From: an uncultured delta proteobacterium
GTDB lineage: Bacteria; Desulfobacterota; Syntrophia; Syntrophales; Smithellaceae
DNA: 64,000 nt
Direction: 5' to 3'
NCBI GenBank assembly: GCA_963753975.1
Contig: CAVWEH010000004.1
Coordinates: 1 to 64,000, forward strand
Shown: positions 1-64,000 of the stretch, in pieces
Layout of the letters: each line of letters starts with the position of its first letter
Numbering within the stretch: position 1 is the first letter of the stretch
Position numbers and translations under genes: made by a program
Notes under the pieces: generated by a model
Told to the model about the DNA's origin: nothing
Databases searched by the model: none
Seen by the model: only the letters and a program-made list of their open reading frames with translations

Positions 1-283
1 CGGATAAAATAGCTTCCCGGGCAATCCATGTTTTACCGGAGCCCGTGGGCGCGATGACCAGGCAATCGGTTTTCTTTATGGCTTCCAGAGCTCTTATCTG
101 AAACTCGTCGGGAACAAAGGGAGCGGGATGGGGCTTTCCTATTTGCGCCAGCACATTTTTTAAATCCGGAGATATTTCAGGTTTATAATATGCTGAGTAT
201 TCTTTTCTTTTGAATTTATGATGGTTAGCGGAGTGGCGTTTAATTTTAAATGGTCTTTGTTTAAAGATATTTTTCGGCTGCAT
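1..283 (-). CDS. DEAD/DEAH-box (Ski2/HelY-like) helicase, N-terminal part; runs off the window edge
   Basis: Manual minus-strand translation from ATG 283: MQPKNIFKQRPF...FVPDEFQIRALEAIKKTDCLVIAPTGSGKTWIAREAILS, containing a Q-motif-like segment and Walker A APTGSGKT. Not in the ORF track. Confidence 0.85.
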   Translation of the reverse strand, partial: MQPKNIFKQRPFKIKRHSANHHKFKRKEYSAYYKPEISPDLKNVLAQIGKPHPAPFVPDEFQIRALEAIKKTDCLVIAPTGSGKTWIAREAILS

Positions 284-338
284 TATAATTATATTTTACC
301 ACAAACCGCTTTAATGGTAAAGGAAGCGACCTTAGATT

Positions 339-1577
339 ATGTTAAAAAAAGAAAAAATATTTTGGGGTTGGTACATCGTCGCGGGTACTTTTTTCGTGAT
401 GGCGGTCAATTACGGCGCCCGCTATTGTTTTGGTGTTTTCGTCAAACCATTATCGGATGAACTCGGCTGGTCGCGTTCGGTAATTTCCCTGGCCGCAGCG
501 ATCAATATGCTTGTTTATTCCACAGGATCCATTTTCGTCGGCCGCCTGCTGGATCGAATCGCTCCCTGCTGGATTATGACCAGCGGAGCCGTAATTGCTG
601 CGGCAGGATATATTTTAACCGGTTTTATCAACACCCCTCTTAATTTATATCTTACCTATGGTTTGCTCGTCGGTTTGGGCGCGGCCGGAATGGGCGTTGT
701 TGCCTGTAGTTCATCGGTCGGCAAATGGTTCATTAAAATGCGCGGCCTTGCTCTCGGCATTGCCACCATGGGTATAAGTTTTGGGACTATGACTCTTACA
801 CCTCTGGCGGGTTATCTTAGTGAATATTTCAGTTGGAGAATAGGCCTGCTTGTATTAGGAATCATTACATTCATTGTTGGAATCGCCGTCTCTCAAACAT
901 TGATGCACAAGACGCGGCCGGAAGCATATGGTCTTCTTCCCGATGGAGACAAAATAACCCTGCCTGTGCAATCATCAAACGTACCGACAATCAACGGAGT
1001 TTCCCCGGCAGTTATTTTTCGCGATATAAGATTTTGGACAATTGCCATCAGTCATGCATTGATAATTATGGTGATAATGTCCGTATTTGTTCATCAGGTT
1101 GCCTATGCAATAGACAATAATATAGGCAGCATTTCCGCGGCAACTTCTCTCGCCGTGGTCAGCGTGAGTGGGTTCTTCGGCCAATTTTTCTTCGGTTGGC
1201 TTTCCGACCGTTTGCGAGATCCGAAATACGCTTATTTTCTAGGTATATTATTTCTGCTCAGCGGCATGATTCTGCTTTTTTATGCTCATCGTGTCAGCAT
1301 TCTCTATCTTTACGCAGTTATTTACGGTTTCGGCTACGGTTGTCTTGCCCCCATTTTGCCGATAATTGTCGCCGACCGTTTCGGCCGACATTTTTTGGGA
1401 TCGGTTTACGGCCTGCTTACTTTTTTTATCGGTGTCGGAGGAAGCATAGGTCCTATTTTGGGTGGTATTATTTACGATAAACTTGGATCATATCAATATC
1501 TGTGGGAAATTAACGTTGCGCATATTGGCAGCAATATCAATAATTATTCTGAACTTAAAAAAAGGCAACCAATTTAA
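339..1577 (+). CDS. MFS transporter (OFA/monocarboxylate porter-like); last TM helix probably frameshifted
   Basis: About 12 hydrophobic segments, MFS motif GRLLDRIAP and its repeat GWLSDRLRD; N-terminus FWGWYIVA is typical of this group. Confidence 0.9.
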   Translation: MLKKEKIFWGWYIVAGTFFVMAVNYGARYCFGVFVKPLSDELGWSRSVISLAAAINMLVYSTGSIFVGRLLDRIAPCWIMTSGAVIAAAGYILTGFINTPLNLYLTYGLLVGLGAAGMGVVACSSSVGKWFIKMRGLALGIATMGISFGTMTLTPLAGYLSEYFSWRIGLLVLGIITFIVGIAVSQTLMHKTRPEAYGLLPDGDKITLPVQSSNVPTINGVSPAVIFRDIRFWTIAISHALIIMVIMSVFVHQVAYAIDNNIGSISAATSLAVVSVSGFFGQFFFGWLSDRLRDPKYAYFLGILFLLSGMILLFYAHRVSILYLYAVIYGFGYGCLAPILPIIVADRFGRHFLGSVYGLLTFFIGVGGSIGPILGGIIYDKLGSYQYLWEINVAHIGSNINNYSELKKRQPI

Positions 1578-1744
1578 GCCTGGTTCCGGTGATTGAATTC
1601 ATTATTCGTTTTTTTAAAGCATTGAACGTTTCTTTCAACATTTATGTGCACGACAAACTTGTTTATCAAGAAACGTTTCAAGAGAATATGCTATTTTTCA
1701 TTTAAATATTAAATACTTAAAAAATATATCATCTAGAACACTTT

Positions 1745-1761
1745 TTGGCACGCTTATTTCA
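1745..1761 (+). promoter_or_regulatory. Candidate sigma54 (-24/-12) promoter
   Basis: TTGGCAC-GCTTA-TTTCA versus consensus TGGCAC-N5-TTGC (one mismatch at -12); about 50 nt upstream of an ORF with an AAGGAGG RBS. Confidence 0.5.
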
Positions 1762-1811
1762 TAATCATAATTGAAAAGAATATTTTTAAAGCAGTTTATT
1801 AAGGAGGATTA

Positions 1812-2093
1812 GTGGTTATGAAAAAGATGATGCAAACAATACTTTTAGTGGCTTTCGTAATTTTGACGACAGCGTCTTTTAGCTATGCCCAATTCAGCGT
1901 TACCGGAAACGACAGTTTCCCCTTTTTCCACCTGGGCTGTTTAATTATCGGCGGACTGATTATTGTTTCGCTAAAAAGAAAATATACCCGATTATACCTG
2001 AGCGAAGCTATTGGATCATTTGCCCTATATACTGTACTGGTTGCTCTTTTTACCGCCCCAGTTGTAGACGCTTTGAAAACCTTAATTAATTAA
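1812..2093 (+). CDS. Small membrane protein: signal peptide (SYA|Q) plus two TM helices, function unknown
   Basis: Strong RBS AAGGAGG at 1801-1807, signal-peptide-like N-terminus, own terminator. Confidence 0.8.
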   Translation: MVMKKMMQTILLVAFVILTTASFSYAQFSVTGNDSFPFFHLGCLIIGGLIIVSLKRKYTRLYLSEAIGSFALYTVLVALFTAPVVDALKTLIN

Positions 2094-2119
2094 CCCTTCT
2101 CTTTCTAAGCTATAACCGT

Positions 2120-2152
2120 AAAAACCCCGTGCGACCTCTGGCGGGGTTTTTT
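2120..2152 (+). terminator. Rho-independent terminator, probably bidirectional
   Basis: AAAAACCCCG...CGGGGTTTTTT between convergent genes. Confidence 0.8.
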
Positions 2153-2205
2153 ATTGTTTAAGATGCTTTATTAGCAGAACCCGCATAAATAGGTTAAGGC
2201 ATTGA

Positions 2206-3555
2206 TTACGCGATTTTCTTGGACCTTCTCCAAATCCCCAGTTTTTTCGCCGCCGCTACAAGTTCATCCCGATAGTCGGGATGAGCGATGGAAATAAGAA
2301 GTTCTGCTCTCTGCCATTCCGACTTGCCCTTCAAGATAACTTTTCCATATTCGGTAACAAGATAATGAACTACCGGCCGGGGCGTAGTCACAACAGCCCC
2401 GGGAGTAAGGGTCGGAACAATGCGGGAACTGCGTTTGCCTTTATTGTCATACGTAGAGGTCAGGGCGAGAAATCCCTTGCCGTTTTTCGAATAGAAAGTG
2501 CCATAGGCAAACTCCAGTTGTCCGCCGGAACCGGAAATCATGCGTGTCCCAATGCTTTCCGAACACACCTGCCCGGTCAGGTCTACCTCAACCGCATTAT
2601 TGATCGAAACGACATTGTCGTTGGCCATGATGTTTCGGGGATGATTGGTGAATGATACGGGAACACTCGCCAGAGCCTGATTTTCATCGATGAACTCCCA
2701 AAATTTCTTCGAACCTAAGGCAAAAGCATAGGCAATTTTCCCGGGCAGAAGTGTCTTTTTCCGGCCGGTGATTTTACCGGCCAAAAACATGTTCATCATG
2801 GATTCATTCATCATTTCCGTATGTATGCCCAAATCTTTCAGATCCGATTGGACAATCATCTCGCCAACGGCCTGAGGCAAACCGCCGATTCCCAGCTGAA
2901 GACAGGCGCCATCCTGTATCTCCTCCATAATCAATGCCGCAATCTTCTTGTCTTCGGGTGTCAGGCGGAGTGGTTTGATATCCTCCAGGGGATTATCCGC
3001 TCGTGGATCCTCAACGATCATATCCACTTCGGAAATATGGATAGCTTCGTCAAATCCTCCCAGGGCTTTCGGCATAGAGGGATTGATTTCGACGATAACT
3101 TTTCGCGCGACACCGCACAGGGCTTTCAGAAAAGTATTGTTCGGCCCGAAGTTAAAGAAACCATGTTTATCCATGGGGCAAACGCTGAGCATGGCCACAT
3201 CCACCGTGCTGTATCCCTTCTCAAACCAGGATGCGCCCTGGCCGAAATGAGAGGGAATGTAATAACAAATACCGTCATCGTGCAGGCGACGTTCCGGCGC
3301 CGTCATATGTCCCGAGTTGTAACGAAAATGTGTTGTTGTTGGATCCGCCTCCACGGTGTAAAATTTCCGCATGCATGTGGAGCAATTTATATTAACCTCG
3401 AATAGTTCATGCTTACGTTTTGCCAGTTCCATATCCAGGGCGGTCGGTTTGGAAAAAGAATAGCCATAACGCACCCAGTCCCCGGACTTTACAACCCGGA
3501 CAGCATCCTGCGCTTTTTGGAGTTTGTTTTTGTATTCGGAAATTACCGTATTCAA
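2206..3555 (-). CDS. Acetyl-CoA hydrolase/transferase family (4-hydroxybutyrate/butyryl-CoA:acetate CoA-transferase-like)
   Basis: Motifs LQLGIGG, DLGIHTEM, EVDLTGQVCSES, ISGSGGQLEF, VTEYG. TTG start at 3555 follows an AGGAG RBS (track start 3609). Confidence 0.92.
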   Translation of the reverse strand: MNTVISEYKNKLQKAQDAVRVVKSGDWVRYGYSFSKPTALDMELAKRKHELFEVNINCSTCMRKFYTVEADPTTTHFRYNSGHMTAPERRLHDDGICYYIPSHFGQGASWFEKGYSTVDVAMLSVCPMDKHGFFNFGPNNTFLKALCGVARKVIVEINPSMPKALGGFDEAIHISEVDMIVEDPRADNPLEDIKPLRLTPEDKKIAALIMEEIQDGACLQLGIGGLPQAVGEMIVQSDLKDLGIHTEMMNESMMNMFLAGKITGRKKTLLPGKIAYAFALGSKKFWEFIDENQALASVPVSFTNHPRNIMANDNVVSINNAVEVDLTGQVCSESIGTRMISGSGGQLEFAYGTFYSKNGKGFLALTSTYDNKGKRSSRIVPTLTPGAVVTTPRPVVHYLVTEYGKVILKGKSEWQRAELLISIAHPDYRDELVAAAKKLGIWRRSKKIA

Positions 3556-3605
3556 TTTTCTCTCCTTTTGTCTCTTTGTTCCCACAACCGCGCGCCTATT
3601 CATAT

Positions 3606-4124
3606 TCATAAGCTTTCAGCGACAAGCTTCGATAAACGTCGTGATAACGATCCCGAAAGTATCTGCAACAATTCGCTCCCCATATCAGGTGAGAATCGGC
3701 CGGCATAAGCATCGCCATTATTCCAGCTTCCCACTATCTCTTTTTTGAATTCGAAGGGAACCACTGCCAGTGATCTGATGAAATATTTGTTATTCGGAGG
3801 CAGCAACTTATAGAAGGGCTGCAAGTTTTCATTAATCAGGACCGGTCGTCTCCCGGGGATAATCGAACGAAAGTACTCCTCTGTCACAATGCTCATCCTG
3901 TCTCGCAAGACGGGAGAAGATTCTATTACGGCAATAAGCGGCGCGGCACTCTCCGTATCCATTAAAGTAAGCCAGACAAAGGGGACTGCGAATTCTCTTT
4001 CTATTCCGGCAAATAGAGTTTCGAAAAGGCCGGCGACATCCTCTGCCTCATCGAGCAGCGTTGCGACTTTCCTGAATCGAACGGCAATGTCTTGATTCGT
4101 GTTTCTGACATCTCCTCTTTTCAT
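3606..4124 (-). CDS. DUF484-like / stand-alone GAF-domain protein
   Basis: IRSLAVVPF..IVGSWNNGD..RFSPDMGSELL resembles the DUF484/GAF C-terminus. Confidence 0.65.
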   Translation of the reverse strand: MKRGDVRNTNQDIAVRFRKVATLLDEAEDVAGLFETLFAGIEREFAVPFVWLTLMDTESAAPLIAVIESSPVLRDRMSIVTEEYFRSIIPGRRPVLINENLQPFYKLLPPNNKYFIRSLAVVPFEFKKEIVGSWNNGDAYAGRFSPDMGSELLQILSGSLSRRLSKLVAESL

Positions 4125-4129
4125 TGGCT

Positions 4130-4903
4130 TTATCCTTTCCACTCGGCATAAATAATTACATGATCGGACGGCTTTTCGGCAAGTCTTGAGGCTAAATCAA
4201 TGGTGCAACTTTTGGACTTCATAGCGAGTGATTTTGTCGCCAGAATATGATCAACGCGCCAGCCCAGCTTTCTGCTTACGGAATCCCGGACACGATAATC
4301 GAAAAAAGTATACTGGCCGGCGACACCCGGATGATGCCTGCGGAATATGTCAACAAAGCCCCACGCCTTAACTTCTTCGTATGCTTTCCAGACTTCCGGA
4401 TTAAAACAAACATGCCCTAATATTTTTTTGGGGTCGTGTACATCTATATCCTCCGGCGCGACGTTAAGATCGCCGCACCAGATGATGGCATTTTGCGGCT
4501 GAAAATGCTTTTCCAGATATTTTTTCAAACGTCCAAACCACGCCAGTTTGTAAGTGAACTGCGGGCTTTCTCTTTCCTGACCTTGTGGAACATAGGTGTT
4601 TATTATCGTCAGGTCAGTATATGTCGCAACAATTAAACGGTCGGGATCGGCAGGCTCACTATCAAAGCCAAATACTACTTTTTGCGGCCTTTGCTTCGAG
4701 GCAATGGCCACACCGCTATACTGTTTATTACCTTTGAAAACTATCTGGTAACCCAACGCTTCCAATTCGGCCGCGGGAAATTTAGCGTCGCTAACTTTTG
4801 TTTCCTGCATACAAAAATAATCGGGATTGTTTTTCTCAAGCCAGGGCAAAACGAGATGCAGGCGTGAGCGTATAGAATTTACGTTATAACTGGCAATCTT
4901 CAA
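4130..4903 (-). CDS. xth: Exodeoxyribonuclease III
   Basis: [39 protein letters not shown]. Confidence 0.96.
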
Positions 4904-5007
4904 GTCAGGTTGTGCCTTTCGTTAATTGCTATCACGCTTAATATCACGACTGGCGCTTGCGCTCAAGATTTTTTGCTACAATTAAAAAAATCGTGTATAA
5001 AAAAGTG

Positions 5008-6117
5008 ATGGAAAAAGTGGACGTAACCGTAATTGGAGCGGGTGTAATCGGTCTGGCTATCGCGGCCGAAATCGCTAAGCCGGGTTTAAATGTATATATT
5101 TTGGAAAAAAATGCTAATCATGGTGGAGGAATTAGTTCCCGTAACAGTGAAGTAATCCACGGAGGGATGTATTATCCCGAAGGATCGCTCAAGGCAATAC
5201 TTTGCGTTGCTGGACGTCAAATGCTCTATGACATTGCCGCCAAATTCAAAATCCCCCATGAAAAAACCGGCAAACTCATCGTAGCGATAAACTCAGGAGA
5301 AATCGAAGAACTGGAAAGACTGTACGACAATGGCCTGAAAAATGGTGTCACTTCGCTGTCGATGATCGACAAAAGGGAAATTGCCCGCATGGAACCAAAT
5401 ATACGTGCTGACGCTGCTCTTTACTCCCCCGCAACGGGTATTATCAGCACCCATGATTTGATGAATTACTATCTAGCTTGCGCGCTAAGCAGGAAGGCGT
5501 CGATTGTTTATCACACAAAAGTTGTACAAATAGAAAAGGAAGCCGGCGGTTACCGTCTTTTTACGTACACCGAAAAAGGCAAGAGCTTTGAATTCAATTC
5601 CGCCATTGTAATTAATGCCGCCGGACTGGAATCCGATTCTATAGCTAATATGATAGGACACAACTACCATCTGTATTATTGCAAAGGCAATTATTGCGGC
5701 ATATCAGGAGTTAAACAGGGAATTGTGCAACGGTTAGTATATCCGGTACCGGACAAGAAACACATCGGTTTGGGCATTCATCTTACTATCGATTTAAATG
5801 GAAGATTAAAGCTTGGCCCCGATACCAGTTATATTCCCCGCGTCGAAAATTATAATGTGGAGGCTGAAATAACTGACCGTTTCTATCAGAGCGCCAGAAA
5901 ATTTCTGCCTTTCTTAAAAGAAGAAAATGTTAGTCCAGATATGGCTGGTATCCGCCCTAAATTGCAGGGACCTAATGATGATTTTTGCGATTTTGTCATT
6001 AAAGAAGATTTTCCCGGCTTTATCAATCTTGTCGGCATCGAGTCACCGGGCTTAACCGCTTCACCCGCTATTGCCAGATATGTAAAAAAAATATTAGACG
6101 GAAAAACTGAATTATAA
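5008..6117 (+). CDS. FAD-dependent oxidoreductase, LhgO/L-2-hydroxyglutarate oxidase family
   Basis: VIGAGVIG, SSRNSEVIHGG, AGIRPKL, GIESPGLTASPAIA. Confidence 0.88.
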   Translation: MEKVDVTVIGAGVIGLAIAAEIAKPGLNVYILEKNANHGGGISSRNSEVIHGGMYYPEGSLKAILCVAGRQMLYDIAAKFKIPHEKTGKLIVAINSGEIEELERLYDNGLKNGVTSLSMIDKREIARMEPNIRADAALYSPATGIISTHDLMNYYLACALSRKASIVYHTKVVQIEKEAGGYRLFTYTEKGKSFEFNSAIVINAAGLESDSIANMIGHNYHLYYCKGNYCGISGVKQGIVQRLVYPVPDKKHIGLGIHLTIDLNGRLKLGPDTSYIPRVENYNVEAEITDRFYQSARKFLPFLKEENVSPDMAGIRPKLQGPNDDFCDFVIKEDFPGFINLVGIESPGLTASPAIARYVKKILDGKTEL

Positions 6118-6127
6118 ATAACCGTGA

Positions 6128-6984
6128 CTATAATAAATTTAATTCTTTCCTTAATTTTTTTAAACCTATTTTGAGCGATGGCCATAACCAAAGAAGGAGA
6201 CAAACGATCCAGCCACCAGACTAACTTCCACTGCCAGGGTTCAATAATTATCGCTTTATTTTTCGCAATGGCATCTAGCGCCTTGCGGGCGAATATATCC
6301 GGAGACATGGGTTTAAATTCTTCCCACATCGCGCGCACTTTTTCGACGGAAATGTCCATCAATATTTTGCCGTACTTCCCTCCTTCCAAAATAGGCGTAC
6401 GAATAACACCGGGACACAGCACACTGACGCGTATTCCCCTAGCGGCCGCTTCCGCGCGCAGTGATTTGGAAAGTCCGACCACGGCATGCTTGGTTGTCGC
6501 GTAAGCTACACCCAGCGGGTTCGGCATAAGTCCCGCCATGGAGGAAGTATTGACAATGTGCCCGAAGCCTTGCTCAATCATGATTTTGTAGGACGCCTGA
6601 ATTCCGTTGACAACACCGCGGAGATTGGTATCGACAATTTTGTTCCAGTCGGAAATAGTGTAATGGTCGGCGGTACAGGCGATTGCTATTCCCGCGTTGT
6701 TGAACATGTAATCCAGCCTGCCACTGCATTCAATCGTTTCCCGGACCAGCCGCTCCAGCGCCGGAAAATCAGTCACATCCACCCGGACAGCTTTTGCTCT
6801 CCCGCCGGAAGCCTGAATCTGGAAGACGATATCCTGCGCCTCTTCCAGCTGAAGATCAGCCAATACCACTTCAGCAGCCGCGCCCGGCCAATTCGAAGGC
6901 CAAGGCTCGGCCAATGCCCGATGCTCCACCGGTAATAATCGCTATGGCACCATTAAAAATACGAATCGCCTTCTTTGATTCCAT
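6128..6984 (-). CDS. SDR family oxidoreductase with apparent frameshifts near both ends
   Basis: ATG 6984 (RBS GGAGGAG) gives MESKKAIRIFNGAIAIITGGASGIGRALAFELAGRG, then shifts into the track frame with NNAG and YATTK. Removing one A near 6147 gives KEELNLL* ending at 6128. Confidence 0.85.
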
Positions 6985-7038
6985 TGTGCTCCTCCAAAAC
7001 GTTTGCGCTGCAATATAATCTTAAATTATTGCAAACAC

Positions 7039-7157
7039 AAGTGGAGGCTTCTCCGGCAGGAGCCGAAGGCTCACTAAAACAACACGACCTCCCGGGTCAC
7101 AGATCTTTCTTCCCCGGTCGGAACCGTAGATTTCAAGTCGCGGGATTAATTATTTCC
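7039..7157. ncRNA. Candidate structured non-coding element, copy A (short form)
   Basis: Three colinear blocks shared with 51092-51325; hairpins GAGCC-GAA-GGCTC and GACC-TCCCG-GGTC. Family not recognised. Confidence 0.5.
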
Positions 7158-7203
7158 CCCATCACTGGAAAATGGCTTTCATTAATCCCCATTCTCCTGG
7201 TTA

Positions 7204-7306
7204 TACCATTTCGATTTCAAAGGATAACGAGGCAGCGAGGAGGAGGCGCCGGAGGCGTATTGTACATACGTTGAAGAAGCCGACGACGATGCCAACAAAG
7301 TTAGCC
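7204..7306. mobile_element. MITE-like structured repeat, family 1, copy 1 (right end missing or diverged)
   Basis: Core GGAGGAGGCG..GAGGCGTATTGTACATACGTTGA.GAAGCCGACGACG.TGC.AACAAAG shared with 17383-17505; same left end TTA|TACCATTT. Confidence 0.75.
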
Positions 7307-7418
7307 AAAGACCGGGGGCGCATCCGGGAAGCGCATCGCAAATAGGTTTTTTTCCTTACCGGTAATTACCGCCTGCAAGGTGGTAAATTACAAACGAATT
7401 GGTATCAATACAATTTCG

Positions 7419-7447
7419 TTGACATGGACATGGCCATGCCTTATAAC
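7419..7447 (+). promoter_or_regulatory. sigma70 promoter of livK
   Basis: TTGACA-17 nt-TATAAC, 40 nt upstream of ATG 7488. Confidence 0.7.
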
Positions 7448-7487
7448 CACCGCTATAATATTACATAAAGAGCAGGAGATAACTTTT

Positions 7488-8654
7488 ATGAGAAAATTAT
7501 ATATCCTTTTTACGGCATTATCATTTTTTGCTTTTTTAATTTTCGGCTGTAGCAGTAATGATTCCTCTAAAATCAAAATAGGCCTTATTGCGGAATTGAC
7601 CGGCGATATTCCGGCCGTTGGCGCTTCCTGTAAAAACGCGGCGGAAATGGCTGTTGCCGAAATCAATGAGGCCGGAGGCATCCAGCTTGGAGAAAAAAAA
7701 TATAAAGTCGATTTAATCATTGAAGATAATGCCGGTAAAGCGGATCAAGCTGCGTCATCGGCGCAAAAGCTGATTACACAGAAAAATGTGGTAGCAATAG
7801 TGGGGCCTAATGCCAGCCGTTATGTCTTGCCTGCCGCGGAAATTGCCGAATCGAGCAAAGTTGTCCTCATTACACCATGGTCAACAGCGCCAAAAGCTAC
7901 ACTGGATTCCAAAACCGGTGCGCCAAAAAAATATGTCTTTCGTTCCTGTTTCACTGATCCCTTTCAGGGACGTGTTTTAGCCAAGTTCACTCTGGACAAT
8001 CTTAAATTAAAGAAAGCAGCTGTGCTCTACGATGTTGCTTCGGAATACAATAAAGGCATTGCTGAAATTTTCAAAGAAGTCTACGAGCAAAACGGCGGCA
8101 AAGTAGTTGCTTTTGAAACTTACACCACCAATGATAAGGACTTTTCCTCACAGTTGACAAAAATAAAGAGGGCCGCGCCCCAAATAATATTTCTCCCCAA
8201 CTATTACAGCGAAGTGCCGCTGCAAATCCAGCAGGCCAAGCGTTTAGGCATCAAAGTTCCTTTTATCGGTAGTGATTCGTGGGGCAGCGAGGAATTATTA
8301 AAACTCTGCGGCAATGACTGCAACGGTTTCTATTTCAGCACACACTATGCGGCCGACGCTTCCGCAGAAGTTACTAAAAAATTCATTGAAAGTTATAAAG
8401 CCAAATATGGCAACACGCCCGATGATGTTGCCGCGCTGACTTATGATTCCTTCGGCCTGCTCTGGCAGGCACTGAAAAGCGCAGGCAAAAATGACCGCCA
8501 GGCCGTCCGCGACGCTCTGGCTAAAATCCCAAAATACGAAGGCGTGACCGGAACGATGCAGTTTCAAGAAGCTTCCGGCGATCCAATCAAGAGTGCCGTC
8601 ATTCTGAAGATAAAAGATGGAAAGTTTGTATGGTTTGCCAATGCCAAACCGTAA
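7488..8654 (+). CDS. livK: Branched-chain amino acid ABC transporter substrate-binding lipoprotein
   Basis: Lipobox IFGC, IKIGLIAELTG, YVFRSCFTDPFQG, DFSSQLTKIK; upstream of livHMGF; AGGAG RBS. Confidence 0.92.
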   Translation: MRKLYILFTALSFFAFLIFGCSSNDSSKIKIGLIAELTGDIPAVGASCKNAAEMAVAEINEAGGIQLGEKKYKVDLIIEDNAGKADQAASSAQKLITQKNVVAIVGPNASRYVLPAAEIAESSKVVLITPWSTAPKATLDSKTGAPKKYVFRSCFTDPFQGRVLAKFTLDNLKLKKAAVLYDVASEYNKGIAEIFKEVYEQNGGKVVAFETYTTNDKDFSSQLTKIKRAAPQIIFLPNYYSEVPLQIQQAKRLGIKVPFIGSDSWGSEELLKLCGNDCNGFYFSTHYAADASAEVTKKFIESYKAKYGNTPDDVAALTYDSFGLLWQALKSAGKNDRQAVRDALAKIPKYEGVTGTMQFQEASGDPIKSAVILKIKDGKFVWFANAKP

Positions 8655-8770
8655 CGACTTTGTAAAATACCCTAAAGGGCACGCGAGTCCATATGCGGAG
8701 TTTATCCGGCGAATGCCGGATTGCACATTATGATTTGCGCTCCTTGCCTCTGGGACTTTTTATCAAGCCG
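8655..8770. repeat. Degenerate MITE/REP-like palindromic element, family 2
   Basis: Imperfect terminal inverted repeats CGACTTTGTAAAA / TTTTTATCAAGCCG enclosing palindromes TACCCTAAAGGGCA and ATCCGGCGAATGCCGGAT. Confidence 0.5.
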
Positions 8771-8832
8771 CTCCAAAAAGAATATCGAGTGCGGTGTAGC
8801 GTATAATTGGAAAAAAGAAACACTGTTTAATT

Positions 8833-8920
8833 CCCTCTCCCTCTAAGGGAAGGGCAATGGTGAGGGTGAAAAACCAGTAGACCCTTCCCCTTAATCCCTT
8901 TCCACCAGATGCGGAGATAG
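8833..8920. repeat. Pair of REP-like palindromes
   Basis: CCCTCTCCC-TCTAA-GGGAAGGG..GGTGAGGGTG followed by a degenerate inverted partner CCCTTCCCCTTAATCCC. Confidence 0.55.
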
Positions 8921-8949
8921 ATTATTAGAAATTAATTTGGAAGTGAATT

Positions 8950-9195
8950 ATGGGTGAATACTTATTTATCGCTATAGCATTGGTATGGAGCATTCTTTTC
9001 TTCAGAATTATCTTAATTAGCAATAAGGCTGATAAATATATTAAAAAAAAATATCCGGATTTCTGGCATAGTCGTGGAACCCGCATGGCGGGAATAGGTG
9101 GCGGCCCAAGCATGTTCCAATTAGCATCAGAACTTAATGACCCAATAGTTCAAAAATATGAAAAACAATGGATGAAAGCGATAAAAGACGTGTGA
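8950..9195 (+). CDS. AT-rich orphan small membrane protein inserted in the liv operon (possibly truncated)
   Basis: N-terminal TM helix followed by KYIKKKYPDFW; flanked by REP-like hairpins. Confidence 0.5.
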   Translation: MGEYLFIAIALVWSILFFRIILISNKADKYIKKKYPDFWHSRGTRMAGIGGGPSMFQLASELNDPIVQKYEKQWMKAIKDV

Positions 9196-9310
9196 GGATT
9201 GCGGTATTAATTCAGTGCTAATAGGTGGATTGACATATATGTATTTTCTGACATAGACACGCTCAAAAAGGATTGATGGTGTGGTCAAAAATAAATCTAT
9301 TGAACATTTA

Positions 9311-9346
9311 AAATCCCCCTCAACCCCCCTTATAAGAAAGGGGGAA
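9311..9346. repeat. REP-like palindrome
   Basis: AATCCCCCTCAACCCCCCTT-ATAAG-AAAGGGGGAA. Confidence 0.55.
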
Positions 9347-9381
9347 GTGTGAGGAGGAAGTATTTTTATAATCTTGACTCT

Positions 9382-10257
9382 ATGGTTTACATTTTTCAGC
9401 AAATTCTCAACGTCCTGCAACTGGGAAGCATCTATGCCTTGATTGCTCTGGGCTACACCATGGTCTATGGCATTTTGACCATGATTAACTTCGCTCACGG
9501 CGATTTATTTATGGTTGGCGCTTTCTTTTGCTTCCTTATCGCCGTTTATCTTAAATTATCCTTTGTGCCGACGCTTCTTCTATCCATGCTGGGAGTTGCC
9601 TTTTTGGGCGTTGTCATCGAGCGCCTGGCCTACAAACCTCTGCGCACTGCTCCGCGCGTGTCGGCTATAATCACCGCTCTTGGCGTCGGGCTTTTTCTGG
9701 AAAACTTTACTCTGGCACTGAGTCCTTATCCTCAACATATCCCCGCTTTGATTACCGACAAGTCATGGATAATAGGCAATGTATCTATTTCTTCTCTGCA
9801 AATTATTATCATCGCTTTATCGCTTTTGCTGATGCTGGTTTTGGATTTTATCGTTCAGCGGACAAAAGCAGGCATGGCAATGCGTGCTATTTCCTGGGAT
9901 AAATCGGTTGTCCCGTTGATGGGCGTGCCTGTGAACAAAATTATCTCTCTGACCTTTGCCATTGGAACGGGCCTGGGTGGCGCAGCAGGAATGATGTACG
10001 GACTCGCCTACCCGGTGATCGATCCCTACATGGGCATTATGATCGGCTGGAAAGCTTTTATCTCGGCTGTCGTCGGCGGCATCGGCAATATCCGTGGCGC
10101 CATGATCGGCGGATTTATCCTCGGCTCGGTGGAAATTATGGTTGCGGCGTTTTTACCCTCCACATACCGTGATTTTGTTGCCTTTACTTTGCTATTAATT
10201 TTACTTATCTTCCGTCCCTACGGTATCCTGGGCAAACCTAATCCGCAAAAGGTGTAA
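9382..10257 (+). CDS. livH: BCAA ABC transporter permease
   Basis: GSIYALIALGYTMVYGIL..INFAHG, AVVGGIGNIRGA, RPYGILG. Confidence 0.95.
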   Translation: MVYIFQQILNVLQLGSIYALIALGYTMVYGILTMINFAHGDLFMVGAFFCFLIAVYLKLSFVPTLLLSMLGVAFLGVVIERLAYKPLRTAPRVSAIITALGVGLFLENFTLALSPYPQHIPALITDKSWIIGNVSISSLQIIIIALSLLLMLVLDFIVQRTKAGMAMRAISWDKSVVPLMGVPVNKIISLTFAIGTGLGGAAGMMYGLAYPVIDPYMGIMIGWKAFISAVVGGIGNIRGAMIGGFILGSVEIMVAAFLPSTYRDFVAFTLLLILLIFRPYGILGKPNPQKV

Positions 10258-10259
10258 TC

Positions 10260-11309
10260 GTGCCGAAGCTAAGCGCTGCATATAATAATCTGCTCGGTAA
10301 ATATCAGGCTCTCATCGCGCATAAGTTATTCTGGCCTATTTTTCTTGTCGCCGGTTTGCTTTTTTCCCTAGCCGCTTCAACTTTCGATATTCTTGATTTG
10401 TATTTACAATTAATTTTGATTTATGTGGGAATCAACATCATCCTCACGGTCAGTCTCAATTTGATTAACGGCTACATGGGCGAGTTTTCTATCGGCCATG
10501 CCGGTTTCATGGCGATTGGGGCTTACATCGCTTCGATTTTAACCGTAAATATTTTTCCATCTTCATCAATCACCTTCCTTTTCCCTGTCGCGGTTTTAGC
10601 CGGCGGACTGGGCGCAGCGCTGGTAGGACTTGTGGTAGCCGTACCTTCTTTTAAAACACGTGGCGATTATCTGGCTATCGTCACTCTGGCTTTCGGCATG
10701 ATTGTCAAATCCGGAATCGAAAACATCGATGCCCTTGGCGGGCCGCGTGGTTTTTTGGGCATGGAAAAACTGACCACTTTGCCGTGGGTGTTTTTCTGGA
10801 CGGTATTATCGTTATGGGTTATCCGTAATCTTGTTTATTCGAAATTCGGGCGCGGCGTTCTTTCCATTCGCGAGGACGAAATTGCCAGCGACCTCATGGG
10901 TGTGAATACTCGCCAGGTTAAAGTTATTGCCTTTGTTGTTTCCTCATTCTTCGCCGGAATCGCCGGCGGTTTGTTCGCTCACACCCTGCAATATATAAAT
11001 CCGCGAATGTTCGACATTATTAAATCCACCGATATTTTAATCATGGTTTATCTGGGCGGCATCGCTTCCATTGCCGGCTCCATTTTAGGGGCTATCATCT
11101 ACACAATCCTTTTGGAAATATTGAGACCGCTGGGCATCTGGCGCATGGTCTTCATGCCGCTCATGCTTGTCTTGCTCATGATCTACCGCCCCCGCGGTAT
11201 TATGGGTATGCGGGAAGCGCGTCTGTTCGTACCGCTGCGTGATTTGCTCGCGGTGAAACTTTGGAGACAAAAGAAAAAGGATGCCCACGATGTCTCTACT
11301 GGAGATTAA
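10260..11309 (+). CDS. livM: BCAA ABC transporter permease
   Basis: SIGHAGFMAIGAY, RGDYLAIVTLAFG, IREDEIA. Confidence 0.95.
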   Translation: MPKLSAAYNNLLGKYQALIAHKLFWPIFLVAGLLFSLAASTFDILDLYLQLILIYVGINIILTVSLNLINGYMGEFSIGHAGFMAIGAYIASILTVNIFPSSSITFLFPVAVLAGGLGAALVGLVVAVPSFKTRGDYLAIVTLAFGMIVKSGIENIDALGGPRGFLGMEKLTTLPWVFFWTVLSLWVIRNLVYSKFGRGVLSIREDEIASDLMGVNTRQVKVIAFVVSSFFAGIAGGLFAHTLQYINPRMFDIIKSTDILIMVYLGGIASIAGSILGAIIYTILLEILRPLGIWRMVFMPLMLVLLMIYRPRGIMGMREARLFVPLRDLLAVKLWRQKKKDAHDVSTGD

Positions 11310-12060
11310 GAATCTCACTCATCGCTTTGAGGGATTATGCGCAGTCTCCGATTTCAACTTCACGCTCGCGGTAAACGAGTTAGTCGGCATTATCGGACCC
11401 AACGGCGCGGGAAAAACGACCGTCTTTAATTTGATAACCGGCGTCTACCGTGCCACGGAAGGTAGTATCAACTTTTCTGGTGATGAACTTGTCGGCAGGA
11501 CTCCGCATCAGATAACTAAACTGGGCATAGCCCGCACCTTTCAGAATATCCGCCTGTTTAAGGAGCTGTCTGTACTGGACAATGTGCGCATAGCGCGTTA
11601 CGGACAGGCAATTTATAGTCCGCTGGAAGCGCTTTTGCACATGGGGCGTTACAATACAGAAGAAAAAAGAATCACCCATCACGCGATGGAATTATTAGCG
11701 ATTTTTAAGCTCGATCACGCGGCGAGTGAACGATCCAAAAACCTGCCTTACGGTTTACAGCGCAAGTTGGAAATTGCGCGGGCGCTGGCGACAAACCCCC
11801 AACTGCTATTGCTCGATGAACCAGCCGCGGGCATGAATCCCAACGAAATCAAACAGCTCATGGAATTTATCGGGTGGATCAGAAAAACTTTTCAGGTAAC
11901 GATTATCCTGATTGAACATCAGATGCGGCTGGTGATGGGCATTTGTGAACGCCTGGTGGTTCTCGATTTCGGCGCGACAATTGCGGAAGGCCTGCCTGCG
12001 CAAATTCAAAATAATGCAAAAGTAATGGAAGCCTATCTAGGCGAGGAAACAGTGAAATAA
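11290..12060 (+). CDS. livG: BCAA ABC transporter ATPase
   Basis: GPNGAGKTT, ARTFQNIRLF, LPYGLQRKLEIARAL, LLDEPAAG. Confidence 0.95.
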   Translation: MSLLEIKNLTHRFEGLCAVSDFNFTLAVNELVGIIGPNGAGKTTVFNLITGVYRATEGSINFSGDELVGRTPHQITKLGIARTFQNIRLFKELSVLDNVRIARYGQAIYSPLEALLHMGRYNTEEKRITHHAMELLAIFKLDHAASERSKNLPYGLQRKLEIARALATNPQLLLLDEPAAGMNPNEIKQLMEFIGWIRKTFQVTIILIEHQMRLVMGICERLVVLDFGATIAEGLPAQIQNNAKVMEAYLGEETVK

Positions 12061-12776
12061 TGCGTAGTGATTTACTTCTTTCAGTCTGCAACCTGAATGT
12101 CACGTATGGCAGCATCGATGCCGTCAAGGATGTCTCGTTTGACGTGGGCGGCCGTGAAATAGTTGCGCTGATCGGCGCCAACGGCGCAGGAAAATCTTCC
12201 ATCCTCAAAGCCATATCGGGCATTATTCCATACAAGGGAAGCATCAGTTATAAGGGCGATGATTTGAAGACGATTGCTGCGGATAGAATTGTAGCCAGGG
12301 GAATTGCCCAAGTGCCGGAAGGCCGCGGCATATTCGGCAATCTGACCGTGCGGGAAAACTTGCAATTAGCCACATGGCAGAGAAAAAACAAAAATGAAAT
12401 TGCCCGTGATTATGAACGTGTTTTTGCGCTATTTCCAAGGCTTCGCGAACGAAAGCGACAGCTCGGCGGCATGCTTTCGGGCGGCGAGCAACAGATGCTG
12501 GCTGTTGGCAGGGCATTGATGAGCGATGCGGAATTGCTTTTATTGGATGAACCCTCGATGGGTCTGTCTCCTGTTTTGGTCCGCGATATTTTTCTGATTC
12601 TCGTAGAAATAAATAAAGCCGGAAAAACTATTCTCTTAGTTGAGCAAAATGCCAATATGTCTTTGCATATCGCCAACCGTGGTTATGTTCTGGAAACAGG
12701 CAGCATCGTTCTTGCAGGCAGCGGCAAAGAACTGATGGGTGATCCAAGGGTGAAACAAGCGTATTTGGGTGGTTAA
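12060..12776 (+). CDS. livF: BCAA ABC transporter ATPase
   Basis: GANGAGKSS, VPEGRGIF, LSGGEQQML, LVEQNA. Confidence 0.95.
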   Translation: MRSDLLLSVCNLNVTYGSIDAVKDVSFDVGGREIVALIGANGAGKSSILKAISGIIPYKGSISYKGDDLKTIAADRIVARGIAQVPEGRGIFGNLTVRENLQLATWQRKNKNEIARDYERVFALFPRLRERKRQLGGMLSGGEQQMLAVGRALMSDAELLLLDEPSMGLSPVLVRDIFLILVEINKAGKTILLVEQNANMSLHIANRGYVLETGSIVLAGSGKELMGDPRVKQAYLGG

Positions 12777-12951
12777 AGGTTCAAGGATCACGGTTCTAGT
12801 AACTAGGTACAAGGCGAACGTTTCAAGCGCAGCCCGGCGAATGCCGGGGAAGCTTACCTCGGCGGCTGATTCCATACTCCACGTCATTCCGGCGAAGGAG
12901 ACTTGACAACGTTCAGAATCAAACCATTCTTTACGGTTGTTTTGCTGTCTA

Positions 12952-12980
12952 TTGACACACAAACCACTTTTTCATATACT
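12952..12980 (+). promoter_or_regulatory. sigma70 promoter
   Basis: TTGACA-17 nt-TATACT, 42 nt upstream of ATG 13023. Confidence 0.75.
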
Positions 12981-13022
12981 TTGACTACGAAAACAGAAGC
13001 ATCTCAAAGAAAGGTTGGGCAA

Positions 13023-14090
13023 ATGAGAACAATCCGTAAATATGCTTTAGAAGCCGTCACCATAGCGGTTTTAGGATCAATATTAATGTCTGCACCCGCA
13101 TCTGCGTGCTCGCGCGTTCTTTGGTCGGATAGCGGTAATGCGGTTATGGTCGGACGTACGATGGATTGGTTTGAGGATATGAAAACCAACCTTTGGGTAC
13201 TGCCCCGCGGCATCTCGCGCGATGGCGCTACAGAAAAAAATACTCTCCACTGGACTGCAAAATACGGCAGCGTGGTGGCTACGGGTTATGACATGGCTAC
13301 CGCCGACGGTATCAACGAAGCCGGCCTGACGGCAAATATCTTGTGGCTGGCGGAAGCCGATTACGGAAAGCGCGATGAAACCATCCCCGGACTTTCGATC
13401 AGCCTGTGGGCGCAATACATGCTGGATAATTTTGCCGCCGTTAATGAAGCTGTCGAATTCATGAATAAGAATTCCTTTCAGTTAGTGACCGCCGTTGTGC
13501 CGGCACGCAAAGAAAAAGCAACCGTGCATCTTTCCTTGGCCGATGCGTCGGGTGATTCGGCGATAATTGAATATACTGACGGTAAACCCAAAATTTATCA
13601 CGATCGCAAGTTTACCGTGATGACGAATTCGCCGTTATTTGAAGAACAACTTGCCAATCTGAAACAATACAAAGCTTTCGGCGGAGACAAAGATCTACCA
13701 GGCTCCAATGAAGCTGCCGACCGGTTTGTCCGCGCCGCCAGTTATCTTACAACCTTGCCCAAACCCAATACCTACCGGGAGAATGTGGCTTACATCCTCA
13801 GTGTCGTGCGCAACATCTCTGCGCCTTTTTCCGCTTCCGGTGATCCAAAACGTCCGAATATTTCCGCCACCCGCTGGAGAACCGTGGCCGATCTCACAAA
13901 CAGAGTTTATTATTTTGAATCCACCGTAAGCCCGAATATCGTCTGGGTCCAGCTGGGCAAGCTTAATTTTAAAGAGGGAACTTCCGTCAGGAAACTGGAC
14001 TTGACAACACAATTCGACCTTATCGGCGACGTGTCCGGAAAATTCAAGAAAGCCAAGCCGTTTATCTTTGCCCCGGCCGGGCTTCCTTGA
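13023..14090 (+). CDS. Secreted linear amide C-N hydrolase (choloylglycine hydrolase/penicillin V acylase family)
   Basis: Signal peptide ASA| exposing the nucleophile Cys (CSR), GRTMDW, DGINEAGL, MTNSP, DRFVRA. Confidence 0.92.
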   Translation: MRTIRKYALEAVTIAVLGSILMSAPASACSRVLWSDSGNAVMVGRTMDWFEDMKTNLWVLPRGISRDGATEKNTLHWTAKYGSVVATGYDMATADGINEAGLTANILWLAEADYGKRDETIPGLSISLWAQYMLDNFAAVNEAVEFMNKNSFQLVTAVVPARKEKATVHLSLADASGDSAIIEYTDGKPKIYHDRKFTVMTNSPLFEEQLANLKQYKAFGGDKDLPGSNEAADRFVRAASYLTTLPKPNTYRENVAYILSVVRNISAPFSASGDPKRPNISATRWRTVADLTNRVYYFESTVSPNIVWVQLGKLNFKEGTSVRKLDLTTQFDLIGDVSGKFKKAKPFIFAPAGLP

Positions 14091-14339
14091 GCACTAATTA
14101 TTAATCAGATAATTTGTGCCTTAGGACGAAATTATCTTAACCGTAGGCGTAAAGACAGCCTGTAAATCATACTTCCTGTTATCTACAAATCGTCAACCTC
14201 GATGAAAATGCAGGACCTCAATCCGCGACAAAGACAATTCTATGCAACGACAAACATCGACACCACACATCATATTAAAGCAAGCCTGGGAAACTTGATA
14301 TTACTTATCAAAAGCATTGCGCTGTGTTAGAAGAGTGTC

Positions 14340-15698
14340 ATGTCAATATGGAAACAGAAAAGTAAGATTCTGGTAACTTGCCCCAAAGGCGTCTCGCCTT
14401 ATTTGAAGACGGAGATCGAAGCCCTGGGATTCCCCGTTCTGGCGGAGCTGGATACGGCAATTCAAACCGAAGGAACTCTCGAAGACACCTTGATCTTAAA
14501 TCTGCATTTGCGTACCGCCCAGCGAGTTCTCTACCAACTTGCGACTTTAAGTGTCAATACACCGGGCAGTCTCTATGGAAAGCTAAATGCTATCCCCTGG
14601 GAAACTCTCCTTCATGATTCCGGCAAGGCGGCTTACGTCTGTGTAACCTCGATCGTCGATAATCCTCTTATTACCGATTCCCGCTTCGTCAACGTCAGGG
14701 TCAAAGATGCCATTGTGGATCGAATTCGCGACAAATGCGGCAGGCGGCCTGATTCCGGCCCGGATAAAGACAAAGCGGTTATCCATGTTTATTGGAAAAA
14801 TGATCAGGCCTATGTTTATCTGGATACTTCAGGAGAGCGGCTCTCCCTGCGCGGATACCGTAAAATTCCCCTGCAAGCGCCCATGCAGGAAACATTGGCC
14901 GCGGCGGTTGTCATAGCTACCGGATGGAAAGACGACGAAATATTTATCAATCCCATGTGCGGGAGCGGAACGCTGGCGATTGAAGCGGCATTCATCGCCC
15001 TCAACCGCGCGCCCGGTTTACTCCGGAATAATTACGGCTTCATGTTCATCAAAGAATTTCCCGAAGCTCTCTGGCTGGCCTTGCGCAAAAAAGCCAAGGA
15101 TAGCAGTAAAAAGAAACTACCGGCAAAAATTATCGCCACGGATATTGATAAAAATGCAGTTCTGGCGGCCAAACAAAACGCTCAAACCGCCGGTGTCGAG
15201 CACCTGATCGAATTTAATACCTGCGCTTATGAAAATACTACCATCCCGGAAGGCGACGGTATAATCATTTTAAATCCTCCTTATGGCGAGCGCATGGGTG
15301 CAATCAGCAATAAGACAGAATACCTCAGGAGTAAAGAGGAAACGACACGCGGGCACAAAATCATTATCCGCAAATTCTCTGATAGGCCAAACAAAGCCAG
15401 CCGCATCTCATCAGGTGAACTGGTACGGCTGGAAGCGATTTATCAGGGTATTGGCGATTTTTTTAAAAGCATCGGCGGCGGCTACCGCGGCTATATTTTT
15501 ACCGGCAATTTAGAGATGATTAAGAAGGTGGGCTTGAGAACCAAACAACGCATTGTTTTCTATAATGGCGAGATCGAATGCCGCCTTCTCGAATACGAAC
15601 TATACGCAGGCAGCCGCAGGTCATCATGCCTGTCAATGCTGTTAATCATCTCGGTGCTTGTCTTTCCTGTAATATTTTATTTATTGATATCCTCTTGA
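14340..15698 (+). CDS. THUMP-domain class I SAM RNA methyltransferase (RlmL-like)
   Basis: DTSGERLSLRGYR, APMQETLAAA, NPMCGSGT, NPPYGER, NGEIECRL. The hydrophobic tail after YAGS is doubtful. Confidence 0.9.
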   Translation: MSIWKQKSKILVTCPKGVSPYLKTEIEALGFPVLAELDTAIQTEGTLEDTLILNLHLRTAQRVLYQLATLSVNTPGSLYGKLNAIPWETLLHDSGKAAYVCVTSIVDNPLITDSRFVNVRVKDAIVDRIRDKCGRRPDSGPDKDKAVIHVYWKNDQAYVYLDTSGERLSLRGYRKIPLQAPMQETLAAAVVIATGWKDDEIFINPMCGSGTLAIEAAFIALNRAPGLLRNNYGFMFIKEFPEALWLALRKKAKDSSKKKLPAKIIATDIDKNAVLAAKQNAQTAGVEHLIEFNTCAYENTTIPEGDGIIILNPPYGERMGAISNKTEYLRSKEETTRGHKIIIRKFSDRPNKASRISSGELVRLEAIYQGIGDFFKSIGGGYRGYIFTGNLEMIKKVGLRTKQRIVFYNGEIECRLLEYELYAGSRRSSCLSMLLIISVLVFPVIFYLLISS

Positions 15699-15723
15699 CA
15701 ACTGTAACCCGGAAAGTTAGAAT
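15695..15723 (+). promoter_or_regulatory. sigma70 promoter upstream of the kinase (about 240-nt leader)
   Basis: TTGACA-17 nt-TAGAAT. Confidence 0.6.
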
Positions 15724-15965
15724 TTACAACATTATAGAACGTTTTGTTATTGATGCTGGGAAGCTTTTTCCATGTATGGTAACTTATTTAAAGCAGATAA
15801 GCTGGCACTGTGGTTACTCTAAGCATTCAACACAAATCCGGAATTATGGTTGAATCTGCAAAAATATGATGATCTCCGGCATGTGGCTAAAGCGATGACC
15901 GTTTTGCGGGTAATGCGAAATAATTTATTTATTCACATAAGAATATTACGGTAAAGATAAGTATT

Positions 15966-17372
15966 ATGTCCCCCGAATCCGAATTACTTCCCATAAAACT
16001 GGGCCGTTACGAAATCCTGTCCGAATTGGGAAAAGGCGCCATGGGCATAGTCTACAAGGCTGTCGATCCGCTTATAGACCGCATTGTCGCTATCAAAACC
16101 ATCAACCTCAACTTGTCCGGGGATGAAATCGCCGGTTTCGTAGAACGTTTTAATCGCGAAGCCAAATCTGCCGGCCGTCTGAACCACCCCAACATTGTCA
16201 CCATCTACGACGTCGGCAGAACCGATGATACCGCTTTTATAGCTATGGAACACCTGGAAGGGCAAGAGCTGAAGAAAATCATCGCTTCCAAACAGATACT
16301 ACAACCGGACAGGATAGCCGAGATAACGGCCCAGGTCGCTGACGCCCTCGCGTTTGCTCACGACCACGGCGTTGTGCACCGCGATATTAAACCTGCCAAT
16401 ATCATGATCCTACGCAATGGTATAGTAAAAATCATGGATTTTGGCATCGCCATGACATCAGCGGGCTCCCAAACCCAAGCCGGCATTATTCTCGGCTCTC
16501 CCAAGTATATGTCGCCGGAACAAATATCCGGAAAAGCTGTAGACGGCCGTTCCGACATTTTTTCTCTGGGAGCCTTACTGTATGAACTGCTTACCGGCAT
16601 TTCCGCCTTCGGCCGTGGAAGCGACAGTACCCTCACCTCCACCATGTATCAGGTGATTAATGAAATACCGAACTTGCCAACAACGATCAATCCTTCTATT
16701 CCCGCGGCATTCGACTATATTGTTTCCAAAGCCCTGGCAAAGAAACCGGAAGAACGTTACCCATCGGCGCGGGAAATGGCCGATGATCTCAGAAACTTTA
16801 AGAATCTAAACATCCCCGCTCGATTAGTTTTCACCGCTTTGCCCAAGAAAAGGTTTGATGAACATTCTCAGAAAGATGAAGAATCCACCGTGCTGATGAG
16901 AATCAATAAACGGCCCGCAATTCTCGGATGGAGTTGGCAGAAAAAGATGAGCGGCGTGGCAATAGCCGTATTTTTTCTGGCAGCCGCGGCACTATTCATT
17001 TATACTCAGCACGAACCTGAAAAAAAGGCCGCCGCTGATAAAGGATCAGCAATAGGAATTAATGCTTTGGCACCCACCGTAAAGCAGCCGCCTGATCAGA
17101 GTAAAGATAAAAAGATAAGCGGCCGATCGAAAGTAAGCAAAAATCCAAAAATTGCCGTTCCCGCCAAGGCCAATCTCAATTTTACAGTTCTTCCTTGGGG
17201 TGAAGTATTTATCGATGGAAAAAGCAGGGGGGCATCACCGCCGCTCAAGAAGATCAAGCTCTCGCCCGGCAGACACCGGATAGAAATCAAGAATTCTACC
17301 TTTTCATCCTATCGTAAAATGGTAAAATTGAAGGCCGGAGAAACCATGAAAATCCGGCACAAATTCAACTAA
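15966..17372 (+). CDS. Hanks-type Ser/Thr protein kinase with TM helix and C-terminal PEGA-like domain
   Basis: LGKGAMG, VAIK, HRDIKPAN, DFG, YMSPEQ, SDIFSLG; TM GVAIAVFFLAAAALFIY; PWGEVFIDGKSRG..P..L.PGRH.IEI. Confidence 0.95.
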   Translation: MSPESELLPIKLGRYEILSELGKGAMGIVYKAVDPLIDRIVAIKTINLNLSGDEIAGFVERFNREAKSAGRLNHPNIVTIYDVGRTDDTAFIAMEHLEGQELKKIIASKQILQPDRIAEITAQVADALAFAHDHGVVHRDIKPANIMILRNGIVKIMDFGIAMTSAGSQTQAGIILGSPKYMSPEQISGKAVDGRSDIFSLGALLYELLTGISAFGRGSDSTLTSTMYQVINEIPNLPTTINPSIPAAFDYIVSKALAKKPEERYPSAREMADDLRNFKNLNIPARLVFTALPKKRFDEHSQKDEESTVLMRINKRPAILGWSWQKKMSGVAIAVFFLAAAALFIYTQHEPEKKAAADKGSAIGINALAPTVKQPPDQSKDKKISGRSKVSKNPKIAVPAKANLNFTVLPWGEVFIDGKSRGASPPLKKIKLSPGRHRIEIKNSTFSSYRKMVKLKAGETMKIRHKFN

Positions 17373-17382
17373 AGGAGAATTA

Positions 17383-17505
17383 TACCATTTTTAAATCAAA
17401 GAAGATATCGAGACGGCAAGGAGGAGGCGACGAGGCGTATTGTACATACGTTGAGGAAGCCGACGACGCTGCTAACAAAGATAGCACTTTGATTTGGCAG
17501 TGGTA
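17383..17505. mobile_element. MITE-like structured repeat, family 1, copy 2 (complete, 123 bp)
   Basis: Terminal inverted repeats TACCA....AAATCAAAG / CTTTGATTT....TGGTA, flanked by TTA on both sides; core shared with 7204-7306. Confidence 0.8.
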
Positions 17506-17515
17506 TTACACAATT

Positions 17516-17920
17516 ATGCGTTTCTGCCTGGTAATCACAATATCTGCAACGTTCCTACTTACCAGCATCGGTTGTTCTTCCGGACCGATCAGGGCCATCG
17601 GAGTTGATAAGCTCTCGCTGAGCAAAGCAAACCGGTTACTATCTACAGGCATACAAAGCTACGAAGACGGCAACTATAAAATCGCGGCGAAAGATCTGCA
17701 AAGAGCACTGGATATGGGCTTAACTTTCGCGAGCGATGCCGTGCAAGCGCATAAGTACCTGGCCTTTATTCATTGTTTGTCGAACCAAGAAAAGCAGTGC
17801 CGCGATGAATTCAAAAAAGCACTCGAGAAAGATAGCAAATTCGACCTAAAACCGGAAGAAGCGGGACATCCTATCTGGGGCCCCGTATTCCGCTCGGTAA
17901 AGGCGGAAGGCAAGAAATAG
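17516..17920 (+). CDS. TPR-like lipoprotein resembling the TssQ family (T6SS-associated lipoprotein)
   Basis: Lipobox SIGC; GIQSYEDGNY, AHKYLAFIHC..QC, EAGHPIWGPVF match my recollection of TssQ-family proteins (no search run). Confidence 0.7.
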   Translation: MRFCLVITISATFLLTSIGCSSGPIRAIGVDKLSLSKANRLLSTGIQSYEDGNYKIAAKDLQRALDMGLTFASDAVQAHKYLAFIHCLSNQEKQCRDEFKKALEKDSKFDLKPEEAGHPIWGPVFRSVKAEGKK

Positions 17921-18042
17921 GCTATTTGAACAGAATGTGTAATTTATGTAATTCAGCGACATAATACCTAGTTGCGTTACCATATTTTTCCCTATCAGTA
18001 CTCAATTATCTTATCCTGGCAAAAAATGAAGGCAACCCAATA

Positions 18043-19737
18043 TTATTTTCTTTCCAGTGCTTTTCGGCACTCACTAATAAGTGATTTTTTAGAGACGCCG
18101 AGATCAATGATATCCCACGGTAGGAATTCATCAAATGATTTTTGCCGATAGACATAGAAGTCTGAGTTGATATTTACTTCCTTAAGGGCTTTTGACCAAT
18201 TTCCTTCTAAGTTATGTACCGCCAGCAATATTTCGCCAACCCGGCGATCACCCAGCGAAAGCAGCGCTTGAACGTAGTTCCATTTCGGGACATCATGAAT
18301 AACCTTTATCTGTCTGTCATTTCTGAAAGCATTAACAATCTTTTTAATTTTCTTGCCTGTCTCATTAACATCGGCGAGAGCGCACCACTGCAAAGGTGTC
18401 TGCGGCTTGGGGATAAACTGATTGATGCTTAAGGTTATGCGCCGAAACTTTCTTTTACCCTGGGAATATTGCAGAGCATGATGTTGAATTTTCTTCGTCA
18501 GTTCAGTGATGGCATTAATATCCTGTTCTTCTTCGTTCGGCAGCCCCACCATAAAATAAAGACGCAAATTAAAAATTTCTTTTTCCATCAGTATTTCCGT
18601 CGCCCGAATTATATCATCTTCAGTTATTTCTTTGCGTAAAACATCCCGCATTTTCTGGCTCCCTGCTTCCGGCGCAAGAGCGACCGTTTCAATACCGCCG
18701 GCTTTGATAAGGTCAACTATTTTTTCATTTATTTGATCGATACGCAGCGAACCAATCCCCGCTTGCGCATTTTGCGCAACTATATATTCACAAATCCGGA
18801 TAAGATCGGGATGCTCGGATACTGCTGTGCCGACCAGACCGATTTTCTTTTTTTTCCTTAATCCTCGATTAATTGAGGCGACAATCTCATCGCTCTCGCG
18901 AAAGCGCGCCGGCCGATAAACAAAGCTTGCCGCGCAGAAACGACAACTGTGAAAGCAACCCCTGCTTACCTCTACCAGAAACATATCTTCCATTTCCGTT
19001 TGCGGTGCGCTGATGGCTTCTTCGGTTCTAAAAGTATTTATATTTTTTATGGAATTTATTTTGATTTTTTCAGGTAGTCCAGCTTGACGCGGTACAAGCG
19101 CTTCAATTTTGCTATCGGCAGAATATTTTACTTCATAAAGGCTCGGAATATAAACACCTTCTACTTTTTTTTGTAAATCTAACAATAATCTCCGGCGGTC
19201 ATAACCGAGACGGCGCGCCTCTTCAAAATAGGACATAAACTGCAGCAGTATTTCTTCGGCCTCACCCAAAATGAACAAGTCAAAAAAATCGGCCAGCGGC
19301 TCGGGATTAAGCGTCAACGCGATGCCGCCGCCGATCACTAAAGGGAAATCTTCCGTACGTTCTTTTGATAAAAGAGGAATACCGGTTAGTGCCAGCATCC
19401 TTAAAACATGGGGGTAATCATTTTCGAAGGAAATAGAAAAAGCTAAAATATCGAATTCGGCAATCGACTTTTGACTTTCCAGACTAACCATTTCTGCCGC
19501 CCCGGATACGTATTCGGCCTCGTCTTCCGGCAACGGCAGAAATGCTCTCTCGCAAAGAAAGGAGGGCTGCTCATTGAATATTTTATAAACTGTTTGGAAG
19601 CCCAAATTCGCCATGCCTGTACGGTAATAATTGGGATAGGCCAGGCAAACTGTATTGTAAGTACCCCAAACTTTTTTTACATAACCTGTCTCCCCTTCCA
19701 AAATCTTTTCATATTTTTTTTTTAGTTTCCAATCCAT
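18043..19737 (-). CDS. B12-binding-like radical SAM protein (YgiQ/TIGR03960-like)
   Basis: CLAYPNYY..GMANLG, EVSRGCFHSCRFC, APEAGS, LYFMVGLP, FIPKPQTP. Confidence 0.85.
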   Translation of the reverse strand: MDWKLKKKYEKILEGETGYVKKVWGTYNTVCLAYPNYYRTGMANLGFQTVYKIFNEQPSFLCERAFLPLPEDEAEYVSGAAEMVSLESQKSIAEFDILAFSISFENDYPHVLRMLALTGIPLLSKERTEDFPLVIGGGIALTLNPEPLADFFDLFILGEAEEILLQFMSYFEEARRLGYDRRRLLLDLQKKVEGVYIPSLYEVKYSADSKIEALVPRQAGLPEKIKINSIKNINTFRTEEAISAPQTEMEDMFLVEVSRGCFHSCRFCAASFVYRPARFRESDEIVASINRGLRKKKKIGLVGTAVSEHPDLIRICEYIVAQNAQAGIGSLRIDQINEKIVDLIKAGGIETVALAPEAGSQKMRDVLRKEITEDDIIRATEILMEKEIFNLRLYFMVGLPNEEEQDINAITELTKKIQHHALQYSQGKRKFRRITLSINQFIPKPQTPLQWCALADVNETGKKIKKIVNAFRNDRQIKVIHDVPKWNYVQALLSLGDRRVGEILLAVHNLEGNWSKALKEVNINSDFYVYRQKSFDEFLPWDIIDLGVSKKSLISECRKALERK

Positions 19738-19799
19738 GCTCTTATCATGGCCTATTTTCTGTCTTCACTTTGCCGATTTACGACCGCCGCTTTGCGGGG

Positions 19800-19888
19800 C
19801 CAATTCCGACGTGTGACCTCTTGTGACCTTCAGGTTATTAGGTTATATGCTTCGCCCGGCATCCGCCCGGCTAAGCTTTCGGAATTGG
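19800..19888. repeat. Intergenic inverted-repeat structure downstream of ftsZ
   Basis: CCAATTCCGA...TCGGAATTGG enclosing (GTGACCT)x2/(AGGTTAT)x2. Confidence 0.5.
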
Positions 19889-19902
19889 AGTTTCACAAAC
19901 GA

Positions 19903-21066
19903 TCAGTCAGCCTGACGTCGTAAAAAAGTAGGAATCTCCAAATCTAAATTCTCCGTATCATCATCGTTAATACCCATAGTCACAACATTGGCATTGCTGC
20001 GTGTCTTTTCCCGACGCATGAAAGCTGGTGTCGCCAAATCTTCCCGCCGGAAACCGGCTAGATGCGTAACATTCTCCGGAGATTGTTTTTTCTTTACCAC
20101 ATTATCATCAAACCCCGTAGCAATAACAGTTATGCGTATTTCGTCTTTCATATTTTCATCAATGACCGTGCCGAAGATGATGTTGGCATCTTCATGGGCT
20201 TCCGCCTGAATCAATGAGGAAGCTTCGTTAACCTCATAAAGGCTCATATCCGGCCCCCCGGTGATATTGAGCAGAATTCCATGCGCGCCCTGGATAGTGT
20301 TATCCTCCAGAAGCGGTGAAGAAATCGCTTTTTGCGCCGCTTCAATAGCCCTGTTTTCACCACCCGCAACACCTGTGCCCATTACGGCCATACCCATATC
20401 GCTCATGATATTCTTTACATCCGCAAAATCAAGATTGATCAGGCCCGGAACTAAAATCAAATCGGAAATTCCCTTGACCGCCTGATAAAGAATATCGTCC
20501 GCTTTTTTGAATGCTTCCAAAAGCGACAAACTGCGGCCGCCCAAGCTCAGAAGCCGCTGGTTAGGAACAACAATGAGGGTATCCACGGCATCCCGCAATT
20601 GCGCTATGCCTTCTTCAGCCTGGATGTTGCGCTTCTTGCCTTCAAACTGAAAGGGCTTGGTAACCACAGCTACAGTCAAGACACTGCACTCACGGGCAAT
20701 TTCCGCAATGATCGGCGCCGCGCCCGTTCCCGTTCCTCCGCCCAGACCGGCAGTGATAAAAATCATATCCGAGCCTTCGAGATACGGTCTTATTTCATCG
20801 CGGGATTCCAGTGCCGATTGTCTGCCGATTTCCGGATTGGAACCCGCTCCCAAACCTTTTGTTATCTCCATACCCAGTTGTATTTTGATTGGTGAACTCG
20901 ACGCGCCCAACGCCTGAGCATCCGTATTGGCGCTAATGAAATCAACTCCGCGCAGGCAGTATGAAATCATCGTATTGACGGCATTGCCGCCGCCGCCGCC
21001 TACACCAACCACCTTGATTTTCGCCGAATTTTCATTACATACTTGAGTCAATTCAAACATAGCCAT
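19903..21066 (-). CDS. ftsZ: Cell division protein FtsZ
   Basis: GVGGGGGNAV, GGGTGTG, INLDFADV, C-terminal EIPTFLRRQAD. Confidence 0.99.
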   Translation of the reverse strand: MAMFELTQVCNENSAKIKVVGVGGGGGNAVNTMISYCLRGVDFISANTDAQALGASSSPIKIQLGMEITKGLGAGSNPEIGRQSALESRDEIRPYLEGSDMIFITAGLGGGTGTGAAPIIAEIARECSVLTVAVVTKPFQFEGKKRNIQAEEGIAQLRDAVDTLIVVPNQRLLSLGGRSLSLLEAFKKADDILYQAVKGISDLILVPGLINLDFADVKNIMSDMGMAVMGTGVAGGENRAIEAAQKAISSPLLEDNTIQGAHGILLNITGGPDMSLYEVNEASSLIQAEAHEDANIIFGTVIDENMKDEIRITVIATGFDDNVVKKKQSPENVTHLAGFRREDLATPAFMRREKTRSNANVVTMGINDDDTENLDLEIPTFLRRQAD

Positions 21067-21075
21067 CCCTTCCTT

Positions 21076-22302
21076 TCAAAAAAAATCCGCAATCCATTTT
21101 TTTATTCTTCTGGTTATATTGCCGAATAAACTACTCTTCTTCCCGTATATGGAATCGTCCGCCAACTGCTTACTGCCATAAACAATTAGACCAACACCTA
21201 CAACATGCGCGGGCGAATTCACTACATCCGCTAATCCCCCGACACCGGTTGGGTTTCCTCTGCGCGCCGGCATATCAAAGACCTGCTCGGCAAGTTCATT
21301 TATGCCGTACAAAAGCGAAGTGCCTCCGGTTAAAACTACTCCCGCCGCCAGCATATCTTCAAAGCCGGAACGGACAATTTCCTTGGAAACAAAATTTAAT
21401 ATTTCTTCCATTCTGGGCTCGACAATCCGCCCCAGTATTTGACGCGATACCTCCCGGTCTTCCCTGCCGCCGACGCTGGGCACCCTGATTGTTTCCTCCT
21501 TGGGAATCATGGAAGTCAAAGCGCATCCATATTTAAGTTTTATTATTTCCGCCTCACTTAAAGGAGTGCGTAAACCCGTAGCAATATCCGAAGTGAGATA
21601 GTTCCCGCCAACAGGCAGTATGGCCGTATGTTTAATACTTCCTTCGGCGAAAATTGCGATCGCGGTGTTGGCACCGCCGATATCGATTAAAGCAACGCCT
21701 AAATCTTTTTCGTCCGGACTCAGGACAGCTTCACTGGCCGCCAATTGCTCCATAACGATAGCGTCAATGTCCAAACCGACACGGCTGACGGATTTTACTA
21801 TGTTCTGAATGGAAGAGGATGATCCGGTTACAATATGTACCTTAGCCTCCAACCGGACGCCCGACATACCGATTGGATCTTTAATGCCGTCCTGGCCGTC
21901 AACCACATAATTTTGTGGCAGAACGTGCATTATTTCCCTATCTATGGGAATGGCAATCGCGCGGGACGCTTCCACCGCTCTTTGCACGTCATCTTCATCC
22001 ACTTCCCGGCCTTTGATGGAAACTATGCCCAGCGAATTTTGTCCTTTAACGTGGCTGCCGGAAATCCCAACATAGGCTGAATTAATACGACAGCCGGACA
22101 TATGTTCTGCATCTTCCACCGCCGTTTTTATCGATTCCACCATGTTATCGATATTGACAACGACACCTTTTCTCATTTCTTTAGCCGGAGATGTCCCGAT
22201 GCCGATAATGTCAATGCCGGTTTCCGTAACCTCACCGACAATGGCCGTAGTCTTTGTCGTTCCAATATCGAGTCCAACCAGCACATCACTTTTTCTACCC
22301 AT
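21076..22302 (-). CDS. ftsA: Cell division protein FtsA
   Basis: VGLDIGTTK, GMSGVRLEAKVHIVT, GVVLTGG, amphipathic C-terminus KKWIADFF. Confidence 0.98.
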   Translation of the reverse strand: MGRKSDVLVGLDIGTTKTTAIVGEVTETGIDIIGIGTSPAKEMRKGVVVNIDNMVESIKTAVEDAEHMSGCRINSAYVGISGSHVKGQNSLGIVSIKGREVDEDDVQRAVEASRAIAIPIDREIMHVLPQNYVVDGQDGIKDPIGMSGVRLEAKVHIVTGSSSSIQNIVKSVSRVGLDIDAIVMEQLAASEAVLSPDEKDLGVALIDIGGANTAIAIFAEGSIKHTAILPVGGNYLTSDIATGLRTPLSEAEIIKLKYGCALTSMIPKEETIRVPSVGGREDREVSRQILGRIVEPRMEEILNFVSKEIVRSGFEDMLAAGVVLTGGTSLLYGINELAEQVFDMPARRGNPTGVGGLADVVNSPAHVVGVGLIVYGSKQLADDSIYGKKSSLFGNITRRIKKWIADFF

Positions 22303-22350
22303 CAGCACTTTCACCTCTTTTTTAATTTTACTGCCTCTAAACTTTTCTTT

Positions 22351-23196
22351 TTATATCCGATAACGCCTGCTTTTTCTGTCCTGATCAGTACGTACAAATG
22401 TTTTTTTACGCTGTACCGTAATTTTTGATTCATCGCACAAATCAATGCACAAAGAGCCTTTCTTCATCCCTCTTTTTTCCAAATCGACCATGACTAATTT
22501 TAATTGTTTCAGTTTACTCTCAAAACCGTCCTTGCCGAGCTTCAGGTAAAGTCCTGCTTCAGTGAGCACCGATAGTCCGTAAATCTCATCTGCGTGAATT
22601 TCCGAAATTGCCCCCAAATATGCGTACTGCCGGGAATTGGAAATAGTTTTCAGCAAATTAACTGCATCTGAAAACGGCTGGGATTTTGTTTTATCGTTTT
22701 CATCAAATCCGGTCAGTACGGGAAGGTCAATTTCATCATTTTTACTTATTTTTTTGAAAACGGAACCATCGCTGTCCACCAGGTAAAATTCACCGCTTTG
22801 CTTCAGTAAAGCCAGTGGAATTCTTTCCCGTACTTCCAGAACAAGCCTGGTGGGCAGTTCTCTGCCGACATAAATATTTTTTACCCAGGGGTTCGTGATA
22901 ACCCTGCGCTTAACAGCTCCGGTGTTGACAGCCAAAATGTTTTGCGCGGGCTTTACCTGAGCTAAAGTCAGAATATCTTTTTCCGTCAGTTCCTTTAATC
23001 CGCGCACGGAAGTTTCTTTTATTTCAAAATAAGGGGCGCTCAAAAGGCAATTGTAAACATAAATAAAGGAAAAGCTCAACGCGACTATAGACAGCAGCAG
23101 ACAGGTCGATCGGAAAAAATCACCCAATACGCCGGAAAACCTCCGGCGCAAACGGTACTTTTTTGCCCCATAACTTGTTTTCAATCTCTTGGGCAT
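22351..23196 (-). CDS. ftsQ: Cell division protein FtsQ
   Basis: TM plus POTRA (NPWVKNIYVGRELP..L.V.ER.P); position before ftsA. Confidence 0.9.
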   Translation of the reverse strand: MPKRLKTSYGAKKYRLRRRFSGVLGDFFRSTCLLLSIVALSFSFIYVYNCLLSAPYFEIKETSVRGLKELTEKDILTLAQVKPAQNILAVNTGAVKRRVITNPWVKNIYVGRELPTRLVLEVRERIPLALLKQSGEFYLVDSDGSVFKKISKNDEIDLPVLTGFDENDKTKSQPFSDAVNLLKTISNSRQYAYLGAISEIHADEIYGLSVLTEAGLYLKLGKDGFESKLKQLKLVMVDLEKRGMKKGSLCIDLCDESKITVQRKKTFVRTDQDRKSRRYRI

Positions 23197-24119
23197 TAAT
23201 CTTCTCCGATAATTACAATTTCCGGCTCCAGAATTACGCCTTTTTCTTGTTTTACCTTGGATTGAATAAGCGCAATTAACTCTAAAACATCAGAAGCTTT
23301 AGCCTTACCTCTGTTGACTATAAAGTTGGCGTGTTTCAGTGATACTTGTGCGTCTCCACGATTCATGCCTTTCATCCCCAACTCTTCGATGAGATCCCCT
23401 GCTGTTTGTCCCGATATATTTTTAAAAACGGAACCGGCATTGGGATATTCCAGAGGATGCTTTTCATGACGCCACTGCATAATTTCATTTGTTCTCTTCT
23501 TAATTTGTTGAGCCTGCCCTTTTTCCAGCCTAAAGCGGGCAGCCAGGATGATCTCGTCCGGAGGCAGGCCCGACTTCCTATAGTCAAATGGTATTTCCTC
23601 CCGCCGCAGTGTTTTTTTCTTGCCATCAGTGTCGAGCAGAAATACTGTCTCGACAACATCTTTAATTTCTCTTCCATAAGCACCTGCGTTCATTCTTACT
23701 GCTCCGCCAATGCTTCCCGGAATACCGGCACAAAATTCCATTCCGGTCAGCTCTTCCGCGAGCGCCCGGCTGAGTACAGAAGCGAGCGCAGCTCCGGCCT
23801 GAGCCGAAATATAATGCTGCCTCTCCGGTGTACAGAGATAACTGACATTGTTGAGACCTTTCATTAGTAAAATCGCTCCATGATAACCGCCATCGCGAAC
23901 AATTATATTCGTCATGTTTCCTACGGGCAGAAAATCTAATTTCTTCTCTTTAAGTCTCTTTACAATCTGAATCAGTTGATCTTCATTTTCTATAAACACT
24001 AAAGCGTCGGCTTTCCCGCCCACTAAAAGTGACGCGTAACGAAACATGGGCTCATCATATAAGATTTTCCCCACGGCAATACCGTCAAGCGCATCCTGAA
24101 TTTTATTAATATCCGCCAT
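23196..24119 (-). CDS. murB: UDP-N-acetylmuramate dehydrogenase
   Basis: GIPGSIGGAVRMNAGAYG, NAGSVFKN, HANFIVN. Confidence 0.97.
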   Translation of the reverse strand: MADINKIQDALDGIAVGKILYDEPMFRYASLLVGGKADALVFIENEDQLIQIVKRLKEKKLDFLPVGNMTNIIVRDGGYHGAILLMKGLNNVSYLCTPERQHYISAQAGAALASVLSRALAEELTGMEFCAGIPGSIGGAVRMNAGAYGREIKDVVETVFLLDTDGKKKTLRREEIPFDYRKSGLPPDEIILAARFRLEKGQAQQIKKRTNEIMQWRHEKHPLEYPNAGSVFKNISGQTAGDLIEELGMKGMNRGDAQVSLKHANFIVNRGKAKASDVLELIALIQSKVKQEKGVILEPEIVIIGED

Positions 24120-25531
24120 TATTTTCTTGTTTCCTTTGCTGCTAATTCCTTTAAAAAAGTTTCCCCTACTTTATAAACACTACCGGCACCTAAGGTCATA
24201 ACTGTATCATTCGGTCTGGCGGTGTTTAAAAGAAATTCTATTGTTTCTTTTGCGTTCGCGATATATTCCACGTGTGGATGACCCGTTTGTTTGATCGCTG
24301 CCCATAACGCGGCGGAATTAATTCCGGCAATAGGTTCTTCGCTGGCTGGATATATATCGTTCAGAATCAGAACATCTGCGTCCTTAAACGCCGTAGTGAA
24401 TTCATCAAAAAGAGCTTTGGTCCTTGTAAAACGATGCGGCTGGAAAACCACAATCAGTCTACCCTGCCAAACCTGTCGGGCAGCGGTCAGTGTCTCTTTT
24501 ATTTCCGTCGGATGGTGTCCGTAATCATCCACAACAACTATATCCGCTACCTTTCCTTTTATTTCCAGACGTCTTTGCACACCGGAAAAGCTAAGCAATC
24601 CTTTTTTGATAGTTTTCAAATCTAAATCCAATTCCCGACATACTGCAATTGCCGCCAGAGAATTATATACATTGAACATCCCCGGCACGACCAAGCCGAT
24701 TTCTCCCTGGGGCTCTCCTTTATGACTAAGATTGTAAACAGTTTTATTTGCCGCAAATTTTATATCATTCGCACTATAATCCGCGGGTATCTTAATACCG
24801 TAAGTTACGGTCTTCCGTTTGACTAACGGAAGAATTTCCCTTACATGTTGATTATCGCTGCACATGACCGTACATCCGTAGAACGGGACAATATTGGCAA
24901 ATTTAAGAAACGCTTCCTTGATCTCGTTTATACCCGGATAATAATCGAGATGCTCCCGATCAATATTCGTGATGGCGGCGATTGTCGGGGATAATTTCAA
25001 AAATGAACCGTCACTTTCGTCTGCTTCCGCCACGATAACTTCTCCATCACCTAATCTGGCGTTGCTGCCTATGCTCGCTAACTTTCCTCCAATAACCATG
25101 GTCGGATCAAGGCCGCCCCGCGCCAGTATCGTCGCTACCATGGAAGTGGTTGTGGTCTTGCCGTGGCTGCCGGAAACGGCAACAGAAAATTTCATCTTCA
25201 GAAGCTCTGCCAACATTTCCGCTCGGGGAATAACCGGAATTTTTTTCCGGTGAGCTTCTAATACTTCCGGATTATCCGGCTTGACTGCCGTTGATGTTAC
25301 CACCACATCTGCATCGCCTATGTTTTCCGCAGCATGCCCTACAGAGACAGACGCACCGAGCTTTTGCAAGCGCATGGTTGTATCCGATTGCTGAGTGTCC
25401 GAGCCGCCGATTTTATATCCCAAATTAATAAGGACTTCCGCTATGCCACTCATCCCGATACCGCCAATCCCCACAAAATGAATACACTTAACTTTGCGCT
25501 GCATTAATCCGGTTTTTTTATCCGTTCCCAT
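24119..25531 (-). CDS. murC: UDP-N-acetylmuramate--L-alanine ligase
   Basis: HFVGIGGIGMSGIA, GSHGKTTT, EADESD, DDYGHHPTEI, FQPHR. Confidence 0.98.
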   Translation of the reverse strand: MGTDKKTGLMQRKVKCIHFVGIGGIGMSGIAEVLINLGYKIGGSDTQQSDTTMRLQKLGASVSVGHAAENIGDADVVVTSTAVKPDNPEVLEAHRKKIPVIPRAEMLAELLKMKFSVAVSGSHGKTTTTSMVATILARGGLDPTMVIGGKLASIGSNARLGDGEVIVAEADESDGSFLKLSPTIAAITNIDREHLDYYPGINEIKEAFLKFANIVPFYGCTVMCSDNQHVREILPLVKRKTVTYGIKIPADYSANDIKFAANKTVYNLSHKGEPQGEIGLVVPGMFNVYNSLAAIAVCRELDLDLKTIKKGLLSFSGVQRRLEIKGKVADIVVVDDYGHHPTEIKETLTAARQVWQGRLIVVFQPHRFTRTKALFDEFTTAFKDADVLILNDIYPASEEPIAGINSAALWAAIKQTGHPHVEYIANAKETIEFLLNTARPNDTVMTLGAGSVYKVGETFLKELAAKETRK

Positions 25532-25568
25532 CTACCTTTTGATTCCTTTTCCAGTTTTCATAACGAGC

Positions 25569-26654
25569 CTAATTTATGTTGACCATTAATTTGGTACAGG
25601 CATCAACTATATTGACCGCTGCATTTATATTGCCGAGTTTGGCTGAATTTTCTTCCAGTTTTTTTAATTTTTTTTCATTGCTTAACAAATTCTCCAATAC
25701 TCCAAACAATTTATCGCCGGTCAGTTCGCTCTCATTAATTGTAATTGCCGCTCCGGCAGCCGCCAGTACCTTCGCGTTTTTTGTTTGATGATCATCGGCC
25801 GCCCAGGGATAAGGAATTAATATAGCTGCCTTGCCCGCAGCGGTAATTTCTGCCAGCGAAGTAGCCCCGGCGCGGCATACGATTAAATCCGCTGCCGCAT
25901 AAGCTCCGGCCATATCCACAATAAAAGGCACAACTTTCGCTTTGATGCCGAATTTTTCATAAGCTTGCCTTACCTTGTCCATTTGTTTTGTTCCGGTCTG
26001 GTGTATCACGTGGATCTTATTCTTTATTCTTCGTAATTGCGGCAGCATATTGATCACAGCTTTATTAATTGTCACCGCTCCTTGCGATCCACCGAAAACA
26101 AGCAGCTGCCAAAAATCTTTCTTTCTTTTTTCCAAACATCTTCCAGCGACAAACGCCGCCCTTACCGGATTACCGCTAATAATCACTTTTCCCTTCGGAA
26201 ACCATGTTTGCGTTTGCGCATATGTTACAAAAATTACTTTTACAAATTTACCCAAAATCCTGTTAGTGATGCCGGGCAGAGCATTTTGTTCCGCGATTGC
26301 TGTGGGGATGCCCATAAAGTAGGCGCTGAGCACCGCCGGTCCTGAAGCATAACCACCCACACCAACGACAATATGCGGATTAAATTGCTTCAAAACGCGT
26401 CTTGATTGCCACATGCTCTGCGGAACCTGATAAGCACTTCTGAGCATTGCTTTTAGTCCCCGTCCTTTGATTCCTTCGATTTCAATTGTCCTGAGCTCAT
26501 AACCAAGTTGACCCAGCAGCTTGCTTTCAATACCTTTTTTTGTGCCGATAAAAATTATCCGCGCTTTATCGTCTCTTCTCAAAAATTCTTCGGCTATGGC
26601 GATGCCGGGGAACAGGTGACCTCCCGTTCCTCCTCCGGCGATTACAATTCGCAT
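25569..26654 (-). CDS. murG: Undecaprenyl-PP-MurNAc-pentapeptide GlcNAc transferase
   Basis: GGGTGGHLFP, GNPVR, GGSQGA, RAGAT, DHQTKNA. Confidence 0.98.
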   Translation of the reverse strand: MRIVIAGGGTGGHLFPGIAIAEEFLRRDDKARIIFIGTKKGIESKLLGQLGYELRTIEIEGIKGRGLKAMLRSAYQVPQSMWQSRRVLKQFNPHIVVGVGGYASGPAVLSAYFMGIPTAIAEQNALPGITNRILGKFVKVIFVTYAQTQTWFPKGKVIISGNPVRAAFVAGRCLEKRKKDFWQLLVFGGSQGAVTINKAVINMLPQLRRIKNKIHVIHQTGTKQMDKVRQAYEKFGIKAKVVPFIVDMAGAYAAADLIVCRAGATSLAEITAAGKAAILIPYPWAADDHQTKNAKVLAAAGAAITINESELTGDKLFGVLENLLSNEKKLKKLEENSAKLGNINAAVNIVDACTKLMVNIN

Positions 26655-26709
26655 TTCTCAACTCCGGACAAAATTAAATTTGTTCCCCCCCCCGCAAACA
26701 CACTCCCTT

Positions 26710-27834
26710 TCATCTGTCTTTTGTTCGGGCGGCCTGAGCAGAAATATTCAATAGAATGCCGACAGTTGTCATACTCATGATAAATGCAGTCCCGCCGTAA
26801 CTTAAAAAAGGCAAAACTAAACCTTTCAATGGTATAAGTCCCATTACACCGGCAATGTTGATGAATGCCTCCAAGGCAATTACCATAGTCAACCCGGCAG
26901 CCAGCAATGTCCCAAAAAGATCAGGCGCTTTCAGGGCTATCGTAAAGCCCCGTAAGGCAAAAAGTGCAAACAGGGCAATCACTATAGTTACTCCGATAAA
27001 ACCGCTTTCCTCCGCAATAGTAGAGAGAATAAAATCAGTGTGCGGTTCGGGCAAATAAAATAATTTTTGCATGCCGTCGCCTATTCCCACGCCAAAAGTA
27101 CCGCCCGACCCGAAAGACAAGAGCGATTGGATAATTTGAAAACCGGTATTACTCGCATCTTTCCAGGGATCTAAAAATGCCGTTAGACGCGCCACTCTGT
27201 ATCCTTTGTACAGAATCAATAATACCCCAATGGGAACAAAAGCCGCCAGCAAAACTAAGAGATGCTTTATTCGTGAGCCGGCGATAGACAACATTAAAAA
27301 TAAGATTGCCGCAATAATTACGGCCGTACCGAAATCAGGCTCCAGTAGGACCAGCAAAATAACCAGCGATATAATAATCAAAGGAAAGAGAATTCCTTTG
27401 CTGAAATTTTTTAATTGACTTGCTTTGCGGGCCAATAAATGCGCCAGAAAAACCACAATGGCAATTTTAACCATCTCCGTTACCTGAAAGGAAATGCCGC
27501 CCACATTCAACCAGCGCATCGCCCCTCCCCGTCTTATTCCCACACCTGGTATCAGGAGAATTACGAGTAATATTATTGATAACAACATCCCGGGATAGGC
27601 TACTTTTTTTAATTGCGCATAAGGAATTTTGGTCATCAATACCATCAAAATCAGACCTAAGGATACGAACAAGATTTGTTTTTTTAAAAAATATTGGCTG
27701 TCCTTAAATTTTTCTAACGCAATAATGGAGCTGGATGAATAAATCATCGCCGTGCCGACAGTCACCAAAATCAAAGTAACCAGAAGTAAAATAATGTCCG
27801 GTGTCTTATCCTCTTTCTTAACCGCAGCATCCAT
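26710..27834 (-). CDS. ftsW: Peptidoglycan polymerase FtsW
   Basis: EPDFGT, YLPEPHTDFI, LPFLSYGG. Confidence 0.97.
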   Translation of the reverse strand: MDAAVKKEDKTPDIILLLVTLILVTVGTAMIYSSSSIIALEKFKDSQYFLKKQILFVSLGLILMVLMTKIPYAQLKKVAYPGMLLSIILLVILLIPGVGIRRGGAMRWLNVGGISFQVTEMVKIAIVVFLAHLLARKASQLKNFSKGILFPLIIISLVILLVLLEPDFGTAVIIAAILFLMLSIAGSRIKHLLVLLAAFVPIGVLLILYKGYRVARLTAFLDPWKDASNTGFQIIQSLLSFGSGGTFGVGIGDGMQKLFYLPEPHTDFILSTIAEESGFIGVTIVIALFALFALRGFTIALKAPDLFGTLLAAGLTMVIALEAFINIAGVMGLIPLKGLVLPFLSYGGTAFIMSMTTVGILLNISAQAARTKDR

Positions 27835-29177
27835 TAAAGATCCCTCACCACTTTCTTAAAAAAATCGCCCCGTTCTTTATAATCGGTAAATTCATCAAAG
27901 CTCGCGCAACCGGGAGAAAGCAAAACAATATCGTCAGGCTCTGCATTTTGATATGCGGTTTCGATTGCTTCCCGTAATTTTATTTTTTTTATTACCGGAA
28001 CGCTTTCGCCAATTAACGAAGCAATACGATTTTGTGCCTCGCCGAATAAAATTACCTTTTTTGTTTTTGTCGCCAGCAACCGCTTTAAAGTTTCAAAATC
28101 TCCGTCTTTATCACGGCCGCCTAAAAGTAAAATGACCGGCTGAGCAAATGTATCCAGTGCCCTGATGACAGAGCCGACGTTAGTTCCCTTGGAATCATCG
28201 TAAAATTTAACCGAATTCTTCTCGCCTGCAAATTCAATGCGGTGCGGTAATCCGCGAAAATCAGCAACAGCGGCTATGATACTCTCGGGACTACACCCGC
28301 AGAAGCGGGCGGCAACTATCGCAGCCATCACATTTTCCGCATTATGCAAGCCGGGAAGTTTAATCATGCTTAGAGGATATTGCTCCTCGCCGTTACCCGG
28401 CTTTTTGAAAATGATAGAATTGTTCTTAACAAATATCCCCGACTTCAATTCCTTTGTCGAACTGAATTTAACAATCTTTGAACGAATGTTTTTTTCTATT
28501 CCTTCCTGTGCCGGATCTGACGCATTAAGAATGGCTATATCGGTTTTACCTTGTCGGACAAACACTCTGGTCTTAATGCAGCGGTACTCGGCAAAGGAGC
28601 CGTGATAATTCAAGTGATCGCTCGTCATATTCAAAAGCATCGCTATAAAAGGATGGAACTTATCCACCCACTGCAATTGGAAACTGCTTATTTCAGCGAC
28701 CACAAAATCGTCTTTCTGCGAGCCTTCCGCATATCCAATCAACGGAGCGCCGATGTTTCCTCCCACGAATACTTTTTTCCCCGAGGTTTTTAATATTTCT
28801 CCTAATAAGGTGGTAGTCGTTGTTTTACCGTTGGTGCCCGTTACCGCAATCAATGGAGTTTTCAAAAATCGATAGGCCAGTTCAACTTCACTGATAACGG
28901 GCATTTTTTTCTTCAGTGCCGCGACTAATAAATCGTTATACGGAGGAACGCCGGGAGAAGGAATAACCATGTCGGCGTCCACCAAAGTATCGGCATTATA
29001 CTTACCGATTTCTAACCATTTTTCTTTGGCAATACGCTCAAACTCAGCACTCCACTGGTCGAATGGTTTCTCGTCTGTTACCCTCACCTTTGCGCCTTGT
29101 CTGCCTAAAAATAAGGCTGTGGCAATTCCCGTTTTGCCCATCCCTATGACAACTATTCTTTTACCGGCAAAATGCAT
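27834..29177 (-). CDS. murD: UDP-MurNAc-L-Ala--D-Glu ligase
   Basis: TGTNGKTTT, EISSFQL, DDSKGTN, LLSPGCASFD. Confidence 0.98.
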   Translation of the reverse strand: MHFAGKRIVVIGMGKTGIATALFLGRQGAKVRVTDEKPFDQWSAEFERIAKEKWLEIGKYNADTLVDADMVIPSPGVPPYNDLLVAALKKKMPVISEVELAYRFLKTPLIAVTGTNGKTTTTTLLGEILKTSGKKVFVGGNIGAPLIGYAEGSQKDDFVVAEISSFQLQWVDKFHPFIAMLLNMTSDHLNYHGSFAEYRCIKTRVFVRQGKTDIAILNASDPAQEGIEKNIRSKIVKFSSTKELKSGIFVKNNSIIFKKPGNGEEQYPLSMIKLPGLHNAENVMAAIVAARFCGCSPESIIAAVADFRGLPHRIEFAGEKNSVKFYDDSKGTNVGSVIRALDTFAQPVILLLGGRDKDGDFETLKRLLATKTKKVILFGEAQNRIASLIGESVPVIKKIKLREAIETAYQNAEPDDIVLLSPGCASFDEFTDYKERGDFFKKVVRDL

Positions 29178-29184
29178 ACGTCCT

Positions 29185-30264
29185 CTAACGTAACTTCAAT
29201 GTGCTTATAGCCATTAGGGCTAACAATATAGAAATAATCCAAAAACGCACGATTACTTTCGGCTCTGCCCACCCTTTCAGTTCGAAATGATGATGTAGAG
29301 GAGCCATACGAAAGATTCGCTTTCCTTGTGTTAGCTTAAAATAGCCGACTTGAAAGATTACTGAAAAAGTCTCCACAACAAATATTCCACCGACAATAGC
29401 AAGCAATATTTCTTGTTTGGTTATGATCGCCGTTGTGCCCAACGCGCCTCCCAGCGAAAGGGAGCCGACATCTCCCATAAATATTTCCGCGGGATAAGCA
29501 TTAAACCAAAGAAAGCCAAGAGCCGCGCCCACAAGCGCTCCGCAAAACACTGCCAATTCGCCAGACCCGGAGACATAAGGAATTTGCAGATATGAAGCTG
29601 CTTTTATATTTCCTGAAAAATAGGCAAAAAGAACATAAGTAGCAAAACAAATAGTTGCAGGACCAATGGCTAAACCATCAAGGCCATCAGTAAGGTTTAC
29701 GGCATTAGCTGTTCCAACTATAATAAACGTAGAAAGCAGAACATAACCCCAGCCAAGATTAGGTAATACCGTTTTAAAAAACGGAATAGTTACTTGAGAG
29801 TTAAAACCCGGCTTTAAATAAAGAATGATGCCTACAAACAAAGCGATAACTATTTCCGCCGATAGTCTTGCCTTGCCGGAAATACCTTTAGAACTCTTGC
29901 CGGCAAGTTTGCGGTAATCATCAATAAATCCAATCAACCCAAAACCAACCGTCACAAGCAATATCAACCAGACATAATTTATGGAAAGGTTTGTCCATAG
30001 CACCGTAGATATAACCACGGCAAAAATTATCAACACCCCTCCCATTGTCGGAGTTCCTTTTTTGATTTGATGGCTTTGCGGCCCATCTTCCCTTATCTGT
30101 TGATCGATTTGTAAACCCTGTAATTTTCGAATCAGCCACGGACCAACAATCAGACAAATCAAAAGGGCAGTTATTGAGGCAAAAATTGTCCGGAATGTTA
30201 TGTAACGGAATACATTAAAAAATGAATACGATGTATGTAAAGGATATAATAAATAATAAATCAC
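29185..30264 (-). CDS. mraY: Phospho-MurNAc-pentapeptide transferase
   Basis: [37 protein letters not shown]. Confidence 0.99.
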
Positions 30265-30281
30265 TTTTAATTATCTCCTGA

Positions 30282-31733
30282 TTAATGGATTTTTTCCTTG
30301 CTGTTCTCACCTGTTTTTTCGCTGCCAAAATCCTCGTATATTTTAACCGCTATTTTTTCCATTTTCATCCGGCGGGAACCCTTCACTAATATCCAATCGC
30401 CTTTTTTTAGATTCTTTTTCAAATAATTCATGTTTTCTTCACTATCGGACGAAAAATAGATATTTTGTGACGGCAGTCCGCCTTCCATAGCTCCGGCGGC
30501 TGTAACCGCAGAAAAATCACCCTGAAGAAAAAGTGCATTGACTCCAATCGTCGCTATCAGCATTCCTATCCGGCGATGCATTTCATCAGCCGCCGTTCCC
30601 AACTCCAGCATATCGCCTAAGAAGACATAACAATTATGGTGGCTTTTTAAATCCTTCAATGTCATTAGCGCTTCTCTTACCGAAGACGGGTTGGCATTAT
30701 ACGAATCATCCAAAAGGTAAGCACCATTTCTTAATTTGATTATTTCCATACGTCCCCTAAATGGCCGGAAAGCCTTCAGGCCATCCAATATCATTTCATC
30801 GTTAATGCCCACCGCCCGGGCTCCCGCCGCTGCCGCCAGAGCATTATAAACATGATGGATGCCTACAATTTTCATTTCTACTTTTTGCATTTTAGCGCCG
30901 ATAACCAAGTTAAAGCGCATTCCTTTAGCGCTATTTTTCCCAATATCTTTCGCCGAAACATCTGCATTGGAGCTCATTCCAAAAGTAATACGCCTGCCTT
31001 TCCATTTGTCGGCAATAATTCTTACGTGCTCATCATCAAGATTGATTATGGCAATGCCGTTCTTATCCATATTATAAAATAAGTCACCTTTTTCTTCGCG
31101 CACACCGTCAATGGAGCCGAATCCCTCTAGATGCGCCGGTCCAATATTTGTTATCATTCCTATATCCGGCTCCGCAATTTGGGTCAGTCGCTTTATTTCT
31201 CCGCGAGCATTTGTGCCCATTTCTAAAATGACCAATTCATATTTATCATTAATGCGAAATATCGTCTGCGGCAGACCGATCAAATTGTTTAAATTGCCCT
31301 CAGTTTTCACAACATTTTTCTTTTGACCGATGATTGCCGCCATCATTTCTTTAGTTGTTGTCTTTCCGGAAGAGCCGGTTAAGCCAATCACGGGAATAGA
31401 AAATTTTTTTCTCCATTCATGAGCCAAATCGCCCAGCGCGGCTAAAGTATCGGCAACCTTGATCACCGCAACTTCAGGTTTTATTCCATACTGCTTGATC
31501 TTTTGTTCGTCGCGTACTAATACTCCGGCGGCGCCTTTATCCAATGCTTTCTGTAAAAAATCATGCCCATCGAACTTTTCGCCTTGCAGTGCCACAAAAA
31601 TATTTCCCTTACTTACCAGCCTGGAATCAGTCGAAATTCCATAAAATTGTTCTTTAGAAGCGCCGGAAATCAAAGTCCCTCGGGCAGCTTTCAGTATTTC
31701 TTCCGTTGTAAATATAGGTGAAGCATTATTCAT
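30282..31733 (-). CDS. murF: UDP-MurNAc-tripeptide--D-Ala-D-Ala ligase
   Basis: TGSSGKTTTK, NLNNLIGLP, DSYNANP, GDMLELG, KGSR. Confidence 0.98.
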   Translation of the reverse strand: MNNASPIFTTEEILKAARGTLISGASKEQFYGISTDSRLVSKGNIFVALQGEKFDGHDFLQKALDKGAAGVLVRDEQKIKQYGIKPEVAVIKVADTLAALGDLAHEWRKKFSIPVIGLTGSSGKTTTKEMMAAIIGQKKNVVKTEGNLNNLIGLPQTIFRINDKYELVILEMGTNARGEIKRLTQIAEPDIGMITNIGPAHLEGFGSIDGVREEKGDLFYNMDKNGIAIINLDDEHVRIIADKWKGRRITFGMSSNADVSAKDIGKNSAKGMRFNLVIGAKMQKVEMKIVGIHHVYNALAAAAGARAVGINDEMILDGLKAFRPFRGRMEIIKLRNGAYLLDDSYNANPSSVREALMTLKDLKSHHNCYVFLGDMLELGTAADEMHRRIGMLIATIGVNALFLQGDFSAVTAAGAMEGGLPSQNIYFSSDSEENMNYLKKNLKKGDWILVKGSRRMKMEKIAVKIYEDFGSEKTGENSKEKIH

Positions 31734-31742
31734 CTATCTGTT

Positions 31743-33266
31743 TTAATAACCCCTCAATGTCAAAGCTTGCCGGGCGACGGCACGATCATCAAAAGGAGTT
31801 TTCTTTGTCCCCAGAATTTGATAATCTTCATGACCTTTACCCGCAATTAAGATAATATCCTCCTTTTGGGCTATGTTGATTGCTTTTTCAATTGCCTTTT
31901 TCCTCTCAGGAATTATCATATAAGAATGGATACTATTATTTATTTCCAGTTGATCGGCGGTTAGTTTTTTTACTTTATTTCGATCGATTCCACTTTCTAT
32001 TTCTGTAATGATGGCCATTGGATCTTCCAGCCGTGGATTATCCGAAGTCACAATAGTCAGATCGCTGAAATCAGTGGCTGCTTTACCCATGAGTGGCCGC
32101 TTGCTGCGATCTCTATTCCCGCCGCAACCAAATACAGTAATGATCCTTTTTTTTCTGAATTGAACCAAATTTTGCAAAACCTGCTTTAAAGCATCTGCTT
32201 TGTGCGCATAATCAACAAGAACATTAAGGCCGGAAGGAGTATTAATTTTCTCCAATCGTCCGGGCACATAAGACAAACTTTCAATACCCGCTTTAATTAC
32301 CGCCGCAGGAATTTGCAACACCATCGCAGCGGCACAAGCAGCTAAAATATTATAAATGTTAAACTTGCCGACAAGCGACGTTTCTATAAAAATAGTTTCC
32401 CCCGCCAAATCAATCTTCGCTTTTATCCCCGTTAACGACAATTCATAACTTGCCGCCTTCACTGGATTTCCCTTTTCCATGCCATAAGCCAGCGCCGGCA
32501 GGGCCACTTCCTGTAAAATCCTTTTTCCCCAACTATCATCTCCATTAATAACCATTTTTTGCAGGTGCGTCTTTTTGCTTTGCGTTAGCACTTCGGTAAA
32601 AAATCTCTTTTTTGCCTGAAAGTAATTTTCCATTGTTAGATGATAATCAAGGTGTTCCGGAGTAAGATTGGTAAAAATACCCAAATCAAAGTCGCAATCG
32701 TCAACTCTTCTTAAGTCGATCGCGTGAGAAGAAACTTCCGCGATAACGTGGGTCACTCCACTATCGGCCATTTCTCTCAAAATTTTCTGCAATTCATAAG
32801 ATTCCGGTGTTGTGTTCGGCGCCGGATAGGTTTTATTATTGTAGCGATAATTGATTGTGCCTAAGACACCGCATTTAAAACCGGCCGCTTTAAATATTGA
32901 TTCCAGAAGATAGGTGATCGTTGTTTTACCGTTTGTTCCTATAACAGCAATCAACACTAGATTCCCGGAGGGATTCGCAAAATAGTTCTTGGCTAAAATA
33001 CCTAAAGCACGCCTGCTGTTGGTGACTTTAATTGCCGTTACTTGAGGCGATGACTGGAAATCTTTTTCATAAACGATAAAACGCGCACCATTAGCTATAG
33101 CCTCACGAATGAAATCATGGCCGTCGTGCTGCAAACCGGCAATAGCCACAAACATAGATTCTTTTTCACATTTATCTGCGGCGTAACACACATTGGACAC
33201 GTCTGCCGCTAAGGCTTCGGGAACGTTGATTACATCTATTCCCTCGAGCAACTGCGCCAGTTTCAT
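31743..33266 (-). CDS. murE: UDP-MurNAc-dipeptide--meso-DAP ligase
   Basis: GTNGKTT, EVSSHA, VDYAH, DNPR (DAP specificity), AGKGHE. Confidence 0.98.
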   Translation of the reverse strand: MKLAQLLEGIDVINVPEALAADVSNVCYAADKCEKESMFVAIAGLQHDGHDFIREAIANGARFIVYEKDFQSSPQVTAIKVTNSRRALGILAKNYFANPSGNLVLIAVIGTNGKTTITYLLESIFKAAGFKCGVLGTINYRYNNKTYPAPNTTPESYELQKILREMADSGVTHVIAEVSSHAIDLRRVDDCDFDLGIFTNLTPEHLDYHLTMENYFQAKKRFFTEVLTQSKKTHLQKMVINGDDSWGKRILQEVALPALAYGMEKGNPVKAASYELSLTGIKAKIDLAGETIFIETSLVGKFNIYNILAACAAAMVLQIPAAVIKAGIESLSYVPGRLEKINTPSGLNVLVDYAHKADALKQVLQNLVQFRKKRIITVFGCGGNRDRSKRPLMGKAATDFSDLTIVTSDNPRLEDPMAIITEIESGIDRNKVKKLTADQLEINNSIHSYMIIPERKKAIEKAINIAQKEDIILIAGKGHEDYQILGTKKTPFDDRAVARQALTLRGY

Positions 33267-33273
33267 ATCAACC

Positions 33274-35256
33274 TCAATTATTTAACTCAAAAACAACTCT
33301 ACACATGCGTTCGGCTCCCAGTGGTACGTTTGCCTGTGGATTTTGTCGTACCGCCCAGCCGCTGCCTGATGCTTTTAGTTCTATTGATCTGGCTTTTGCT
33401 TTTTTCATCGCTTCCCTGATCGTCATGCCCGTGAAATCAGGCATTACTGACTCATCAATGCCAGCAATATTTTGTTGAGTATAATTTTGTTGAGCTGAAA
33501 CGAGCTGCACCTTATTTATCTTATCTTGTTCAAAAATCGGTGTTTCCCGAATATTCGTTTTAAAGCAATTTAGTATTTGCTCCCCAATATTTTTAAATAC
33601 CGGCGCTGCGGCGACGCCACCCCACTTATCACTTTGTGGCTCATCCAAAATTACCAAAATAGCAACTTGCGGATTATCGGCAGGGAAAAAGCCCACAAAA
33701 GATGTGCGCACTTTTTCCGCTGAATACTCGCCGCGGGTAAAGTCGAACTTTTGAGAAGTTCCTGTCTTGCCGGCAACATTAACATTAACAATACGTGCAC
33801 TTTTACCCGTACCGTCGGCAGCCTCGACAACCTCCGTAAGCATTTTAGTGAGGCGCTTTGCCACTGCGGGGGAAATAACTCTACGCGCTACCGTTGGTGT
33901 ATACATTTTTATCAGACGATCATTACTATTGGTAAAACCGCGCACAATGTAGGGCTTCATTAAAATCCCCTCGTTGGCGATAGCCGACATTGCGGTGATC
34001 AATTGAATTGCCGTAACTGAAACACCTTGGCCAAAGGCAATGGAAGCAGTATCAATCTTCGTCCAATTTTCCGCCGGCCTTACCAATCCCGAAGATTCGC
34101 CGGGCAGGTCTATGCCTGTTTTTGCTCCGAAGCCAAAACTATCAATATAATCGTAGAATTTTTCTTTTCCCAGCTTTTGCGCAATTTTTACAGCACCAAT
34201 ATTGCTGGAATATTTTAGTATGTCGCGAACGGTCAGTTGTCCGTGACGTTTTCCGCCTGCTTCATGAATGACATGGTCCGCGATTGTATAGGTTCCATTT
34301 TCGCAGAAAAACTGTGCTGATTCTTTAACAATCTTTTCTTCCAGTGCGCCAGCTACTAAAAAAGGTTTAAAGGTTGAACCGGGATCAAAACAATCGGCAA
34401 TGGCCCGGTTACGCCATTTTTCAGGAGCAAGTCCATCAATGTTATTGGGATTAAATCCCATTTCGTTGGCCAGAGCCAATATCTCACCGGTTCTAGGATC
34501 CATCACAATGGCGATCCCCGTTTTGGCACGTTTGGAAAGAACGGCTTCTTTCAAATGAGTTTCGACTAGATATTGAATTCGGCTATCAATGGTTAAAACA
34601 AGATTTTTGTATTCATCTTTCGCCGTCTCACTTTTTTCGACACGTAAAAACAATTTCTTCCCTTTAGCATCGCGCGCCCAGGCCAGCTTTTGCGGTTTTC
34701 CTTTTAATACCTCGTCATATTTATATTCCAATCCCTCCAAGCCGTTGGCATCTGTTCCGACGAAACCCAGCAAATGAGCGGCCAACTGGCCATTGGGATA
34801 AAAGCGTTGCGGTTCCTTGACCAGAAAAATTCCATCGATTTCCGCAGTTTCAATATTTGCCGCTTGAGCCGGTGAGATTTTTCGAGCCAGCCAGCAGAAA
34901 TTTTTCGGTTCAGATATCTTTTTGAAGATTGCTTGCTTATCTAAATTGAGAATCCGTGCTATTTTAGCGGAAGCTTTAACGGGATCAGTAATTTTGGAAG
35001 GATCGGCGCAGACAGAATCAGCCATAATCGATACTGCAAGCTTTTCACCGTTGCGATCATAAATTACACCTCTTTCCGGCTGTAACTGCAACGTGGCAGT
35101 ATGTTGTTTTTGAGCTAATGTTTTTAGTCTTTGTCCGGATAAAACCTGCAATTGAAAAGCTCGTGATATCAAAGCAATAAATAACACGAGAAAAACCATC
35201 AATATGCCGACGATCCTGAATTTTAGCCATTTTTTTGATTCTATTACCATAATCAC
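33274..35256 (-). CDS. ftsI: Penicillin-binding protein 3 (FtsI) with C-terminal PASTA domain
   Basis: PGSTFK, SSN, KTGT; C-terminal MPDFTGMTIREA. Confidence 0.96.
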   Translation of the reverse strand: MIMVIESKKWLKFRIVGILMVFLVLFIALISRAFQLQVLSGQRLKTLAQKQHTATLQLQPERGVIYDRNGEKLAVSIMADSVCADPSKITDPVKASAKIARILNLDKQAIFKKISEPKNFCWLARKISPAQAANIETAEIDGIFLVKEPQRFYPNGQLAAHLLGFVGTDANGLEGLEYKYDEVLKGKPQKLAWARDAKGKKLFLRVEKSETAKDEYKNLVLTIDSRIQYLVETHLKEAVLSKRAKTGIAIVMDPRTGEILALANEMGFNPNNIDGLAPEKWRNRAIADCFDPGSTFKPFLVAGALEEKIVKESAQFFCENGTYTIADHVIHEAGGKRHGQLTVRDILKYSSNIGAVKIAQKLGKEKFYDYIDSFGFGAKTGIDLPGESSGLVRPAENWTKIDTASIAFGQGVSVTAIQLITAMSAIANEGILMKPYIVRGFTNSNDRLIKMYTPTVARRVISPAVAKRLTKMLTEVVEAADGTGKSARIVNVNVAGKTGTSQKFDFTRGEYSAEKVRTSFVGFFPADNPQVAILVILDEPQSDKWGGVAAAPVFKNIGEQILNCFKTNIRETPIFEQDKINKVQLVSAQQNYTQQNIAGIDESVMPDFTGMTIREAMKKAKARSIELKASGSGWAVRQNPQANVPLGAERMCRVVFELNN

Positions 35257-35591
35257 TCTCCCGAATTTTTCAGGACAATTACTTGATTATTTTCAGGATA
35301 GGACATTTGCAATTTGTTTCTGGCTATATTTTCAATTCTTTGCGGTGATTTAAGCATCGCATATTCCAGTTTCAATTTGTTTTGTTCTTCCAGCTTTTGC
35401 TGCCTGGCACCTAATTCCGCGGCAACATTATATTCCAACTCCGTCATGCGAATATGCGATCCGACATAAATCAAAGCGACAAACATCAAAACAATAGCAA
35501 CGACAATAAAATTCGAATACTTAAGTCCGGAAGAAGTTTTTTTCACTTCGCGGATACGGGGCATTACTTGTGTTCCAACGGTTTGCGCCAT
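35253..35591 (-). CDS. ftsL: Cell division protein FtsL
   Basis: TM plus leucine zipper, LKSPQRIENIARNKLQM; lies between rsmH and ftsI. Confidence 0.9.
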   Translation of the reverse strand: MAQTVGTQVMPRIREVKKTSSGLKYSNFIVVAIVLMFVALIYVGSHIRMTELEYNVAAELGARQQKLEEQNKLKLEYAMLKSPQRIENIARNKLQMSYPENNQVIVLKNSGE

Positions 35592-35592
35592 T

Positions 35593-36528
35593 TTAATACC
35601 TCTCAGCTACACGCAATTTAGCACTGCGGGCTCGAGGGTTAGCTCTGATTTCTTCTGTCGAAGGAGTCAGTGCTTTTCTGGTTATGATCTTAAGTTTCTT
35701 TTCTTTTTCGCATACGCAAAGCGGTATATCCTTGGGACAGACACAACCCCCGGCCAAAGCTTTAAATTCATTCTTTACAATACGATCTTCCAGTGAATGG
35801 AAGGATATGACGCAAAGGCGGCCGCGGGATTTTAATGCTTCCGCAGCATCATCAATAGCCGGTTTTATGTTATCCAATTCTTTGTTGGCTGCAATTCTTA
35901 TAGCTTGAAATGTTCTTGTCGCCGGGTGAATCTTTTGCCATCTTAATTTAGCGGGCATAGAAGAAACGACTGTCGCCGCCAGTTGAGTCGTTGTTTCGAT
36001 GGGCGATAACTGTCTTTTGAGCGCTATTGCCTTAGCTATTCTACCGGCCATCTTTTCTTCTCCGTAAGATCTTATAATTCTTTCCAGTTCGCTTTGCGTG
36101 AAACTGTTGACGATATCGTATGCGCTCAACTGCAAACTGCGATCCATCCTCATGTCCAGCAGTGCCTCTTGATTAAAGCTAAAACCTCTTTCGGGCCTAT
36201 CCAGTTGATGCGAAGAAACGCCGAGATCCAGAAGAACGCCATCAACTTTCTCTATGCTCAAGCTCTTTAGAACTTTGCCCAAATCGGCGAAATTGGCTTT
36301 GACCAAGATTTTCCGCTCCCCAAACTCCCCCAGCTTTCTTTCTGCCGCTTGCAGAGCGTCGTCATCACAGTCAATGCCCACCAAAAATGAATCTGTGTGT
36401 TTTAATATCTCGTAAGAATGACCTCCCCCGCCAACAGTGCCGTCAACATAGATTCCCTTTTTTGTCATTAAGAGCGAATCAATAATTTCCTTAACCATCA
36501 CCGGCTCGTGATAGAATTCGGCGCTCAT
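35593..36528 (-). CDS. rsmH: 16S rRNA m4C1402 methyltransferase
   Basis: HEPVM, DGTVGGGGHS, DLGVSS, FQAIRI, SFHSLEDR, NPRARSAKLR. Confidence 0.98.
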   Translation of the reverse strand: MSAEFYHEPVMVKEIIDSLLMTKKGIYVDGTVGGGGHSYEILKHTDSFLVGIDCDDDALQAAERKLGEFGERKILVKANFADLGKVLKSLSIEKVDGVLLDLGVSSHQLDRPERGFSFNQEALLDMRMDRSLQLSAYDIVNSFTQSELERIIRSYGEEKMAGRIAKAIALKRQLSPIETTTQLAATVVSSMPAKLRWQKIHPATRTFQAIRIAANKELDNIKPAIDDAAEALKSRGRLCVISFHSLEDRIVKNEFKALAGGCVCPKDIPLCVCEKEKKLKIITRKALTPSTEEIRANPRARSAKLRVAERY

Positions 36529-36531
36529 GGT

Positions 36532-36978
36532 TTAGATTCCCAGGTCAGCCATGAAGTCGCTGAACTTGTCAATATCGCCGCCGGTTTTTTTCATTTCCCC
36601 TTCAAAACGATCTTTCGACCAAATTTCAATTACCTTAATCATGCCTGCTAAAATGATATCTTTTTCCAATTGCGCATAATCGCGCAGAGCCGGCGGAATT
36701 AAGACCCGCCCCTGGCTGTCTAAATTGCAGTCGATTGCTCCGGACATAAAAAACCGTTGAAATGCCCGTACTTCCTTACGTAAAATAGACTGGTGAGATA
36801 CTTTTTCTTCGATGATACGCCACTCATCATATGGAAAAACCATCAAATAGCCGTCCCAGTTGGTGATCACCATGCGGTTGTCATACTTCTCCGCAAAAAC
36901 GTCGCGGAATTTGGACGGGAAAATGATTCTTCCCTTTTCGTCAATATTATGATGATACTGGCCGCGAAAAACAGACAC
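36532..36978 (-). CDS. mraZ: Division/cell wall cluster repressor MraZ
   Basis: [31 protein letters not shown] start at 36978 after GGAGG. Confidence 0.96.
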
Positions 36979-36988
36979 TAAATAACCT

Positions 36989-37047
36989 CCACAACAAACC
37001 ACTTCACTCCACATGGCCAATATAAAGGGGCAAAATGCCTTTGTCAA
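36989..37047 (-). promoter_or_regulatory. dcw (Pmra) promoter with three MraZ boxes
   Basis: Minus strand TTGACA-17 nt-TATATT followed by three GTGG repeats at 10-nt period (36989, 36999, 37009). Confidence 0.85.
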
Positions 37048-37238
37048 GAAAAAAATTCAACTTTTTTCGATAAAAAAACCTAAAATTACTGGGAAAATAG
37101 GGAAAGCGGAATAACAAAAATCTTGAATGGACAAATTGACCAACTAAAATCGCGAATAAAATACTTAATTTATATTTCTAATTCATTTAACTATAAATTT
37201 TATTCACACTAATCGTTTTAAGTTATTATATTACTTTA

Positions 37239-38369
37239 CTATTTTACGATGCGATAGCGGTTGATCGCTTGATTGTGCTCGCTTAAGGTATCAGAAAAAA
37301 AGTGCGTACCGTCTTTCTTCGAAACAAAATAAAGATATTTTACGTTAGCAGGATACAGCGCAGCATTTAATGAAGTCAATCCAGGATTGGCAATAGGGCC
37401 CGGCGGCAAACCATTGATAATATAAGTGTTATATGGTGAATTTCTTTTTAAATGCTTCCGTAGAACTTTACCTTCAAAATTATCCAAATCATAAATTGCT
37501 GTTGGATCACTTTGCAGGCGCATTTTCTTTTTGAGCCTATTGTGAAATACAGCCGAAATCAGAGGTTTTTCCGCATCAGCACCCGATTCTTTTCCGACGA
37601 TTGAAGCAAAGGTAACAAACTGATTAATGTTAAATCCCAGTTCTTCAGCCCTTTCAACCATTTCTGGTGTAACTTTTTTCCAAAACTGACTGACCATTAT
37701 TTTCATTATTTGGCGCGTACTCATCGAGCGGTTGAAAACATAAGTATCCGGGAACAGATAACCTTCTATAGAATCGGACATAATGCCCAAAGACTTTAAA
37801 AAACTTTCATCATGAGCCAAGTCAAAAAAAGTTTCATTATCAACCAGTTTGAAGTACTCCAGACGCGCAGCAGTTTCCTTCATCGAAAAATCTTCAGGGA
37901 TAGTCACCAGATAAGTTTTAACTTCTCCGCGGATTAGTTTGTCAATTACCGCTGCGGGCGTAAGGGAGGTGTTAAATTCATATTCACCGGCGCGGATATT
38001 ACGCGTGGCTCTTTTTGTTATCGCCAGGGTATAAAAGAAAAAGCGACTATTGACCAACCCCGCGCTGCTGAGAATTTCCGTAACTTTTAGAAAACTGGAG
38101 CCTGTCGGTATATCGACAACCACGGTTGTATTCTTGTTATCAATGGAAGTGGCAGAATAACTTATCAGCAAAACACAAAAGAAAATAAAAACTGCGGCAA
38201 AAAACAGGATGACATATTTAAGTACACGCCAGGCGATACGGGGCAATTCAAAAAATTTAAATGTCGCAAACTGTTTCTTTTTTACCCCCATTTTTCGTTT
38301 ACGCTTATCCGCTGGACGGAGTGTTTTACGATCTTTTTTAGGAATATTTTTTTTCTTTAATTCTTTCAT
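37239..38369 (-). CDS. mltG: Endolytic transglycosylase MltG
   Basis: EGYLFPDTY, ASIVGKE, LQSDPT, SPYNTY..GLPPGPIANPG; start codon uncertain. Confidence 0.95.
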   Translation of the reverse strand: MKELKKKNIPKKDRKTLRPADKRKRKMGVKKKQFATFKFFELPRIAWRVLKYVILFFAAVFIFFCVLLISYSATSIDNKNTTVVVDIPTGSSFLKVTEILSSAGLVNSRFFFYTLAITKRATRNIRAGEYEFNTSLTPAAVIDKLIRGEVKTYLVTIPEDFSMKETAARLEYFKLVDNETFFDLAHDESFLKSLGIMSDSIEGYLFPDTYVFNRSMSTRQIMKIMVSQFWKKVTPEMVERAEELGFNINQFVTFASIVGKESGADAEKPLISAVFHNRLKKKMRLQSDPTAIYDLDNFEGKVLRKHLKRNSPYNTYIINGLPPGPIANPGLTSLNAALYPANVKYLYFVSKKDGTHFFSDTLSEHNQAINRYRIVK

Positions 38370-38395
38370 TTTTTTCGTAAAATTAATTTTCAAAT

Positions 38396-38809
38396 TTATT
38401 TTGTGACGGAATCCAGATAACTTTGAAGAATGAGGCAAGCGGCTAATTTATCCAGCTTATCTTTTCTTTTTTTCCAGCGAATGCCGGAATTAATCAGTAT
38501 CTCTTCAGCTCCTTTGGTAGATAACGTTTCCGGCCATTTAACAACGGGAAGAGAGAAAGTTGTATCCAGGAGAGTGGCAAAACGATTGACTTTGTTGCAT
38601 TGGATACCTTCGGAACCGTCAATCTTTACCGGATAACCGAGTACAATTTTCTCTACATTATAATTATTGATCAGATTTCTCAATATTTCTAAATCATGCT
38701 TTTTAGTTTTTCTAATTATCGTGGGTAAGCCCTGGGCGGTAAGGCCCAACTCATCACATATGGCTACGCCAATTCTTTTTTCACCATAATCCAGACCAAG
38801 AAATCGCAG
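38396..38809 (-). CDS. ruvX: RuvX/YqgF pre-16S rRNA nuclease
   Basis: Frame extends to LRFLGLDYGEKRIGVAICD; C-terminus DKLAACLILQSYLD. Apparent CTG start at 38809. Confidence 0.92.
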   Translation of the reverse strand: MRFLGLDYGEKRIGVAICDELGLTAQGLPTIIRKTKKHDLEILRNLINNYNVEKIVLGYPVKIDGSEGIQCNKVNRFATLLDTTFSLPVVKWPETLSTKGAEEILINSGIRWKKRKDKLDKLAACLILQSYLDSVTK

Positions 38810-38997
38810 ATGGCACCTCTTACTTAGTTTCTAACAATTCTCCGTTGCATTTTCAAGAATTAAATCATTAAACGTTTTTTAATGATTAGTACACTTTTTT
38901 ATTCATTGAAAAAATCGGTATTAAATATAATGTTGTGAAAAAGTGAGGAGTTTGTTATTTTTCAATATCATTCTATCAAATTTAAGCGAGCAAAAAC

Positions 38998-40932
38998 ATG
39001 AAACACTTTGTTCTCGGCACGGCGGGTCATGTCGACCATGGAAAAACAGCGTTAATTAAAGCGCTTACCGGTATTGATACCGACCGTTTGAAAGAGGAAA
39101 AGGAACGGGGAATCACCATCGAACTTGGTTTTGCCTCACTTCTTCTCCCTTCCGGGCAAACCCTTGGCATTGTGGATGTTCCCGGCCATGAAAAATTCAT
39201 CAAAAATATGGTTTCGGGCGCAACGGGTATTGATTTAGTCTTGATGGTCATTGCTGCGGATGAAGGTATCATGCCGCAGACGAAAGAGCATTTGCATATT
39301 TGCTCACTTTTGGGGATAACTAAAGGCATCGTTGCGCTCACTAAAACTGATCTTGTGGAAAAAGACTGGTTGGAGTTGGTCCAATCCGAGATTAGCAAAT
39401 TTCTCCGGGGAAGTTTTCTGGAAGGTGCACCTATTGTGCCTGTTTCAGCTCTCAAAAAAGAAGGGGTAACCAATCTTATAGAAGCACTGGAAGCTACGGT
39501 AAGTAACATCCCGGAAAAAGCAGACTCCGGCATTTTCCGTCTACCAGTAGACCGTGTATTCACGATGAAAGGATTCGGCACTGTCGTCACTGGCACGCTG
39601 GTATCTGACTGTATTAAATCCGGCGAAGAAATTCAAATACTCCCGGAAGAGATTATCGCCCGCATCAGGGGTATCCAGGTGCATAATCACCCTGTAGAAA
39701 AATCCTGGGCCGGTCAACGCACAGCCGTTAACCTTCAAGGAGTTGAAAAATCTGCTATTAAACGTGGCGATATTCTTGCACGTCCGGAAACTATCCGGCC
39801 GTCACAGCGTCTGGATGTTTTTGTCGAATTCCTTTCCTCCAATATCAAAAATTTAAAAAACAGAACTCTCGTCCGCCTGCACACGGGCACAAGTGAAATT
39901 ATTGCCAGGGTAATCTTGCTGGATAAAGATGAAATTACCCCCGGTCAAAGGGCCTTTGCTCAACTGGTTTTAGCCAATAAGGATGTTGTTGTTGCCGGTG
40001 ACCGTTTTATCTTGCGCAGCTACTCGCCGATTACAACTATTGGCGGCGGTCAAATAATCGATCCGCTTCCTGCAAAACACAAAAGACTCAACAGCAAAAT
40101 CATCGACGAGTTAAATATATTACAAAATGGGACACTGCCAGAGAAAATTTCCGTGATTCTTGAACGGACTGGCTTTGCCGGCATCAATTTAAGCGGACTG
40201 ACCTTTCGCCTGGGTATCAACGCCAAGAACATCAGGGAAGCTCTGGAAAATTTGCTTTCCAGCAAAAAAGTGTTTCTTCTGGATAATGACGATACAACTG
40301 TTATTTCCGCTTACTTTGCCCATGAACTCGAAGAGCTTATCGGCAAAAATCTTACCGCTTATCACAAGAAAAATCCTTTGCAGGAAGGCATATCCAAAGA
40401 AGAACTCAAAGCATCGCTGGGACATGTCATTTCATCAAAACTGTTTAATATGACCGTGAACGCACTCAACAAAAAAGGAACCATAGTGAGCGATAAAAAC
40501 AATGTTCGACTATCGGGGCATAGGGTACAATTGGCGGGCGAACTCGACTCTTTGCGTCAGGCCATCGCAACGATTTATATTGAAGCCGGTCTGGCCCCAC
40601 CTTCCCTCACCGATGTCCTGGGTAAATTCAGAGACCAGAAAGCAAAAGCACAAAGCATTATCAATTTAATGCTTAAGGACGGCGCTTTAATCAAAATAAA
40701 TGAAGAATTATGTTTTGCTCACGAAGCCTTGGAAAAATTACGTGATGATTACAAAGCTCAACTCGCAAAAGACGGCCAGGCAACACCGGCCAGTTTCAAA
40801 GACCTAACCGGCCTTTCCCGCAAATATATAATCCCATTGCTGGAGTACTTTGACATGAGCAAACTTACAGTCAGAGTGGGAGACCACCGTATCTTGAGGG
40901 AAAACCGATGCGGAATTCTGACCAGGCAATAG
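38998..40932 (+). CDS. selB: Selenocysteine-specific elongation factor
   Basis: GTAGHVDHGKT, DRLKEEKERGITIELGF, C-terminal winged helix LSRKYIIPLLEYFD. Confidence 0.97.
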   Translation: MKHFVLGTAGHVDHGKTALIKALTGIDTDRLKEEKERGITIELGFASLLLPSGQTLGIVDVPGHEKFIKNMVSGATGIDLVLMVIAADEGIMPQTKEHLHICSLLGITKGIVALTKTDLVEKDWLELVQSEISKFLRGSFLEGAPIVPVSALKKEGVTNLIEALEATVSNIPEKADSGIFRLPVDRVFTMKGFGTVVTGTLVSDCIKSGEEIQILPEEIIARIRGIQVHNHPVEKSWAGQRTAVNLQGVEKSAIKRGDILARPETIRPSQRLDVFVEFLSSNIKNLKNRTLVRLHTGTSEIIARVILLDKDEITPGQRAFAQLVLANKDVVVAGDRFILRSYSPITTIGGGQIIDPLPAKHKRLNSKIIDELNILQNGTLPEKISVILERTGFAGINLSGLTFRLGINAKNIREALENLLSSKKVFLLDNDDTTVISAYFAHELEELIGKNLTAYHKKNPLQEGISKEELKASLGHVISSKLFNMTVNALNKKGTIVSDKNNVRLSGHRVQLAGELDSLRQAIATIYIEAGLAPPSLTDVLGKFRDQKAKAQSIINLMLKDGALIKINEELCFAHEALEKLRDDYKAQLAKDGQATPASFKDLTGLSRKYIIPLLEYFDMSKLTVRVGDHRILRENRCGILTRQ

Positions 40933-40965
40933 AAACATTTATTCTCAAGAAAGGCGGGTAAAAAT

Positions 40966-41919
40966 TTGAAGACTAAAGAAATTTATCTCAAAGACATCAA
41001 ACAAGGGGATAAGGTTCACTCCACCTTTTTGGCTGCTGAAAAAAACATGGCCTTTTCCCAAAAAGGTTCTCCTTATTTAACCGTGCGCCTAAAAGACAAA
41101 ACCGGCGAAATCGAAGGCAAGGTCTGGGATAACGCGGTTGAATTCGATCGGCTTTTTAAAAAAGGCGACATAATTTATATCGAAGGAAAGGCGGCCAGCT
41201 ACAAAAACTCCATTCAAATATCAATCGTCAATATTCAAAAAGACGCGTGGGAAGAAGTCGAGGCGTCTGACTATTTGCCTGCTGCTAAAACCGATGTTAA
41301 TGCCCTGTTCAACGAAGTGCTTATTTACATCGGTAAAATCCAGAATAAGTATTTGCAGGAGTTGCTTAATGCCTTTTTTCAGGACGAAAAAACAGCCGAT
41401 CTTTTCAAAAGAGCACCCGCGGCTAAGGGATTTCATCATATTTATTTAGGCGGCTTATTGGAGCACACACTGTCGGTTGTTCGTCTGCTGGAAAAAGTAT
41501 CCGAACATTATCCCAACCTCAATCGCGATATGCTCATTGCCGGAGGTATTCTTCATGATATCGGAAAAATTTATGAATTTTCTTATGACCAACTTATTGA
41601 TTACAGTGACGAAGGAAGACTGATCGGTCATATTGTCATGGGCGTGGAAATGCTCGACAAAAAAATAGATACTATTCCTGATTTTCCGGCGCAATTATCT
41701 CTGGAGTTGCGCCATATACTTTTGAGCCATCACGGAGAATATGAATTCGCTTCTCCCAAACGCCCGAAAACTCTGGAAGCGTTGGTTGTTCACTATATTG
41801 ACGATCTTGACGCCAAGCTCAACGCTTTTGAAACATTCGTCGCCGATTCCACCAACGCCGATTCCGACTGGACAGCCTACAATCGTTTTTTTGAAAGGTT
41901 CCTTTATAAAGGAAAATAA
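40966..41919 (+). CDS. OB-fold + HD-domain 3'-5' exoribonuclease (YhaM family)
   Basis: DKTGEIEGKVWD, PAAKGFHH..GGLLEHT, LHDIGK, SHHG. Confidence 0.9.
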   Translation: MKTKEIYLKDIKQGDKVHSTFLAAEKNMAFSQKGSPYLTVRLKDKTGEIEGKVWDNAVEFDRLFKKGDIIYIEGKAASYKNSIQISIVNIQKDAWEEVEASDYLPAAKTDVNALFNEVLIYIGKIQNKYLQELLNAFFQDEKTADLFKRAPAAKGFHHIYLGGLLEHTLSVVRLLEKVSEHYPNLNRDMLIAGGILHDIGKIYEFSYDQLIDYSDEGRLIGHIVMGVEMLDKKIDTIPDFPAQLSLELRHILLSHHGEYEFASPKRPKTLEALVVHYIDDLDAKLNAFETFVADSTNADSDWTAYNRFFERFLYKGK

Positions 41920-42062
41920 GGAGCAAGTTTAAAGTCGGCATCAGGCTTAATTTTAAATATTTCTTCCTGAATTCTTGTTTCTCAATTCTGTTGTTTTATG
42001 ATACATTATAAATGGTAATGTTTGAAAATGGCTGATTTCAAACTTAACAAAAGGAGTATGCT

Positions 42063-42245
42063 ATGCAACATGATATTCTTGTCTGGATTGTTCTTTTTAT
42101 AATGGTGTTCGTGCTAGGGATACAACTCCAATTGAGTGACCACAGTAGAAAATTGCAGGAAATCATCAAAAAAGTAGATGGACTGCTAAATGAACGGCTA
42201 AAAGAAACAAGAAGTGATATAAAATTACACAACACACCATTATAG
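42063..42245 (+). CDS. Small hypothetical membrane protein
   Basis: RBS AAGGAG, one TM helix followed by a coiled-coil-like tail; 60 aa. Confidence 0.45.
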   Translation: MQHDILVWIVLFIMVFVLGIQLQLSDHSRKLQEIIKKVDGLLNERLKETRSDIKLHNTPL

Positions 42246-42486
42246 ATTCTTCGCACCTCCGAAGGACATGGCGGACATCTGTTCGGCAAACCGTCAAGCG
42301 GTTAGCGATTCTGAATTATAGGTGTCTTCATCCGTGGCGAACATTGAGGCGACGCGCAATGGCACGCCTCAGTGGTATCTTTACACCTTTCAACTAGTAA
42401 TCTTCAATTTTATTCTTTCCATGAGATTGTAGATAAGTAGGTGAAATCAACAACGGAATAAGAAATGAATAAGCCAGCTAATGCCT

Positions 42487-44445
42487 TTATTTAACCTTAG
42501 CTAATAACGGTCTGATTTTTTTAATCACAAACACGATTAAAAAAATTAAAGCGCACAGGAAAAGAATTACGATAATCAAAGCTCCATAAGTGACGGCGTT
42601 GCCGTTGGCCAATATATTTTTCAAATTTGTCGAAGGTTCCGCCTGATAACGTCCTTCCGGCGCTCGATATTTTTCCGGAATATTCGGGATGCGATTTCTA
42701 TTGGTGTCCGTAAAGGACCGCATATACTGAGTAAGGGCTATCCACTCTTTTAGTTCCCTTGGCTTGGAAGAACCCTTATCGGTATAGATAATTGCCTTGT
42801 TTAAATCCAGCAAAGCGCGGCCTTTCTTATCCTTCGGTTTTACACTGAGGAGTCCATAGGTGGCTCTGCTTACATAATTTATCATCTCCGCCGTGTAGAG
42901 ATTGGAACAGACGCGATATAGCTTCTTATAATCGAGAGGCTTATATTCGCCTTTTTCATCCTGAACGGAAACCTGCGTTACTCTGTCGAATAAAATTCGA
43001 TACGGATTGAAGGCGAACTTCACTCCGGATACCTGCAGGTGAGCATCCTCTTTTTTAAAAGGCGCGAGTGAAGCCTCAACTTCCAGAATATCTTTCAGCT
43101 CCTTGCCCGTGACATGGAAAGCCAATAACGGATAGCCGGCCACGCCATCCCTGCCTATGCCCAGCGACAGCACCTGAAAAATATCCGCCGTCGTAATTTT
43201 CCCCTTCTGGAATGAATCCCTGATCAATCCCAACGGTTCCAGAGCCACATGAACATATTCATAGTTATTCCCTTCGGCTTTTTGTACGGCGTAGCGATAA
43301 GCATCCGTAATCATGTCTCCCAATCCCATTTCTCTGGGATTAGCATAAGCGGACGGAAGCGATTCCATGTTAAAATCGCTTTCGGCAATTACCTGATCAA
43401 AACTTAAATGATAGGGAGATAGAAAATCTCGATTAACAATATCTCTGTAGTCGGCAACCTCTTCCGAGACAATTCTATCGTCCGGAATACCGGCTGAAAT
43501 ATTTCTCAAATCGTAGGAGGCGACATTGATATCTTTTCCTCTGGTGTAAAAGACCTTCAAAATACCCATATACTCGCCATAACAGCCGCTGGAAACGATA
43601 ATTGTCCGGCCAATTTTTATCGGTTTAGGTAAAATTGTATGCGTATGGCCGCTGATAATAACATCGATCTGCGGCACTTGGCGCGCCAATTTTTCATCTT
43701 CCGATTTATTTTTTATCGGAGATGTACCGGAATGGGAAAGGCAGATAATCATATCAACGTTTTCTTTGTTTCTCAATACATCCACCATCCGCTTGCTTGC
43801 CCGAATCGGATCACCAAATTTAACGGGCTTGGCAAAGGGCGTATCGTCCATGGCATCCTTGCCCATAATGCCGAATACTCCAATACGGATACGGTTTCTT
43901 TCGAAAATCATATATTCTTTTACCGGATAGTCCTTAAAGGCTTGTTTCAATGCCGTATCTCCGGGATCATTTTTACTAAAAATAACATTGGAAGCAACCA
44001 AAGCAGGCAATTGCTGGCTTTTGGATCGTGCAGTGTTAAGCATTTTTGCCAAACCATCAGCATGGAAATCAAAATCGTGATTACCGAAAGTTGTTACATC
44101 ATAGCCCATTTTTCCCATGAGCCGGAGCTCAGATGCCTCTTTCATAAATAACGTGTGGAAAAGCGTGCCCATGGAAAAATCGCCGGCATCGACGCGCAAG
44201 GTCTTATTTTGATTATATATCCGCTGTTCTTTAATTATATAAGCGAGTTTGGCATATCCTCCCATCTGCAGTTGTTGACCGTCCTCGGTCAAAACCCCAT
44301 GGGGCAAAAAATACGAATGTAAATCATGAGTAAAGAGAATGACCAGTTCTCTGCTGCCTCTTCCCTGGCTGTCCGAATCTCCTCCAGTGATGATAATGAG
44401 CAGCAAAGACAAAGTAAGTAACGCAATTTTTTTGGCAAGCATCAT
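42487..44445 (-). CDS. 5'-nucleotidase/UDP-sugar hydrolase family metallophosphoesterase with C-terminal membrane anchor
   Basis: THDLHS, DAGD, GNHDFD, LSHSG, SGHTH; signal peptide and C-terminal TM. Confidence 0.92.
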   Translation of the reverse strand: MMLAKKIALLTLSLLLIIITGGDSDSQGRGSRELVILFTHDLHSYFLPHGVLTEDGQQLQMGGYAKLAYIIKEQRIYNQNKTLRVDAGDFSMGTLFHTLFMKEASELRLMGKMGYDVTTFGNHDFDFHADGLAKMLNTARSKSQQLPALVASNVIFSKNDPGDTALKQAFKDYPVKEYMIFERNRIRIGVFGIMGKDAMDDTPFAKPVKFGDPIRASKRMVDVLRNKENVDMIICLSHSGTSPIKNKSEDEKLARQVPQIDVIISGHTHTILPKPIKIGRTIIVSSGCYGEYMGILKVFYTRGKDINVASYDLRNISAGIPDDRIVSEEVADYRDIVNRDFLSPYHLSFDQVIAESDFNMESLPSAYANPREMGLGDMITDAYRYAVQKAEGNNYEYVHVALEPLGLIRDSFQKGKITTADIFQVLSLGIGRDGVAGYPLLAFHVTGKELKDILEVEASLAPFKKEDAHLQVSGVKFAFNPYRILFDRVTQVSVQDEKGEYKPLDYKKLYRVCSNLYTAEMINYVSRATYGLLSVKPKDKKGRALLDLNKAIIYTDKGSSKPRELKEWIALTQYMRSFTDTNRNRIPNIPEKYRAPEGRYQAEPSTNLKNILANGNAVTYGALIIVILFLCALIFLIVFVIKKIRPLLAKVK

Positions 44446-44594
44446 GATTATTATCCTTTCTTACATAAATCAAATTTATGCGCCGGGTGAGACATCGGAG
44501 CAGACTGGCTCGATCGGCCCTTAAAGGAAGGCGCTTCTTATAGCATATAATCTTTTTGCTGCCTATAGGTCAGATTGACTTTATTGTATTAAAT

Positions 44595-47500
44595 TTATTT
44601 GGCTTTACCCGTCAGATAATCGATCATCGGCTGAGTTACCAAAGGCACAACATCATCGATCATGTGCGGCATAAGGCTATCCATAACTTTAGGCATCAAC
44701 TCCGGCATCTGTTCACGCATATAATCGGGCATGGGAATCTGCGCGGCAACTCGCTCGAGCATTACCGGCATAACTTTGGGCATCATCATCGGCAGAAGAA
44801 TAGGAAATAAAACGGGAAACATTGGTTTCATTAAATTGAGAGCGCCGGGAATTTTTCCCATAACCCGCATCATCGGCCCCATACCGAAGGGCATGGCATC
44901 GATCAACTGCGGCCACATCGTTCCCATTAAATTGGCAAAACCCTGCGGTGTCATCAGGGATATGAAGGCATCAAAAACACCCCACTGACTATGCACATCC
45001 GGATTGGGATCGGGAAATTCATAGCCCAGGGCGTTTCCGGCCAGATGCGCCAGATCCACGACTTCCACCGGCATATTTTTCTTTTTCGCGGCTACACGTA
45101 ATTGCACCTCACAGCAGGGACACAGCGCCAGTACTTTCTCGGCGCCGATCTCAACCGCTTCATCAAGTCTTGTTTTACCGATTTCGGCGGCAATCGGCGG
45201 ATCTTTAATCAAAGTCAGAACACTGCCGCAACAGTGGCCTTTCTCACGGTTATGCTCCATTTCCACAAATTCCACATTGGGAATTGCCTTGATCAAATCG
45301 CGGGGGGCTTCATAAACACCGGATGCCCTGCCGATATGACAGGAGTCATGCCAGGTTACTTTTACCGGCTGCATATTATTGGCAGGAAATACAAATTCAC
45401 CGGATTTTATTTTCTCGGCGATAATTTCCGAGTAGTGCTTGGTCTTTGATATTGTACTCAATGCCCAATTTTTTCGCCCATTCGGGATAAACATTGCGCC
45501 ACATCATGTCGCAGGCCGGACAGGAGGCAACTACCGTATCCGCACCGGTGTGTTTTACAACCTCTATATTTTTGCGCATGATATCTCGCAAAAAGATCCC
45601 ATTTGCCGGCCACCAGCATCGGGGTGCCGCAACAATTTTCCGGTTTGCCGGCGTAAGTAAAATCGACACCGGCTTTGTCGAGCAATCTTACCGTTGCCAT
45701 GCCGATATCATGCTCCACATAGCTTACCGTGCATCCGGCAAAATACATTGCCGGCGCTTTACGGCCGGGACCGTGCTTTTCCTTAAGGTCTTCCGGAAAC
45801 CAGTCTGTCCTGTTTTTACGGTAACCTGCCCAGATGTTGCCTTCGGATTCGCAGCGCTTCGGCCATCATTTCAAAGGGCGGAAACGTCATCCGCTTTTCC
45901 TCATTGATCAGTTTACCGCGCAGTTTCATCCAGGAAGGTTCGATGGGCAGATGCCGCCGAACAACGCAGATTACAAAGTTCGCAGGTTGTGCAGACCAGA
46001 AAAGTATCAATCTGAGCCTGAGTCCATTTGGCTCTTCCTTCCAGATATTCCCTGCAGCCAGTACCATTTGCCGCGCGGGCTCTGGCTTTCCCAGCCGCGG
46101 CCGTAGAACTGATCGCATTCCTCCACACAATAACCGCATTGAGAACAGCTGTAAGCATACCAGACCACATCTGCCGGAATATCACTCACAGGATAACTTT
46201 TTCTCTCACCGATATGCGTGATAACGTAATTGCCGAAAGGCCGGATCAGCGGCTCAAGAGCAGCTCCGATGCTCACGGCGCTATCCATAAGACTATAGCC
46301 GATGACTTTTCCGGGATTGAAAATACCTTGTTCATCCACATCTTGCTTTTTAAATGCTTTCAGCCTGGCCAATCTTTCCTGTCCCAATACTTTTGCGGCT
46401 TTAGCCTTGAAATATAAACCGGTAGAATAGGCACGACCGCCGTTGGCTTCAGCAATTTTCATAATGGATAACGAAAGACTGAAAACAAAATTGTAGCTGA
46501 ACTTGCGCTGATCGGCGGGAATAAATCCCAGAATAACTACTTCCGGCTTTCCATCCTTGCCTTTGCGGATAACCGTTCCTTCCTTGACGACAGGTTGATT
46601 GATTTTATTTTCGACTTCCGCCATGAAGCGGCCCAATCGGGAAAGAGGTATGACAACTTCAGCCGGCACCAGACTGGGGCCAAGGCGTTTGACCACCATA
46701 ATTTTGAAACGGTTTTTCCATTCATGTTCGGCAATGCGTCTCACTTAATATTTCCCCCTGACAGCGGCGCAATATTTCCTTGCAGCTGCGCCATAACTTG
46801 CTTCTGCATCTTTTTTATGAAAAGCTATCGTGGCAACATAGGATGCAGGCAAGAAGCACTCTTTCTTCGATAGGATGACCGTTATGTTCCATCAACGGCG
46901 AACGATTTTTCATTTCCGCCATCCGGGGATTAATGAAAACCAGCGACCAAAAGGCAGATCCGCTTTCACTATATCTTCCACAATTCTTTGAAGATCATCA
47001 GCTTCCGGACAACCGATAGCAATAATTTCGAGTTCTTCTTTCGGCTGAACTTTCATGGTCAAATCGATGATAAAACCGGTTGTTCCTTCCGCATCGGCAA
47101 TTAAATCCAGATCGGCGCCGGTAAAAACACGCACCGAACCATCGGGCAGAACCACGCGGGCAGAAACGACATTTTCCCGAAACCAGCCGTATTGATAAGA
47201 ACCGAAACCTGCGCCGCCTTGCGCCAGCCAGCCGCCGACGGTCGAGCCGGGATAACTGGACGGATAAAGATTTACGGTAAGACCCTCTTTAGCCAGCGCA
47301 GCGTCAACTTTTTCCCAGACAACACCGGCCTGACAGGTAACCGTTTGCGCTTGCTTTATCTATGGATACAATTTTATTCAGACGGAAGAAATCAACGACA
47401 ATTCCTTGCTTTGACAGGCAAAACTCCGCCATAACCGGAAGAAGCTTTCGCCCGCGGAGTAAGAGCGATATTATTTTGCCCTGGCCCAATTAACGAGAGC

Positions 47501-47682
47501 AACCAGCTCTTCTTCGTTTTGGGGCTGAACAATCGGCATCGGGAATGGTTTTGCCGATGAGCGGCTGCAATGAGAGAAGGTATTGCCGCTATATCATGGC
47601 TGTATAGCACGCGCTCCATTTCATCAAAATTGACGCGATTGCCAAATTGTCTTTCCAGATATTCTTTCGTCTGCTGGTTCAT
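44595..47682 (-). pseudogene. FAD-binding (GlcD-like) + 4Fe-4S + CCG-domain oxidoreductase fusion, broken by many frameshifts (probably sequence errors)
   Basis: Colinear fragments: YSHD, STVGGWLAQGG, AEGTTG, FNPGK, CSQCGYCVEEC, CTTCELCNLRC, YFAGC, ENCCG, WHDSCHIGR, HCCG. Confidence 0.85.
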
Positions 47683-47805
47683 AAATAACCTCCCGTTTCT
47701 GCTAACTTTGCCCGATCATAAAACTCTTAATCTTAATATATTCTCTTTACAAATAAGACCCTAAATCTTTGTGATAGTTTAAATCCCAAATTAAAATAAA
47801 GACAA

Positions 47806-47844
47806 ATTCATTGGCACGACAGATCATCTGTCGTGCCAATGAAT
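47806..47844 (-). terminator. Perfect 19-bp inverted repeat just after the FadL-like gene
   Basis: ATTCATTGGCACGACAGAT-C-ATCTGTCGTGCCAATGAAT, followed by a T-rich tract on the minus strand. Confidence 0.7.
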
Positions 47845-47848
47845 AAAT

Positions 47849-49053
47849 TTAGAAAGTATAGCTTATCCCCATATCAATTGAATACTGTGACATCTCTGTT
47901 TCATATGAGCTTATAACCTGGTCCGTATTAGAGCCGCTAATTTTTGCGGTCGGTGAGTACATGCCACCAATATTAATGGTGAACTGCTTGGTGAGATTAA
48001 TTCCAAGACCAGCGGTAATGTGATGCTCGGAAACAGCGGGAAAAGCAATATTTTCAAATGCGCGATTGGCTACTGAGGGGCATTTTACCATAGTTATAAC
48101 CTGCCCGCAGCACTATCATCGGGATCAACTGTGTATTGAACACCAACCTTATAGACGAACTGGTCGCTCCAATCCATATTCCAAGGCATGGCCCCACTGG
48201 CGTTGGTAGTATACTTGGGCAGGTTTTGCCCATTGGTTTCCGACCAGTTGATCCATTCAACGTCAAAACCAATTACCAGATCTTTAATCGGTTTTATACC
48301 TAAACCTATTGTTGCCACTTGGGGCTGATCAAATTCTATTTTATCTATACCGGCAGCGGTGTTAAAAGCAAAATCCTGAAAATAGCTTTTTGTCTCGTAG
48401 GCCAATCCAATCTGGATCATATCAATTGGTTTCACCAATACTCCGATCGTTGCCCCATAACCAAAAGACGATGCTCCCATATGCGGTTGCTGAGTAGGAC
48501 CTCCGGCATTAAATTCCATGGTCGCATACATAACGTTGATTGCGGCCCCAACGGATACCATATCGTTAATTTTGTAAGAAAGCGCCGGCGCAAAACGCAT
48601 CTGTGAATATGACGTATAGGTTACACCACCGTAAAGATTTGCGGGATAATCAACACCCATGCCGGCCACACCATATGCACCTATACCAAATCTGAATTTT
48701 TCACTAAGGGGTATGATCAAACCAAAGGCGGGAACAGGTGATCCTCCACGGTCAGAATCGATTGTAGCCCCATCATGCGTCACCACCCCAGGAGCCACAC
48801 CAGTTGCCTTATAGTCAACAGAAGGCTTAAAATATGAGGCGCCAAAATCTATCCGCCCCGGCAGAACGCTCATGCCGGCCGGATTAGTCAGTATTGATGC
48901 GGCATCCAACGGAAGCCCCACACTGACTCCGCCCATGGAGTCCTGCACGGGACCAAAACCAATCATCCGCATGCCGTTAGTGGCAAAAGCATTGGTACTG
49001 CTAAGCAACATGGCAATGATTATTAATAATGATGTTTTAATAATTGTTTTCAT
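47849..49053 (-). CDS. OmpP1/FadL/TodX family outer-membrane transport protein (frameshifted near 48060-48125)
   Basis: Signal peptide AFA|TNG, SMGG, NPAGM, LRAGYNYG, C-terminal aromatic SYTF; spread across three track ORFs. Confidence 0.88.
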
Positions 49054-49322
49054 ACTTTCTCCTTATAGTATCATAGCATTTTGGTTTAAATTGCCCGGTC
49101 AATGCTGGCCGGAAAATCATCGCACAGCACTATAACATCTGGCCTCACCTCCTTCATAATCGTCGAGTAACCTTTTTTTGTTATATATTACCCCCCATTA
49201 AAGCAGGCGTTGAAACCAGAATCATCCAAGACTGAAAATATGATTTCCAATCATGCCTGCGCCAGAAAAAAATACGCACCATAGTTTTCCAACTATAGTT
49301 TGAAGAAGTTCCAGCAGAAGGT

Positions 49323-49655
49323 TTAGCTTGCGGTCTTTATCAGGCTGGAAACGATCCTTTTATTTTCCTGAAGCTGTTCCATAAGCACTTCTCTCATCAA
49401 GGTGCAGGCTTGAATAATCTTAGGATTAGCAATTCGGTAATACAGGACAACGCCTTCCCGTCTGGTCAGGACGACCCCCTTTGATTTCAAAATATTCATA
49501 TGCTGAGAAATATTTACTTTGCTCAGACCGGTCATTTGCATTAGCTCATTGTTAGACATCTCTTTTTCTTTTAACAAATTGATTATTTCCAGACGTTTAT
49601 GATTGGCAAATGTTTTACAAATATCTGCTTGAAGCTCGAATATACTTTTTTTCAT
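49323..49655 (-). CDS. ArsR/SmtB family transcriptional regulator
   Basis: KTFANHKRLEIINLL, NISQHMNILK..GVV..RREG..YYRI. Confidence 0.93.
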   Translation of the reverse strand: MKKSIFELQADICKTFANHKRLEIINLLKEKEMSNNELMQMTGLSKVNISQHMNILKSKGVVLTRREGVVLYYRIANPKIIQACTLMREVLMEQLQENKRIVSSLIKTAS

Positions 49656-49747
49656 ATCACCCTATTAATTATCATTGAATTGAATTGATTTTACTTTCTG
49701 CCTCTTACTAAGAGGCCGTCAAATTTAACTTAATTAGTTCACATTTA

Positions 49748-49783
49748 TATATATTTCATAATATAGCTATATATATTTGTCAA
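49748..49783 (-). promoter_or_regulatory. Candidate arsR promoter/operator
   Basis: Minus-strand TTGACA (49783-49778) directly adjacent to an ATATATAT-N14-ATATATAT palindrome. Confidence 0.4.
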
Positions 49784-50033
49784 TATTTATATAGTAGTAT
49801 TTCCCCAAACAATTTTTTTGTTTTCATAAAACTCTGTAGACTTGAATACCGGTTGCGGCAGGTAGGCTTGTTTATTTGACTAATCAGTAAAAGCCGTAAG
49901 TTTATTGGATAGTTATATGGTACAATCTAAAATTGATAGTCACCCCAAAACCAGTGGCGTTATTAGGATTAGTTCCTGATCTCCAAAGTCAGATACTGAC
50001 TCAATTTATCCGTGTTCTTCTGGCGGCCTTAAG

Positions 50034-51002
50034 CTAAGGAGAAATTTTGGAGAATTTTTGTTTTTCATCTTCGGCCAATAAGCAGCCGGCAGCACAGATA
50101 TCCGCGCATTCACCGTCACATGGTTCAATATGAATTGTAATAACCGAATCGGGAAATCTTCGTCTGATTTTTAATTTTAATCCTTTAGTAATATTGTGGG
50201 AATCGACCACTGACATTTGCGGATTAACTTTAATATGAAATTCTATAAAACGAATATGCCCTGCTTTGCGTGTTTTCAACTGATGAAAACCATGAATGGA
50301 TGGCTGACAGCTTACAATTACATTGCGAATCCAATCCTCTTCTTCCGGCGGCAACTGGACATCCATTAAATCGCGAATAGAGTTTGCAGTTAATTCGTAA
50401 GCTGCACGCAAGATAATGACGGCAACAAATATAGCGGCGATCGGATCAAGCCAGTGTATCTTCGGATCGGGGAAAAGACTATGACCGATCCAAATCAATC
50501 CCAGGCTAATCATAACGCCCACGGAAGTATATACATCCGTCCGTAAATGCCAGGCGTCGGACTGGAGGGCAATGGAATCAGCTTCCTTACCTATTTGGAA
50601 AAGTTTCCGGGAAACAATAAAATTGACGACAGCGGAAAAGAACATAACCACAACTCCCCAGCCGGGAGCGTCTAGGGTTTGCGAAGAACTTATTTTTTTT
50701 ATGGCCTCGAATATAATCCAAAATGCCGCAACAAAAATAAGCGCCGCTTCCACCAAACCCGATATGTTTTCTATTTTTCCATGACCGAAGGGGTGCCGCT
50801 CATCAGCAGGGACACTGGAGGTTTTTACCGAAAACATGGCGATAATGGCAGCCAACAGATCCATGCCCGAATGAATGGCCTCCGATATTATTGAAACAGA
50901 ACCAATTAAAACACCGACAATTACTTTAAATAAAACTAAAAAGGAATTGGAAACGACTGATAATATCGCCACTCTTTCTTTGCGCTGCTGTAGAGACATC
51001 AA
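50034..51002 (-). CDS. Cation diffusion facilitator (FieF-like) with Cys-rich C-terminus
   Basis: SEAIHS..D, HPFGHGK.E, DAWHLRTD, HIEPCDGECADICAAGC. Confidence 0.95.
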   Translation of the reverse strand: MMSLQQRKERVAILSVVSNSFLVLFKVIVGVLIGSVSIISEAIHSGMDLLAAIIAMFSVKTSSVPADERHPFGHGKIENISGLVEAALIFVAAFWIIFEAIKKISSSQTLDAPGWGVVVMFFSAVVNFIVSRKLFQIGKEADSIALQSDAWHLRTDVYTSVGVMISLGLIWIGHSLFPDPKIHWLDPIAAIFVAVIILRAAYELTANSIRDLMDVQLPPEEEDWIRNVIVSCQPSIHGFHQLKTRKAGHIRFIEFHIKVNPQMSVVDSHNITKGLKLKIRRRFPDSVITIHIEPCDGECADICAAGCLLAEDEKQKFSKISP

Positions 51003-51091
51003 TTTAATTCTCCCGAAGTGGTTTTTACACTCTGTTTCAATATATCACGGCAGGGAATTGATTTCCCGCAAATTTTAAGTCGCCCGAAAAT

Positions 51092-51325
51092 AAGTGGAGC
51101 CCCCTCCGGTCGCAGATGTCCTTTAGGTTACAGGAGCCGGAAGCTTCCTAAAATAGTGAGACCCAAGCTTCAGAAACAAAGCGCATAACCTAAAGGTCAC
51201 GTCACTGCTGAAGCTTGCAGGTCGAATTATCCCGCAAAGCAGAGGACAGCGCGCCCTCCCGCGGTTCACGGCGCTTTCCTCTCCCTGCCGGAGCAGCGGA
51301 ATTCCAAGTCGCGGAATTGATTTCC
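51092..51325. ncRNA. Candidate structured non-coding element, copy B (long form)
   Basis: Homologous blocks to 7039-7157; stems CAAGCTTCAG/CTGAAGCTTG, AGAGGA/TCCTCT, CTCCGG+CAGG/CCTGCCGGAG. Confidence 0.55.
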
Positions 51326-51388
51326 TTTGCAACCAGTTCAAATTATGGTAGTATAAGTACCTTAATTTACTTTTAATTAATTACATAT

Positions 51389-52498
51389 ATGAATAGAAGC
51401 AAAAATGGAAATGTTTTGTCCTTTTTTAAAAATGCCACGGTCAGAGATTGGCAAGACTGGCGTTGGCAATTCAAAAATCGCCTTACAAAAGTGACACAAT
51501 TAGATCATTTAGATCATTTTCCAAGCAAATCACGGCTGCGGATGGAAAAGTTAAACGCCGTAACAGTTGTTTATCCAATGGCCGTAACTCCATATTATTT
51601 ATCACTTATTCAAATTGATGACGAAAACGATCCGGTCCGCGCCCAGTGCTTTCCGGATTTGCGGGAAATTTCTTGTCATAAGGACTATCCGGACGACCCA
51701 CTGGAAGAAGACATCCATATGCCGGTACCCAAACTAATACACCGCTATCCTGATCGCTGCCTTGCCATTGTTACTGAAGTTTGTCTTACTTATTGTCGAC
51801 ATTGCAATCGCAAGCGTTTCTGGTCGCAATCGGCACACCTTAGTTTAAAAACACGCCTAAAAAAAATTATCCCCTACATTTCTGAATCGCGGCAAATCAG
51901 AGAAGTTATTATCTCCGGCGGTGATCCGCTTATTTTTGACGATCAAGCGATAGAAACTTTGCTGGCCTCGCTAAAAGCGATACCGCACATTGAAGTTTTA
52001 CGTATAGGCAGTCGCGCCCCCGTTGTCATGCCTATGCGTATTACCAAAGAATTTTGCCGGATGCTCAAACGCTACCGGCCCTTATGGTTTAACACGCAAT
52101 TTAATCATCCGGCTGAAATCACCCCCGAATCCAAACAAGCCTGCAATATGATCCAAGAATCAGGAATTCCCGTTTCTAACCAGTCCGTTTTACTCCGGGG
52201 CGTAAATGACTCACCGGATGTAATGCGCAACTTACTTTACGGCTTGCAAAAGATAGCAGTTCGTCCTTATTATCTTTTCCATTGTGACCCGGTTAAAGGA
52301 TGCGAACACTTCCATACCGATTTAAAATCAGGAATAACTTTGATGGAAAAAATATGGAGTCAGTGCTCCGGTTTGAGTCTGCCTCAATACGTTCTTGATT
52401 TGCCGGGAAGTACGGGAAAGATGCCCCTTAATACAATGTCCGAAACGATAAAAAAAGACCGGCAAATGCACCAACATTATTTTGACAAGTTTATATAA
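51389..52498 (+). CDS. epmB: KamA-family lysine 2,3-aminomutase (EF-P beta-lysylation, EpmB-like)
   Basis: WQDWRWQ, HRYPDR, CLTYCRHCNR, SGGDPL, NQSVLLRGVND; adjacent to efp and epmA. Confidence 0.88.
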   Translation: MNRSKNGNVLSFFKNATVRDWQDWRWQFKNRLTKVTQLDHLDHFPSKSRLRMEKLNAVTVVYPMAVTPYYLSLIQIDDENDPVRAQCFPDLREISCHKDYPDDPLEEDIHMPVPKLIHRYPDRCLAIVTEVCLTYCRHCNRKRFWSQSAHLSLKTRLKKIIPYISESRQIREVIISGGDPLIFDDQAIETLLASLKAIPHIEVLRIGSRAPVVMPMRITKEFCRMLKRYRPLWFNTQFNHPAEITPESKQACNMIQESGIPVSNQSVLLRGVNDSPDVMRNLLYGLQKIAVRPYYLFHCDPVKGCEHFHTDLKSGITLMEKIWSQCSGLSLPQYVLDLPGSTGKMPLNTMSETIKKDRQMHQHYFDKFI

Positions 52499-52566
52499 AT
52501 AGATTAGTAAGAACGAAAAATTAGTCATACAAAATCATAAAATTTAGGGTATAGGGAGAAAATCTT

Positions 52567-53130
52567 ATGTACACCGCGAGCGATTTAAAAAAAGGATTGC
52601 GGCTGAAAATCGATAACGAGCCATATATTATCACCGAATTCAATTTTGTCAAACCGGGCAAGGGGCAAGCGCTCTACCGCACGAAGCTGAAAAACATGAT
52701 CACCGGAAGCCAGTTCGAAAGATCTTTCCGTTCAGTAGATACCTTCGAATCGGCAGACTTGCGAGAAAAGAAGATGCAATATTTATATAAGGAGGGAGAT
52801 AAATACTGCTTCATGGATAATGAAAATTTCGAGCAAATTTATTTAACGGAAAGTCAAATCGGTGACGCCAAAAACTTTTTAATTGATAATATCGAAGCGG
52901 AAATCTTGCTCTTTGAAGACCGTCCCATCGGCATTAGCCTGCCCAACTTCGTTGATTTAGTGGTTACCGAAGCTGAACCCTGGGCCAAGGGTGATACGGT
53001 ATCCGGCGCCACAAAACCGGTTAAAGTCCAGACCGGATATACGATTCAGGTACCGACCTTCGTTAGCGAAGGAGAAAAAATCCGGATTGACACACGCACG
53101 GGGGAATACCTGACCAGAGTTAAAGGTTAA
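52567..53130 (+). CDS. efp: Elongation factor P
   Basis: VKPGKGQA (modifiable Lys), KGDT, DTRTGEYLTRV. Confidence 0.99.
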   Translation: MYTASDLKKGLRLKIDNEPYIITEFNFVKPGKGQALYRTKLKNMITGSQFERSFRSVDTFESADLREKKMQYLYKEGDKYCFMDNENFEQIYLTESQIGDAKNFLIDNIEAEILLFEDRPIGISLPNFVDLVVTEAEPWAKGDTVSGATKPVKVQTGYTIQVPTFVSEGEKIRIDTRTGEYLTRVKG

Positions 53131-53136
53131 TTTCTT

Positions 53137-54075
53137 TTGACCGAATCATATTCAGATGACAACTTTTTATTGGCACGTAAGTCACAAGCTCTGCACCTGC
53201 GCGCCAGACTAATTCAATGTATCCGTCTTTTTTTTATTGAACATGGATTTTTAGAAGTAGAAACTCCGCTGAGAATCCCATCACCCGCACCGGAAGAACA
53301 TATTGAAGCATTTCCTTCGGGCAATTGGTTTTTACAAACCTCCCCTGAACTTTACATGAAAAGGCTTCTGGCTTCCGGTTTTCCGCTGATTTTTCAAATC
53401 AGCAAATGTTTTCGCGCAGGCGAAAGAGGCAGCCTGCACTTGCCGGAATTCACTATGCTGGAATGGTATGTTGCCGGATTCGATTACTGGCAACTCATGT
53501 CACAATGCGAAGAGATGATCTTTGCGGTGGCGAATAACATGGACATTGCTGGACATTGTTTCTTTCGTAATAAAAAAATAAATTTGATACCGCCTTGGGG
53601 GAAAATTACCGTGCAGGAAGCTTTTGAAAAATACGCGCCGGTTACCCTGGAAGAAGCTCTCGTTGCCGATAAATTTGATGAAACCTTGGTTGATTATATC
53701 GAACCTCGACTGGGTATTAATAGACCTGTATTCCTTTATGACTATCCGGCAAAATTGGCCTCTCTCGCTAAATTAAAGAGAAGTGATCCATCTGTAAGCG
53801 AGCGCTTTGAGCTTTATATCGGCGGCATGGAGATTGCCAACGGTTTTTCCGAATTGAATGATGCCAAAGAACAGCGACAGAGGTTTGAAGAAGCCTTGCG
53901 GCGCCGCGCTAAAAAGAATTGGACGCAATATTCCATGCCGGAAAAATTCTTGAACTCACTAACCAGCTTGCCACCCAGTGCAGGCATTGCCTTAGGCGTT
54001 GACCGTTTGGCCATGATCGTCGCCAACGTTTTACAAATCGACGATATGATCTATTTTACACCGGAGATGCTTTAA
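53137..54075 (+). CDS. epmA: EF-P lysine aminoacylase
   Basis: LQTSPELYMKRLL, HLPEFTMLEWY, ERFELY, GIALGVDRL; no anticodon domain. Confidence 0.95.
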   Translation: MTESYSDDNFLLARKSQALHLRARLIQCIRLFFIEHGFLEVETPLRIPSPAPEEHIEAFPSGNWFLQTSPELYMKRLLASGFPLIFQISKCFRAGERGSLHLPEFTMLEWYVAGFDYWQLMSQCEEMIFAVANNMDIAGHCFFRNKKINLIPPWGKITVQEAFEKYAPVTLEEALVADKFDETLVDYIEPRLGINRPVFLYDYPAKLASLAKLKRSDPSVSERFELYIGGMEIANGFSELNDAKEQRQRFEEALRRRAKKNWTQYSMPEKFLNSLTSLPPSAGIALGVDRLAMIVANVLQIDDMIYFTPEML

Positions 54076-54182
54076 ATTCAGCAAGCTATTTTTAATATAC
54101 GGCAATTTCAAATCTCTCCAAAGGGTTGCTCACTGACCATCCTTTGCAAACGGATAGACGTGGCAAAACCAAAAAAGATTCA

Positions 54183-54211
54183 TTGACAAGGGCATAATTT
54201 TCCTTTAGGTT
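54183..54211 (+). promoter_or_regulatory. Candidate sigma70 promoter of tolQ
   Basis: TTGACA-17 nt-TAGGTT. Confidence 0.5.
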
Positions 54212-54248
54212 ACGCTCCGAGTTTCAATTACATTTTGGAGATAAAAAC

Positions 54249-54971
54249 GTGAAAGATATTGGTTCTTTAGATTTAAGTGGTAATTTTCATGGTAGCCTTT
54301 TAGGCATGGTCCTTGATGCCGGGCTCATGGTTAAATTTGTCTTGCTGATCCTGCTCATTTTTTCTGTCGTTTCCTGGGCGATCATTTTCTTGAAATACAA
54401 ATATTATCGTAACATTAAAAAAGAAAATGACGAATTTAATTCGGACTATATGCGTAGCAGCAAACTATCCGATATTCACCTGGCTGCTAAAAAATATAAA
54501 GCTTCTACAATGGCAGAAGTTTTCCGTGTCGGTTATGAGGAACTCACAAAAATAAATAAACCCCTGAAGGAATCGGAACATGCGGCTGATGAAATTAGTC
54601 TTTCCTCCTTGGATAATGTGGAGAGATCTCTAAACAACGCCGGCAACACGGAAATGACTAAGCTGGAAAGCGCCTTAGGATTCCTCGCCACAACCGGTTC
54701 GGCCAGTCCCTTTATTGGCTTATTCGGCACAGTATGGGGTATTATGGACACTTTTCAAGGGATAGGCGCACGTGGTTCAGCAACTCTAGCTGTTGTCGCC
54801 CCCGGCATTTCCGAAGCTCTTATTGCCACAGCTGCGGGACTTGCCGCGGCTATACCGGCTGTCATTTTTTATAATTACTTTTTGAATAAGTCCAAAACAA
54901 TGGTTCAGGAAATGGATAATTTTGCCGCCGAATTTTTAAACATTGTCGAGCGGTATTTTGTTCGCAAATAA
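54249..54971 (+). CDS. tolQ: TolQ
   Basis: LATTGSASPFIGLFGTVWGIM, VAPGISEALIATAAGL. Confidence 0.96.
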   Translation: MKDIGSLDLSGNFHGSLLGMVLDAGLMVKFVLLILLIFSVVSWAIIFLKYKYYRNIKKENDEFNSDYMRSSKLSDIHLAAKKYKASTMAEVFRVGYEELTKINKPLKESEHAADEISLSSLDNVERSLNNAGNTEMTKLESALGFLATTGSASPFIGLFGTVWGIMDTFQGIGARGSATLAVVAPGISEALIATAAGLAAAIPAVIFYNYFLNKSKTMVQEMDNFAAEFLNIVERYFVRK

Positions 54972-54992
54972 ATGTTTAGGAATTAATCAGTC

Positions 54993-55415
54993 ATGCGCAG
55001 CTTACGTAAAAGAAACACCGGGAATAAAGCTCTGGCGGAAATTAACGTTACTCCTTTAGTCGATGTTGTGTTGGTTCTCTTAATTATTTTTATGGTTACG
55101 GCCCCAATGCTTTCCATGGGCATTGACGTCAACCTGCCGAAAGTCAAATCCAGGAGTGTCGATGTCACTGAAGAAAAACTTGTCTTAACTATCACCGAAG
55201 CCAGAGAAATATTTTTGAATAAAACCAAGATGCAACTTGGCGAACTAAATTCAAAGCTCGAAGCAATTTTTTCCAACAGAATCGATCGCGAGGTTTTTCT
55301 GCGAGCCGATAAAAATGTTCCTTACGGATTTGTTGTCGAAGTCATGTCGGAAGTGCGCAAAGCCGGCGTTGATAAATTAGGACTGATTACGGAACCGCCC
55401 GAGGGAGCAAAATGA
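54993..55415 (+). CDS. tolR: TolR
   Basis: EINVTPLVDVVLVLLIIFMVTAP, LRADKNVPYG. Confidence 0.95.
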   Translation: MRSLRKRNTGNKALAEINVTPLVDVVLVLLIIFMVTAPMLSMGIDVNLPKVKSRSVDVTEEKLVLTITEAREIFLNKTKMQLGELNSKLEAIFSNRIDREVFLRADKNVPYGFVVEVMSEVRKAGVDKLGLITEPPEGAK

Positions 55416-56146
55416 AGCCCCGGATGCTTAATAAAGGCTTTCGCGGCAATACCGGCGGCAACATTTACAACATGGTTTTCCTCTCTGCAATAATCCATTT
55501 GGTCGTTATTACTGCGGTTCTTATCGCGGTTCCTTCATCCTCGAAACATTTGACTTTTGGGCCTGTTTATTCTGTCCAACTTGTGGGTCCCGACATAACG
55601 CTGCCAAGAGATTCATCTCTGATGCAGGATATTCTGCAAACAAATGAGCCGGCAAGCCCAATAATATTAAAGAGGGAAGTTACGGGCCTTACTGCGACAC
55701 CAACCAAGAAAGAAGAAACCAACAAATTAAATATTGAGAAAGCTGTCAGCGCAATCAAGCAAAAAGATTTAAATCAGCAGAAAGCTTCTGCCGCAAATTC
55801 TAAAACAGGTGTTTCTGCCTCTGTTAAGGGAGGGAGTCCACAGGCAGAAGCTAATTCACAAAAGAATGAATATACAGCAATTATCCGTTCACGGATTAAA
55901 GGAAACTGGAGCCTGCCGCCGGCGTTGATGCCTAAAGAAAATATAGAAACAATCATCGACGTCAGAATCTCGCGCAACGGCGTTCTGGAATATATCGGCT
56001 TGGAAAAAAACTCGGGTAACCGCTACTTTGATGATTCTGCCCTCAAAGCGGTTAAGAAATCCAGTCCTTTCCCGCCATTTGCGTCCTTTCTCATAGATAA
56101 CTATATTGAAATCGGCATCCGTTTTCATTCTGCAGAATTACGCTAA
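55412..56146 (+). CDS. tolA: TolA/TonB C-terminal domain protein (short TolA)
   Basis: TM with SAIIH, C-terminal SGNRYFDDSALKAV..SSPFPP; lies between tolR and tolB. Confidence 0.8.
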   Translation: MKPRMLNKGFRGNTGGNIYNMVFLSAIIHLVVITAVLIAVPSSSKHLTFGPVYSVQLVGPDITLPRDSSLMQDILQTNEPASPIILKREVTGLTATPTKKEETNKLNIEKAVSAIKQKDLNQQKASAANSKTGVSASVKGGSPQAEANSQKNEYTAIIRSRIKGNWSLPPALMPKENIETIIDVRISRNGVLEYIGLEKNSGNRYFDDSALKAVKKSSPFPPFASFLIDNYIEIGIRFHSAELR

Positions 56147-56173
56147 AAAAGGAAAAGTAAAACTAAACTCTTA

Positions 56174-57499
56174 ATGAAAATAATAAACTCAACAATAGCT
56201 TTTATAGTGTTTCTCTGCGGATTCCTAATTTTCGCCAATAGCGCCTCCGCAAAGATTTATATTGACATAGATTCCCCTAACTTTCAGCAATTCCCTATAG
56301 CCATTTGCGACTTCAACAACTTATCAACACGTGCCGAGGAACCATCTGAAATAGGCGTCACTCTCGCTGACGAAATCAAAAAATATTTGGCAATGACCGG
56401 CATTTTCAACATTTTAAATAAGAAAAGTTTCTTAGAAGAAAAAAATACCGCGAATTTGGCGGTAATAGAAAATATTCGTTTTTCTGATTGGGCAACTATC
56501 GGGGCCGACTATTTACTTCGAGGAAACATAACTGGAAGCGATAAAAAAATTATTGCCGAGTGCCGCTTTTTCGACGTTACCAAGGGAGAATCTCTGTTTA
56601 ATAAGAAATACGATTTTAAAATCGGCGAGGAAAAAGAGATTGCAAAAAAGGTGGCTTCTGATATTTTATTTACACTTACCGGTGATGAAGGCGAGTTTAA
56701 CACCAAAATTGCGTTTATTTCTAAAAAAGCTTCCAAAGCTGATATATATACCGTCAGCTACGACGGATCAGATATAAATAACATTACCAATCATCAAACA
56801 ATTATACTTTCACCGCGTTGGTCGCCCGATGGAAATTTACTTGCTTTTACCTCTTTTAAAGATGGTCACCCCAAAGTCTATATTCGAAATCTAAAAACCG
56901 GTATGGAAAGAAAAGTGGCGTCTTTTGAAGGACTTAATTTGTGCGGTTCTTTTTCGCCGGACGGCAAAAAATTATTGTTAACTCTCAGCAAGGACGATAA
57001 CGAAGAGATATACGCCTTGGAAACAGAAACCGCAAAGCTTAAACGGCTGACTCATGACTATTCCATCGATGTGTCTCCGACCTGGTCGCCGGACGGCCGA
57101 AAAATAGCTTTTGTTTCTAATCGCTCCGGTTCGCCCCAAATTTATACAATGGATGCTGATGGTGATAATGTAAAAAGAATAACTTATGAAGGTAATTATA
57201 ACACATCCCCTTCCTGGTCTCCACGCGGAGGCCGTATTGCTTATGAAGGAATGATCAACGGCAAATATCAAATTTTCTCCGTGGATGAAGATGGCAATAA
57301 CCTCCTGCAATTAACTTTTGATACCGCGAGGAACGAATCACCATCATGGTCACCATCGGGGCGGCAAATTGTCTACAGTTCGAAAACAGCTTCCAAAAGC
57401 AGAATTTGTATCATGAATGCGAATGGTCTAAATATAAGAATTCTTTATGAAAGCAACGATATTTTGACCATGCCTATGTGGTCGCCGCGATTTAAATAA
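56174..57499 (+). CDS. tolB: TolB beta-propeller protein
   Basis: Repeated SP.WSPDG (PD40) units. Confidence 0.96.
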   Translation: MKIINSTIAFIVFLCGFLIFANSASAKIYIDIDSPNFQQFPIAICDFNNLSTRAEEPSEIGVTLADEIKKYLAMTGIFNILNKKSFLEEKNTANLAVIENIRFSDWATIGADYLLRGNITGSDKKIIAECRFFDVTKGESLFNKKYDFKIGEEKEIAKKVASDILFTLTGDEGEFNTKIAFISKKASKADIYTVSYDGSDINNITNHQTIILSPRWSPDGNLLAFTSFKDGHPKVYIRNLKTGMERKVASFEGLNLCGSFSPDGKKLLLTLSKDDNEEIYALETETAKLKRLTHDYSIDVSPTWSPDGRKIAFVSNRSGSPQIYTMDADGDNVKRITYEGNYNTSPSWSPRGGRIAYEGMINGKYQIFSVDEDGNNLLQLTFDTARNESPSWSPSGRQIVYSSKTASKSRICIMNANGLNIRILYESNDILTMPMWSPRFK

Positions 57500-57700
57500 G
57501 TTTTTGCTTTATGAATTACATTATGATTAAGTATTAAAGTAGAAAGGGTTTTGAAAAACGGCTGTTACTTAGTAGTCTTACTAAATGTTTACAATATTTT
57601 GCAGCAATTTTTTGTTGACGGCACTGTGTTAATTGTGTTTAAGTACCAAACATTTTTTTATTATGATAAATTTATTTAGGACCAAGAAAGGAGAGCGATA

Positions 57701-58222
57701 ATGAAAGAGAATATAACGTTGGTAGGGATATCCATCATAGTTCTATTTGCGCTAATAATATTTAATGGTTGCGCCGAACAAAAGGCGGTAGTCACCGAGG
57801 GTACTACTCAGGAACAGGCTGCGCCTGCACAATCAGCCGCGACAACTTCGGAACAGTCTGCTAAAGTGGAACCGGCGGTAACAGCAGAAACTGCAGTGAA
57901 AGACATCTTCTTCGATTTTGACAAATCGAATATCCGCCCCGATGCCCGCGAAACTCTCAAAGGTGATGCCGATTTCTTGCTCAAAAATAACAACTCTAAC
58001 ATCGTTATAGAAGGACATTGCGATGAACGAGGAACTGCCGAATACAACATGGCTCTCGGGCAAAGACGAGCTCAGGAAACAAAGAAATATTTAGTCAATC
58101 TGGGTATTAAAGAACCGAGAATAAAAACTATCAGCTACGGTGAAGAACGTCCCTTCGACCCTGGCCACGATGAAGAAGCCTGGGCTAAGAACAGACGCGC
58201 CCATTTTCTTATCACTCCATAA
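57701..58222 (+). CDS. pal: Peptidoglycan-associated lipoprotein
   Basis: Lipobox [37 protein letters not shown]. Confidence 0.97.
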
Positions 58223-58240
58223 TATTAATTTTTTAATGAG

Positions 58241-59065
58241 GTGAAAGACTTGAGAAATTATGTTTGTCTCTTTTTAATTGTTATAGTATTGTCGGTTACC
58301 GGTTGTGCCACTACTTCGGATTTAAAAGCAGTTAAGGCTGATTTAAACCAGAAATTGGAAGAAAAGCTGGCCGCTATGGATGCCGAGTTAGCTGCGATGA
58401 AAAAAACTTCTGCAAATTTGGAATCGATGCGCAAGGGACAAGCCAACACAGCGGCGGATATTGCAGATTTGCGGGATAATCTACAGCAACTGCGCGGTCA
58501 GGTTGAATCATTAAAAAAGGATTTCGCTGTAAACACAAAGAAGGAAGAAGAAGCCTTTGATAATATTCTTCTGAAAGTCAATTTTATCGAAAACTTTCTG
58601 GAAATAGGAAAAAAAGATGTTGTCAACGAAACTCCCGATAAAAGCAGTAAACCTACCGGGACTGCTGTTACTAAAGACCAGATAAAAAAACAAGATAATG
58701 AGAAGGCCTACTCGGCGGCTTATCAAACCTTCAAAGAAGGCAATTACGATAAGGCTCGGACCGAGTTTCAAAATTTTTTAGCTGCTTATCCAGGCAGCGA
58801 GTATTCCGATAATGCTCAATTCTGGATTGGTGAATGTTATTTTTTTGAAAAAAAATATGAGCAAGCAATTTTGGAATACGAAAAAGTAGCTAAAAATTAT
58901 CCTAACGGCGGCAAAGTTCCTTATGCTTTATTAAAGCAAGGTCTTTCCTTCTTCAAGTTGGGAGACAAAACAAGCGCAAAGTTGCTTTTACAACAGGTAA
59001 TTAAAGATTATCCGAATACCAATCAGGCACGCATAGCGCGCTCGAAACTGCAAGAAATAAAATAA
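58241..59065 (+). CDS. cpoB: Tol-Pal protein YbgF/CpoB
   Basis: Lipobox VTGC, coiled coil, TPR (DNAQFWIGECYF, ALLKQG). Confidence 0.92.
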   Translation: MKDLRNYVCLFLIVIVLSVTGCATTSDLKAVKADLNQKLEEKLAAMDAELAAMKKTSANLESMRKGQANTAADIADLRDNLQQLRGQVESLKKDFAVNTKKEEEAFDNILLKVNFIENFLEIGKKDVVNETPDKSSKPTGTAVTKDQIKKQDNEKAYSAAYQTFKEGNYDKARTEFQNFLAAYPGSEYSDNAQFWIGECYFFEKKYEQAILEYEKVAKNYPNGGKVPYALLKQGLSFFKLGDKTSAKLLLQQVIKDYPNTNQARIARSKLQEIK

Positions 59066-59085
59066 TTAATTTCTTACGGATAAAA

Positions 59086-59126
59086 ATATAAAAAAAGGGG
59101 GCAATTTAACCCCCTTTTTTTTATAT
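59086..59126. terminator. Bidirectional Rho-independent terminator
   Basis: A-tract GGGGG-CAATTTAA-CCCCC T-tract between convergent operons. Confidence 0.88.
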
Positions 59127-59133
59127 CAAGAAC

Positions 59134-59916
59134 TTAATCCAGCAAAATTAATTTCACACCTAGTGGCATCTTCAGATCAAAAATTGCGAGAGTAGTTGCC
59201 TTTTCGATTTTAGATTCGGAATACTTTACGGAAATAGAAGTTATGCCGTCAGCCATGTTGATGGTAATTTTTCCCGGAACGGGGCTATCCGGCGTATAGT
59301 CTTCGTATTTTACATCATATATTTCCTGGCCAAATTCATTTAAACTAACGAGTTTCGACAAATGATTATTCTCCCCCACCCATAATATTTGCGACTTGCC
59401 AGATGGCGATTTCATTTCTATGCGCAAAAAATTATTCTCTTGATAGCTTTGATAGGATTCAATCCCTTCCGTAATAGGAGGAAAAGCGCCGGTGAAAACC
59501 ATTACTATATCTGCAATATCAAATTGCCACGGCAGGAAACGAGCCAGATTTGCGGCGGTTGGTTTGCCGCGATAAAATTCCCCCCTGGAAGGAATAAAGA
59601 TAGACATTTCAGCCGGTGAGGAGCTCAGAAAAAAATCAGGCGTTCCGATAATCGGCAGTAGTTCCAACCTCAGATATGATGGCTTTCTAATGACTATGGC
59701 TGCCCGTACCGAATGATAACCATGAGGTGTAACCAAATCAATTTGCGCCATAGCGCTCAATACGTCATTTTCGGCCATAGCGCCGGAAACGGCCAGCAGA
59801 ACTTTTTCTATTCGAGAATCGGGCTTAATGACTGCCCGTTGAATACAGCCACTGGTAAGTATCACCGACAATAAAATAATAATTAATTTTAGCAAGCGGA
59901 AATGCATATTATACAT
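59134..59916 (-). CDS. Lipoprotein, DUF4292/LolB-like
   Basis: Lipobox TSGC; KPSYLRLELLPIIG.P beta-rich pattern; downstream of a TPR gene. Confidence 0.6.
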   Translation of the reverse strand: MYNMHFRLLKLIIILLSVILTSGCIQRAVIKPDSRIEKVLLAVSGAMAENDVLSAMAQIDLVTPHGYHSVRAAIVIRKPSYLRLELLPIIGTPDFFLSSSPAEMSIFIPSRGEFYRGKPTAANLARFLPWQFDIADIVMVFTGAFPPITEGIESYQSYQENNFLRIEMKSPSGKSQILWVGENNHLSKLVSLNEFGQEIYDVKYEDYTPDSPVPGKITINMADGITSISVKYSESKIEKATTLAIFDLKMPLGVKLILLD

Positions 59917-59963
59917 AGAGGGAATATTTTACAAAAATAATATGTGGATAAAAATTTTTACTT

Positions 59964-61667
59964 CTATTTATTCCTGATTAACTCTTCCAGCTTCTTTTGC
60001 AACAAACCATTTTGGGGATCAAGCTTAAGCGCTTTATTATACATTTCCTGCGCTTCTTTGATTTTACCCAGCTTCTCATACACATCGCCCAGATGCTCCG
60101 TAATGTTTGCATCGTTCGGCAAAAGCTCCAACGCTCGTTTTAAATTTTTTACGGCGCTATCCATCTTGTTTTGTTTAAAATGCACCCAGCCAAGACTATC
60201 GATCATGTACGCATTGTCCGGTTTGATTTTTAAAGCCTTGATAATCATTTTTTCCGCTTCCTCCAGATTCATGCCACGATCAGCATAACTGTACCCGATA
60301 AAATTAAGCGCTTCGGCATTTTCCGGATCGAGTTTCAAAACTAGCTCCATCTCTTTAATGCTCTCTGGAAAACGATTTATTTTTTCATAAATTACGCCTA
60401 AAGCATAGTGCAAATCCACGCTTTGAGGAAAAAAGCTGAGGCCATCATCTAAAATCTTTATAGCCTTAGGGTTGTCTTTTGTTTCTTCATAAAGTGACGA
60501 CAAATAAAGGTATAGAGAAATCTGGTCTTTCTTTTTTTTAAGGGCTCCATTTAGCAAATCGATGGCCGCAGTTATTTTGCCTTCCTTTTTAAGGATCATA
60601 GCGGCATGAATTTGAGCACTGGCGTATAATTCGGATGAAGTTACAGGGATTTTCCTATATTCATCGAGAGCCGATTTGTTATCGCCTTTTTCCTCATAAA
60701 CACTGGCCAATAGGTAACGAATCCTATTATCATTAATGTTTCTCTCCAGAACTGTGGAAAATTCAGCCACAGCTGAATCAAAGCGGCGTAGGTCATAATA
60801 TAGAACACCTAACGCGATTCGCACTTCGCGATTATCGGGATCGGATTTCAAGACTTCCTGGAATTCTTTTTGCGCTTCTTCATATTTATTTTCTTTAACC
60901 AGAAGCTCTCCTATTTTAATCCGCAAATTTACGCGTGCCGGGTTTATTTCCAAATAATTGCGATAGACTTCGATAGCTTTATCGATTTTCTCTTGTTTTT
61001 CGTATAACGCAGCCAAGTCATACACAGCCAACTCAAAATATGGTTTTAAGGATAAAACTTTTTTAAACATCTTTTCTGCATCTTCATACCGTTTCATATC
61101 CATCAACACTTTACCATAGTAATAAATACCTGTGATATGGTCCGGATCGATTTTCAACATTTTTTTAAAGGTTTCTTCAGCTTTGGTAAAATTATTTTCT
61201 GCAGCGTAAATAGTCGCCAAATAAAGATAGGCAATCATGTTTTTTGGATCGAGTTCAATTACCTTTTTGTTTTCTATAATAGCTTTGTCATATTGCCGGA
61301 GACTGGTGTATAATCCGCCCATAATCAGATGGAGTTCGATGTTTTGCGGATTTTTTGATATGGTTTTTTCACCCAGAGAAATGGCGCGGTCGAGATCGCC
61401 CTTTTCCGCATACAGGGATACAAGCTCGGTTAAAAGATAAGAAGAGTCCGGATCAGCAGCGACAGCCTTTTCTAATTCAATAGTCGCTTCGTCTATTTTA
61501 CCCTCCAGACGTAAAAGGACTCCCAATGAATAGTGGGTCATAGCATCTGCCGAGTTGCTTTCCGTATATTCAGAAGGAAACCGAACCGTCTTTATATAGC
61601 TGCAACCGGAGATATTTATGACAATCAAAACAGTTATTAATATTAAATAAGTTATTTTTTTCTGCAT
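59964..61667 (-). CDS. Tetratricopeptide repeat lipoprotein
   Basis: Lipobox ISGC, many TPRs, ALNFIGYSYAD, IDSLGWVHFK, EHLGDVY. Confidence 0.92.
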   Translation of the reverse strand: MQKKITYLILITVLIVINISGCSYIKTVRFPSEYTESNSADAMTHYSLGVLLRLEGKIDEATIELEKAVAADPDSSYLLTELVSLYAEKGDLDRAISLGEKTISKNPQNIELHLIMGGLYTSLRQYDKAIIENKKVIELDPKNMIAYLYLATIYAAENNFTKAEETFKKMLKIDPDHITGIYYYGKVLMDMKRYEDAEKMFKKVLSLKPYFELAVYDLAALYEKQEKIDKAIEVYRNYLEINPARVNLRIKIGELLVKENKYEEAQKEFQEVLKSDPDNREVRIALGVLYYDLRRFDSAVAEFSTVLERNINDNRIRYLLASVYEEKGDNKSALDEYRKIPVTSSELYASAQIHAAMILKKEGKITAAIDLLNGALKKKKDQISLYLYLSSLYEETKDNPKAIKILDDGLSFFPQSVDLHYALGVIYEKINRFPESIKEMELVLKLDPENAEALNFIGYSYADRGMNLEEAEKMIIKALKIKPDNAYMIDSLGWVHFKQNKMDSAVKNLKRALELLPNDANITEHLGDVYEKLGKIKEAQEMYNKALKLDPQNGLLQKKLEELIRNK

Positions 61668-61718
61668 CTTGAACTAAAATTTCTTTTAATATTTTTTCTT
61701 TTTCATTAGCGCGCAATG

Positions 61719-62684
61719 CTAGGAAGATCCGAGGGCAGCTTTTGCTTTAATAATCTGCGACACCGGAACAATCAATATTCCCTTTTCTCGTAGGACCCTA
61801 GTCGCGTCTTTGATTGCCCGAATTGTTTCCGGATGTGGATGCCCGATAACGATCAGCGGCGATACATCGCCGTTGTTCTTAGAAATATTAATCAAATTAT
61901 TATAAATTTCATTATAGTCACGGTTGTTATCAAGAAATATTTTACGGGCCGCTACCGGCAAACCAACTTTTTGAGCCGCAGCAAAAGCCTCACTATCAGC
62001 TGCCGTGCGTGAATCGATAAAAAATAAATTCTTTTTCTTTAATTTACTAAAAATCAAAGCAAGCTTTTCTTTATCCTCCATAAATTTAGAACCCATATGG
62101 TTATTTATACCAACAATGTAAGGCACAGCTTCAATATCTTTTTCCAGCTGAAAAACCAATTCTTCATTGTTCATGTCCGTAAAAAGAGCCCCACTACCCG
62201 GCTTCTCGCGTGGATACGAAACCGGCTCCATCGGCAGATGTAAGAGTATCTCTTTATTAGCTTTATGTAGCATTTCCGCTGCTTCACGGCTATGAATTAA
62301 AAAAGGCAAAACAGAATATGTTATATCGGCATTAACTTTCAGTAATTCTTTAACCGGTACCAGATCATAGCCTATATCATCTATTATGATGGCTACTTGC
62401 CTTAGGGGCAAAGGCATCTTTTCTATTTTGGATACAACTATTTTCTTCTTTTCTTTTTTTTCTATCGGAATCGAGGCTGAAGTTTTTTCTTTTGCCGGTC
62501 TTGCGTTTACCGTTCGGGGAGTAATTGATTTGGGCGGTTCTATCTGCTTGGTTTCTCTTTTATTTTCTTTGATTACCGGCTGTTCTTCTTTAACTTGCAG
62601 CACATAAATTATTGCCGCAACCGATACAATTATAAGAAATATCAGTAATCCGTTCCCAAAACGGTTAAATCTTTTCCTTGTCAA
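61719..62684 (-). CDS. Divergent polysaccharide deacetylase (YibQ family)
   Basis: AIIIDDIGY, LHLPMEP, NNHMGS, FIDSRT, IGHP. Confidence 0.93.
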   Translation of the reverse strand: MTRKRFNRFGNGLLIFLIIVSVAAIIYVLQVKEEQPVIKENKRETKQIEPPKSITPRTVNARPAKEKTSASIPIEKKEKKKIVVSKIEKMPLPLRQVAIIIDDIGYDLVPVKELLKVNADITYSVLPFLIHSREAAEMLHKANKEILLHLPMEPVSYPREKPGSGALFTDMNNEELVFQLEKDIEAVPYIVGINNHMGSKFMEDKEKLALIFSKLKKKNLFFIDSRTAADSEAFAAAQKVGLPVAARKIFLDNNRDYNEIYNNLINISKNNGDVSPLIVIGHPHPETIRAIKDATRVLREKGILIVPVSQIIKAKAALGSS

Positions 62685-62716
62685 TTATAACAGCCCTTCC
62701 TTAAGAAAAAAGAGAA

Positions 62717-64000
62717 TCAGCTTCCGAGATTTTGTTTCATTATATCCCAGCTTTTTAGTATATCCACCGCTGTTTTGAGTTGATTATCATTGGAAAGATC
62801 AGCAGAATCGTGGGTATCTTTAACCGGGGATTCATCAAACTTTGTACCATCTTCTTTCGCTGGTTTTATATGACCTTTAAGGTCTTTTTCTCTAATTCGA
62901 TCTTCGTGCAGCAAGCTGTTGTTTTCCGCGTCTTCCGCCGGCGCCGGCTTGATGTATTTGACAACTATGTCCGGTTTGATACCCTCGGCCTGAATAGATC
63001 GGCCCTTGGGCGTGTAATACCTTGCCGTAGTCAGCTTGAGAGCGGAGCCGTCTTCCAACGAAATAACGGTTTGGACAGATGCTTTACCAAAAGTTTGCGT
63101 TCCAATAATCAAAGCACGACCGTTATCCTGCAGAGCTCCGGCAACAATCTCCGCTGCACTGGCCGTTCCTTCGTTGACCAGAACAACTATCGGACAACTT
63201 ATTTCATTGCCGTTGTTCTTGGCCATTGCCGTTGTCTCCATGTTCTTCGTACGCCCGCGAGTGGAAACAATAATTCCTGACTTAAGGAACATATCGGAAA
63301 CTTCAATCGCCTGAATCAATAATCCACCCGGATCGTTTCTCAAATCCAGAACCAAACCCTTCAGCGGCTGGAGTTTTTCGCTAATTTCCCGCAAAGCTTT
63401 ACGTAGATCATCGGCTGTCCTTTCATTAAAAGAAGCAATACGGATGTATCCGATATTGTCTTCAAATATTTCGGACTTAACGCTCTTGATCTGAATGATC
63501 GCACGGGTCAACACAATATCTTTGGGTTTGGGCATATTTTCCCGCATTATTGTAATTGTAACCTTTGTATCCTTAGGCCCCCGTAATTTCTGTACAGCTT
63601 CCATAATGGTAATATCTTTCGTCGATTTACCATCAATTTTGATTATCTGGTCTCCCGACTTTACACCGGCGTTAAACGCAGGAGTATCTTCAATGGGAGA
63701 AACAACCGTCAAAATATCCTTCAATATTGTGATTTCAATGCCAATGCCGCCAAACTGTCCTTGAGTTTCCACCTCCAGTTCTTTATATAACTCCGGCGTC
63801 ATAAAGGAACTGTGGGGATCGAGAGTTCTGATCATTCCGTTGATTGCGCCCCGTATTAATGTCGCTGAATCCACCTCGTCAACATAGTTTTTCTTCACTA
63901 TGTCGAAAACTTCGTTGAATATCTTAATATCTTTGTAGGTGCCTTTATCCAGTGCGGAAACCTTGCTGTCATTGTATGGCCCCAGAAGGATAAATACTCC
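62717..64000 (-). CDS. ctpA: S41 C-terminal processing peptidase (5' end outside the window)
   Basis: LDPHS, PDZ GIGIEI, DLRNDPGG, TASAAEIVAGALQD, FGKASVQ; frame is open to the window edge. Confidence 0.95.
   Translation of the reverse strand, partial: GVFILLGPYNDSKVSALDKGTYKDIKIFNEVFDIVKKNYVDEVDSATLIRGAINGMIRTLDPHSSFMTPELYKELEVETQGQFGGIGIEITILKDILTVVSPIEDTPAFNAGVKSGDQIIKIDGKSTKDITIMEAVQKLRGPKDTKVTITIMRENMPKPKDIVLTRAIIQIKSVKSEIFEDNIGYIRIASFNERTADDLRKALREISEKLQPLKGLVLDLRNDPGGLLIQAIEVSDMFLKSGIIVSTRGRTKNMETTAMAKNNGNEISCPIVVLVNEGTASAAEIVAGALQDNGRALIIGTQTFGKASVQTVISLEDGSALKLTTARYYTPKGRSIQAEGIKPDIVVKYIKPAPAEDAENNSLLHEDRIREKDLKGHIKPAKEDGTKFDESPVKDTHDSADLSNDNQLKTAVDILKSWDIMKQNLGS

Follow-up and report, generated by a model that had tools for sequence, protein, structure and literature searches.

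A short Smithellaceae repeat as a probable non-autonomous element derived from the ends of a tnpA-only IS200

Introduction

The closest described systems are IS608 of Helicobacter pylori and the elements known as PATEs. According to the available text of the IS608 reports, four bases located 5′ of each hairpin select the cut site (PMC3201880, PMC5934647; also PMC8266576). This recognition follows a rule in which guide base 1 pairs with site base 2 and guide base 2 pairs with site base 1, and these pairs are extended to base triples by the two bases that follow the hairpin on its 3′ side (PMC3201880, PMC5934647). The PATEs of Haloquadratum walsbyi are described, in the available text of the source, as having palindromes near their ends and neither TIRs, target duplication nor a gene, and their palindromes receive insertions of small repeats such as SMR-A (PMC3119063). 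In Geobacillus stearothermophilus, guide-site covariation has been used to define the ends of insertion sequences (ISs) and of PATEs, as the available part of that report describes (bioRxiv 10.1101/2023.03.14.532601).

The window analysed here is a 64,000-nt stretch of an uncultured member of the family Smithellaceae. The original prediction described within it two diverged copies, A and B, of a structured non-coding element. The two copies belong to a dispersed family with defined boundaries and a defined target, and this family is homologous to the ends of real IS200 elements. We consider it very likely that A and B are copies of an approximately 109-nt non-autonomous IS200/IS605-family element (a PATE), the minus strand of which would be moved by a peel-and-paste reaction with TnpA acting in trans. 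Our literature search, which had partial coverage, returned no description of this element, and the available main text of a study on Smithellaceae genomics (PMC13685792) contains no mention of transposase, MITE or palindrome. The element family is a new sequence member of the known class of PATEs.

Results

Copies A and B are members of a dispersed family

The three blocks shared by copies A and B match at 15/18, 24/33 and 16/18 positions, as first counted. The similarity is far beyond chance, as the family profile matches copy A at E = 1.2e-23 and the halves of copy B at 5e-14 and 6e-5. Copy A is 79% identical to the family consensus. The neighbouring genes confirmed that each copy lies between divergent genes, these being SDR and livK-type binding protein genes for copy A, and a cation-efflux transporter gene and a radical-SAM gene ahead of efp for copy B. 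The reported lack of TIRs and ORFs was likewise confirmed, and an Rfam search (E ≤ 5) agreed with the view that neither copy belongs to a known RNA family, with five weak matches elsewhere and none at gathering score.

Other aspects of the original prediction required revision. Rather than two copies, a profile search of the genome returned 40 matches at E ≤ 0.01, 13 of which covered at least 95 model positions. The copies had been assigned to positions 7039–7157 and 51092–51325, whereas comparison with empty sites places them at 7041–7145 and 51094–51316; the region corresponding to 51246–51320, which is homologous to the 3′ part of copy A, had been overlooked. The proposed closing helix reflects cross-pairing between two similar local hairpins, and the family consensus folds as two separate hairpins. 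The plus strand had been favoured earlier, whereas our working strand is the minus strand. The parts of the two copies are as follows, with related genomes designated by G numbers.

7041–7145, minus strand: copy A, whole element, 105 nt; left end 7145, right end 7041, defined by the empty sites in G013, G011 and G002
7146–7149, minus strand: target TTAA of copy A; host DNA, retained at empty sites
7130–7133, minus strand: left guide AAAT of copy A, from the sequence; fits target TTAA by the IS608 rule as given in the available text (PMC3201880, PMC5934647)
7112–7129, minus strand: left subterminal hairpin of copy A, decayed, loop TCCG; from the sequence and family alignment
7111–7110, minus strand: AA after the left hairpin of copy A; predicted base-triple partners
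7050–7073, minus strand: right guide TGAG (consensus GGAG) and right hairpin with TCCT loop of copy A; from the sequence and family alignment
7041–7044, minus strand: predicted right cleavage site CCAC of copy A, by analogy with the CCAC that ends 91/97 copies
51094–51316, minus strand: complete copy B including its nested inserts, 223 nt; empty in G011, G013, G010 and G002, filled in G005
51317–51320, minus strand: target TCAA of copy B; host DNA, from empty-site comparison
51304–51301, minus strand: left guide GAAT of copy B; from the sequence and covariation
51300–51281, minus strand: left hairpin of copy B; from the sequence
51280–51279, minus strand: AG of copy B, predicted triple partners; from the sequence and covariation
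51156–51245, no strand assigned: unrelated hairpin repeat in the linker of copy B, from the genome's modular repeat family; absent from simple copies, family seen genome-wide
about 51186–51207, no strand assigned: nested module of about 22 nt inside this linker repeat; missing in G005, which has the linker repeat at the same site
51110–51130, minus strand: 21-nt module, one base 3′ of the right-hairpin loop of copy B; absent from the G005 copy at site B
51094–51147, minus strand: right end of copy B, hairpin interrupted by the 21-nt module; guide GAAG 51147–51144, terminal CCAC 51097–51094

Between copy A and the start of the SDR gene, positions 7009–7033 of the window contain a 7-bp inverted repeat with an 11-nt spacer. 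This inverted repeat is possibly an operator; it is partly present in G010 and G005 and not in more distant relatives. Beside copy B, window positions 51389–54075 contain three consecutive genes (radical-SAM, efp and class II synthetase-like), which we take to be the epmB-efp-epmA arrangement.

Orthologous sites in relatives are mostly empty

For site A, nine orthologous regions were fetched and seven were aligned. The site is filled in two of the seven relatives (G010 and G005) and empty in five. Site B is filled in one of 15 relatives (G005) and empty in the other 14. Clean empty alleles that read straight through were present in G013, G011 and G002 at site A, and in G011, G013, G010 and G002 at site B. 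On the minus strand, the element is located directly 3′ of TTAA (copy A) or TCAA (copy B), this tetranucleotide is kept at the empty site, and no target duplication is present at the clean junctions of either copy. Most relatives thus keep intact flanks at these sites and lack the element, which counts against a structured regulatory or catalytic RNA.

All insertions of the element family share a single orientation, 3′ of a T(C/T)AA target. The left flank reads TCAA at 40, TTAA at 27 and TGAA at 6 of 87 sites, and is near background further out. IS608-type elements are expected to favour one replication strand; judged from local GC3 skew in the six-contig assembly, 13/23 copies fit this orientation, which does not demonstrate a bias. 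We also considered that copies might be placed just upstream of promoters, with the target acting as a −35 box. A −10 box at the right spacing accompanied 4/41 TTGA sites versus 8% of intergenic TTGA, and this idea was rejected.

The element has the two-end layout of IS608

We parsed 114 loci, of which 97 were anchored at both ends, and aligned the 89 simple copies. The resulting 109-nt consensus is read on the minus strand. Its left half follows the host target and is composed of 12 nt, the guide GAAT, an 8-bp hairpin with the loop TCCA, and AG. The middle features a part that pairs with the 5′ end and then a T-rich linker, and the right half is composed of the guide GGAG, an 8-bp hairpin with the loop TCCT, GG plus 3 nt, and the terminal CCAC. 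Without inserts, the copies span 105–114 nt and are therefore too short for a transposase gene. CCAC ends 91 of the 97 anchored copies and the next base is T in 92 of them. Palindromes are localised near both termini in the consensus as well as in copies A and B, and TIRs are absent from all three. The pairing of the 5′ end with the middle part is well kept, with 588 of 619 cells being Watson-Crick. In some copies (L134 and L137), a deletion between the two similar hairpins has left a shorter element. This two-end layout is that of the IS608 ends. Earlier readings of the hairpins as attC, K-turn or CsrA-loop structures were dropped once the IS ends were recognised.

The element is spread through the family Smithellaceae

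By inspection, the profile matches in the 2.43-Mb genome correspond to 23 loci of the element family and 15 shorter relics inside another repeat. Relatives of the element were found in 34 of 116 genomes of the family Smithellaceae, with seven candidates scored per genome. A 24-base right-hairpin pattern, allowing at most one mismatch, was found in the element's own genome, in 12 of 77 other family genomes and in 1 of 223 genomes of the order's other families. Near-perfect right hairpins were counted at up to 53 per genome (the maximum, in G076), with 27 in G054, 16 in G072 and 12 in G067; the reversed pattern, used as a control, had no match in any of the genomes listed. Identity to the consensus is 79–93% among the 12 aligned simple copies of the own genome. 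G061 carries three identical copies and one that differs by a single base, at four different sites, which implies recent movement. In viral contigs, two matches to the left-end pattern were found with no element behind either, and the right hairpin gave none.

The 15 relics, which are about 60 nt long, lack the left hairpin and retain an intact right end, lie in the loop of a modular hairpin repeat (for example, C4:357547 and C1:152397) and make up 15 of 16 pattern matches. They seem to have spread as passengers of this repeat. Three loci of the own genome (L126, L127 and L131) form a divergent subfamily with the usual right end and a different left part that consists of one long hairpin. Another copy, L119 (C1:76230-76280), adjoins what appears, as read by eye, to be a selenocysteine tRNA gene.

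Nested and neighbouring repeats

Copy B is longer than copy A because it contains a hairpin repeat of about 90 nt in the linker and a 21-nt module in the right hairpin. The linker repeat is present in G005 at the same site without its nested module of about 22 nt. The 21-nt module was located one base 3′ of the left- or right-hairpin loop in 11 of 18 genomic matches. At site A, this module is present in the G010 and G005 copies and not in the own genome; at site B, it is present in the own genome and not in G005.

A second, unrelated dispersed repeat is located beside copy A at window positions 7201–7311, reaching to about 7407. Many family genomes contain several copies of this repeat, none of the 7 aligned relatives has it at this site, and its look-alikes dominate the contigs of the one soil metatranscriptome. 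At L024 (G011:C1, the orthologue of window positions 7450–7490), a different modular repeat array is found just upstream of the livK-type gene. This array is present in one relative only and thus provides an empty-site pair for that repeat family.

A tnpA-only IS200 family as the probable source of the ends

A Y1 search of the family, with matches in 86 of 116 genomes, led to a multi-copy tnpA-only element in G073 that has the same hairpin tip. We identified nine copies of this parent IS in G073 (L077 and L106–L113). Its relatives comprise 13 loci from genome contigs, the best 80 of 273 from metagenomes (L246–L325) and 4/401 from a sample of the phylum; L139–L143 also belong to this IS family. 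The parent TnpA is a Y1 enzyme of about 142 aa. The three parent proteins that were scanned scored 112–115 bits with the IS200/IS605 TnpA model NF033573 (cut-off 55), and the solved structures nearest to the parent enzyme are IS200/IS608-type transposases.

Among the left ends of 100 parent loci, 58 of 67 distinct sites combine guide AAAA and target TTAT. Its right ends combine GA(A/T)G with TCAC or GA(A/T)A with TCAT, with the loop TCCT in 71/79 and a T after the end in 75/79. In IS608, the fourth guide base pairs with the fourth site base. This pairing is borne out by the parent right ends, since guide base 4 covaries with the last base (G:C 55, A:T 19, G:T 4, C:C 1; n = 79).

When the left and right non-coding DNA of the IS is joined, the element consensus can be aligned with it from one end to the other, with scores of 94, 94, 75 and 72 at the four IS loci tried. 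Alignments of 300 shuffles gave means of 17–23 and maxima of 40–57, all below the real scores. In the order guide, cut site and triple bases, the left end changes from AAAA/TTAT/AT in the parent to GAAT/TCAA/AG in the derivative, and the right end from GAAG/TCAC/AG to GGAG/CCAC/GG. All differences at these positions are mutually compensatory and obey the IS608 pairing rule. In L111, the linker of an element copy contains an inserted parent IS, which follows TTAT and lies on the same strand.

The close subfamily of the parent was found in 1 of 116 family genomes (G073) versus 34 of 116 for the element, and the parent was not found in G061 despite the identical element copies there. The parent copies of G073 look broken, with an in-frame stop in seven of nine and the usual start codon missing in the eight with upstream DNA inspected; the IS is present in multiple copies all the same. 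Among the 100 IS loci, none was a tnpA-bearing element with the derivative's own termini.

Several features of the parent were observed in addition. Among the best 80 of 273 metagenome loci (L246–L325), a −10-like hexamer is located just before the start codon in 68/80, and TG before the hexamer together with a 5–6-nt spacer is present in 65/80. This arrangement suggests that the tnpA mRNA of the parent IS is leaderless. In G073, the loop of the parent left hairpin is inverted in some copies (region of interest in L077, L109 and L110), and the rearranged left end of L077 begins with an inverted right end.

Guide, target and triple bases covary

From 115 loci, 99 left ends were parsed and collapsed to 87 sites, although two of the eight merges may have joined loci that look alike by chance. 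Guide G occurs with target C 39, T 16, G 4 and A 1 times; guide A with T 13 and C 4 times; guide C with G 3, T 4, C 1 and A 1 times; and guide T once. The guide-target association is significant (Fisher p = 0.0013), and the 55 Watson-Crick matches were reached by 0 of 20000 global permutations. This covariation is mostly between genomes, with a within-genome permutation p of 0.055. The triple partner also follows the guide (85 copies): guide G is found with G in 55 and with A/T in 6 copies, and guide A with G in 3 and with A/T in 13 (p = 6e-8; within-genome permutation p = 0.001). The guide-triple geometry is as reported for IS608 in the available text (PMC3201880, PMC5934647). Copy A represents the AAAT/TTAA/AA type of guide, target and triple bases, and copy B the GAAT/TCAA/AG type.

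In a blind mutual-information scan, the top pairs were subfamily signals, the guide-triple pair ranked 25th and the guide was the third-best partner of the target column. The covariation of guide, target and triple bases is partly confounded by subfamily. The informative covariation is that between the guide of the element and host DNA outside the element.

Discussion

The original prediction had offered a relic of an RNA-associated mobile element as one of its readings. The mobile part of this reading is right, but the evidence points to a DNA element, derived from IS200/IS605 and moved as single-stranded DNA, rather than to an RNA-associated one. By analogy with IS608, we infer the enzymatic steps as follows. 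A tnpA-only IS200 would have lost its gene and the left and right ends would have become joined to form the element. A Y1 HUH transposase supplied in trans would bind both hairpins on the single-stranded minus strand. The left cut would occur 3′ of the host TCAA/TTAA, chosen by pairing with the left guide GAAT/AAAT, and the right cut 3′ of the element's own CCAC, chosen by the right guide GGAG. The ends would then be joined into a single-stranded DNA circle that would be pasted 3′ of a new TCAA/TTAA. Because the target would be read by DNA pairing, the element could change it; the shift from TTAT in the parent to TCAA here would have occurred by matched guide changes while using a related enzyme.

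The reading originally favoured, a structured regulatory or catalytic RNA, is not supported, and we regard it as very unlikely that the element is, or has become, a functional cis-regulator or sRNA. There is precedent, as the leader RNA of IS200 is reported, in the available text, to have been domesticated as an sRNA in Salmonella (PMC12594629). By crude ORF calls, a gene points away from the left end at 16/23 copies; the pairing between the 5′ end and the middle part is highly preserved (588/619 cells), and 14/89 copies have TATTAT where the parent has its −10 box. Against this last point, the −10 remnant is degenerate in copy A and interrupted in copy B. Most relatives have the element at neither site, the neighbours of copies A and B share no function and the orientation of neighbouring genes varies across the 23 copies, and neither copy has an Rfam match. 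As plus-strand RNA, neither copy folds clearly better than its shuffles (z = −0.29 for A and −1.30 for B). Compensatory changes in the stems are few, amounting to 18/689 cells of the left stem and 3/710 of the right stem. The G-T versus A-C counts of 53/43 and 42/28 barely favour a strand, showing a slight G-T excess on the minus strand only, and the folding energies of the two strands are alike. Scans for consensus promoters and terminators yielded numbers near the averages for shuffled sequences. Contigs of one soil metatranscriptome (word share 0.06; organism not shown present) cover mainly the neighbouring repeat and only part of copy A, and so do not bear on expression. Still less probable is that the element is a TIR-type MITE or a RAYT-mobilised repeat of the REP/REPIN type. 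The GC-rich palindromes would suit such a repeat, as would the mosaic neighbours that resemble BIMEs and the GTGG at the start of the plus strand, which we take to be a REP-like tag. However, the two hairpins are direct and not inverted and have distinct left and right roles, the 4-nt target is fixed with no duplication and no TIRs, and the homologous enzyme scores 115 bits as IS200 TnpA as opposed to 26 bits with a REP transposase model (cut-off 80). The end-to-end homology with IS200 ends largely refutes the REP or MITE reading.

A different question is which enzyme moves the element. Descent from IS200 ends followed by a switch to another enzyme, such as a longer Y1/RAYT-like protein of the family, an HUH enzyme carried by a phage or plasmid, or some unrecognised protein, is in our view unlikely. 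It would account for the presence of a close parent TnpA in 1/116 family genomes, yet 53, 27, 16 and 12 near-perfect right hairpins in G076, G054, G072 and G067, and for the identical element copies of G061; some Y1_Tnp match is also present in 86/116 genomes, many in frames of 220–360 aa. On the other hand, the ends, the loop, the guide rule and the T after the right end closely match the parent family. The own genome has no Y1 match and decayed copies (79–93% of the consensus), as expected if the enzyme left long ago. Multi-copy ISs are also often lost from metagenome assemblies, which counts against the involvement of another enzyme. The TnpB loci of the family (19 loci in 13/116 genomes) have canonical IS605 ends and none has the ends of the element.

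Returning to the PATE with TnpA in trans, copies A and B are old and decayed, common to one or two sister species and probably inert in this genome. The right guide of copy A is changed and the right hairpin of copy B is interrupted, which is evidence against present activity. Searches of the 95%-complete own assembly for Y1 transposase, TnpB and the parent TnpA gave no matches, and a scan of its 3596 ORFs for the HUH motif plus Tyr found none. The missing Y1 TnpA is compatible with a PATE but bears on present mobility.

We tentatively put forward a broader joint reading, which as a whole is rather doubtful. All three targeting parts would have been rewired from the parent and retargeting would be ongoing (GAAT/TCAA, AAAT/TTAA and possibly CAAT/TGAA), with the element amplifying without a cognate tnpA by means of a visiting or unrecognised enzyme. 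The element would also form the middle tier of a set of nested parasites, in which both the parent IS and the modular hairpin repeat use its linker as a landing pad, and the 21-nt module repeatedly enters and leaves the hairpins and may switch copies off.

These results remove a candidate new RNA and name a high-copy mobile repeat of the family Smithellaceae. Matched natural changes in guide, target and triple bases form a series that lends support to the IS608 DNA-guide code beyond the model elements, and the parent transposase family allows direct tests of natural retargeting and of mobilisation in trans. The element is otherwise of the expected kind.

As far as the available text of the PATE reports describes, the element resembles the PATEs of Haloquadratum walsbyi and Geobacillus stearothermophilus in its lack of TIRs, near-terminal palindromes, lack of target duplication, insufficient length for a gene and fused IS200/IS605 ends. 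Terminal-only versions arising by deletion between similar palindromes (L134 and L137 here) and small repeats in palindromes (SMR-A there, the 21-nt module here) are also shared with those PATEs. It differs in its host group and sequence family, in having a tnpA-only parent where the PATE parents described there are tnpB-bearing, in an insert of 21 nt where SMR-A is about 110 bp with TIRs, and in targeting TCAA/TTAA whereas the parent found here targets TTAT.

Compared with IS608 of Helicobacter pylori, as presented in the available text (PMC3201880, PMC5934647), the element has the same guide tetranucleotide 5′ of each hairpin and would be cut in the same way, on the left just after a host tetranucleotide and on the right just after one of its own. 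The left end of the element (GAAT, TCAA, then AG) has the letters of the IS608 right end, and the left triple bases AT of the parent are those of the IS608 left end. Unlike IS608, the element has neither tnpA nor tnpB, its target-guide spacing is 12 nt, its stems are near-perfect with TCCA/TCCT loops, and no lagging-strand bias was detected among its copies (13/23). With the tnpA-only IS200 parent it shares homologous non-coding ends, the same hairpin tips and the T after the right end. The parent encodes a Y1 TnpA of about 142 aa, targets TTAT and ends in TCAC or TCAT, whereas the element carries no gene, targets TCAA or TTAA and ends in CCAC.

Follow-up and report, generated by a model that had tools for sequence, protein, structure and literature searches.

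A probable pile-up of nested mobile micro-repeats with an initiator-tRNA-like core in a transporter-kamA spacer of a Smithellaceae genome

The DNA studied here, referred to as the window, is a stretch of 64,000 nucleotides (C4:1-64000) from a 2.43-Mb, 95%-complete MAG of an uncultured Smithellaceae bacterium. The locus occupies the spacer between a CDF-family cation efflux gene on the minus strand (50034..51002; TIGR01297 above cut-off, PF01545 and PF16916) and a KamA-family radical SAM gene on the plus strand (51389..52498), which is followed by efp (52567-53130) and epmA (53137-54075). An earlier sequence-only reading had placed the locus between a metal-efflux CDF gene and an epmB-efp-epmA operon. 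The CDF-superfamily transporter, the KamA-family radical SAM gene, efp and epmA are all there, but the name epmB comes from context only: the gene scores above the KamA subfamily cut-off and below that of EpmB, and is best called EpmB-like by context.

Both gene sets are preceded by promoter-like patterns. On the CDF side, a putative extended -10-like motif (51039..51047, minus strand) is a pattern match only, lying in a stretch conserved in close orthologues. On the other side, the motif TTTGCA-N14-TG-N-TA (51326..51354, plus strand) stands before the kamA/epmB-efp-epmA genes and occurs once in the window and at 20/20 CDF-adjacent loci, the same loci from which the pattern was derived. Just upstream of the CDF -10-like motif lies a 15-bp dyad, GGGAA-N5-TTCCC (51053-51067), which is kept in close orthologues and is a candidate operator of a metal-sensing regulator. 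A promoter and terminator scan of the region returned one of each, as expected from shuffles, and no Rfam family matched the region in either gathering or E-value mode. Among the contig sets of four sequencing runs, none spans the locus, and their alignments stacked on paralogous repeats.

The spacer holds a 223-bp composite (51094..51316, no strand assigned) made of a host A hairpin repeat, a host B hairpin module nested within it, and two micro-inserts; comparison with three empty orthologues (319 vs 96 bp) delimits it. It is inserted between ...ATAA and TTGA without target duplication. The TTGA (51317..51320, plus strand; TCAA on minus) lies directly outside host A, is present in the empty orthologues, and is a candidate IS200/IS605-type target tetranucleotide; TTGA or TTAA follows 14 of 28 end-motif matches, non-host matches included. 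Micro-insert 1 (51110..51130, minus strand, 21 nt) consists of a 14-nt core with one change and a TCTRCGA-type tail and sits in the 6-nt loop of the host A CCGG hairpin; it corresponds to a 21-nt gap in the G005 orthologue and in copy A (see below) and to 11 empty paralogous sites. Host B (51154..51246, plus strand) measures 71 nt without its insert. Micro-insert 2 (51186..51207, plus strand, 22 nt), the core with a CGTCACYG-type tail, lies at the host B loop/3'-arm border and corresponds to a 22-nt gap in the G005 orthologue and to 28 empty paralogous sites.

The sequence-only reading had described the stretch as an enlarged copy, B, of a repeat whose other copy, A, lies at ~7041..7145. Copy A is indeed a host A element with neither host B nor insert, and the 21-nt insert at 51110-51130 was correctly recognised. 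The ~90 extra nucleotides exist as a 93-nt block, which is better placed at 51154-51246, before and not after ...GAGACC. The 10-bp stem CAAGCTTCAG (51164) / CTGAAGCTTG (51208) is perfect as described and belongs to host B (51164-51173/51208-51217). AGAGGA at 51241 and TCCTCT at 51277 are present as well, but the GCGCC/GGCGC part of that stem is not kept in the G005 orthologue. The 11-mer CCTTTAGGTTA (51120-51130) is, as claimed, the exact reverse complement of TAACCTAAAGG (51186-51196). The latter is part of the separate 22-nt insert within the 93-nt block, and the complementarity of the two inserts extends beyond the 11-mers across the whole 14-nt core (13/14).

Elsewhere in the window, a third copy of the 11-mer (at 54202) comes without the remainder of the core, and a third site (19812..19845, minus strand), in a host-D hairpin, shows the unit nested within itself. 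Another dispersed hairpin family, a unit target at other loci, has two copies here, at 7223-7305 and 17404-17485 (93% over 54 nt). At 19840-19875, and at many other loci, a second micro-module family of ~18-21 nt (CCCGGC...GCCGGGCG type) also enters host loops.

The history of the spacer was read from 30 fetched kamA loci, in 20 of which, this genome included, the CDF gene is adjacent. The core is found in none of the 19 other orthologous CDF-kamA spacers, and 16 of these have no repeat at all and measure 125-164 bp. In alignment, the G005 spacer carries the same 180-bp hairpin host with neither 11-mer, the G010, G011 and G013 spacers are empty, and against the G005 host this genome shows two additional gaps, one of exactly 21 and one of exactly 22 nt. 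By parsimony, the order would be empty spacer, then host, then inserts, and the polarity, gain here as opposed to loss in G005, rests on parsimony too. As far as orthologous sequences can tell, these alignments show that a 180-bp hairpin host (A with module B) entered without duplication and that two unit copies followed, one per hairpin loop and in opposite orientation. Opposite orientation alone makes the copies complementary. Two to three further orthologous spacers (L016, L019 and L023 are named) carry different repeat clusters upstream of kamA, so the spacer was struck independently several times.

The mobile unit consists of the core TAACCTRAAGGTCA, a 14-nt quasi-palindrome of the form TAACCT-NN-AGGTCA, and a tail of 4-8 nt, giving insertions of 18-22 nt in total that begin at the same base and whose tails fall into subfamilies. 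The 2.43-Mb genome holds 67 exact cores and 32 with one change, against 0-2 and 11-16, respectively, in three shuffles. An empty look-alike site, without duplication, was found for 71 of 86 cores, and one of the 15 others is the tRNA-fMet gene. Most cores are partnerless, and look-alikes of every part of copy B are numerous throughout the genome. Within the family, the core occurs in 103 of 116 genomes, with at least 10 copies in 56 and a range of 0-185, and even sister genomes can differ widely (89 in G021 vs 2 in G015); in the remainder of the phylum sample it occurs in 16 of 393 genomes, with 1-4 copies each, and among the genomes sampled high copy numbers are confined to Smithellaceae-type genomes. 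The 21-mer was located in Smithella/Smithellaceae-type assemblies and was absent from the viral contigs searched; five of its matches, which look like chance matches in coding sequence, were left out of the target analysis together with two further atypical rows. An assembly artefact was rejected, the unit being present in many independent assemblies.

Turnover of the unit is extensive. Among 182 sites in five relatives, counted without sites near locus ends, 81 have no host at the orthologous place in this genome and 10 have the host without the insert; the remaining sites are shared (22, some misaligned), partial (6) or unplaced (63). At four orthologous hairpins the tails differ between the two genomes. 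Head-to-tail arrays of up to five units occur in 7 of 116 family genomes, those of G020 sometimes or often lying beside assembly gaps. Only one site in 254 falls well within a long ORF, where six codons are added at a TAAC look-alike; in-frame insertions include an M48-peptidase-like ORF and a double unit in an IS91-type transposase. In this genome (G000), three- to four-fold nested stacks with different tails lie at C1:322740-322800 and 323727-323800 and show that different subfamilies inserted successively. At C5:682233-683355, a small HTH gene and a repressor-like gene are divergent, with a unit at the 5' end of the former; we read the pair as a phage-like switch.

At least eight unrelated families of hairpins receive the unit, as do the unit itself and two genes. 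Its targets comprise both host A hairpins, host B, host D, a mini-hairpin, CGTC-type REPs, the unit's own centre and, among the matches listed, GTAG-type and other repeats in phage contigs. Of the 75 host-B hairpins in the genome, 29 are filled. When 136 distinct targets were rebuilt in silico, the start of a stem arm coincided exactly with the junction in 49 and preceded it by one base in 29; other offsets gave 2-13, except +5 with 34, and the mirror strand gave 14 and 4. A third of the targets have their peak at +5 and some are without a hairpin, two points that tell against the explanation given below. Read from these rebuilt sequences, the counts show that the unit favours the border of the loop and the 3' arm. 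A different kind of repeat, ~50-nt TAAC...GTTA hairpins that we take to be similar to integron attC sites, was seen at C1:30991-31610, C5:433019 and C4:205159.

The best explanation of the stretch as a whole, and in our judgement a probable one, is a pile-up of non-autonomous mobile DNA. For the movement itself our preferred proposal, held with slightly less than even confidence, is that the unit travels as single-stranded DNA through a trans-acting enzyme, with conversion between paralogues in addition. A trans-acting nuclease or strand-transferase would nick folded hairpins at the loop/3'-arm border, the unit would be joined in without duplication, and copying between paralogous hosts would spread the filled states. 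More tentatively, the core piece may be a self-propagating, tRNA-derived, SINE-like element of 14-18 nt, written by an enzyme that reads hairpin shape, scarless, and adding six or seven codons in frame.

Several observations fit a process that dispenses with a dedicated enzyme. Captured once in a rare event, the unit would spread by template switching or short-patch gene conversion from one hairpin to another at stalled forks, with the help of a few bases of flank likeness. Tails track their flanks: the 21-mer is followed by C in 113 of 121 cases, 18-mers stand mostly before T or inside the unit, and CTATAG stands before G. Position -1 is A in 13 of 13 filled host-B copies vs 13 of 29 without the insert, orthologous sites can bear different tails, L430 was entered at a TAAC look-alike, and no enzyme was seen to follow copy number. 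The coupling of tails to flanks, the preference for A at -1 and the swapped tails argue for patch copying. The difficulty lies in targets whose right flank is unrelated (L246, L336), in GTAG-type and other unrelated repeats of phage contigs and in nesting at the unit's own centre, all of which need non-homologous entry, and in a copy number that runs from 0 to 185 within one family. Unrelated flanks and self-nesting argue for real insertion, and we regard conversion without an enzyme as a somewhat unlikely account of the whole pattern. A fresh target duplication as the source of the 21-mer tail was considered separately and rejected by comparison with target loops.

As regards the trans-acting enzyme of the preferred proposal, no Y1, IS110 or Y2 transposase was found in this 95%-complete MAG, and no Y1 in five other insert-rich genomes. 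GIY-YIG genes are present in 24 of 24 family genomes whatever the unit count, and Y1 does not follow copy number. Tyrosine recombinases (5 matches) and small GIY-YIG genes (3) of this genome have no special tie to the unit. Beside a host-A variant, an xerD-like gene lies in two overlapping frames (L517:1459-2494), by frameshift or assembly error.

Judged by its letters, the invariant 14-nt core is very probably a captured piece of an initiator tRNA-Met gene, U36-A49 in standard tRNA numbering, with C41>T closing the palindrome. The core equals positions 36-49 of initiator tRNA-Met genes letter for letter. Among the core matches listed in viral contigs, 60 of 121 stand in CYCA-core-NNNN-TTC (anticodon-arm) contexts, and ARAGORN called tRNA-Met(CAT) at 13 of 15 tested viral matches. 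Of 45 tRNAs, the genome's own tRNA-fMet alone comes within 2 mismatches of the core, differing at one core position, with the next best at three; the tRNA-fMet matches in the family all have C41, and the mobile form has T. Micro-insert 2, with its core resembling tRNA-fMet 36-49, agrees with the own tRNA-fMet at 15 of 16 positions. Extended by four bases, the core reaches G53, and G is the last base of all 27 18-mers in this genome; their C-N-N-G tail may represent T-stem 50-53 or come from the host. A T-stem reading does not suit the 20-22-nt tails.

One orthologous locus, in four records, contains a longer piece, tRNA-fMet 20-49 (up to 29/30), between the arms of a CGTC-type repeat. Identity stops at the core end (49-50) and not at 53, and the next four bases may be the host's. 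This long capture is a single event. Forms with C41 are rare, at most 4 per genome; with C41 in the family tRNA and T in the mobile form, this gives no sign of ongoing capture. Of the 20 C41 forms examined, chosen from multi-hit genomes, ~11 are inserts of the ordinary sort and 7 are tRNA genes or att-like copies, the longer piece accounting for 2; this search saw no ongoing capture from the own tRNA. Hairpin modules interrupt dead tRNA-Ser halves of this genome at the anticodon and T loops, which shows one way for tRNA and repeat DNA to meet. Compared with the own tRNAs, the other modules gave only a 12-13-nt tRNA-Leu D-arm match, which is not significant, and no rRNA motif was found in the assembly. 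In the main texts of the open-access literature, we found neither a tRNA-derived prokaryotic micro-repeat nor Smithella repeats.

That the likeness to tRNA-fMet is chance, and the unit an ordinary palindrome, is improbable. It is true that the match was noticed after the fact, that the consensus 18-mer reaches only 14/18 to the own tRNAs (p ~0.017), and that 18 of 8000 18-mers from insert-free repeats match some tRNA at 15-16 of 18 positions. Chance would have to account, however, for the exact core identity and its register in tRNA-Met genes, and for the 30-nt capture that ends together with the core. It would also have to account for the 30-mers with flanks: 2 of 24 contexts reach 24 and 25 of 30 to the own tRNA-fMet, and more than 22 is reached by 0 of 24,874 insert-free repeat 30-mers, a null made of overlapping windows.

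Several tRNA neighbourhoods were noted alongside. At L524:1405-2130 (G000 C5 ~719297-720020), a small GIY-YIG ORF lies between the dead 5' half of a tRNA-Ser(CGA) and the intact gene. Stacked hairpin modules interrupt the dead half at its anticodon loop, and unit-holding modules interrupt the T loop of a tRNA-Ser 3' fragment downstream. Three homologues of the GIY-YIG ORF in relatives have no tRNA nearby. Att-like 3' copies, which mark integrated elements, were seen for tRNA-fMet in relatives at L529, L540 and L542, and for tRNA-Met, tmRNA and tRNA-Arg here at C2:544000, C2:406388 and C4:377098.

A tRNA-derived core, one fixed and one variable end, and head-to-tail arrays are also what a SINE-like RNA route would leave, with tRNA-fMet fragments or unit transcripts reverse-transcribed or used as repair templates at nicked hairpins; G-U pairs moreover favour the minus-sense hairpin (-2.9 vs -1.1 kcal/mol). 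This route is nonetheless quite improbable: the tails form clonal subfamilies that do not reproduce the tRNA sequence the host has today, tail base and target loop do not correspond, and the only reverse transcriptase here has no link seen to the repeats. The latter, of 292 aa, follows an HTH gene at L001:1058-2244, and the two are possibly a retron-type defence pair.

The sequence-only reading had offered two explanations of the complementary 11-mers: a long-range pseudoknot gained or lost as a unit, possibly regulating either neighbour, or two opposite-orientation insertions of a dispersed 14-bp palindrome. The second is borne out by the history of the spacer, the copy number and the independence of the inserts. 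Of 87 cores, 63 have no other core within 150 nt, 20 have same-facing neighbours only, and 4 have opposite-facing ones. Among 12 A+B composites, fetched because they hold the core so that filled states are over-counted, 5 carry both inserts, 3 the first only, 3 the second only and 1 neither. The G005 orthologue of copy A (L464) has insert 1 beside an empty host B and so carries the first 11-mer only, an outcome that the sequence-only reading had itself named as one that would refute it. Compensatory changes between the paired 11-mers are absent, and 3 of 5 double-filled composites carry an uncompensated mismatch; in the composites and orthologues compared, no sign of selection for the 11-bp pairing was found.

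Pairing is physically possible according to folding models. The isolated duplex is predicted to be stable (-17.1 kcal/mol), a fold forced to hold it reaches -72.1 vs a minimum of -75.9 kcal/mol (difference 3.8), and the region has a moderate folding z of -2.08 on the plus strand (-1.40 on minus), so that the duplex could form if transcribed. The inserts, however, were gained independently and without compensation, and the element matches no Rfam family and is absent from 18 of 19 orthologous spacers. It also lies upstream of the promoter-like motifs of both the CDF and the kamA sides, and would by inference be in neither leader, the promoter positions being pattern matches. A regulatory RNA with a pseudoknot, serving the CDF gene or the EF-P operon, is largely refuted and very improbable, and the unit is most likely without function for either. 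Hardly more credible is a protein-binding operator selected at many promoters, which would suit the dyad symmetry and the almost exclusively intergenic copies but not the clean insertion inside repeats, the nesting, the arrays and the general lack of conservation at orthologous sites.

For the question of how ~20-nt elements such as SDRs and SMRs arise and move, the unit family supplies dozens of filled/empty pairs, a target rule based on structure, an intermediate of capture and, in tRNA-fMet, a likely source. What is new here is the exact match of the core to initiator tRNA-Met genes and the 30-nt piece of the family's own tRNA-fMet within a repeat; the probable tRNA-fMet origin and a testable target rule make the case of interest. 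Since filled and empty orthologous pairs are spread over 116 genomes with 0-185 copies, comparative genomics can put both origin and enzyme to the test. An activity that inserts short oligonucleotides without a scar and guided by shape would, if true, be of a new kind, and a tRNA-derived, SINE-like bacterial unit would be about the smallest possible mobile element. As a practical warning, stacked mobile palindromes can mimic pseudoknots and riboswitches.

Among known systems, the SDR1-8 elements of Nostoc punctiforme, which Elhai et al. reportedly described in 2008, are said to be ~20 nt long (21-27), to insert precisely, also inside other repeats and themselves, and to have no assigned enzyme. 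The unit is similarly ~20 nt long, precisely inserted, dispersed, polymorphic between relatives, free of duplication and nested; it differs in phylum and sequence, in its length of 18-22 nt and in its target, a hairpin border. We know of no tRNA origin proposed for SDRs. SDR5 inserts precisely into HIP1, according to the relevant part of PMC4390886. The SMR-A elements of Haloquadratum, as presented in sections of PMC3119063, are ~110 bp long, gene-less and without duplication, have inverted ends unrelated to known transposons, and insert inside palindromes of other gene-less elements, their mobilisation being called enigmatic. On that description, the unit shares inverted ends, the lack of duplication and the entry into palindromes of gene-less elements, but it is one fifth the size (18-22 nt), self-nests and forms arrays.

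Host A has other relatives. The same sections of PMC3119063 describe PATEs and IS200-IS605 derivatives as having no terminal inverted repeats, near-terminal palindromes, no duplication and a constant tetranucleotide at one end. Host A compares with these in having no TIR, near-terminal palindromes, no duplication and a short targeting sequence, and differs in that its genome has no TnpA. Compared with 12 of the 65 listed Y1-transposase loci of relatives, it showed no flank likeness at 11, and one match is expected from repeat density. REP/REPIN-RAYT systems and CGTC-tagged REPs, in the portions of PMC3116915 and PMC3733652 that concern them, are dispersed extragenic hairpins in mosaics, the CGTC type without a dedicated transposase. 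CGTC-type repeats are among the unit's targets, but the unit differs from the repeats portrayed there in that it lacks a GTAG/CGTC tag, does not form a doublet and is carried by such repeats as a passenger; this genome has no RAYT.

Assignment to the REP/REPIN-RAYT group is not supported, as no cognate Y1 flanked by the repeat was found in this genome; nor is assignment to MITEs, with no target-site duplication and no parent transposon found, or to integron cassettes and attC sites, as most empty targets have no G|TT core (the recombinase search used PF00589). Eukaryotic SINEs are non-autonomous repeats with a tRNA-derived core. The unit differs from them in its 18-22 nt, its internal tRNA piece and the absence of duplication, tail and RNA-stage evidence; it is like them in being non-autonomous with a tRNA-derived core. 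By analogy, the unit resembles SDRs and SMR-A most in how it would work.
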